This document shows positions 1-36,229 of a DNA stretch of 36,229 bases, one piece after another; within the stretch, counting starts at the first letter, position 1; each line of letters opens with the position of its first letter. A program made the position numbers and the translations under genes. This stretch comes from Armatimonadota bacterium (GTDB lineage: Bacteria > Armatimonadota > UBA5829 > DTLH01). The stretch covers positions 1 to 36,229 of the forward strand of contig JBDKSP010000062.1 of NCBI GenBank assembly GCA_039680575.1. The letters are read 5' to 3'. The notes beneath the pieces were generated by a model. It was not told the DNA's origin. It did not search any database and was given only the letters and a program-made list of their open reading frames with translations.

Positions 1-11
1 TTCAGATACCA

Positions 12-177
12 CCTACAGAGTTTCAGGAGATAAAGTAACAGCCTTACAGCTATATAAACAGTTCTCTGATGTAGCTTTATCTGTTGATTTTACACTTATA
101 CCTGAAACTCTTCCGGAAGATTTTCGGAACAGACAATATATGATTGGCCGTTAATTAATCAGCCGAAAATCTATAGG
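12..177 (+). repeat. Copy A of dispersed two-hairpin element (CCTAC-stem1-TCCGGA-stem2-ATAGG)
   Basis: CCTAC 12-16; AGAGTTTCAGG 17-27 pairs with CCTGAAACTCT 101-111; TCCGGA 112-117; AGATTTTCGG 118-127 pairs with CCGAAAATCT 163-172; ATAGG 173-177. Near-identical arms at 32003-32070 (-) and 12035-12103 (-). Confidence 0.85.
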
Positions 178-354
178 AAGCAGTAAGGTCCATTTTGGAA
201 TTCCCTATTCTTTTCTATTTCCTGTCAGCTGTTCCCTATGCTACAATGCGGTTGGCTGAATGAAGTTAATCCAGGATTTTCGGATATTCTCTACAACTAA
301 TCGTATACCACTATAGCCAAAACTCTTCAGAAATTGATACAAAGGAGCTTAAGG

Positions 355-1617
355 ATGTTTCACAACCGGTTGATGACTTTTTTCGCCGTTGTTTTCCTCG
401 GAACGATAACCAGCACGCTCGCGTTCGGCGCACCAAAGCCGGTGCTGTCTGACGAGATGCTTACCGCCCGGACGAAGCTGATATATTCGAATCAGGACGA
501 GTACAAAGACAAAGTATACGGCGCTTGGTATGGCAAATTGATAGGTCTGATCCTTGGACAGCCTACCGAGGGATGGACAAAACAGCAAATCGAGGAAAAA
601 GCACGCAGGATAAACGCTTACCCAGTCACATACTACTTTCCTTCTAGCTTTGATAGCAGTCTGAAGGGCTTTCTTGCGGGCAATTTCGATGGGTCTCCAG
701 CAAATGATGATTCCGACCTGATGCTCACATCTCTCCTCGCCCTTCGGGAAAATGGGATAGGACTTACATCCAGAAATATCGCGGAGGCATGGGTCAAATA
801 TGTCAGGGGTGCATGTACTGCGGAAGGAATCGCGCTCGCTAACTTCAAGAAGGGTATCTGGCCTCCTGAATCTGCTGCAATTGATAACCCTTACGATGAG
901 TGGATCGGCGCACAGATGCGGGGCGAAATCTGGGGGATGATAGCGCCGGGAATGCCCAAGGTCGCAGCTCGTTACGCGGCTCTCGATGCGTCTATATCGC
1001 ATAACAGAAATGGAATCTATGGAGAGCAGTTTATATCTGCGGCATTGAGCGTCGCAATGGTAGAAAAATCACCGGAGAAGGTAATCAGAACAGCGCTCAC
1101 AGCCATACCTGATGACTGTGTCTACGCAAGCGCGATTAAAGACATCCTCAAATGGCACAAAGAGAATTTGGATTGGCAATCTGCCTGGGAACTGCTGGAC
1201 AAAAAATGGGGAGTCTTTGAAGACGGCTCGCGCACCCGCAAGTTCAAAGACGACAGATTCAATACAGACAAAGACCTGTATCAGTGGCCTGACCAAAAGT
1301 GGGTTGTTGCTGATGTAAACGGCGCAGCATGTACTCTCGCGCTTCTCTACGGAGAGGGTGATTTTTCCAGCAGCATCTGTATAGCGGCAATGTGTGGCTA
1401 TGATAATGACTGCAATTCAGGGACTGTGGGAGCTATCCTCGGTGCGATGCACGGCGAAAAAGCCATACCAGATCGATGGAAATCCCCTATCCGCGATATA
1501 TACCATTCCGGCCTCTGTCTGACGGAGCGCGACCTCAAGATAAGCAAGCTGGCAGAGGAAACCGCACGGTATGGACAACAGGTAATGGAAAAACAGAATA
1601 TTGGAAAGCATGACTGA
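355..1617 (+). CDS. ADP-ribosylglycohydrolase (DraG/ARH fold) family protein with N-terminal signal peptide
   Basis: GAWYGKLIGLILGQPTEG, NDDSD, EWIGAQMRGEIWG, GYDNDCNSGTVGAILG motifs; hydrophobic N-terminus ending in AFG-A; ATG 355 downstream of AAGGAG. Confidence 0.85.
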   Translation: MFHNRLMTFFAVVFLGTITSTLAFGAPKPVLSDEMLTARTKLIYSNQDEYKDKVYGAWYGKLIGLILGQPTEGWTKQQIEEKARRINAYPVTYYFPSSFDSSLKGFLAGNFDGSPANDDSDLMLTSLLALRENGIGLTSRNIAEAWVKYVRGACTAEGIALANFKKGIWPPESAAIDNPYDEWIGAQMRGEIWGMIAPGMPKVAARYAALDASISHNRNGIYGEQFISAALSVAMVEKSPEKVIRTALTAIPDDCVYASAIKDILKWHKENLDWQSAWELLDKKWGVFEDGSRTRKFKDDRFNTDKDLYQWPDQKWVVADVNGAACTLALLYGEGDFSSSICIAAMCGYDNDCNSGTVGAILGAMHGEKAIPDRWKSPIRDIYHSGLCLTERDLKISKLAEETARYGQQVMEKQNIGKHD

Positions 1618-1632
1618 TTCCTGCTCTTTTCC

Positions 1633-1661
1633 TTGACAGCATCATCTATACGTATTACCCT
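1633..1661 (+). promoter_or_regulatory. Putative sigma70 promoter of nikR
   Basis: TTGACA (1633-1638), 17 nt, TACCCT (1656-1661), upstream of the GGAGGAG RBS. Confidence 0.5.
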
Positions 1662-1689
1662 TCTTCTATATCGTGTTACCGGAGGAGTT

Positions 1690-2109
1690 ATGGAAACAGT
1701 AGAACGATTTGGAGTGTCTATGAGCCCTCGGCTTCTGGACAAATTCGATGAGCTGATTGCCAAGAAAGGATATGCGACGCGGTCTGAAGCACTCAGGGAT
1801 ATTATCCGTAATTACATCATCGAATCGCAGTGGGAATCGAGCGATACGGAGGTAGTCGGAACGTTGACAATCGTATACGAGCATTCAGCTCATGATTTAT
1901 CCGATACGCTGACAGACCTCCAACATCAGCACTATAAGGAGATCATCTGCACGACTCATGTACATATGGACGAACACAACTGCCTGGAAATCATAGTTAT
2001 GCGAGGCAGAAGCAAAGCGGTGCGAAGTATTTCCGATAGATTGATCAGTACAAAAGGGGTAAAACACGGTAAACTCGTCTGCTCGACGACGGGGAAGGAG
2101 TTATCTTGA
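1690..2109 (+). CDS. nikR: Nickel-responsive transcriptional regulator NikR
   Basis: RHH domain (ERFGVSM...GYATRSEALRDIIR) plus ACT domain with HVHMDEHNCLE Ni ligands; RBS GGAGGAG before ATG 1690. Confidence 0.95.
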   Translation: METVERFGVSMSPRLLDKFDELIAKKGYATRSEALRDIIRNYIIESQWESSDTEVVGTLTIVYEHSAHDLSDTLTDLQHQHYKEIICTTHVHMDEHNCLEIIVMRGRSKAVRSISDRLISTKGVKHGKLVCSTTGKELS

Positions 2110-2121
2110 TGTATTCGAAAA

Positions 2122-2160
2122 GCCAGCTTCGGCGCGCGTCCTTTTGCGTCCGAAGCCGGC
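2122..2160. terminator. GC-rich hairpin between convergent genes
   Basis: GCCAGCTTCGG (2122-2132) / CCGAAGCCGGC (2150-2160) inverted repeat. Confidence 0.55.
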
Positions 2161-2175
2161 CTATATCCATCCATT

Positions 2176-2451
2176 CTATTCTGCATTTCGCTGCTGAAAC
2201 TTTACTTCTATCCCATGCTCTCTAATCCAACGTCTGGCATCAGCATGCAGATCACTGAGTTCCTGCCGCAAGAGGATCATTTTATACATTCGAGCTTCCA
2301 GATCCTCGTCAGAGATATAATTGATCTCTTCCAGTTTTTCGGGGTTTCTTGCCTGAGCTTCTTCCCGGAGAAAGTCTCTGAGCGCATCGACATCACGCTT
2401 TTTAAGTATAGTCAACAGCCCTTTTATATAGGCTGAATCCGTATCGGGCAT
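2176..2451 (-). CDS. Small helical hypothetical protein (91 aa)
   Basis: GGAGGA RBS upstream of ATG; charged helical composition; fills the gap downstream of motB. Confidence 0.7.
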   Translation of the reverse strand: MPDTDSAYIKGLLTILKKRDVDALRDFLREEAQARNPEKLEEINYISDEDLEARMYKMILLRQELSDLHADARRWIREHGIEVKFQQRNAE

Positions 2452-2550
2452 AAGTTGTCCTCCGAAGTTGTAATTCTATATCAGTTATACCCTGCATCAT
2501 CACAATTATCGTAGCTAAACAAGCCTCGATGCAATTTGAAGGACTCTTCA

Positions 2551-3390
2551 CTATTGCTTAAGTGCCGCATCCTCCACTTTTTCGGAGGTAATATCCCTGG
2601 AATCCCTGAGTTTTTCAGGAAGCTCCTGGAACGGCAGGAGAATGCTTACACGGCGGTTGATAAAGCTGTCCTTATGGTTAGGATCACGCGGTATTCGATC
2701 CGCGTAGCCGCGGACTTCGACCATTTGACCGGAATGAAGACCGCTTGCTTCCATAACCCGCCTTGCAGCGTTTGCTCTTGCAGTGGAGAGTTCCCAGTTA
2801 GTCCATCCATTTGGCCCCTGGTACTGCCTGCTATCGGTATGACCTTCGATTATGACCTTATTCGGAAGATTCCCAAGTTCTTTGGCAATCAAGCCAAGAA
2901 GCTGCCTTGTGCGGGGCTTTGTCGCCGCGCTGCCGCTATCAAAGAACAGGTCCTGTGATGACTCAACCAGGTCTATCCGAAGCCCCTCGTTTACGATCTT
3001 TACATCGACACTCTTTGCAATGCCCTTAAACTCGGGGTATCTGGCAATAACATCATTGATTGCGGATTTAGCATGCTCGAATCTTTTCTTATCTTCCTTG
3101 ACAGACTCATCGGTCTTCTTCGCCATCTTCGTCAGCATGGAGTCGAGAGCGCCGCCCTGCCCCAGCGGGCTTTTACCACCCTCGACCGCTTTCATGAATC
3201 CTACCGGGTCTTTGAAATAACCGGCTACTGCGTTCTTCACAACTTGATCGAGTCCTACGATCCACATAACCAGGAAGAATGCCATCAATGCAGTCATAAA
3301 GTCCGCGTACGCGACCTTCCATGAGCCGCCATGATGCCCGCCATGCCCTTTCTTTACCTTCTTAACGATCCTCAGAGTTTCACTTGCCAT
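2551..3390 (-). CDS. motB: Flagellar motor stator protein MotB (OmpA-like peptidoglycan-binding domain)
   Basis: HGGSWKVAYADFMTALMAFFLVMW TM with conserved Asp; IEGHTD, NWELSTARANAARR, NRRVSI motifs. Confidence 0.95.
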   Translation of the reverse strand: MASETLRIVKKVKKGHGGHHGGSWKVAYADFMTALMAFFLVMWIVGLDQVVKNAVAGYFKDPVGFMKAVEGGKSPLGQGGALDSMLTKMAKKTDESVKEDKKRFEHAKSAINDVIARYPEFKGIAKSVDVKIVNEGLRIDLVESSQDLFFDSGSAATKPRTRQLLGLIAKELGNLPNKVIIEGHTDSRQYQGPNGWTNWELSTARANAARRVMEASGLHSGQMVEVRGYADRIPRDPNHKDSFINRRVSILLPFQELPEKLRDSRDITSEKVEDAALKQ

Positions 3391-3404
3391 ATTATTCTAT
3401 CCGG

Positions 3405-4295
3405 CTATGCCGCCTCCAACATATCTGCCGAGGATGTGGCAGCGCTTCTGCCCTTGACTACCCCTTCAACCTCCTGGAAGGTAGGCCTTACTTCCGGCTC
3501 TATGGTCCTGCGGGTGAATTCCGCAACCAGAAGCGGCGACATTCCCTGAGCGAACGCGATTATCCCTGTTTTCAAGCAGTTCAGATAACTGACTCCGGCT
3601 TCAGCGCGTGTTTCCATTGCAGCCGCGATCGGCCCTACAACACCGTAAGACAAAAGAATACCGAGGAAAGTCCCTACGAGCGCTGCGCCGACCTTTTCAC
3701 CTACCTGCTCTGGAGGACCGCCAATTGCCTGCATTGTGACCACAACCCCAAGGACTGCCGCGACAATTCCGAAACCCGGTAATGCATCGGCTGTCTTAGT
3801 CAACTGCGCAGGGTTCTTTTTGACTTCTTCGGAATAGATTTCAATATCCCCGTCCATCATCTCCTGCAACTCATAGGTCCCTACTCCACCCATAACTACA
3901 AGCCTCAAGCTATCGCAGAGGAATGACAGAGCGTGGTGGTTCTTCGCAAATGTTGGATATCTTTCAAACATTTCACTTGATTCCGGGTACTCGACGTGAG
4001 ATTCCAGTGCGAGAAGTCCGTCACGCCTTGCCAGGTTGCTTATCTCATGCAATAGTTGCAGAAGCTCCAGATATGCATCATGGTTGAATGGATCAGGCTT
4101 GAGCAGAGCGATAGCCTCTTTGAAGATCGCCATTACACGCTTGATCGATGTAGACGCAATCATACTGCTGAATGCAGCGCCGCCAATGATAATGAATTCG
4201 GAAATCTGCATCAGCGCGGCGAGCTTTCCGCCATGCATGGTGTAGCCGACTACAATTGACGCTGTTAGAGCAATTATTCCAACTATAACAAACAA
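3405..4295 (-). CDS. motA: Flagellar motor stator protein MotA
   Basis: ARRDGLLALESHVE, ADALPGFGIVAAVLGVV, GAALVGTFLGILLSYG, RPTFQEVE motifs; TTG start. Confidence 0.95.
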   Translation of the reverse strand: MFVIVGIIALTASIVVGYTMHGGKLAALMQISEFIIIGGAAFSSMIASTSIKRVMAIFKEAIALLKPDPFNHDAYLELLQLLHEISNLARRDGLLALESHVEYPESSEMFERYPTFAKNHHALSFLCDSLRLVVMGGVGTYELQEMMDGDIEIYSEEVKKNPAQLTKTADALPGFGIVAAVLGVVVTMQAIGGPPEQVGEKVGAALVGTFLGILLSYGVVGPIAAAMETRAEAGVSYLNCLKTGIIAFAQGMSPLLVAEFTRRTIEPEVRPTFQEVEGVVKGRSAATSSADMLEAA

Positions 4296-4591
4296 TAGAC
4301 GCCCTTTCGATTATAAAAAGTAGGCCAGTATCCTTACCTTCACACTCATAATTCTGGCACTTTACCAGGGTGGACTCAGGCTAATGTGAGCGTATTGTGA
4401 AAAACCGGCATTTCTACGGGGAACTCCTTGCAAGCATTTTGAATACCAGTAATTGTCCATCCGGCAAGCTGGGTTTTAATATTCGCTAATGTGTTATAAT
4501 GACCTACAACATTTTATGTGATGACCCTGCAGGTTTGGCAATCAGCCGCCAATGGGAAAGCTCTTCTTCAGCACATATTAAGAGGCAAGTT

Positions 4592-7378
4592 ATGTCAAAA
4601 TTCAACTGGGTATTGGTAATAATAGCCGCGCTGCTCCTTTTTTTCGGAAGCACGATTATAAGACTATACACGGATTCTCTGTGGTTTGCAGACCTCGGCT
4701 ATTCTGTCGTGTTTTCTACGCTGCTCTGGACTAAGCTGGCCATGACCGCCATTTTTGCAGCCCTATTCTTCGCCATAATCTACACAAACATCTGGATTGC
4801 GAAACGGCTTGCGCCACCCGCTACTGCGAGATATTCCGGGATTGGAGATGAACTCCGCGATCGGTTCAGTATCATGGCGCGGCGCGGGCTCAATATACTG
4901 ATTATCGTCGGCTCCATAGTCGTCTCGTTGATATTCGGCCTTCAGGCAGCCGCTCATGCCGTTGATTGGCTCAAATTCGCCAATGCGACGCCGTTTGGTG
5001 TGAATGACCCGGTCTTCAGCCGTGATATAGGGTTCTATGTGTTCAAACTACCGTTTATCAATTACTTATATGGCTGGTCCTTTGCCGCGGTCCTGATATC
5101 CGGGATCGCGGTAGCGCTGCTTCATTATGCCAACAAAGGAATCGATTTTATTGCAAACTCACCGAGATTTTCACCAGGAGTCAAGTCACATCTTGCAATA
5201 TTGCTGGCCATCCTGTTCTTCTTGAGAGCATTCGGTTACTGGCTGGCAAGGTTCAGCCTGGTAAACACACCCGGATCACTTTTCTACGGAGCAGGATACA
5301 CGGATGCAACTGCGCGCCTCCTGGCTTATTCCATCCTTATAGTAGCGACAGTCATCGGCGGTATTCTGGTGCTGGTCAATATATACCGTCGCGGAATCTT
5401 GCTTGCGGTGGGCGCTTTCGCAGGCGTCATTGCCGTGTCGATACTTGTCGGAGCAATATACCCAGGCATTATTGAGGGAATCAGGGTTAAGCCGAACCAG
5501 CTCGAAAAGCAGACTCCTTACATCAGGAGTGCTATAAAAGCCACCAGGATGGCTTTTAACGTCGATCAGATCTCTGCCAAACCGTTCGCATACCAGGATA
5601 ATCTGACAGCGCAGCAGATTGCCAACAATCAGGCCGCCGTTCAGAACCTTCGGCTATGGAATTACGAACCGCTGAAGCGGGTGTATAACCAGATTCAAGT
5701 TTTTCAGCAATACTATGACTTTGGCGACGTAGATATAGACAGATATACAATCGATGGGAATTACAGGCAGGTGATGCTCTCCGCGAGAGAGCTATCAGGT
5801 CTGCCTGAGCGGTCACAGACCTGGGTAAACCAGCACTTACGCTACACACACGGCTACGCCTACGCTATGAGCCCTGTTAATATAGTGACCGGCGAAGGAA
5901 TGCCCGTCTATTATGTCGAGGGAATTCCCCCCACGGTAAGGGGCGGGCTGAAGCTCGATGTTCCCCAGATCTATTTCGGCGAGCAGACTAATTGGCCTGT
6001 TTTCGTAGATACGAAGCAAAAAGAGTTCGATTATCCCATTGGGGGAGAAGAGCACGTAAATACATATACCGAGAACAACGGTCCCAGACTTGGCTCATTT
6101 TTCAGGAAACTCGCGTTTGCCATACGTCTTTCGGACTTCAACATGCTGCTTTCGAACGACGTCAAACCAAGCAGCCGCGTGCTCTACCGAAGAAATATAA
6201 TAGAACGCGCACAGGCGCTCTTCCCGTTCCTTATGCTGGATAACGATCCCTATCTGGTTACGGTCAATGGCAGGATGTACTGGTTCCAGGATGCCTACAC
6301 GATAACCGACAAATATCCGTATTCTGAACCGATCAGTATGGGATTCCGCAACGGCGAATCCGAGATCAACTACATACGAAACTCGGTAAAGCTAATCACT
6401 GATGCTTACACCGGCAAAGTCGAGGCGTTCGTTTCCGACCCGAAGGACCCAATTATCCGAACTTATCAACGCATCTTCCCGGGTATATTGAAGCCGATGG
6501 ACAATATGCCCAGAGAATACAGGGCTCATATCAGATATCCGGAGGACCTTTTCAAGGCGCAGGCACACGTCTACGCAAAATACCACGTGACTGATCCCTC
6601 CACATTCTATAGCGGCACCGATCTTTGGCAGCTTCCGACTATGGCGAACAACAGCGATGGTTCCGACACAAGCGTTGTCGAACCATATTACGTTATAACG
6701 AGGCTTCCGGAATCAACAAAGGACGAATTTCTTCTTATCGTTCCTCTTATCCGTGCAAGCAGGAAAAACATGGTCGCCTGGATGTCAGCAAGGTGCGACA
6801 CACCGAACTACGGCCAATTGATCGTGTATCGTTTCCCAAGCGGGGAAAGGGTCGATGGCCCAAGCCAAGTCAAGGGAAGAATCGATTCGAATACCGAGAT
6901 ATCCCAACAGTTGACGCTGTGGGGCCAGTTGGGGTCATCGGTTGTTCGGGGCGATCTTCTTGCAATTCCGATAGAAAACTCCGTGCTCTACATAGAACCG
7001 CTTTATCTGGAATCTACAACAACACAAATCCCTGAGTTCAAGCGGGTCATAGTCGCGCTTGGCGACCGGATCGCTATGGAAGAGACCCTCGAGCAGGCAA
7101 TGGCGAAAGTAGTGGGCGTAAGCGCCCTGCCTACCGTTGCGGCAGCAGAACATCACATAGTGGGCTCCGTAAAACCGGGGGCAACCGTACCACAACCAGC
7201 GCCGACTCCCACGGCTCCGTCACCGGCACTCAACGAAGTCCGCGCACTGGCGCAGCAGGCACGAGAGCAATATCAACGGGCACAGGAACTGCAGAGAAAA
7301 GGCGACTGGGCCGGTTACGGAAAAGAGCTGAAAGCGCTCGAAAAGACGCTGAATGAACTTGAACGGCGGACCGAGTAA
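4592..7378 (+). CDS. UPF0182 family membrane protein
   Basis: YTDSLWF, DPVFSRDIGFYVFKLP, NLRLWNYEPL, YTHGY, NYIRNSVK, RYPEDLF, EPYY motifs; multi-TM N-terminus; ATG 4592 after AGAGG. Confidence 0.93.
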   Translation: MSKFNWVLVIIAALLLFFGSTIIRLYTDSLWFADLGYSVVFSTLLWTKLAMTAIFAALFFAIIYTNIWIAKRLAPPATARYSGIGDELRDRFSIMARRGLNILIIVGSIVVSLIFGLQAAAHAVDWLKFANATPFGVNDPVFSRDIGFYVFKLPFINYLYGWSFAAVLISGIAVALLHYANKGIDFIANSPRFSPGVKSHLAILLAILFFLRAFGYWLARFSLVNTPGSLFYGAGYTDATARLLAYSILIVATVIGGILVLVNIYRRGILLAVGAFAGVIAVSILVGAIYPGIIEGIRVKPNQLEKQTPYIRSAIKATRMAFNVDQISAKPFAYQDNLTAQQIANNQAAVQNLRLWNYEPLKRVYNQIQVFQQYYDFGDVDIDRYTIDGNYRQVMLSARELSGLPERSQTWVNQHLRYTHGYAYAMSPVNIVTGEGMPVYYVEGIPPTVRGGLKLDVPQIYFGEQTNWPVFVDTKQKEFDYPIGGEEHVNTYTENNGPRLGSFFRKLAFAIRLSDFNMLLSNDVKPSSRVLYRRNIIERAQALFPFLMLDNDPYLVTVNGRMYWFQDAYTITDKYPYSEPISMGFRNGESEINYIRNSVKLITDAYTGKVEAFVSDPKDPIIRTYQRIFPGILKPMDNMPREYRAHIRYPEDLFKAQAHVYAKYHVTDPSTFYSGTDLWQLPTMANNSDGSDTSVVEPYYVITRLPESTKDEFLLIVPLIRASRKNMVAWMSARCDTPNYGQLIVYRFPSGERVDGPSQVKGRIDSNTEISQQLTLWGQLGSSVVRGDLLAIPIENSVLYIEPLYLESTTTQIPEFKRVIVALGDRIAMEETLEQAMAKVVGVSALPTVAAAEHHIVGSVKPGATVPQPAPTPTAPSPALNEVRALAQQAREQYQRAQELQRKGDWAGYGKELKALEKTLNELERRTE

Positions 7379-7394
7379 GTTTTGGGGAACAGGC

Positions 7395-7461
7395 ATGGCC
7401 GGGCTCCGTCCCGGCCATCTCCCCCGTAGACCTACCGGACCACGGGGAGCACCGAAGGTGC
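7395..7461. terminator. Cluster of GC-rich hairpins between convergent genes
   Basis: ATGGCCGGG/CCCGGCCAT, CTCCCC...GGGGAG and GCACC-GAA-GGTGC stems. Confidence 0.55.
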
Positions 7462-7469
7462 CAGGAATA

Positions 7470-7507
7470 CCCCTCATCCCAACCTTCTCCCGCAAGGGGA
7501 GAAGGAG
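7470..7507 (+). repeat. BoxC/PIT-like pyrimidine-tail plus hairpin extragenic repeat
   Basis: CCCCTCATCCCAA followed by CCTTCTCCC-GCAAG-GGGAGAAGG; matches the architecture of the widespread CCCTCACCCTAACCCTCTCCC...GGGAGAGG elements. Confidence 0.7.
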
Positions 7508-7542
7508 CAGGCTGTGCAGATTTATTGCTTCGGACTGCTTTC

Positions 7543-8553
7543 CTAATTCACCACATTCTGCGGAGTTCCGGCTCTAAACGACCTGATGTTATTGATTGTC
7601 GTCTGCATGATCCGCGCTTCGGCTTCCAGACTGTAGAACCCGATGTGCTGCGTTATTATCACGTTATCCCGGTGAAGAAGCGCGTAGTTCTGGACCATCG
7701 TTCTCAACTTCTCGACCGGCAGGGTTTCGGCAATGAGCTGCGCTTCTTCCTTAATCTCCTCTTCGCCTTCCAGGACATCGAGACCGGCTCCATATATTAT
7801 GCCCTCATTTAGAGCGGTAACCAGAGCGCTCGTATCGACGATTGACCCTCTTGCCGTGTTTATCAATATTGCGCCCGGCTTGATCAGTTTTATGGTATCG
7901 TGATTGATCATATGTTGAGTAGCTGGTATAAGCGGCACATGGAGTGTAATTACATCCGATTTCGAAAGGAGTTCCTCGAAAGAAACATAATGGTAACCCA
8001 GTACTTCAGCCAGAAGCTGCTGTTCTTTTGTATCATAAGCAAGGACGTTCATTCCAAAGCCCTTCCCTATCCTTATGACATGCATCCCTATCGCCCCCGC
8101 GCCGACGACACCTAAGGTTTTCCCATAAAGATCGAACCCCCTGAGCCCTTCCGTCGAAAAATCCATTCTCGAAGTTCTTAATACGGCCTGGTATATCTTT
8201 CTTGACAGCGCCAGAATCAGCCCGAATGCATGCTCCGCGACGGTATTCTCGCCGTAACGCGGCACATTTGCAACCAATATCCCGCGCTCCCTACACGCTT
8301 CCATGTCGATGTGATCAAAACCAGTAGAGCGTGTAGCTATCAGCTTCAGGTTCGGCATCGCGTCGAGCACTTCACGTGTTATATTGGAGTAGATGAATAC
8401 AGATATGATCTCCGCATCTCCCGCCATCGCAGCGGATTTCACATGCAATGGCTCACGAAACACATCTACGCGTTCTATCAACTCCTGACGCTTCAGGTAG
8501 TCGATACCCCACTCTTCCATCTCGAAAAATACAGCTTTTCCATACTTTGTCAA
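7543..8553 (-). CDS. D-isomer-specific 2-hydroxyacid dehydrogenase (D-lactate dehydrogenase-like)
   Basis: ATRSTGFDHID, VAEHAFGL, GVVGAGAIG Rossmann motif, INTARG, LDVLEGE, TQHIGFYS. Confidence 0.9.
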   Translation of the reverse strand: MTKYGKAVFFEMEEWGIDYLKRQELIERVDVFREPLHVKSAAMAGDAEIISVFIYSNITREVLDAMPNLKLIATRSTGFDHIDMEACRERGILVANVPRYGENTVAEHAFGLILALSRKIYQAVLRTSRMDFSTEGLRGFDLYGKTLGVVGAGAIGMHVIRIGKGFGMNVLAYDTKEQQLLAEVLGYHYVSFEELLSKSDVITLHVPLIPATQHMINHDTIKLIKPGAILINTARGSIVDTSALVTALNEGIIYGAGLDVLEGEEEIKEEAQLIAETLPVEKLRTMVQNYALLHRDNVIITQHIGFYSLEAEARIMQTTINNIRSFRAGTPQNVVN

Positions 8554-8561
8554 TTGTATAC

Positions 8562-9149
8562 CTATTTTTTACCACGTTCGGATTTACCGCCTTTGGTGCC
8601 GGTCATCTGTTCCTCTTCTGTTTCAACTGGAATGCGTTTCATCCGTTCTTTCGCCTGTTCTGTCTTGGGAAGAGTAATTTCGAGCACACCGTTTTTGAAA
8701 GCAGCTTTTGCCTGATCCGGCTTTACGTTTGCCGGCAGATCGATAGTCCTTTCGAACCTGCCATAACGCCGTTCAGCCCGGTAATACCCTCTTTCCCTTG
8801 CTTCTTCTTCCTTCTTGCTCTCAGCTCGGATCGACAGGCTGTCATCAGTAGTATATATTTCGAGGTTTTCCGGCTCTATACCAGGAAGATCTGCCCTGAC
8901 TTTGACATCCTGGTCGGTCTCCCATACATCTACTGCCGGAATCATGGACCTTATGCGCTCAAACGGCGAGACCATCATAGATGGGAATCCAAACTCAGAG
9001 AACATTCGGTCCATCTCGTCGCGGAACTTTCGCATCAACTGAAACGGCGATTCAAAGAACGATTCCTCGGATGGCCTGATGCCTCTCTCTTCACTTCTCA
9101 CGGGCAATTTCTGCCCTTCTTCATGTGTTGATCGTTTTTCCTCAGCCAT
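8562..9149 (-). CDS. Small heat shock protein, Hsp20/alpha-crystallin family
   Basis: PAVDVWET, ADLPGI, ERRYGRFERTIDLP, AAFKNGVLEITLPK, C-terminal IPV motif; GGAGGAG RBS. Confidence 0.95.
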   Translation of the reverse strand: MAEEKRSTHEEGQKLPVRSEERGIRPSEESFFESPFQLMRKFRDEMDRMFSEFGFPSMMVSPFERIRSMIPAVDVWETDQDVKVRADLPGIEPENLEIYTTDDSLSIRAESKKEEEARERGYYRAERRYGRFERTIDLPANVKPDQAKAAFKNGVLEITLPKTEQAKERMKRIPVETEEEQMTGTKGGKSERGKK

Positions 9150-9190
9150 AGCCTTATCTCCTCCTGAAAAAATTGCTGTCGCCGTCTAAT

Positions 9191-9216
9191 CTACCCATCA
9201 ACTGACGGCAGCAAAC
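9191..9216 (-). promoter_or_regulatory. SigB-like promoter of the hsp20-dehydrogenase operon
   Basis: Minus strand GTTT-gctgccgtcagttgat(16 nt)-GGGTAG, about 40 nt upstream of the hsp20 start. Confidence 0.6.
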
Positions 9217-9286
9217 AGGCGCGCCATGCTGGATTACAAAGGCGCAGGCAATTATGCAGCAAGAAGATCAATTACGCTAATTCGGG

Positions 9287-10012
9287 CTAATTATTATCAG
9301 AGGAAGCCGGTTTTTCGCACTGAGGCTCCACTGGAGCCGGAGTGCCAGTTATCGTGAGCGGATCAGGAACCGGCACGATCGAGGGTCCGAGAGAATCAGC
9401 AGACTGATCTCCCTGGGTGTTCTCGGATGGTTTATCGCCGATAATGGACTTGGACGGATCTTCCTGTTTTTGTGCTTCTCTGTCAATACTTCCGCGATAA
9501 ATCTCCTGTATGGGGTATCGAACGAACGGCTGCACCGCTACCGACACATCCGTTGGATGTTTAACGGATATAGGCTTCGAAGCAGGCTTAGGTACGGCAT
9601 TTGCAGCTATGCTCTTTTCCGGGTTCGCCAATGGCTGTCTATTTTCGACAGGAACCTGTTTCACGATCACCTTGGGCTGAATTTTGCTGTAACCGAGCAT
9701 TGCTCCTCCCACGAAGGCCGCGGCAAGAAGAAGCGTAAGGGTAAATGTCGGACGGAACAGGCTGAAACCCCGGCGCTCGCTTTTGGCTCGGATTGCCCCC
9801 TTCACCGTCCACATTACACGCTGTCGTTCTTCGTCTGTGAGCTTTGGGGTATCCGTAGGAATGAGCGCGATAGTTCGAATCCTGTCTTCGATCTCATGGG
9901 AGCACTTGCTGCACTCTTCTGCATGCAGCCGTACATAGCGCATCTCATCAGGACTCAGGTCTCCGTAGACATACGCGCCGATCATTCCTGTAATTTTCTT
10001 ACACGTTCCCAT
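9287..10012 (-). CDS. Zinc-binding (zf-HC2/ZAS) membrane anti-sigma factor
   Basis: N-terminal C...AYVYGDL...HAEECSKC (HxxxCxxC), single TM, Pro-rich extracytoplasmic tail; ATG 10012 overlaps the end of the sigma gene. Confidence 0.85.
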   Translation of the reverse strand: MGTCKKITGMIGAYVYGDLSPDEMRYVRLHAEECSKCSHEIEDRIRTIALIPTDTPKLTDEERQRVMWTVKGAIRAKSERRGFSLFRPTFTLTLLLAAAFVGGAMLGYSKIQPKVIVKQVPVENRQPLANPEKSIAANAVPKPASKPISVKHPTDVSVAVQPFVRYPIQEIYRGSIDREAQKQEDPSKSIIGDKPSENTQGDQSADSLGPSIVPVPDPLTITGTPAPVEPQCEKPASSDNN

Positions 10013-10622
10013 TTTCGCGTACCCCCTCCACTGACGATCCCATATATGCAGATAGCTCGACTCGAAGATGCGCTGTCGCGCGGGCAAGATGAGCCTTGAC
10101 CGCCCCGACGGAACATCCCATAGTATCCGAAATCTCCTTCAGCGACAAAAATTGATAATGCCTCAGGATAAACGCCGATCTCTGTCTGACCGGCAACTTG
10201 TCTATCGCTTTTCGGATGGCCTTTCCCATCTCATGGTTCTGAAGGAGCCATCCGGGATCATCCTGTTCTTTTCCCTGCAGACGGTCCCACTCTTCCTCTG
10301 TAAGGTCCAGCCCATCGTTTCGTGACTTGCGTTTTACGTCTATGCAGTGGTTGAGACAGACTCTATAAAGCCATGCGCTCAGGTAACGCGCGCTGTCGAG
10401 CTTAGGCAGAGCCGAATGCAGCTTGATGAACACTTCCTGAGCAGCATCGAGGGCAGCTTCCCGGTCATGAAGCACACTCCATGCGAGGCCAAACACCTGG
10501 TCCATATGAAGAGCCATCAACCGGTCGAATGATTCCGCGTCACCGGCCCTAAACCGTTCAATCAGCAGATCGTCTTCGGCTGCATGCAATCTCTGATGCT
10601 CCTCTTTTATAGTCTTTCCCAC
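9999..10622 (-). CDS. ECF-type RNA polymerase sigma factor
   Basis: GDAESFDRL, DAAQEVFIK, AWLYRVCLNHCID, LPVRQRSAFIL, SLKEIS...GAVKAHLARA; GTG start. Confidence 0.93.
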   Translation of the reverse strand: MGKTIKEEHQRLHAAEDDLLIERFRAGDAESFDRLMALHMDQVFGLAWSVLHDREAALDAAQEVFIKLHSALPKLDSARYLSAWLYRVCLNHCIDVKRKSRNDGLDLTEEEWDRLQGKEQDDPGWLLQNHEMGKAIRKAIDKLPVRQRSAFILRHYQFLSLKEISDTMGCSVGAVKAHLARATAHLRVELSAYMGSSVEGVRENGNV

Positions 10623-10630
10623 ATAATAGC

Positions 10631-10659
10631 TTAACGGATGTTTTATTGGGAAGGTTTAC
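10631..10659 (-). promoter_or_regulatory. Putative ECF autoregulatory promoter
   Basis: Minus strand GTAAAC-17 nt-CGTTAA ending 8 nt before the GTG start; no SD. Confidence 0.55.
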
Positions 10660-10802
10660 TTTTCAAAAACTATTTTTATGAACCTGCCCTTCAAGCCAAT
10701 GAATATGACAACACTTCCCCAGTTCATCTCGATATTTGACATCAATGCTAACGTCAGCTTAAAATGTGGCAGCAAAAACGATCTTACAGGAGGCAAGATG
10801 CT

Positions 10803-11339
10803 ATGGAAGAGACCTTACCCGTAAAACCGGGGTTTTTGGATCGAAAAGTAAGGTTCAAGTGGCCTTTGTACTTCATTGTAGTGCTTATACTGGCCGGGCT
10901 GGTCCTTTATGGCGTCATGTCCTGGCAAGCTGCAATCGTCAAGGGCCGTGCCAGAGACATGATTCGAAGCGAGATAAGATCGAAAGGCGAAGCCATCGCG
11001 GAGACAATTGCCATTACATCGAGGGATGATATTCGAAACGGTAATTTCGACAAGCTGCAGGAGTATTTTTCGGACCTCGTCAAGCAGAAAGACCTCCAGT
11101 ATATAATCGTAATGCAGCCGAATGGGCAGGCTGTTGTCCACACGAATTCCAGGTATAGAGGAACCCTGCTGAAGGATGATTTGTCTGGAAGAGCACTCGA
11201 AATCACGAGTATTCGTGCGGTTGATGTGAAAGACCAGGGTTTATACGATGTAGCGGTCCCTGTAATGTCATTCACTCGAAGGGCAGCCATTGTCCGAGTA
11301 GGTATTTCCTACAATAGAGCCAATCAAGCATTCGAATGA
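10803..11339 (+). CDS. Single-TM protein with Cache/PAS-like extracytoplasmic domain, no output domain
   Basis: One TM (WPLYFIVVLILAGLVLYGV), then YIIVMQPNGQAVVHTN...YDVAVPV...IVRVGIS typical of sensor-kinase ectodomains; GGAGG RBS before ATG 10803. Confidence 0.7.
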   Translation: MEETLPVKPGFLDRKVRFKWPLYFIVVLILAGLVLYGVMSWQAAIVKGRARDMIRSEIRSKGEAIAETIAITSRDDIRNGNFDKLQEYFSDLVKQKDLQYIIVMQPNGQAVVHTNSRYRGTLLKDDLSGRALEITSIRAVDVKDQGLYDVAVPVMSFTRRAAIVRVGISYNRANQAFE

Positions 11340-11395
11340 GCAATAAATCGGATGGGAAGCCCCAAATCTTTGTGACTTCCCACCTATAAGCTGAT

Positions 11396-12025
11396 TTATA
11401 CTGTCGGAGGAGCAGTCTCTGCCTGCTCTTCGCTGGTTTCTACCTCAGGCTCGCCATGCATATGCGGATGCCTTACGGTAATTACGATCATGTCCGGCTT
11501 CGTGGCAAGCTCTATACCCTCAAGAAGCGGAATATCTGACGCATGGATAAAATGTCCGATCTGCAGATCAGTTATATCCACATCGACTTTTGAGGGAATA
11601 TGATCTGCGCGGCTCTTGATCTCCAGTTCATCCATCATTATCTCCAACACGCCGCCATCTCGAACACCTGCTGCATCGCCGACAATCCCTATTGGCACTG
11701 ATGTAGTGACAACATCCGACAGCGAAACGCGCTGGAAGTCCACATGAAGCACCTTTCTATTGATTGGGTTGGTCTGAACGCTCTTGATTACTACGATACC
11801 GCCTTCTCCGTGTTCAGCTCCCTCGATGCTCAGATCGAAGACACCATGGATTCCTGCCTCGGTGCGGAGCACGACCGCAAGGTCTGGGAGCGCCACTTCA
11901 AGTGGAAGCGCCGCCTTCCCTTTGCCATGAAGCGAGCCGGGAATTTTACCATGCCGTCTCAGTTCTTTCACATGGCTTTTTCTCATGTCTTCACGCAAAT
12001 GAACTTGTAGTTTTAACTTTTCCAA
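11396..12025 (-). CDS. rplY: 50S ribosomal protein L25 / general stress protein Ctc
   Basis: LRRHGKIPGSLHG, VQTNPINRKVLHVDFQRV, GVRDGGVL, IPSKVDVDITDLQIG; TTG at 12025 after TAGGAGG. Confidence 0.92.
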   Translation of the reverse strand: MEKLKLQVHLREDMRKSHVKELRRHGKIPGSLHGKGKAALPLEVALPDLAVVLRTEAGIHGVFDLSIEGAEHGEGGIVVIKSVQTNPINRKVLHVDFQRVSLSDVVTTSVPIGIVGDAAGVRDGGVLEIMMDELEIKSRADHIPSKVDVDITDLQIGHFIHASDIPLLEGIELATKPDMIVITVRHPHMHGEPEVETSEEQAETAPPTV

Positions 12026-12034
12026 CTTATACCT

Positions 12035-12103
12035 CCTATAGATTTCCGGCAGTTCAGTTAGCAGCCCCAATCGAATGCCGGTTATTGCCGAAAATCTTCC
12101 GGA
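12035..12103 (-). repeat. Copy B (3' half) of the two-hairpin element, in the rplY leader
   Basis: Minus strand TCCGGA-AGATTTTCGGCA...TGCCGGAAATCT-ATAGG(AGG); stem contains a U-G wobble on the sense strand. Confidence 0.8.
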
Positions 12104-12161
12104 TAGCTGATAGTTTAAAGCGCTCTAATCGAGTGCTGGTATACAGAGCCATCTTTAAAGA

Positions 12162-12191
12162 AGTATATTCCCAGTGGTTCTAATAAGTCAA
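12162..12191 (-). promoter_or_regulatory. Putative sigma70 promoter of rplY
   Basis: Minus strand TTGACT-18 nt-TATACT. Confidence 0.6.
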
Positions 12192-12240
12192 ATTGCGAGC
12201 AAATAATAGCATGGTATTTGCTCGCTTAGCCTACTCCGAT

Positions 12241-12270
12241 TTGACGCTACTCCGGCTCTTCGGTTAAAAT
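12241..12270 (+). promoter_or_regulatory. Putative sigma70 promoter of the acyl-CoA dehydrogenase/etf operon
   Basis: TTGACG-18 nt-TAAAAT. Confidence 0.55.
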
Positions 12271-12362
12271 AGCCGGGATGGGATTATTTGTACCCGTAAA
12301 TGTATTATCGATAATTTACATACAAGCCGCTTTACGGCCTTTTGAGGAGGAGACACTTCAAT

Positions 12363-13523
12363 ATGGATTATTTCTTCACGGAAGAACAGCAGTTTATGCG
12401 TGACGTAGCGAAAGACATCGCCGAGAAGAAGATCAGACCGGTTTCTGCGCATTATGACGAGACAGGTGAGTTCCCTTGGCCTGTAGTCAAAGCAATAGCC
12501 GAAGCGGATCTCTTCCGCGTATTTATAGATGAGAAATACGACGGTATGGCTGGCGGCAACCCCATTATGAATATGGTGATCGTCGCCGAAGAGCTTTCAA
12601 AAGCCTGCGGAGGTATCTCACTTTCATTTGCTGCTACAGGACTTGGGACTATGCCGATCCTCGTTTCCGCAAGTGAAGAGCAAAAAGCCAAATATCTGCC
12701 GAGAATCGCGGCTGGAACACTTGCTGCTTTCGGTCTTACCGAAGCCAACGCCGGTTCCGACGCATCAGGTATGCAGACGAGAGCCGTCCAGGATGGAGAT
12801 TCATTTATACTTAATGGAACGAAGCAGTGGATCACAAACGGTGGAGAAGCTGAGATATATACAATCTTCGCTGTAACCGATCCTGATCGTGGCGCACGCG
12901 GCGTATCTGCATTCATAGTTGAAAAGGACACTCCCGGCTTCACCTTCGGCAAAAAAGAGGATAAGCTCGGAATCCGCGCATCCGCAACACGCGAACTGGT
13001 TTTCCAGGACTGCCGAATCCCTGCTGAGAATATGCTCGGAAAGCGTGGAACAGGGTTCTTTACAGCAATGAAGACATTCGATATGTCACGGCCGGGCGTC
13101 GGCGCTCAGGCTCTGGGTATCGCGCAGGGAGCGCTTGACCTTGCGGTCCAGTACAGCCGCCAGAGGAAGCAGTTCGGAGCGCCTATCTCCAGTTTCCAGG
13201 GACTCCGCTTCATGCTCGCAGATATGGCAATGAAGGTCGAAGCATCAAGAGCGCTTATTTATTCCACAGCCAGGTGGATCGACAAGGCAGCGCCGAGGAA
13301 GGCGACCACATATTCCGCAATGGCTAAGTGCTTCGCGTCAGATGTTGCGATGGAAGTCACAACGAACGCTATTCAGGTGTTCGGCGGGTACGGTTATATG
13401 AAAGAGTATCCTATCGAGAAGTATATGCGCGATGCAAAGATCACGCAGATCTACGAAGGAACAAATCAGATTCAGCGTGACGAGATCGGTAGAGGTCTTG
13501 TTGCGGCAGCAGCTCAGAGCTGA
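12363..13523 (+). CDS. Acyl-CoA dehydrogenase (butyryl-CoA dehydrogenase Bcd/CarC-like)
   Basis: AFGLTEANAGSDAS, LNGTKQWITNG, KLGIRASAT, RKQFGAPI, AIQVFGGYGYMKEYPIEKYMRDAKITQIYEGTNQIQR. Confidence 0.93.
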   Translation: MDYFFTEEQQFMRDVAKDIAEKKIRPVSAHYDETGEFPWPVVKAIAEADLFRVFIDEKYDGMAGGNPIMNMVIVAEELSKACGGISLSFAATGLGTMPILVSASEEQKAKYLPRIAAGTLAAFGLTEANAGSDASGMQTRAVQDGDSFILNGTKQWITNGGEAEIYTIFAVTDPDRGARGVSAFIVEKDTPGFTFGKKEDKLGIRASATRELVFQDCRIPAENMLGKRGTGFFTAMKTFDMSRPGVGAQALGIAQGALDLAVQYSRQRKQFGAPISSFQGLRFMLADMAMKVEASRALIYSTARWIDKAAPRKATTYSAMAKCFASDVAMEVTTNAIQVFGGYGYMKEYPIEKYMRDAKITQIYEGTNQIQRDEIGRGLVAAAAQS

Positions 13524-13564
13524 AGCTAATAAAATAAATCTGTAGTATTCTTGATCGAGAAGAA

Positions 13565-13649
13565 AGGATTTAGGATTTAAGGATCTAGGATTTAGGGGGA
13601 ACGATGGAAATATATCACCCTGGATCCTTAATCCTATCTCCTAAATCCT
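13565..13649. repeat. Inverted arrays of heptamer repeats (AGGATTT x4 / AAATCCT x4)
   Basis: aggattt aggattt a aggatct aggattt (13565-13593) and ggatcct taatcct atctcct aaatcct (13622-13649). Confidence 0.8.
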
Positions 13650-14695
13650 TACGTATTCTACATATGATACCAAGAGAGAGAATAAAAGCAATATATGATG
13701 GTAAGCCTGCGGACCGGCCTGGCTTCTGGCTTGGTCATCCGCATGAGGAGACTCGTAAGAATCTTTACGAGTATTTTGGAGTCGATACGGATGATGCCGT
13801 AAGACAAATTGTCGGTGACGACTGCCGGTGGATAGCCGCTGACTGGTCTTGCTACAGGCATCCTGAAGGTATACCTCTATTTGATCCTATGTATGGTATC
13901 GGTTCAAGAACCAGCCTCGGACAGCCCGGCTGCTTTGCCAATTGTGAGGATGAGTCGGAGCTTGACGATTACCCATGGCCGGACGCATCGTATATCGACC
14001 TTGTTCCCATCAGGAACTGGTCTGAACGGAATTCTGAATATGCTCTATTCGGAGGTGCAAGCAGCTGTTTCTTTCATGTAGTCGCGGAATTCTTCGGCAT
14101 GGAGAATTACTTCATGAAGATGTATACCAATCCGAATATAGTCCATGCGGTTGCGAGAAGGGTTGTTGATTTTCATCTCGCTGTGAACAGGCGTGTCTTC
14201 TCTGAAGCCAGAGACACGGTTGATGTATTCTTTTTCTTTAATGATTTTGGGACACAGGAAGACCTGTTTGTAAGCCCTGCTATGTTCAGGGAGTTCGTTC
14301 TTCCGTATTTCAAGGAATTGATAGACCTTGCAAAGTCATTCGGCGTGTATTCTCAGTTGCATTCCTGCGGAGCAGTCTCAAAGGTAATCCCGATGCTGGT
14401 CGAAGCCGGTATGGACGGCCTCCATCCACTTCAGGCAAAGGCAAAGGGAATGGCTGCAGAGAATCTCGCCAGGGATTTTAAAGGAAAGATCGTTTTTGTC
14501 GGTGGAGTCGACACACAAGAACTTATGTGGCGTGGCACACCGCAAAAAGTGAAAGATGAGGTTTCAAGATTGAGGGATGTATTCGGTGAACGCTGGATTA
14601 TATCCCCGAGTCATGAAGTACTTATGCCGGAGGTTCCGGTAGAGAATATAATAGCATTGTGTGAAGCGGCAACGGGCTTATCGCTCAAAAGCTGA
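13604..14695 (+). CDS. Uroporphyrinogen decarboxylase (URO-D/MtaA-CmuA) family protein; start 13604 or 13664
   Basis: PRERI...DRP, FGMENYFM, NDFGTQ...SPAMFREF, HSCG, HPLQ, GGVDTQ, GTPQKV, SPSH motifs. Confidence 0.88.
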   Translation: MEIYHPGSLILSPKSLRILHMIPRERIKAIYDGKPADRPGFWLGHPHEETRKNLYEYFGVDTDDAVRQIVGDDCRWIAADWSCYRHPEGIPLFDPMYGIGSRTSLGQPGCFANCEDESELDDYPWPDASYIDLVPIRNWSERNSEYALFGGASSCFFHVVAEFFGMENYFMKMYTNPNIVHAVARRVVDFHLAVNRRVFSEARDTVDVFFFFNDFGTQEDLFVSPAMFREFVLPYFKELIDLAKSFGVYSQLHSCGAVSKVIPMLVEAGMDGLHPLQAKAKGMAAENLARDFKGKIVFVGGVDTQELMWRGTPQKVKDEVSRLRDVFGERWIISPSHEVLMPEVPVENIIALCEAATGLSLKS

Positions 14696-14725
14696 TTGCC
14701 GTATTTAGTAAAAAGGAGTCTTAGT

Positions 14726-15523
14726 TTGAAGATTGCTGTCTGTATAAAGCAAGTGCCGCAGACAACGGAAGTTAAGATCAATCCTGAGACTAATACCTTG
14801 GTACGCGAAGGTGTAGAGTCACAGGTAAACCCGTTCGATATGTATGCACTTGAGGAAGCCGTCCGCGTAAAAGAACGGCTTTTGGAGAAAGGTGAAGAGG
14901 CGACGGTAACGGTAATCACTATGGGACCGCCGCAGGCAGATGCTGCACTCAGAGAGGCGATTTCGCTTGGCGCGGATGAAGCAGTTCTTTTGTGCGACCG
15001 AGCATTTGCCGGCGCCGATACCTGGGCAACATCTTTTGCTCTTGCCAAAGGCCTCACAAAGATAGAGCCTGATCTTGTTTTCTGCGGAATGCAGGCAATT
15101 GACGGCGACACCGGCCAGGTCGGGCCTGGGACCGCTGTTCATCTGGACTATGCCCAGGCGGCGTATGTCGCAAAGATCGAAACTATCGAAAAGAAGAAGA
15201 TCGTCGTTAAAAGACTTATCGAGAACGGTTATGAGGTAGTCTCACTTCGTCTTCCAGCTGTTTTGACGGTCGTAAAAGAGATAAATGAGCCCAGAACTCC
15301 ATCTCTTCGAGGTAAGATGAACGCGAAAAAGGCAGAGATTACCGTTTGGAAAGCTGCTGATATAGACGCACCTGCTGATAAAGTCGGCCTTTTGGGTTCG
15401 CCTACACAGGTTATCAAGATTTTCTCTCCTCCGCACCGCGAAGGCGGCGAGAGATGGACTGGTGAATCACCCGAGCTCGCCGATAAGCTGGCCGGTTTGC
15501 TGAAAGAGATGGAGATTATCTAG
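14726..15523 (+). CDS. etfB: Electron transfer flavoprotein beta subunit
   Basis: CIKQVP, NPFDMYALEEA, TMGPPQA, FAGADTWAT, GMQAIDGDTGQVGP, INEPRTPS; TTG 14726 after AAGGAG. Confidence 0.95.
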   Translation: MKIAVCIKQVPQTTEVKINPETNTLVREGVESQVNPFDMYALEEAVRVKERLLEKGEEATVTVITMGPPQADAALREAISLGADEAVLLCDRAFAGADTWATSFALAKGLTKIEPDLVFCGMQAIDGDTGQVGPGTAVHLDYAQAAYVAKIETIEKKKIVVKRLIENGYEVVSLRLPAVLTVVKEINEPRTPSLRGKMNAKKAEITVWKAADIDAPADKVGLLGSPTQVIKIFSPPHREGGERWTGESPELADKLAGLLKEMEII

Positions 15524-15527
15524 TTCG

Positions 15528-16730
15528 ATGTCAATTAGAGTAATCAATGAAAAATGTACTGGTTGTACCCTTTGCACCAGGGCGTGCCCTCAGGGTGCAA
15601 TAGAAGTTAATGACAAGCTTGCTACCATAGACCTCGACAAATGTACTTTTTGCGGGTCCTGCGTGTCCACATGCCGTTTCCGAGCTATTACTATAGAGAT
15701 CGAAAAACAGGCAAAGGAAGACCTTTCGCAGTATAGCGGTGTCTGGGTTTTTGGCGAGCAGTGGAAAGGCGAACTCTCCCCGGTTGTTCTTGAGCTTATC
15801 ACAGCCGGAAGGCAGCTTGCTGATGCACGAAAGAGCGAGCTAGCTGTAGTGGTTTTAGGCGATAAGCTAGACAACGTTGCACAGTTACTCTCCGAGTATC
15901 CTATAGATAAAGTGCTTGTCTATGAATCTCCGGAACTTGAGTGCTATGACGCAGAGAAATATACTCGCGTCCTTACAGATCTCTGCAGAGAGCTCAAACC
16001 TGAGATAGTCCTTGCCGGAGCAACGACAGTCGGAAGGTCATTCCTTGCAAGAGTAGCTGTCCAGCTCTATACAGGCCTTACTGCAGACTGCACCGGACTT
16101 GCAATAGGCGAAGACGGGCTTTTGCATCAGACAAGACCCGCATTCGGCGGCAACATTATGGCCGAGATCGTCTGCCCTTACACAAGGCCGCAGATGGCAA
16201 CAGTCCGCCATAAGGTTATTCCGACATCGCCGAAGTCGTCGAATGGCAGTAAGCCTGAGATCGTTAAGATTGAGCCCAAATCTAAGCTATTCGGTTCCCG
16301 CAGTGAGATCCTTGAGTTCATCAAGCTGGTCGAAGACACTGTAAATATCGTCGACGCGGACATTATCGTCTCCGGCGGACGAGGAATCCAGGCTCCTGAG
16401 AACTTCGCTATGCTAGAAGAGCTCGCGAAGGCTCTCGGAGGTGCTGTAGGCTCAAGCCGCGCTGCCGTAGATGCTGGTTGGATCCCCTACTCTCACCAGG
16501 TCGGACAGACAGGAAAGACTGTATGTCCCAAGATATACATTGCCTGTGGAATAAGCGGAGCTGTACAGCACCTAGCCGGAATGTCGAGCTCAGATACGAT
16601 CATTGCGATCAACAAAGACCCTAACGCGCCGATTTTCCAGGTTGCGGACTTCGGATTTGTCGGCGACTGCCTGGAAATCGTCCCTATGCTCACAAAGAAG
16701 ATCGCCGCAATGCGAGGGACCGGAAACTAG
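15528..16730 (+). CDS. etfA: Electron transfer flavoprotein alpha subunit with N-terminal 2x[4Fe-4S] ferredoxin domain
   Basis: [12 protein letters not shown] and [52 protein letters not shown]. Confidence 0.95.
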
Positions 16731-16751
16731 ACAAAAAAAGCGTGTATTAAT

Positions 16752-16783
16752 AGGGGCAGGGTATTTCCCTGCCCTGAATTTTT
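16752..16783 (+). terminator. Intrinsic terminator after etfA
   Basis: GGGCAGGG-tattt-CCCTGCCC followed by a T-rich tract. Confidence 0.7.
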
Positions 16784-16906
16784 AGTAAGGAAATATATTT
16801 GCGGCCCTTAATGGACCGTTACGTCCGTAGTTATAGTATGGGCATTATATTTACCGGCATCTGTCGATAGTAAATGACGATTGACCGATTTTTAGTGAGG
16901 AAACTA

Positions 16907-18307
16907 ATGCAACGTTACATTGACTCGGCAAAACCAAGAATTATTCCGCCTCTCGACCCTGATTTCAAACCAAGTGTCCTGGCAAATAGGGAGTTCAGAG
17001 AAAGAATCCAGGCTGAAGGGCATTCCGTACCGCTTGTTATCGCACTCGAACGCGGTGACGGCTCAATTTCAACTTACAAGACAATCGCGTCAAGCGACCC
17101 GGCTGATATGCCAGCGAATAAGGTGTACGCTGAAAGGCTTGTGAAGTTCCTTCTCTGGCAGCGCGGAGGTTGGAAGGTAATCATCGGAGGTCCTAAAGAA
17201 ATCGGGGAGCACATTAAGGAAGCCTATTCCACAACCGGAAAGCGTGCATTTGATTTCAACTTTATGGGCGGAGTATATGAAAAGCCTTTCACAGTCGAAG
17301 CCGTCGACGCAAATGATGTTCCTGAAACACAGGAAGAGGCTGCTCCACTTGGAAGACACCTTGAAGGCTGCAGAATCGGCTTCGATCTCGGCGCAAGTGA
17401 CCGAAAGGTAGCCGCGGTCATAGACGGAGAACCTGTTTTCAGCGAAGAAGTCGTTTGGGACCCCCGAAATCAGACCGATCCGAATTATCATTACAGCGAA
17501 ATAATGGCAGCGCTCAAGAAAGCAGCATCGTATATGCCAAGAGTCGATGCAATCGGTGGAAGCTCTGCCGGAGTTTATATCAATAACCACGTAAAGGTCG
17601 CTTCACTCTTTAGAGGTATCCCCAAGAACCTGTTCGGCACCAAGATCAAAAACCTTTTCATCGATATGAAGAAGGATTGGAACAACATCCCTTTCGATGT
17701 AGTTAACGATGGTGAGGTTACAGCGCTTGCCGGGTCTATGTCGCTCTCGGATAATGCGGTCCTCGGCATTGCTATGGGATCCAGCGAAGCTGCGGGATAT
17801 GTCAACCCCGAAGGAAATATTACTGGCTGGCTGAATGAACTCGCATTTGCGCCTATAGATATCCAGTTAAATGCGCCCGTAGATGAGTGGTCCGGTGATG
17901 CCGGTGTTGGTGCAAACTACCTTACGCAGCAGGGTGTTTTCCGTCTTGCATCAAAGGTCGGGATCCGGCTTGATGATTCCCAGACACTCGCAGATAAGCT
18001 GAAATCCGTGCAGAAGCTTCATGCTGCCGGTGACAAGCGCGCAGAGCAGATCTGGGAAACAATCGGCGTATATCTTGGTTATGCGATAGCGCATTACGCT
18101 GATTTCTATGATATTGAGCACGTATTGATCCTTGGACGAGTGACTTCGGGCAATGGCGGTGGAATTCTCATCAAAAAAGCTAAAGAAGTCCTCACTAAAG
18201 AGTTTCCATCACTATATAAAAAGATAGAACTCCACCTGCCGGAAGATGAGTCAAGCCGGCGTGTTGGACAGGCCGTTGCTGCTGCAAGTCTGCCGTCGTT
18301 AAGTTGA
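16907..18307 (+). CDS. ROK family protein (long form, probable sugar/amino-sugar kinase)
   Basis: GFDLGASDRK, VVNDGEVTALAG, GIAMGSSEAAGY, NELAFAP; about 150-aa extra N-terminal region; ATG 16907 after GAGG. Confidence 0.85.
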   Translation: MQRYIDSAKPRIIPPLDPDFKPSVLANREFRERIQAEGHSVPLVIALERGDGSISTYKTIASSDPADMPANKVYAERLVKFLLWQRGGWKVIIGGPKEIGEHIKEAYSTTGKRAFDFNFMGGVYEKPFTVEAVDANDVPETQEEAAPLGRHLEGCRIGFDLGASDRKVAAVIDGEPVFSEEVVWDPRNQTDPNYHYSEIMAALKKAASYMPRVDAIGGSSAGVYINNHVKVASLFRGIPKNLFGTKIKNLFIDMKKDWNNIPFDVVNDGEVTALAGSMSLSDNAVLGIAMGSSEAAGYVNPEGNITGWLNELAFAPIDIQLNAPVDEWSGDAGVGANYLTQQGVFRLASKVGIRLDDSQTLADKLKSVQKLHAAGDKRAEQIWETIGVYLGYAIAHYADFYDIEHVLILGRVTSGNGGGILIKKAKEVLTKEFPSLYKKIELHLPEDESSRRVGQAVAAASLPSLS

Positions 18308-18330
18308 TTTTGAAGAAAGAAGTGATAGCA

Positions 18331-19182
18331 ATGAAGTTTCATATGAACACATCCGAAATATTCGTTCCTGATAACACACCTGTCGAAGATGCTATCAAAC
18401 GAACGACCCATATGGGTATCTCTGCTCACCAGGATGATCTCGAAATCATGGCGTTCAAGGGCGTGCTCGAGTGCTTCGGACAGAGTGACAAATGGTTCCT
18501 TGGGGTTGTTGTAACCGACGGAGCAGGCAGCCCTAGAGATGACATATACGCCAAATATACCGATGACGAGATGAGAAAAGTCAGAAGAGTCGAGCAGAAG
18601 AAAGCCGCTTTTGTGGGTGAGTATACCGCGCAGGCTCTGCTCGATTTCCCCAGCTCGGCTGTCAAAGACCCGGAAAATACGGATGTAGTCGATGATCTGG
18701 CGTGCTTATTTGCTGCAGCCAAGCCGAATTATGTATACACGCATAACCTGGCGGACAAGCATGACACCCATATAGGAACCGCTACAAAGGTTATAAAAGC
18801 TATCAGGACACTTCCCAAAGAAGACAGGCCAAAAGCTGTCTATGGCTGTGAAGTTTGGAGAAGTCTTGATTGGCTGGCGGATGCCGACAAGACTGTTTTG
18901 GACGTCGCAGCTCACGAAAATCTCGCCACAGCGCTTCTTGGGGTTTTCGATTCACAGATCGCAGGCGGCAAGAGATATGACCTTGCGACCATGGGCAGAC
19001 GCCGTGCGAATGCTACTTATCATGCTTCCCATGGTGTGGATGATTCGACCAGTATCGCTTTTGCTATGGATATGACCCCGCTTATAGAAGATAAAACACT
19101 CGACATCAAAGAGTTTGTGGAAGGTTATATCCGTAATTTCGCAAAAGATGTATCGGACAGGTTGACCAGAGTTCTTGGCTGA
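18331..19182 (+). CDS. PIG-L/LmbE family de-N-acetylase
   Basis: SAHQDDLE (HxDD), VVTDGAGSPR, RRVEQ, THNLADKHDTH. Confidence 0.88.
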   Translation: MKFHMNTSEIFVPDNTPVEDAIKRTTHMGISAHQDDLEIMAFKGVLECFGQSDKWFLGVVVTDGAGSPRDDIYAKYTDDEMRKVRRVEQKKAAFVGEYTAQALLDFPSSAVKDPENTDVVDDLACLFAAAKPNYVYTHNLADKHDTHIGTATKVIKAIRTLPKEDRPKAVYGCEVWRSLDWLADADKTVLDVAAHENLATALLGVFDSQIAGGKRYDLATMGRRRANATYHASHGVDDSTSIAFAMDMTPLIEDKTLDIKEFVEGYIRNFAKDVSDRLTRVLG

Positions 19183-19208
19183 CGGAGCGTTATCTGAAGG
19201 ATTGTGCA

Positions 19209-19580
19209 GTGAAAGAGATAATTACCCAGGAACAAGTAGAAGTGATACTCAAGATTGTCGCTGTTTCCGCTCCAGCCGCAGGACTGGTCATAGGTGCGAT
19301 AGTTGGGCTTATCCGCAAGCGCATCGTCGGCGGTTCTGTGATTGGAGTCATAATCGGGTTTACAGGGACCGTTGTTTTCGGCCTTTGGCGGATGTATACA
19401 GCAGTCGGAGAACACTTCGGCTATACAAATACCGTTTGTATTGCTATTCAATTAGCAGTTTTTACTGTAATTGGTATATGCGCGGGATTTGCGATACAAC
19501 GGTCGTATAGCATCAAGAGCCTGTGTGAAGGCACAGAATCAAGCAGGGAGAAATCGTTCAATGCCAGCGAAGATTTATAG
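19209..19580 (+). CDS. Small membrane protein (about 3 TM), hypothetical
   Basis: Three hydrophobic segments; fits between the deacetylase and ilvC. Confidence 0.65.
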
Positions 19581-20559
19581 CAGAAGCGATATAAGGCCGG
19601 ATGTGTTGAACGGTAAAAGGATCGCAATCATCGGCTATGGTAACCAGGGACATGCGCATGCGTTGAACCTGAGGGACAGCGGTCTGGATGTAATCGTAAG
19701 CAACCGTCCCGGCAGCGAGAACTTCAAGAAAGCCGTGGCTGATGGTTTTCAACCGCTCTCAGCGTCTGAAGCTGCGCGTCAAGCCGATATCATACAGGTC
19801 CTCACACAGGATGAACTTATGGCGCAGGTGTACAAAGATGAAATCGCGCCGAACCTGACTTCAGGCAAGTCCCTGCTTTTCGCACATGGGTTCAATATCC
19901 TCTATAAACTTATAGTCCCTCCCCCTGATGTAGATGTAGCATTGGTCTCGCCTAAAGGTGTCGGCAAGATGCTGAGGAGGCTTTACACCGAAGGCCGGGG
20001 GCTTCCGGCGCTTATCGCAGTCCACCAGGATGCGACCGGAAGCGCAAGAGATATAGCGCTTGCTTATGCTGATGGTATAGGCTCATCTCGCGCTGGCATA
20101 ATCGAAACGACATTCAAAGAAGAAACTGAATGCGATCTCTTCGGTGAACAGGCTGTCTTATGCGGCGGCGCCACCGCGCTGGTGCAGGCCGGATTCGAGA
20201 CGTTGGTAGAAGCCGGATACCAGCCCGAAGTTGCTTATTTCGAATGTCTTCATGAACTCAAGCTGATTGTCGACCTGGTGCATGAAGGCGGCATAGCCTG
20301 GATGCGTAAGTGCATTTCCAATACAGCAGAGTTCGGTGATTATACACGCGGACCCCGCATTATAGATGAATCGGCAAGGGAGAAGATGCGCCAGATACTT
20401 ACTGAGATTCAGTCCGGGGAGTTTGCCGGTGAGTGGATTCATGAAAACCAGACAAACCAGCCGGTATTGAACGCTTCGCGCAGTAGCAATAATAACCTTT
20501 TAGTCGATACTGTCGGCGACAAAATGCGCAAAATGATGCCTTGGCTGAAGAAATTTTAA
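19561..20559 (+). CDS. ilvC: Ketol-acid reductoisomerase
   Basis: [69 protein letters not shown]. Confidence 0.97.
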
Positions 20560-20659
20560 AGAATGACTGGTATAATTTGTCGTGATGTGGTTATAATAAG
20601 GATAAAGATATCGACGGATGCATCTTAATCGTTTAAACCCTATAGGTGAGATAATAAGT

Positions 20660-21490
20660 ATGCAAGTGATAATAGCAGAACATGCAGGGTTCTGCTTTGG
20701 GGTAAGAAGAGCGATAGAGCTCGTTACAAAAGCTGTAGAATCGGGCGGACCGCTCCATACTTTCGGGCCGCTCATTCATAATCCGCAGGAAGTAAAACGC
20801 CTGGAGGCAGCCGGAGTTACAGTCACAACGGACATTGAAGGCGAGAGAATAAAGCGGATAGTAATGCCGTCTCACGGCGTTGCCCAGGAAAAACTGGACA
20901 AGGCTCGGGAAATATGCGATGAGATCATCGATGCAACATGCCCTTATGTTGCGAAGGTCCATCGCACCGTAAGAGAGTTGGCAAAAGCGGGAATGCAGGT
21001 TGTCGTAGTCGGTGACCCTGCGCATTCCGAAGTTAAGGGTATACTATCTGCAGCAGGTCCCGGCGCGGTTGCGATCAGATCTTCTGCCGAAGCCGAAGAA
21101 TACGACTGGCCGGACAGGGTAGGAGTAGTCGCACAGACCACCCAAACGGAAGACCATTTTCAGAATGTCGTAGCTATCATACGCCGGAAAGCGAAGGATG
21201 TTCGAGCTGTTAACACTATATGTGTTGCCACCAGGCAAAGGCAGGAAGCTGCACATGCCGTAGCTCCGGAAGTAGATGTTATGTTCGTTATTGGTGGGCG
21301 AAACAGTGCCAATACCAACAGGCTGAGAGAGCTTTGTGAAGAAGCTGGAGTACCCACCTATCATATAGAAACTGCAGCCGAAATCAAGGATGAATGGCTG
21401 ACCGGAAAGTCGACGGCAGGGATCACTGCCGGAGCATCGACTCCCGATTGGCTTATCAAGGAAGTGCAAGATAGGTTGGAAGAAGTTTGA
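20660..21490 (+). CDS. ispH: 4-hydroxy-3-methylbut-2-enyl diphosphate reductase
   Basis: AGFCFGVRRA, IHNP, SHG, DATCPYV, HSEV, AQTT, NTICVAT, SANT, TAGASTP. Confidence 0.97.
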   Translation: MQVIIAEHAGFCFGVRRAIELVTKAVESGGPLHTFGPLIHNPQEVKRLEAAGVTVTTDIEGERIKRIVMPSHGVAQEKLDKAREICDEIIDATCPYVAKVHRTVRELAKAGMQVVVVGDPAHSEVKGILSAAGPGAVAIRSSAEAEEYDWPDRVGVVAQTTQTEDHFQNVVAIIRRKAKDVRAVNTICVATRQRQEAAHAVAPEVDVMFVIGGRNSANTNRLRELCEEAGVPTYHIETAAEIKDEWLTGKSTAGITAGASTPDWLIKEVQDRLEEV

Positions 21491-22803
21491 CAGAAGTACA
21501 TGGCGGCAAAATTGCCAAAATTGAATCAGGTAGTATAGCGGAAGAGGCTGGAATCCTCCCAGGGGATATTATAGTCAGCATCAACGATCATCCTATTGGC
21601 GATATAATTGACTATCGCTTCTATTCAGCGGATGAGAATGTCAATCTAATCGTCAGGAGAGGCAATGATGAGGCTGAGATATCCATAGAAAAGGATTATG
21701 ACGATCCTCTTGGTGTCGAATTCGAAGACGAGTTGTTCGATGGAGTCCGTACATGCGGGAACCGATGTATATTCTGCTTTGTTCACCAATTGCCACAGGG
21801 GATGCGGCCTTCCCTTTATCTCCGGGATGACGATTACCGGCTTTCGTTCCTTCATGGCAATTTCGTAACGCTCACTAATGTCGATGGGAAAGACATCGAG
21901 CGGATTATCGAGCAGCGACTATCACCACTTTACGTATCTGTACACTCAACCGACCCCAAACTCAGAAACACCATCCTTCGAAACGAACATGCCCCGGATA
22001 TCATGCAACAACTGCATACTCTTGCAGCGGGGAAGATCACTATCCATACGCAGATTGTCGTATGCCCCGGAGTAAACGACGGAAAGAAGCTGGAACAGAC
22101 GATACATGACCTTGCATCGCTTTATCCAGGCGTCGCCTCTATTGGCATAGTGCCTGTGGGGTTGACCAGACACAGGCAAGCCGGACCTGCGATAGACGCA
22201 ATCGATCCTGTCGCTGCCGGAAAAATCGTCCAGCAGGTGCGGAGATGGCAAAAGAAACTCAGGAAAGACCTGGGTACAAGACTTGTATGGGCGTCGGATG
22301 AACTCTACCTGGCTTCAGGAATACCAGTATCGTCTGCTTCATCATATGAAGGTTTTCCACAGCTTGAAAACGGCATCGGTATTGTACGCCGGTTTATGGA
22401 TGACGCCCGAAAAACACTAAGCCGTCTACCTGAGAGCATCCCCCACCCTGTTAAGGCCACAGTTGTAACATCGACTCTGGCCGCTCCGATTATTGAAGAG
22501 TTTACGATTGAACTGAACAAGGTGGAGAACCTCCATGTGCTTGTTGCTCCGATTACGAACGAATTCTTCGGTGAAAGTGTAACCGTTACAGGACTTTTGA
22601 CCGGGAAGGATCTAGTCAACCAGTTAAAGGGACAGGATCTGGGAGATTTTGTCTTTATCCCGACCGTAATGCTTCGTGACGGCGCTTTTCTCGATAATAT
22701 GACGGTATCGGAGCTATCAGAAGCGTTATCATGCCCTGTTGCTGTAATCGAACCGACCCCCAGCGCATTGGCAGACAGACTCATCGGCGAAGTTTCCGAT
22801 TAA
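21487..22803 (+). CDS. PDZ plus radical-SAM-like Fe-S protein, DUF512 family
   Basis: N-terminal PDZ-like GSIAEEAGILPGD; CGNRCIFC; DDDYRLSFLHGNFVTLTN; VPVGLTRHR; QLENGIG; VTGLLTG. Confidence 0.9.
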   Translation: MTEVHGGKIAKIESGSIAEEAGILPGDIIVSINDHPIGDIIDYRFYSADENVNLIVRRGNDEAEISIEKDYDDPLGVEFEDELFDGVRTCGNRCIFCFVHQLPQGMRPSLYLRDDDYRLSFLHGNFVTLTNVDGKDIERIIEQRLSPLYVSVHSTDPKLRNTILRNEHAPDIMQQLHTLAAGKITIHTQIVVCPGVNDGKKLEQTIHDLASLYPGVASIGIVPVGLTRHRQAGPAIDAIDPVAAGKIVQQVRRWQKKLRKDLGTRLVWASDELYLASGIPVSSASSYEGFPQLENGIGIVRRFMDDARKTLSRLPESIPHPVKATVVTSTLAAPIIEEFTIELNKVENLHVLVAPITNEFFGESVTVTGLLTGKDLVNQLKGQDLGDFVFIPTVMLRDGAFLDNMTVSELSEALSCPVAVIEPTPSALADRLIGEVSD

Positions 22804-22947
22804 TCGCAGTTAATATTCACTCTTTCACGCTATTATCGCGCCTAAATATCGAGGAACATCCGAAGTAGCAAGATCACTCGTGGTTCAACGCAGGCCAGGT
22901 AAGGTTCGTCAGGTGGTCTATGTTGAACTAACATCCCATATCTTCGT

Positions 22948-22973
22948 GTTTTCACCAGCTTGCGAGCGGGTAA
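22948..22973 (+). promoter_or_regulatory. SigB-like promoter of the two secreted-protein genes
   Basis: GTTT-tcaccagcttgcgagc(16 nt)-GGGTAA, 45 nt upstream of ATG 23019. Confidence 0.6.
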
Positions 22974-23018
22974 TTCATTACCGCATGATTTCTTCATATT
23001 TCCAGCGGAGGTGATTTT

Positions 23019-23450
23019 ATGCGGTCAGGATTCATGCTCATGATGGTAATTACTGCCGTTCTTCTTCTTGTGACCAGCTTACCGACTCCAGCCATCGACA
23101 TCGGAGATGCGCTCACCGCATTCGGTATCGGGTACGCCGTAAGGGTCTATGGCAACCAGATCAACAGCGGACTGAACACGCTGATGGCGCAGCGCGGAGT
23201 CGAATGGGAAGGAACGACAAAAGTAGTACCGATATTATCTATCGGTACAGGCTCCTATATAGGCGCTGCTCAGGTCGCCGGACCACCGAGTCTTGTAAAT
23301 ACTGTCAAAGCTGTGGCTCAGGGCGAGACCCGGATCGGCAATAGCCTTAGGGCAAAACTGTTTATTCCTGTAAGTTCCACAAATGTTCTTAAGGGCGTTA
23401 AACGGGTCGAAGGCGTAGGACTTTCCGCGTTGATCGACTTCAAGCTTTAG
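23019..23450 (+). CDS. Secreted hypothetical protein (KVVPIxSxG domain)
   Basis: Signal peptide; GGAGGT RBS; TKVVPILSIGTGSYIGAAQVAG...VKAVAQGE...IPVS domain. Confidence 0.85.
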   Translation: MRSGFMLMMVITAVLLLVTSLPTPAIDIGDALTAFGIGYAVRVYGNQINSGLNTLMAQRGVEWEGTTKVVPILSIGTGSYIGAAQVAGPPSLVNTVKAVAQGETRIGNSLRAKLFIPVSSTNVLKGVKRVEGVGLSALIDFKL

Positions 23451-23460
23451 GAGGATGCAG

Positions 23461-24159
23461 ATGAAACGCTATGTGCCAATTATTGCAGCGTTGGCTTTAC
23501 TGACGATAGCAGCGTCAGCCTATGGGGTAGTATTTACGTCCCGCACGGTGAATATGGGTGGTATCCAGGTCGGCGAATTGGTTGTAGACAACCAGGTTCC
23601 CATCAGGCTGAGATTTTCGGCAGGCGGACTGAGTCCTGCCGAGAGAGCGTCCTTAGTCGCTCAACGGCTCTCACAAATGAGCAACCTTTCTCCATCAGAA
23701 ATAAGTTCCGGGCGCATTGGGTCATATTGGGGAGTCATCGCGAGAGGTGAAATGCTGATTACTGCGGACAACGCGCACGCAATGGTTAACAATACCACAC
23801 CCAGCGGCCTTGCGTCGTCATGGGCAAGCCAATTGAGGAAGGCTATGACAGGAACACCGGTTGCAATTACACCGCCGACTACACCTGCGCCAATAGGCAG
23901 AGGTGCCGCGGATGTGGATACTGCTCAGAAGGTCGTGCCTATCATAAGTGTCGGGAGCGGACTTCGTATAGGTGCTGCACTCGTCAGCGGATCCGCCGCG
24001 CAGGTCGTCAAAGTTACTGCAGTTGCACAAGTTGAAGGCCAATTCGGTGACAGAGTTAGACTGAGAGGACTGGTCCCCATCGAAACGGAAAACGTCATCG
24101 GCAACCTGAAACGAGTACCGGGAACAGCGGTTATTGCGGTGGCGGATGTGAAGCTGTAG
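23461..24159 (+). CDS. Secreted hypothetical protein, paralog of the upstream gene's domain plus an extra N-terminal domain
   Basis: Signal peptide (ASAYG); Pro/Thr linker; QKVVPIISVGSGLRIGAALVSG...VTAVAQVE...VPIE; AGGAGG RBS favours ATG 23461. Confidence 0.85.
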   Translation: MKRYVPIIAALALLTIAASAYGVVFTSRTVNMGGIQVGELVVDNQVPIRLRFSAGGLSPAERASLVAQRLSQMSNLSPSEISSGRIGSYWGVIARGEMLITADNAHAMVNNTTPSGLASSWASQLRKAMTGTPVAITPPTTPAPIGRGAADVDTAQKVVPIISVGSGLRIGAALVSGSAAQVVKVTAVAQVEGQFGDRVRLRGLVPIETENVIGNLKRVPGTAVIAVADVKL

Positions 24160-24230
24160 AGAAGAGTGGGAAGTATTGTTTCGAGACGAACTGCGATCCC
24201 GAAACATTAGGATATCGGATAAATGAAAGC

Positions 24231-24260
24231 AGGCGCCCATTTCGAATTATATGGACGCCT
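24231..24260. terminator. Hairpin between convergent genes
   Basis: AGGCG-c-CCAT...ATGG-a-CGCCT; T-rich run follows on the minus strand. Confidence 0.5.
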
Positions 24261-24298
24261 GCCGTCGTACCTATCGTAAGTATTGCAGCGGATCGAGA

Positions 24299-24490
24299 TT
24301 AGCGCTGGGATTTTTTCTTGCGCCCGCCGCCATGGCTTGCCTCGCCGCCCTTCCGGCCGGCGACCCTGGCTTCGTTGCTGTCCCACTCGTGAGCAGTGCC
24401 TTTTTCATGGGCAGCACGACCGCCTTTTCGCGCTATCTCTCTCTGCTTGCTGGGGTCCATTGACGCAAACCCCCTCTGCCTGGTAGACAT
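24299..24490 (-). CDS. KGG-repeat general stress protein (YciG/GsiB-like)
   Basis: RGFASMDPSKQREIARKGG...AHEWDSNEARVAGRKGG; AAGGAGGT RBS before ATG 24490. Confidence 0.92.
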   Translation of the reverse strand: MSTRQRGFASMDPSKQREIARKGGRAAHEKGTAHEWDSNEARVAGRKGGEASHGGGRKKKSQR

Positions 24491-24546
24491 TCGGACACCT
24501 CCTTTGTCCATAACTAATCACTGTAGAGGTTGGTGTTTGTCTACTT

Positions 24547-24572
24547 TTACCCCAGGCTGATCATTGCTAAAC
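24547..24572 (-). promoter_or_regulatory. SigB-like promoter of the KGG gene
   Basis: Minus strand GTTT-agcaatgatcagcctg(16 nt)-GGGTAA. Confidence 0.65.
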
Positions 24573-24630
24573 TCCTCAGGCAGAAGGTTTGAATATTATG
24601 TTTTACATGCGAATTATATAGATCTTCAGC

Positions 24631-26745
24631 CTACTTTATAAAGAGCATTTCCGCATATGTCGGAAGCGGCCAGACTTCTGCGTCCACAATTCCTTCCAGC
24701 TTATCAGAATCGGCTCGAACAGCGCTCATAGCCGGTATAACGACGTCTCTGTAACACTCACCCTGCTTATTCAGATCGGAAATGTCGCTCGCTTTTTCGA
24801 CTGCCGATTCAAGCGCCATCACATTTGTGCGAAGAGAGCTGATAAGCGTACAGACTTCGTTCAATATATCTTTGTGCGCCGTGCAGCATGCTCCGGCGAC
24901 TTCACACGCGCTCGTCGCAGCGGCAAGACTACCGGAATAATCGATAACAGCAGGTAATATCTTGCGTTTAGCCATGTTGATCGTCGTCAGCGCTTCTATC
25001 CTGATCGTCTTGCAGTATCTCTCAAGAAGGATTTCATGCCTTGCGTGGAGCTCATTCTTGGAAAGAACACCATGCCGCTCGTATAAATCGGCAGATTCCG
25101 GCTCCAGCATGGCCAGAAGGCTATCTACCGAGCTCCTTATATTAGGTAAGCTGCGCTTTTCGGCTTCTTTCACCCAATCATCTGAGTAGTTGTCGCCGTT
25201 AAATATTATATTCCTGTGCTTCTTTGAGATATTCCGCAGTATCTCCTGAGCCTTTTTGTTAACGTCATCCGCCTTTTCAAGCTCATCTGCTATTTCAGAA
25301 AGCACGTCAGCAACTGCGGTGTTCAGAACATAATTCGGACCGGCTGTCGATTGAGTCGAGCCGACCATTCTGAACTCGAATTTGTTGCCCGTAAATGCGA
25401 AAGGTGACGTTCTGTTTCTGTCTGTTGAATCCATCGGAAGCGGCGGCATCGTGTCGATACCGAGCTGCAGTTTTCCTCTGGCTTTAGACGCCGTCCGTGT
25501 GCCGTTTTTCGTTGAAAGCTGGTCGAGAATATCCGACAACTGGTCTCCAAGGAACACTGAGACAATAGCAGGTGGTGCTTCGTTCGCACCAAGCCGGTAT
25601 TCATTCCCGGCAACGGCAACACTCGATCTGAGCAGTTTCGCATATTTATCGACTGCCCGGATTACAGCGCAGAGGAAGATCAAAAACTGTTCGTTTTCGT
25701 GCGGTGTCTTACCCGGCTCAAGCAGGTTTATTCCATCGTCTGTGACAAGACTCCAATTGTTGTGCTTTCCTGAACCGTTGACGCCGGCAAACGGCTTTTC
25801 ATGAAGCAGGCACATCATATCGTGTCTCAACGCGACCTTCTTCATTATCTCCATCGTAAGCTGGTTTTGGTCGGTCGCTACGTTAACTGTAGCAAACACT
25901 GGTGCAAGCTCGTATTGCGCGGGTGCGACTTCGTTATGCTGGGTTTTTGCGGAAACTCCCAGCTTCCAAAGCTCGCAGTTCACTTCGTTCATAAAGCGCG
26001 CAACCCGTTCGTGTATAGCGCCGAAATAATGGTCTTCCATCTCCTGCCCTTTTGGGGGCAGCGCGCCAAAAAGCGTTCTTCCGGTGAGGATAAGGTCCAG
26101 CCTCTGTTCGGCATAATTCTTATCCACCAGGAAGTATTCCTGTTCCGCACCGAGTGTGGTAATAACACGCTTAGATGTAGTATTTCCGAGGGCTCTCAAC
26201 ACACGTATGGACTGCTTGTTTATAGCTGCCATAGAGCGCAGAAGCGGGGTCTTTTTGTCCAGCGCCTGGCTGTTATAGGAGCAGAATGCGCTGGGGATAT
26301 AGAGCGTGACAATGGAGCCGTTCTCTTTCACGAATACAGGTGATGTGCAGTCCCATGCTGTATAACCGCGCGCCTCGAATGTGGAGCGTAGTCCGCCAGA
26401 AGGGAAGGAGGATGCATCAGGCTCACCCTGTATCAATTCTTTGCCGCTAAACTCCATAATGGTGCGTCCGTCGGCAGTCGGTGAGATAAAGGAATCGTGC
26501 TTTTCGGCAGTCATTCCAGTCATCGGCTGGAACCAGTGGCAGAAGTGCGTAGCGCCCTTTTCGATAGCCCAGTCCTTCATCGCGTTGGCAACTACATTGG
26601 CAATCGACGAATCCAGCGGCACTCCTTGATCTATTGTCTGCTTCATCAAGTTGAAAATATTCTTCGGCAGGCGTTCGCGCATAACCGCTTCGCTGAAAAC
26701 ATTCGTTCCGAAGAATTTTGCAACTGGTTCTTTCATCTCACTCAT
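24631..26745 (-). CDS. glnN: Glutamine synthetase type III
   Basis: HWFQPMTGMTAEKHDSF, GEPDASSFPSGGLRSTFEARGYTAWD, HNEVAPAQYE, HEKPFAGVNGSGKHNNWS, DRNRTSPFAFTGNKFEFR, WPLPTY. Confidence 0.96.
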   Translation of the reverse strand: MSEMKEPVAKFFGTNVFSEAVMRERLPKNIFNLMKQTIDQGVPLDSSIANVVANAMKDWAIEKGATHFCHWFQPMTGMTAEKHDSFISPTADGRTIMEFSGKELIQGEPDASSFPSGGLRSTFEARGYTAWDCTSPVFVKENGSIVTLYIPSAFCSYNSQALDKKTPLLRSMAAINKQSIRVLRALGNTTSKRVITTLGAEQEYFLVDKNYAEQRLDLILTGRTLFGALPPKGQEMEDHYFGAIHERVARFMNEVNCELWKLGVSAKTQHNEVAPAQYELAPVFATVNVATDQNQLTMEIMKKVALRHDMMCLLHEKPFAGVNGSGKHNNWSLVTDDGINLLEPGKTPHENEQFLIFLCAVIRAVDKYAKLLRSSVAVAGNEYRLGANEAPPAIVSVFLGDQLSDILDQLSTKNGTRTASKARGKLQLGIDTMPPLPMDSTDRNRTSPFAFTGNKFEFRMVGSTQSTAGPNYVLNTAVADVLSEIADELEKADDVNKKAQEILRNISKKHRNIIFNGDNYSDDWVKEAEKRSLPNIRSSVDSLLAMLEPESADLYERHGVLSKNELHARHEILLERYCKTIRIEALTTINMAKRKILPAVIDYSGSLAAATSACEVAGACCTAHKDILNEVCTLISSLRTNVMALESAVEKASDISDLNKQGECYRDVVIPAMSAVRADSDKLEGIVDAEVWPLPTYAEMLFIK

Positions 26746-26829
26746 TCTCTGGCTCCTTAAAAATACTAAATATGCTGTATTTGCACGCTGCAAATGGATC
26801 AGCATCAGGCAATATTATCTCGCATTTAT

Positions 26830-26845
26830 GTTTCAGGTATGTTAC
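26830..26845 (-). promoter_or_regulatory. GlnR(OmpR-type)-like box upstream of the GSIII gene
   Basis: Minus strand GTAAC-atacct-GAAAC, matching GTnAC-n6-GAAAC. Confidence 0.45.
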
Positions 26846-26928
26846 ATACGGATTAAGTCTGTTTTGACTTTACAGTGCGCAGGACGTAGAATATCGTCAG
26901 CATTATGCGCATGGAGGCTGTGTTAGTA

Positions 26929-27861
26929 TTGATTGTTACGGTAACGCTGAATGCAGCGGTAGATAAAACTTATACAGTAGAAAACTTTACATTGGACCGG
27001 GTGCACCGACCATACGACCAGCGGAGCGTTGCAGGCGGAAAAGGGATAAATGTCGCAAGGGTCCTCCACACCCTTGGACAGCCGACAGTCGCAAGCGGGT
27101 TCATAGGCGGTTACAACGGCGGACTCATCGAATCCAGCCTGAAAAACGAAGATATTCCTTATGATTTCATAAAAGTAAAAGGGGAATCCCGCATCTGCAT
27201 CGCCATAGTAGATTCAACAAGGCGGACTCAGACCGAAGTGAATGAAAACGGCCCATTCGTGAGCGCAGAAGAGGTCGAAGCGATGCATGCGAAGATAGAA
27301 TCTCTCATAAAAGGCGCTTCTCACCTTATACTCTCCGGCAGCGCTCCTCCCGGCGTGCCTGACGATTTCTATGCCCGTGCGATAACAACAGCAAAAGCCG
27401 CCGGTGTATATGTTGTACTCGATTCGAGCGGCGAGCATTTACGTTCAGGGCTTACGGCGCTCCCGGATATGGTAAAACCGAATGTAGCCGAGCTTTCCGC
27501 TTATGTCGGTTCAGAGCTTTATACCATGGAAGAAATTCTTAAGGCTGCAAAAAAACTGGTCAATAGGGGTATACGCCTCGCAGTAGTCTCTATGGGCAGA
27601 GCGGGCGCTCTTGCAACGAACGGTAAGGTTTCCTGGCAGGCTGTTCCTCCTGATATAGACTTTGTAAGCGCTGTCGGATCGGGTGATTCACTTGTCGCTG
27701 CGTTTGTAGATGCACTGATTCGAGATGGAGACATCCCCAAAGCGCTTGCGGCAGGGACTGCGGCGGGTGCCGCCAACGCTATGATATATGGAGCCGGATA
27801 CTGCGGCATGGAATCCATAGAAAGGCTGAAACCGCAGGTAAATCTTTTCCGGCTTCCGTAA
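26929..27861 (+). CDS. 1-phosphofructokinase-family hexose kinase (PfkB)
   Basis: TVTLNAAVD, AGGKGINVARVL, SGSAPPG, VKPN, SAVGSGDSLVA; TTG start after GGAGG. Confidence 0.92.
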   Translation: MIVTVTLNAAVDKTYTVENFTLDRVHRPYDQRSVAGGKGINVARVLHTLGQPTVASGFIGGYNGGLIESSLKNEDIPYDFIKVKGESRICIAIVDSTRRTQTEVNENGPFVSAEEVEAMHAKIESLIKGASHLILSGSAPPGVPDDFYARAITTAKAAGVYVVLDSSGEHLRSGLTALPDMVKPNVAELSAYVGSELYTMEEILKAAKKLVNRGIRLAVVSMGRAGALATNGKVSWQAVPPDIDFVSAVGSGDSLVAAFVDALIRDGDIPKALAAGTAAGAANAMIYGAGYCGMESIERLKPQVNLFRLP

Positions 27862-27922
27862 AAGACTCGGGCAATGCGCGGCCTTGACTCTTCCCTACCC
27901 TTGCGTGCTACAATCGGTCGAT

Positions 27923-28822
27923 ATGGAAAAGGACCTCGACAGGTTTATCGACTATCTTAAGATCGTAAAAAGAGTGTCCCCTCACACGCTTCGCAGTTAC
28001 TCCAGCGATATTGTACAGTTTCTGGAGTTCGCAAAGGAAGCTCAGACCGAGACTTGGGACTATCCGCTGATCCGCAGGTTCCTTGCTCATCTCCAAAGGC
28101 AGGGGTGCGAAAAGACATCTGTTGCGCGAAAGATTGCGGCGCTTCGATCCTTCTTCACGTATCTCGTTAGAAAAGGTGTCCTCGACGCAGACCCTACGTC
28201 GGGTGTAGTCCCGCCCAGGAAAGAAAAGAAGCTGCCTAAATTCTTAAGAGAAGAACAGATAGATGTAATCCTCGAAGCGCCTGATCCATCCGAACCCCTG
28301 GGACTGCGGGACAGAGCCGTCCTGGAGACACTATATGCCACCGGACTCCGCGTAAGCGAACTCGTGGCTATGGATCTCGATGATATTGGTGAAACCGATG
28401 AGGTAAGGACCGTCGGAAAGGGTTCCAAGGAGCGTGTAGTGCTGCTCGGAAGGGCTGCGATGGAGGCTATAGCGGAATATATATCAGCCGCACGCCCAAT
28501 ACTCGCTGTAAAATCACAAGACCAGTGCAGCGCGCTGTTTCTCAACTACAGGGGCGGCAGATTGACGGCAAGAAGTGTTGGGAGAATTGTCGATAAATAC
28601 GTAGCGATGGTCTCCGATTCACTCAAGATCAGCCCGCATTCGCTTCGGCATACGTTTGCGACACATCTTCTTGCACATGGAGCGGATTTGAGGTCCGTCC
28701 AGGAACTGTTGGGACACGAAAGCGCATCGACTACACAGATTTATACTCACGTTACGCGGGAACGATTAAAAGAGGTCTATGACAGGGCACATCCCCGCGC
28801 AAAGACCGAGGAGGCTACATAA
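27923..28822 (+). CDS. xerC: Tyrosine recombinase XerC/CodV
   Basis: [57 protein letters not shown]; directly upstream of hslVU. Confidence 0.88.
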
Positions 28823-28826
28823 AAAC

Positions 28827-29357
28827 ATGCAGATGCACGGCACAACGATAGTTGCGGTAAAAAAAGACGGTAAAGTAGCCGTCGGCGGTGACGGACAAGT
28901 AACTCTTGAAAACACTATTATGAAACAGTCCGCCAGAAAAGTCCGTAGAATATATCAGGACAAAGTGGTCGTCGGGTTCGCGGGTTCCGTTGCCGATGCA
29001 CAGGCGCTTACTGATAAGTTCGAATCGAAGCTCCAGGAGTCTCATGGCAATCTTCGCCGCGCACTGATAGAGTTCGCAAAAGAATGGCGGACTGACAGGG
29101 TCCTCCGAAGGCTTGAGGCGATTATGATCGTTGCCGACCCACAGTATTTACTGGTCATATCTGGAAATGGCGAAGTATTGGAACCTGATGATGATATAGC
29201 GGCAATCGGCTCCGGCGGCGGCTTTGCTCTTGCAGCGGCACGCGCGCTGCGTGCGCATACTGACCTGTCCGCGAAAGAAATAGTCGAGGAAGCATTAAAA
29301 GTTGCTTCAAGCATATGTATATATACGAATGATAAACTCACTATCGAGGAGATATAA
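28827..29357 (+). CDS. hslV: ATP-dependent protease peptidase subunit HslV (ClpQ)
   Basis: HG|TTIVAV Ntn threonine, [33 protein letters not shown]. Confidence 0.97.
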
Positions 29358-29375
29358 GGATTTTGGAGAATAACT

Positions 29376-30833
29376 GTGGTTAATGCAGATCAATTGACAC
29401 CTAAACGAATTGTCGAAGAACTCGACAGATATATAATCGGCCAGGACAAAGCAAAACGAGCGGTTGCCGTAGCGCTCAGGAACAGATACCGCCGACGTAT
29501 GCTCTCTGACGAACTAAGGGAAGAAGTCATCCCGAAGAATATCCTGATGATCGGGCCGACGGGCGTCGGGAAGACCGAGATAGCGCGAAGGCTGGCAAGC
29601 CTCACTGCAGCGCCGTTTATAAAAGTAGAGGCTACCAAGTTTACCGAGGTCGGATATGTCGGGCGCGATGTCGATTCTATGGTTCGTGACCTCGTACAGC
29701 TTGCAGTTCGGATGGTTGAAAACAAGAAGATCGAAGAAGTGAAACCAAGGGCTGAAGAGGCGGCTATAGATCAAATACTCGACCTTCTGGAGCCTCCGCT
29801 GAGGCATCCCAGGCAAGCTGCATCGCGTCAGCCGTGGCTTGAAGCGCTGGGCAATATGTTCCCTGGCACATATCAGGAGGAACCGCCTAAGGAACCTGCG
29901 GAAACGGCTGCGGAAGAGGAAGACTACAGGTCTGCAGCGGAAAGAAAACAACGGATCAGGCAAAAACTCCGCGACCAGCTTGTTTCGGGATTCCTCGATG
30001 ACAAGCAGATAGAAGTAGAGGTCGAGGAAAGCGCAAGTCCTTTTCTCCAGGTCTTTACCCAGCAGGGAATGGAAGAGATGGGGATGGACCTGCCGGGAAT
30101 GCTCGGCAATATGATGCCGAAGAAAAAGAAAACACGAAAAGTTACCATCGCTGAGGCCCGCAAGATACTCGCGGATGAGGCCGCGCGCGGGATGATAGAC
30201 CACGACCAGGTCACACGGGAAGCGGTAGAACGAACGGAGCAGTCCGGGATTATTTTTGTCGATGAAATGGACAAAATAGCAGGACGTGAACGCGGCGGCG
30301 ATGGCGGAGGACCACAGGTCTCCCGCGAAGGCGTCCAACGGGACATCCTGCCGATCATAGAAGGCTCTACTGTCATTACGAAGTACGGTCCGGTAAGCAC
30401 GAACCACATTCTATTCATCGCAGCCGGAGCTTTCCACGTCTCAAAGCCATCCGATCTGATCCCTGAACTTCAGGGACGGCTTCCGATAAGAGTAGAACTG
30501 GACAGCCTGTCGGAAGAGGACTTCGTCCGAATCCTGACAGAGCCGAAAAACGCGCTGATAAAGCAATATATAGCGCTTTTGGAGACAGAAGGAGTCGAGC
30601 TGGAGTTTACGGAGTCCGCGATCTCGGAAATAGCCAAAATGGCAGCAGAAATAAACAGCCGTATGGAGAATATCGGCGCAAGAAGGCTGCAGACAATAAT
30701 CGAGCGGCTTCTGGAAGATATTTCCTTCGATGCGCCGGATGTCGAGAAAAATATAACGATAGACGCGGAATATGTTCAAAAGCAGCTTTCGGATATAATT
30801 ACAGATGAGGACCTGAGCAGGTATATTTTATAG
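29376..30833 (+). CDS. hslU: ATP-dependent protease ATPase subunit HslU (ClpY)
   Basis: [63 protein letters not shown]. Confidence 0.97.
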
Positions 30834-30870
30834 CTACCAGCAATCAGCCGTCAGCTTTCAGGAAATACAA

Positions 30871-30892
30871 AGGCCGGGGTAAATCCCGGCCT
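30871..30892. terminator. Bidirectional terminator hairpin after hslU
   Basis: AGGCCGGG-gtaaat-CCCGGCCT with short T runs on both strands. Confidence 0.7.
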
Positions 30893-30902
30893 GCTTTGCA
30901 GA

Positions 30903-31163
30903 TTACTTTCTCATATGAGCAGCCACGAAAGAATAGATAGCCCAAGAAAAATAAGTACTGGCTACTATTAAGTATAGTGTTCTTAGTCTTCTTACAACGC
31001 GTAATTCGCGCCAATTCCAACCATATTTTTTCTCAAACAAACCGCAAATAGTATTAGGCAATAGCTCACAAAACAGGTAAAAAAAGATAATTACGGAAGC
31101 AATAAGACAAAACAAGAAAGCAAGGAAAATTACCAGTGTATTGTCTAATATACTTTGCAACAC
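30903..31163 (-). CDS. Small AT-rich 2-TM hypothetical membrane protein
   Basis: Two hydrophobic helices; GGGAGG RBS before GTG; visibly lower GC than flanks. Confidence 0.55.
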   Translation of the reverse strand: MLQSILDNTLVIFLAFLFCLIASVIIFFYLFCELLPNTICGLFEKKYGWNWRELRVVRRLRTLYLIVASTYFSWAIYSFVAAHMRK

Positions 31164-31326
31164 AGGAGACCTCCCATTGCAGTCAGAATTGTATAATCAA
31201 ACGCATTTTCAAAAAAAGGCACACTCTCCACTAACCCGCTTGGGCAAAACAGCAGTCCGAAGCATCGGATTACAAGATTAGGCTATTATTACACATCCGG
31301 GATCAGAGATCTCTCTTATGCCAGTC

Positions 31327-31351
31327 CGGGCTGCATTACAAATGCAGCCCG
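31327..31351. terminator. Hairpin downstream of purO
   Basis: Perfect 11-bp stem CGGGCTGCATT-aca-AATGCAGCCCG. Confidence 0.6.
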
Positions 31352-31388
31352 AGTAAGAGAAGTAAAAAAACTGACAGATGATTGCTAA

Positions 31389-31994
31389 TTACTTCTCGTG
31401 CGGATTATACACTGCGAACTCATCCAGCCATGCTGCGGAGCATATCGGCCGTTCCAATGTGTCGAAGAAACCGCCGTTCACGACAAACTTCGCTGCATCG
31501 AGCGCAGTCGATGCGCAGAACGGATGATAAATCTCTTCTATAGTGTTGAGTTCATACGTGCAGATTACTTTACAGGATTTATCTTTCAGGTCGAAACCTT
31601 CGACTTCGATACCGTTGTCCCTGACAATCCCCAAATAGCCCTTTTCGGGCGTAACGATTCCGGCAATTCTCGGAGTGTTGAACTGATCGCGTTCATAGCC
31701 CATCTTGAAAAGTACATCGTGAAGCGCGGCTTCCGGTGAAGCGCCTTCCTCCATCATGCGATAGATGGGATCGGTATGGCTGCCATTGGAGACTACCACG
31801 CCGCCGCGCGATACCCGGATACAGTTATAGGCAATGTAAGGGTTCTTTTCTATCTCAGCCGGGTCAAGCGGTTGTATGGCAACACCCTCCGGCGTGATTC
31901 GAGCAACACGGTTTGGAAACGAGCGGGATGATACCCGATAAGCAACAAATGGTCTGTCTGTTTTTCCGACAACAACTATTCTACCGACGTACAT
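31389..31994 (-). CDS. purO: Archaeal-type IMP cyclohydrolase PurO
   Basis: MYVGRIVVVG, YRVSSRSFPNR, NPYIAYNC, VSNGSHTDPI, GYERDQFNTPRIAG motifs of the PurO Ntn-fold family. Confidence 0.9.
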   Translation of the reverse strand: MYVGRIVVVGKTDRPFVAYRVSSRSFPNRVARITPEGVAIQPLDPAEIEKNPYIAYNCIRVSRGGVVVSNGSHTDPIYRMMEEGASPEAALHDVLFKMGYERDQFNTPRIAGIVTPEKGYLGIVRDNGIEVEGFDLKDKSCKVICTYELNTIEEIYHPFCASTALDAAKFVVNGGFFDTLERPICSAAWLDEFAVYNPHEK

Positions 31995-32002
31995 CAAAGC
32001 CT

Positions 32003-32070
32003 CCTATTGATTTTCGTCAATTGCCGAAAATCTTCCGGAGAGTTTCAGGTATTATCTGAAACTCAGTAGG
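32003..32070 (-). repeat. Copy C (minimal, complete) of the two-hairpin element, forming the purO 5' leader
   Basis: Minus strand CCTAC-t-GAGTTTCAG-ataatac-CTGAAACTC-TCCGGA-a-GATTTTCG-gcaattga-CGAAAATC-a-ATAGG(AGG). Confidence 0.85.
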
Positions 32071-32081
32071 ATTTATGTGTC

Positions 32082-32143
32082 AGTTTATCACTGCTATTAA
32101 TCCAAGTCAACGCTTGACTTGCTCATTTATCCAGTGCTAGAAT
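32082..32143. promoter_or_regulatory. Back-to-back divergent sigma70 promoters (purO and STAS-HATPase gene)
   Basis: Minus TTGACT-17-TAAACT (32110-32082); plus TTGACT-18-TAGAAT with TG extension (32114-32143). Confidence 0.6.
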
Positions 32144-32231
32144 CAATCGGAATTAATTGCGAACGACTTTACGCCGCCACCGGAAAAGTGACGGCGTTTA
32201 CAGTGTTTGGTCCGGCTTGCCGGGAGGAACG

Positions 32232-33008
32232 ATGGCAGTAATTGATAGCATCGATATAATGCACTCTCCGATGGTAACACTCGTTGGCGAATTGGACTCC
32301 GATGGATGCGGAAGAGCAACAGATGTTCTCCAGAGGCTCCATGAGTCAGGCTATTATTCCCCTCAAATCGACCTTGCCGGAGTCCGATCGATGGACTCTG
32401 AAGGGATTCTTGCAGTTATCAGGTGGTGCAATCAGTTCAGCGAAAGCCGTGGAGGGTTTAAAGTAATCTCGGTGAACCCATTGGTAAAACGCTTATTCGA
32501 AATTGCCGGATGTTCCGATATAATCCACCAGTCAGAAGAGTTCAGTATTCCACCACATCACGACCGCCAACCAATTACCGATTGCATTGCCGCAGCAGGC
32601 GATTGGGAACTCCGATCTTTTTCAGTTGCCGGCAGGCTCGATTCCTGTAAGATAGTCAGAGACAGGATAGATGAGACTGCTTCCAGAATGCGATTCACAG
32701 ATGGTGAACTGGGAGACATAAAACTGGCGGTGGGAGAGGCTATATCTAATGCGATCCGGCACGGTTGCAGCGAAAATCCTGATGCAAGGGTAACTATTCG
32801 AGTGCTCGCTACCATTGATAAACTGGTGATAGAAATGACTGATAATGGTCCCGGTTTCAACCCGGATGCCACTTCGGACTCATCCATGGAAGCATTACTC
32901 CCTGAAGGCGGGATGGGGATACGCTTCATGCGCCATTGCATGGACGAAGTATCTTTTCAATTCTTCGAAGGGACCACGATCAGGCTGATAAAACTCGTTA
33001 AGCCATAA
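32232..33008 (+). CDS. Fused anti-anti-sigma (STAS) plus anti-sigma kinase (RsbW-like HATPase_c) protein
   Basis: LVGELD...IDLAGVRSMDSEG STAS; LAVGEAISNAIRHG, DNGPGF, EGGMGIRFMRHCMDEV HATPase; GGGAGG RBS. Confidence 0.88.
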   Translation: MAVIDSIDIMHSPMVTLVGELDSDGCGRATDVLQRLHESGYYSPQIDLAGVRSMDSEGILAVIRWCNQFSESRGGFKVISVNPLVKRLFEIAGCSDIIHQSEEFSIPPHHDRQPITDCIAAAGDWELRSFSVAGRLDSCKIVRDRIDETASRMRFTDGELGDIKLAVGEAISNAIRHGCSENPDARVTIRVLATIDKLVIEMTDNGPGFNPDATSDSSMEALLPEGGMGIRFMRHCMDEVSFQFFEGTTIRLIKLVKP

Positions 33009-33017
33009 AACCCACAA

Positions 33018-35138
33018 CTATGCAGCCTTATCCATTTCATCCTTCAGCGATTTGAGCAGTTTTCTGAGTTTACCTGAGTTCTCCAGATGCTCAAGTGCCT
33101 CAAATATCCCTGGATCGAACTGACAGCCGACATTTTCTTTCATATTTCTAAGAACATCACCGGAGCCGAATGCAGCACGATATGCTCTGTCACTTGTCAT
33201 GGCATCGTATGCGTCCGCTACGGCGATTATTCTTGAAGCGAGCGGAATATCCTCGCCTGCAAGCCCGTCCGGGTATCCTGAACCATCATAGCGTTCATGG
33301 TGATACCGCACTATTTTCGCCACCTGCTTGAGCTGAGGCGCATTTGAAAGTATTTCTGCTCCTATGACACTGTGCTGTTTGATAATTGCGAGTTCCTCGT
33401 CGCTTAGCGCTCCTGGTTTACTGAGAATGTCGTCCGGGACTGCTATTCTTCCGACATCATGGAGCAGCGCTGCAGTCCTGATCGTGCTCATTTCCTCACC
33501 GGATAGCTTGAGATGCTGGCCTAACGCAAGAGCGCAAATGGCAACCTTCTCTGAGTGGCCGCGCATAAGCGGATCGCGCGCATCCACGGCAGCAGCAAGC
33601 GCCCTGACGGTTGAAAGACTGCCTTCTCTCATCGCAAGGTGGATAGTGACTGGGCCATCCGTGCTTGCAGGCTCCTGATCCTGCACTATATTGTAAGACC
33701 TTACTGCATTTCTGGATGTATTCTTTGCCGCGAAAAGCGCAAGGTCAGCAGCCATAATAAGCTCATCCCCACGCATTGCGTGAGTCGGATAGGAAGAGAC
33801 ACCCAGGCTAACAGTGAACTGGATTGAGAGCTTTGAACTGCTTCGTCCCTTTGTTCCGGCTACTTTCATTTCGAACACGGTGTTTTCGACCTTTTTTCGG
33901 ATACGCTCGGCTGCCGCCATAGCTGACCTCAGCTTCGTTTCGGGCATGATAACCATAAACTCTTCGCCGCCATATCTTGCAACTACATCCGTATCTCTCA
34001 CCATATCCTGTAAAAGATGCGCCAGTTGTCTGAGTGCCTGGTCTCCAACCTGATGACCATATTCATCATTGATCTGCTTAAAATGGTCTATATCGAGAAG
34101 TGCGATTGCAAGGGAGCGGCGATATCGCTTAGACCGGTTCAATTCCTGGCTCAATCGTTCCTGCAGATACCTGTGGTTATACACTCCCGTCAGTTCATCA
34201 ATCATCGCATGCTGGGCAAGTGTGTAGACTCTTGATTGAAACATAACCTGGAGTGCCATTATTAAACAACACAGAATAATTGCAATTGATACGATCTTGG
34301 TCGTCCTCGCGGCATCTATTATCTTGTTCCTGGGCGTAATCGTTATAAACGATGCGATAGGCTCATTATTCCAGTCCTTAAGACCATGCCACACATATAT
34401 ACGCTTATGATGATCGGTGCCTACACGGACCGCGGTACCTCCGTTTCTCATACTATCCAATTTATTTACTGATATATTCTTCGGAAGAAGATCCGCAGTT
34501 GTTTCGCGGTCATAGATAATTGGTTTATCACCGGCATACAAAGCCAGCCCCAATTTCGCGGTCGATGCGAGCTTCGATATGATTTCTCTATCCAGTAATT
34601 TCGCGGTAGTCAACGTTCCATTTATGGGACCTTTTCCGGAAGAATGCAATACCGGAGCAGCAGCTATCATATAAACGGAATTTCCACATCGAATGAACCC
34701 AACCGATTGTTTTCCCTTAGCAGCGGATGCAATGGCCGGCTGGCTCATAATTTTCTTCCTGAGCCTATCGTTCAAGCCGGAAGATGCGACGATATTCAGC
34801 TTTTTGTCTGTCAGAACAACGACTTCTATCCCGAAATGCTCAGGAAGCCATCCGATGAGGTTTTCTTCAAGCCACTCTTTATCCGGGTGATTAACAATAC
34901 TCCAGGTCTCATCCCAAAGCGAATGGTCGGTCAGGCATCTTTGAAGAGATATACACTGATCATTGAGCATGGATAAGCATATTTGCATATCTCTTTTGCG
35001 TTCCATGGATTCTTGCTCGTTGAATCGTGTGACTGCCATTCTGTAGCTCACGAAACCGTATATTAATAGAGGTATTATTATGATTAAAGGAAGTTTGCTT
35101 GCGGAAACCAGTCTATGGGTGCTTAGCTTGGGATGCAC
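33018..35138 (-). CDS. Membrane CHASE4 sensor - GGDEF - HD-GYP c-di-GMP enzyme
   Basis: DHSLWDETW CHASE4-like periplasmic domain between two TMs; DELTGVYN, DIDHFKQINDEYGH, RDTD I-site, GGEEF; HSEKV, HDVGR, HHERYDGSGYPDGL. Confidence 0.92.
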   Translation of the reverse strand: MHPKLSTHRLVSASKLPLIIIIPLLIYGFVSYRMAVTRFNEQESMERKRDMQICLSMLNDQCISLQRCLTDHSLWDETWSIVNHPDKEWLEENLIGWLPEHFGIEVVVLTDKKLNIVASSGLNDRLRKKIMSQPAIASAAKGKQSVGFIRCGNSVYMIAAAPVLHSSGKGPINGTLTTAKLLDREIISKLASTAKLGLALYAGDKPIIYDRETTADLLPKNISVNKLDSMRNGGTAVRVGTDHHKRIYVWHGLKDWNNEPIASFITITPRNKIIDAARTTKIVSIAIILCCLIMALQVMFQSRVYTLAQHAMIDELTGVYNHRYLQERLSQELNRSKRYRRSLAIALLDIDHFKQINDEYGHQVGDQALRQLAHLLQDMVRDTDVVARYGGEEFMVIMPETKLRSAMAAAERIRKKVENTVFEMKVAGTKGRSSSKLSIQFTVSLGVSSYPTHAMRGDELIMAADLALFAAKNTSRNAVRSYNIVQDQEPASTDGPVTIHLAMREGSLSTVRALAAAVDARDPLMRGHSEKVAICALALGQHLKLSGEEMSTIRTAALLHDVGRIAVPDDILSKPGALSDEELAIIKQHSVIGAEILSNAPQLKQVAKIVRYHHERYDGSGYPDGLAGEDIPLASRIIAVADAYDAMTSDRAYRAAFGSGDVLRNMKENVGCQFDPGIFEALEHLENSGKLRKLLKSLKDEMDKAA

Positions 35139-35225
35139 TCCACGTCTTGGTACATTTCTGTTTCTGATCGAGTTGGCCAGTTTACGATCCCCCTTGTGTG
35201 AATTAAATATCGGACTCTCTATAAA

Positions 35226-35252
35226 TTATCGGCATCTTTTGCCTGCATCTAA
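35226..35252 (-). promoter_or_regulatory. Sigma28 (FliA/SigD)-like promoter of the GGDEF/HD-GYP gene
   Basis: Minus strand TTAG-15 nt-GCCGATAA (perfect -10, imperfect -35). Confidence 0.5.
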
Positions 35253-35377
35253 AGAGAATCTAAAGACACAAATAACAATGTTTGGATACGCAGAGTGCAA
35301 GTCTAAAGAGCTTCAGTTGTGGGTCACATCTGTGAACACAGGTAGAAGATATTCGCAGTTTACGTAATCTATTGCTG

Positions 35378-36007
35378 TTATTGCTTTGTAATGGAAGTAG
35401 TAACAGTAGATACTGAATTGATGCATGTATGCTTGCGGGTGAGTTGCGGCATAATCATCCTGGTAACGACTTTGAAGCTGCCATGGGAATTCAAGAGCTT
35501 CCCTTGTGCAGCAGAGAAGTGAAAAACCGTTGATCCGCTGACATTCATCGACCCTTTTATATTACCAAACGAAGACCTGCCGGTTCCGCTATTCATGGAA
35601 GCTGCCATAACTGTCGCCAGGTCCATATTCGAGTTAATTGATTGCTTTATTTTCGAAGCTCTTAGTTTACCGAACGGGACTGAAACTGCAATCAATCTGC
35701 TGAATACGTTGATCCTGCTGTTTATATCAGGGATTGGAACCACTTGTTTGCAGGTGGTCCCGATGCTTATAGCTCTACCGGGAAGAAATAGCCCGTGGTG
35801 AGAGATACTTGACATAATGGAACTCAAATCACCGCTAATAATAGAATCAGATAGCGACCAAGAATTGTTACTTGTCGAGAGCAGTTTGCCGTATTTGGAG
35901 ATAGTTATGGTAGATATCCGATCAGGCAGCTTTTTTGTGCTTTGCCCGGTATAAGCGCCGGGCGTGACAGATTTCATGTTTATGAATTTCAGCTGCAGCT
36001 TAATACT
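35378..36007 (-). pseudogene. 3' portion of a beta-rich hypothetical protein gene, probably interrupted by the IS
   Basis: Frame stays open upstream of ATG 35977 (SIKLQLKFIN) up to the inferred IS end; no RBS. Confidence 0.55.
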
Positions 36008-36229
36008 ACTGGGTCAATTGTCATGTAGTGCGCCATTCTACGTAGTCTTCCGTAGAGTCTGAACGCTATGTAGCGGTCGGATGGTGCAGGCTCCCGAGCC
36101 GCCCACGGCGTGCCGCCTCTCTTTGGCACGGCGGCGGCGTTCTTGTCGCTTGCCGCCCCAGATAAAAGGTGTCGGATTATTGTTCCACCAGAGCGATGCC
36201 TTCTCCAGAGCATCCATCAATGCTCCGGC
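36006..36229 (-). mobile_element. Right end of an IS630-like element (transposase C-terminus 36038-36229, truncated by window edge)
   Basis: [35 protein letters not shown] resembles IS630 transposase C-termini (W-N-x-x-P-x-P-F-x-W); candidate end ...TTGACCCAGTAG next to a TA dinucleotide; GC rises at the junction. Confidence 0.7.

Follow-up and report, generated by a model that had tools for sequence, protein, structure and literature searches.

What is the pair of hairpins in front of purO? In the window (the whole 36,229-nucleotide stretch of an Armatimonadota contig analysed here), a minus-strand motif sits between a sigma70-like promoter and purO, where the initial annotation proposed a new three-way-junction leader RNA and listed, as other options, a MITE/REP-like repeat that supplies ribosome-binding sites or a protein operator or recombination site. 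The structure is probably a copy of a genus-restricted, MITE-like repeat that duplicates TA and carries two hairpins and a linker, with the purO copy being a short double unit.

The double hairpin in the purO leader

The features of the locus, with A, A', B and B' denoting the four arms, are as follows.

31389..31994, minus strand: purO, IMP cyclohydrolase-like protein (PF07826; profile match E 7.9e-55), ATG at 31994
32000..32004, minus strand: host Shine-Dalgarno (SD) sequence GGAGG, already in the sister species' empty site
32005..32006, minus strand: right TA, also the first bases of the host TAGGAGG
32007..32066, minus strand: 60-bp four-arm element, a decayed copy of the short form, lying in the purO leader
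32064-32056, minus strand: arm A, GAGTTTCAG
32048-32040, minus strand: arm A', after a 7-nt loop
32039-32033, minus strand: linker TCCGGAA
32032-32025, minus strand: arm B
32016-32009, minus strand: arm B', after an 8-nt loop
32067..32068, minus strand: left TA, putative target-site duplication
32082..32110, minus strand: sigma70-like promoter TTGACT-17-TAAACT, identical in the sister species

In the order A, A', B, B', the element forms a 9-bp hairpin with a 7-nt loop and an 8-bp hairpin with an 8-nt loop; TCCGGAA connects the two, and TAGGAGG comes next. The hairpin pair and linker first described here are real: the leader region folds more stably than shuffled sequence (z = -4.29), and 86 four-arm copies occur in this 2.97-Mb genome and none in each of three shuffled genomes. 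The sequence string originally given for the motif lacks three single bases and is otherwise correct, and the promoter named with it is present at 32110-32082 on the minus strand. Hairpin B of this copy has uncompensated changes, as decay would give.

Comparable boxes, lying about as far away, can be read by eye in many other purO leaders. PurO, an archaeal-type IMP cyclohydrolase, is present in 28 of the 31 genomes of this taxonomic order that were searched, mostly with a very short leader. Divergent, back-to-back promoter-like sites at 32082-32143, whose -35 boxes share one palindrome (32103-32121), serve purO and a STAS plus anti-sigma kinase gene at 32232-33008; convergent with the latter is an open reading frame at 33018-34970 (minus strand) with GGDEF-like and HD-GYP-like motifs recognised by eye. 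A different multicopy palindromic repeat lies 3' of purO at ~31282-31360 and coincides with a depth peak and many contigs on both strands.

A repeat family bounded by TA

Core matches number 145 in this genome and 3, 0 and 2 in three shuffled genomes. Copies are 60-159 bp long, and only 8 of the 86 four-arm copies overlap a gene predicted by our gene calls. Two further copies lie in the window.

16..173, plus strand: young long-form copy of 158 bp, with TA at 14-15 and 174-175
12039..12103, minus strand: half copy made up of the linker and hairpin B, preceding the rplY TAGGAGG
11396..12025, minus strand: rplY, ribosomal protein L25/TL5, with the TTG start at 12025 taken from sequence and sister alignment

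These confirm two recurrences that the initial annotation had pointed out, of the architecture at the window start and of its 3' half upstream of rplY. The rplY half copy occupies the orthologous site in the same-genus sister species (G001; this genome is G000) as well.

Each basic unit has two inverted arms of 9-10 bp, and a TA lies beyond either end. Loop sizes vary step-wise, at 7, 13 or ~75 nt for one hairpin and 5 or ~35 nt for the other, and the linker ranges from 6 to 8 nt among copies. TA-to-TA pairs shorter than 200 bp comprise 68 with a linker and 50 two-arm units without one, the latter clustering at 32-33, 60 and 100 bp, with many of exactly 60 or 100. Single units (~33, 60 and 100 bp) coexist with tandem double units built on a palindromic linker. 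As the lengths of double units come close to those of two singles added together, the four-arm form would be a tandem, or the singles would be deletions between its direct repeats. The inverted arms are near-perfect in two-arm units and imperfect in four-arm units (2 mismatches in 9), and the terminal two bases differ between subfamilies.

Among 301 genomes of the phylum, the degenerate core has 100 matches in this genome, 35 in G001, one in each of four others and none in the remaining 295, and by this measure the family is confined to one genus among the genomes searched. In a GTDB-wide core scan, the true matches listed all come from one Armatimonadota MAG; 31 of the 52 loci listed are from other taxa, none of them with a TA-bearing flanking arm. 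A scan with hairpin B listed scattered matches outside Armatimonadota, none with the linker, and metagenome and viral scans gave 0 matches. Armatimonadota matches of these wider scans are not taken as independent of the phylum-genome searches. A three-arm scan turned up intergenic double hairpins with similar arms in Microbacterium (L150, L155, L158, L159), Paludibacteraceae (L169, directly 5' of an ATPase-like gene) and an Acidobacteriota MAG (L162); they lack the linker and TA at both ends, were left out of the count, and may reflect either convergence or a wider class. Many contigs of this genome break off inside young copies of the element or of its host MITE (see below), so the copy numbers are lower bounds.

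Conservation ends at a TA two bases beyond each outer arm, and TA flanks both ends in 61 of the 78 copies with flanks, in a YTAR context. For copies outside the second, larger repeat described below, TA is found on both sides in 36/53 and on each single side in 44/53, with a pyrimidine before TA in 48/53 and a purine after it in 47/53. The commonest abutting direct repeat is TA at offset 2 (36 of 52 copies), and an 8-bp direct repeat flanks the element in 0/52 at any offset tested.

Nine sites of this genome were compared with their orthologous sites in G001, whose PurO is 95% identical. At C61, C89 and purO both flanks align and the empty site has a single TA, although the purO left-flank alignment requires one indel and substitutions. 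The sister's purO leader has the same promoter, a spacer of equal length, a single TA and GGAGG, and no element, which argues against the proposed switch or leader RNA. C102 and C21 agree with a single TA on one flank, the empty ortholog of C91 reads TA-GGAGG, and at C49 G001 has no TA at the position, contrary to the TA rule; C9 is filled in both species, and C82 and C86 gave no informative comparison. In the reverse direction, 10 of 21 element loci in G001 have a two-sided ortholog in this genome, 3 filled and 7 empty, several of the 7 not clean-cut, with poor alignments at L074 and L081. With both shared and lineage-specific sites, the family holds old shared copies and young lineage-specific ones. 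The element core was absent from all 26 relatives' purO leaders whose upstream DNA was readable (27 other loci considered). In one other study, contigs of two runs carry the purO insertion; none has a joint across it.

About 25-40 element copies, depending on the criterion, are nested in a second, larger repeat, a MITE that we take to be IS66-type, where they occupy the loop of an internal hairpin. This repeat had been considered a CGTC REP, an assignment dropped once 8-bp duplications identified the hairpin as the inner part of a larger MITE: 13 of 41 composite ends have both host-MITE termini within 300 bp, and at these 13 the 8-bp duplication is perfect in 5 and 7-of-8 in 2. The host MITE has terminal repeats and 8-bp duplications of its own; the element has neither. 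Nested copies probably spread as cargo of the host MITE. They break the simple TA rule, since empty host loops have TT in place of TA in 32/32 paralogues and 3/3 orthologous empty sites; a single founding event, with later spread as cargo and conversion between the host's inverted halves, would explain this.

A third repeat, a hairpin of 8 bp with a 3-nt loop, occurs at G000 C9, C20:63967, C24:47593, C89:19144 and C107; three of these copies contain the element and two do not. The unoccupied hairpin has TAC, and the C is missing where the element is present. A further small palindrome lies inside the hairpin-B loop at L048, L154, G000:C30:3973-4094 and G000:C69:7001-7093, making three levels of repeat nesting; the L048 palindrome lies at a TA and is bordered by TA at both ends. 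One copy, C43, is a fully palindromised hybrid.

IS630-family elements are described in the part of PMC2170065 consulted as inserting into TA and duplicating it, and TA-ended bacterial MITEs (RUP, Correia/NEMIS, ERIC) are linked to IS630/Tc1-mariner elements in the portion used of a review (PMC2229807). The TA and YTAR signature makes a DDE enzyme of this IS630/Tc1-mariner type the best inference: such a transposase would act in trans on the non-autonomous element, and insertion would duplicate the target TA. On the best reading, the family would be a newly found TA-flanked MITE-like repeat whose mobilising enzyme was not located. The only DDE_3 match in this genome is a contig-end fragment of an IS630 remnant with termini unrelated to the family, and G001 has none. 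No cognate IS630 with these ends was found in G000-G005, which are fragmented MAG assemblies, so the IS630 link stays inferential; the cognate DDE enzyme may be lost or unassembled. IS630 itself prefers CTAG. A Y1_Tnp search of five genomes found no Y1 gene of G000 or G001 that bears these arms, none of 18 transposase loci (Y1 and IS630) has a matching end pair, tblastn with DDE_3 and Y1 proteins found no transposase carrying these ends, and 5 of 13 long TA..TA pairs, inspected by eye, have ordinary genes inside. The IS630 remnant (G000:C98:15085-15335) has TA-flanked ends that also occur on C9, C97 and C104; it was considered as the autonomous partner and rejected for its different termini.

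The apparent closing stem and rival readings

The leader-RNA proposal had the 5' UCCUA pair with UAGGA of the SD in a stem (P1) that closes a three-way junction. Removing the element and one TA at purO restores a palindromic target, CC-TA-GG; with that target and a duplicated TA, 5' UCCUA and 3' UAGGA are host flanks that look like P1. Insertion at purO would have been into the TA of CC-TA-GG, directly before the host SD, and the duplicated TA in a palindromic target would then produce the apparent stem. Outer-flank pairing in 52 other copies is mostly 2-3 bp and reaches at least 5 bp in 4. In 17 short-form copies, pairing is 92-93% for the inner hairpins and 58% for P1, the two outer P1 pairs are unpaired in 13/17 and 9/17, and covariation for the three-way junction is 0.101 versus 0.100 when shuffled. 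When the leader is folded with 20 nt of coding sequence, P1 has a predicted probability of 0.0 and the linker pairs with the SD instead; in isolation, the three-way junction is predicted at -24.2 kcal/mol versus -21.3 for two free hairpins. P1 as a conserved helix is not confirmed. The alternative fold suggested for the 3' strand of the first stem and the 5' strand of the second (A':B) does not compete either: it is predicted at -9.9 versus -21.3/-24.2 kcal/mol, more than 11 kcal/mol worse, so a switch is not predicted.

Non-nested copies lie in 26 tandem, 14 divergent and 4 convergent gaps by our gene calls, resembling the intergenic YTAR background of 62, 26 and 12%, and their mild sense excess is non-significant (17/26, p 0.17; 11/15, p 0.12). 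Twenty-four other genes start within 70 nt downstream, 20 of them with a Pfam match; they include an ABC ATPase, NifU, ketoacyl synthase, DXP synthase, shikimate kinase and a glycosyltransferase, share no common pathway, and none is a purine gene. Many copies in background-like region classes, with no significant orientation bias and with covariation no higher than shuffle, are what the initial annotation had named as speaking against a leader RNA, and they bear out its dispersed-repeat option. Rfam gave 0 matches at gathering score across the window, and the four matches at E<=10 over 31950-32200 are all far under that score. No RNA dataset was listed for the locus, and the only contig from the one RNA run compared was 89 nt long and fell within the repeat; neither result speaks for or against expression.

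In one respect, placement departs from fully random, an oddity of SD proximity: GGAG directly follows 5 of 62 right ends, versus 52 of 7716 intergenic YTAR sites (0.67%; p 6.5e-5). TAGGAGG is present in the empty site at both SD sites with a readable empty ortholog, purO and C91; of the other GGAG-abutting copies, rplY is filled in both species and C88 lacks a usable ortholog. Since the purO and C91 SDs exist in the empty sister sites, the element lands on or survives at SDs and supplies none, contrary to the idea that the repeat provides ribosome-binding sites. If SD-proximal targeting is real, it would be an unusual path to regulatory change.

Compatible with the MITE reading is a possible, if improbable, co-option of the purO copy as a constitutive translational damper or mRNA-stability element. 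The predicted cost of opening the SD-start region is 6.1, 6.4 and 2.5 kcal/mol in the filled leader and 2.5, 4.7 and 1.4 in the empty sister leader, 1.1-3.5 kcal/mol costlier with the element, with values that vary with the length of coding sequence folded. Any effect on purO would, judging from folding, be passive: ligand-independent, partial masking of the SD that possibly damps translation. The insertion's recurrence in the two runs of the other study fits such a role, as do effects of MITE RNAs on neighbouring mRNAs in other systems, reported in the review as used here (PMC2229807), but the uncompensated changes in hairpin B suggest decay, the sister species does without the element, and the folding outcome hinges on how much coding sequence is included.

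It is unlikely that the family is instead a repeat of REP/CIR-like hairpins whose movement or copying works on single strands and recognises hairpins (an HUH enzyme or template switching), with TA as part of the element and a preference for hairpin loops and SD-proximal sites. IS200/IS605 ends are not symmetrical, and the two ends of this element are; the GTAG/CGTC tag is absent 5' of the hairpins, the Y1 genes of both species lack these arms, three clean empty sites have a single TA, and the nested copies are explicable by a founding event with host-MITE spread and conversion. What such a route would account for is the replacement of TT or TAC in host hairpin loops, the palindromised hybrid C43, the GGAG excess, and the compensation of arm changes within hairpins between subfamilies (16 and 19 two-sided changes among 47 arm types, versus 5 and 1 for cross pairings, with partners picked by complementarity and few independent events). 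Some tyrosine transposases are also flanked by double-palindromic TIRs, according to the part consulted of PMC3733652.

Also unlikely is a miniature element that does not depend on a standard IS630 transposase for its movement and that is steered towards, or retained at, two kinds of site: the TA in TAGGAGG ribosome-binding sites and the loops within other hairpin repeats. If true, an RBS-guided element would repeatedly put a double hairpin with an anti-SD-like linker before genes, and translation would be retuned genome-wide.

The quasi-palindromic A'-linker-B core has ~10-bp arms and is the best-conserved part of the element, as a protein operator or Xer/dif-like recombination site might be, but with ~100 copies, a linker of 6-8 nt, a core always within a TA-bounded unit of polymorphic presence and no regulon among the neighbour genes, this option is very unlikely. 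Also very unlikely is a three-way-junction riboswitch that senses a ligand, or some other leader RNA of the purine pathway: it has in its favour a position in the predicted 5' UTR overlapping the SD, the predicted stability of the isolated junction and an open ZTP niche (no ZTP riboswitch family in the five family genomes searched), and against it the lack of the element in 26/26 informative orthologous leaders, unrelated neighbour genes, an unconserved P1 without covariation, the unfavourable alternative fold and no Rfam match.

Comparison with known systems

Reading the purO structure as a TA-duplicating MITE-like repeat removes one false riboswitch candidate and brings in a repeat family from a phylum that has had little study; no account of Armatimonad miniature inverted repeats or of a purO riboswitch turned up in the literature searched. 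The locus also illustrates that a palindromic target combined with TA duplication can imitate a closing stem over an SD, and the natural pair of filled and empty purO leaders offers a ready test of insertion effects on translation.

Beside its host MITE, presumably of the IS66 type, the element has no 8-bp duplication of its own, and ~25-40 of its copies ride in the host's hairpin loop. Like the GTAG/CGTC REPs and the TIRs linked to TIRYTs, as far as described in the part used of PMC3733652, it consists of short hairpin units, single or dimeric, in tens to hundreds of copies; unlike those REPs, it has no tag, no adjacent tyrosine transposase was found, and TA stands on both sides.

With the CIR repeats of Caulobacter and Brucella, as the review summarises them in the portion consulted (PMC2229807), it shares two independently folding arms, a linker, TA termini and an intergenic location, as well as a mobility mechanism that is not established. 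By that description CIR is conserved across a class, whereas this element is genus-restricted, and the purO copy has no GANTC site.

RUP, Correia/NEMIS and ERIC differ from this family in sequence and, in the same partial account, in being one end-to-end stem where the main form here is two hairpins and a linker; unlike IS630-linked MITEs, this element has no cognate IS630 found for it. What it has in common with them, again within the scope of the review as used (PMC2229807), is a length below 200 bp, non-coding sequence, about 100 intergenic copies, strong folding, a TA at each terminus with the target duplicated, and a frequent location close to genes or within other repeats.
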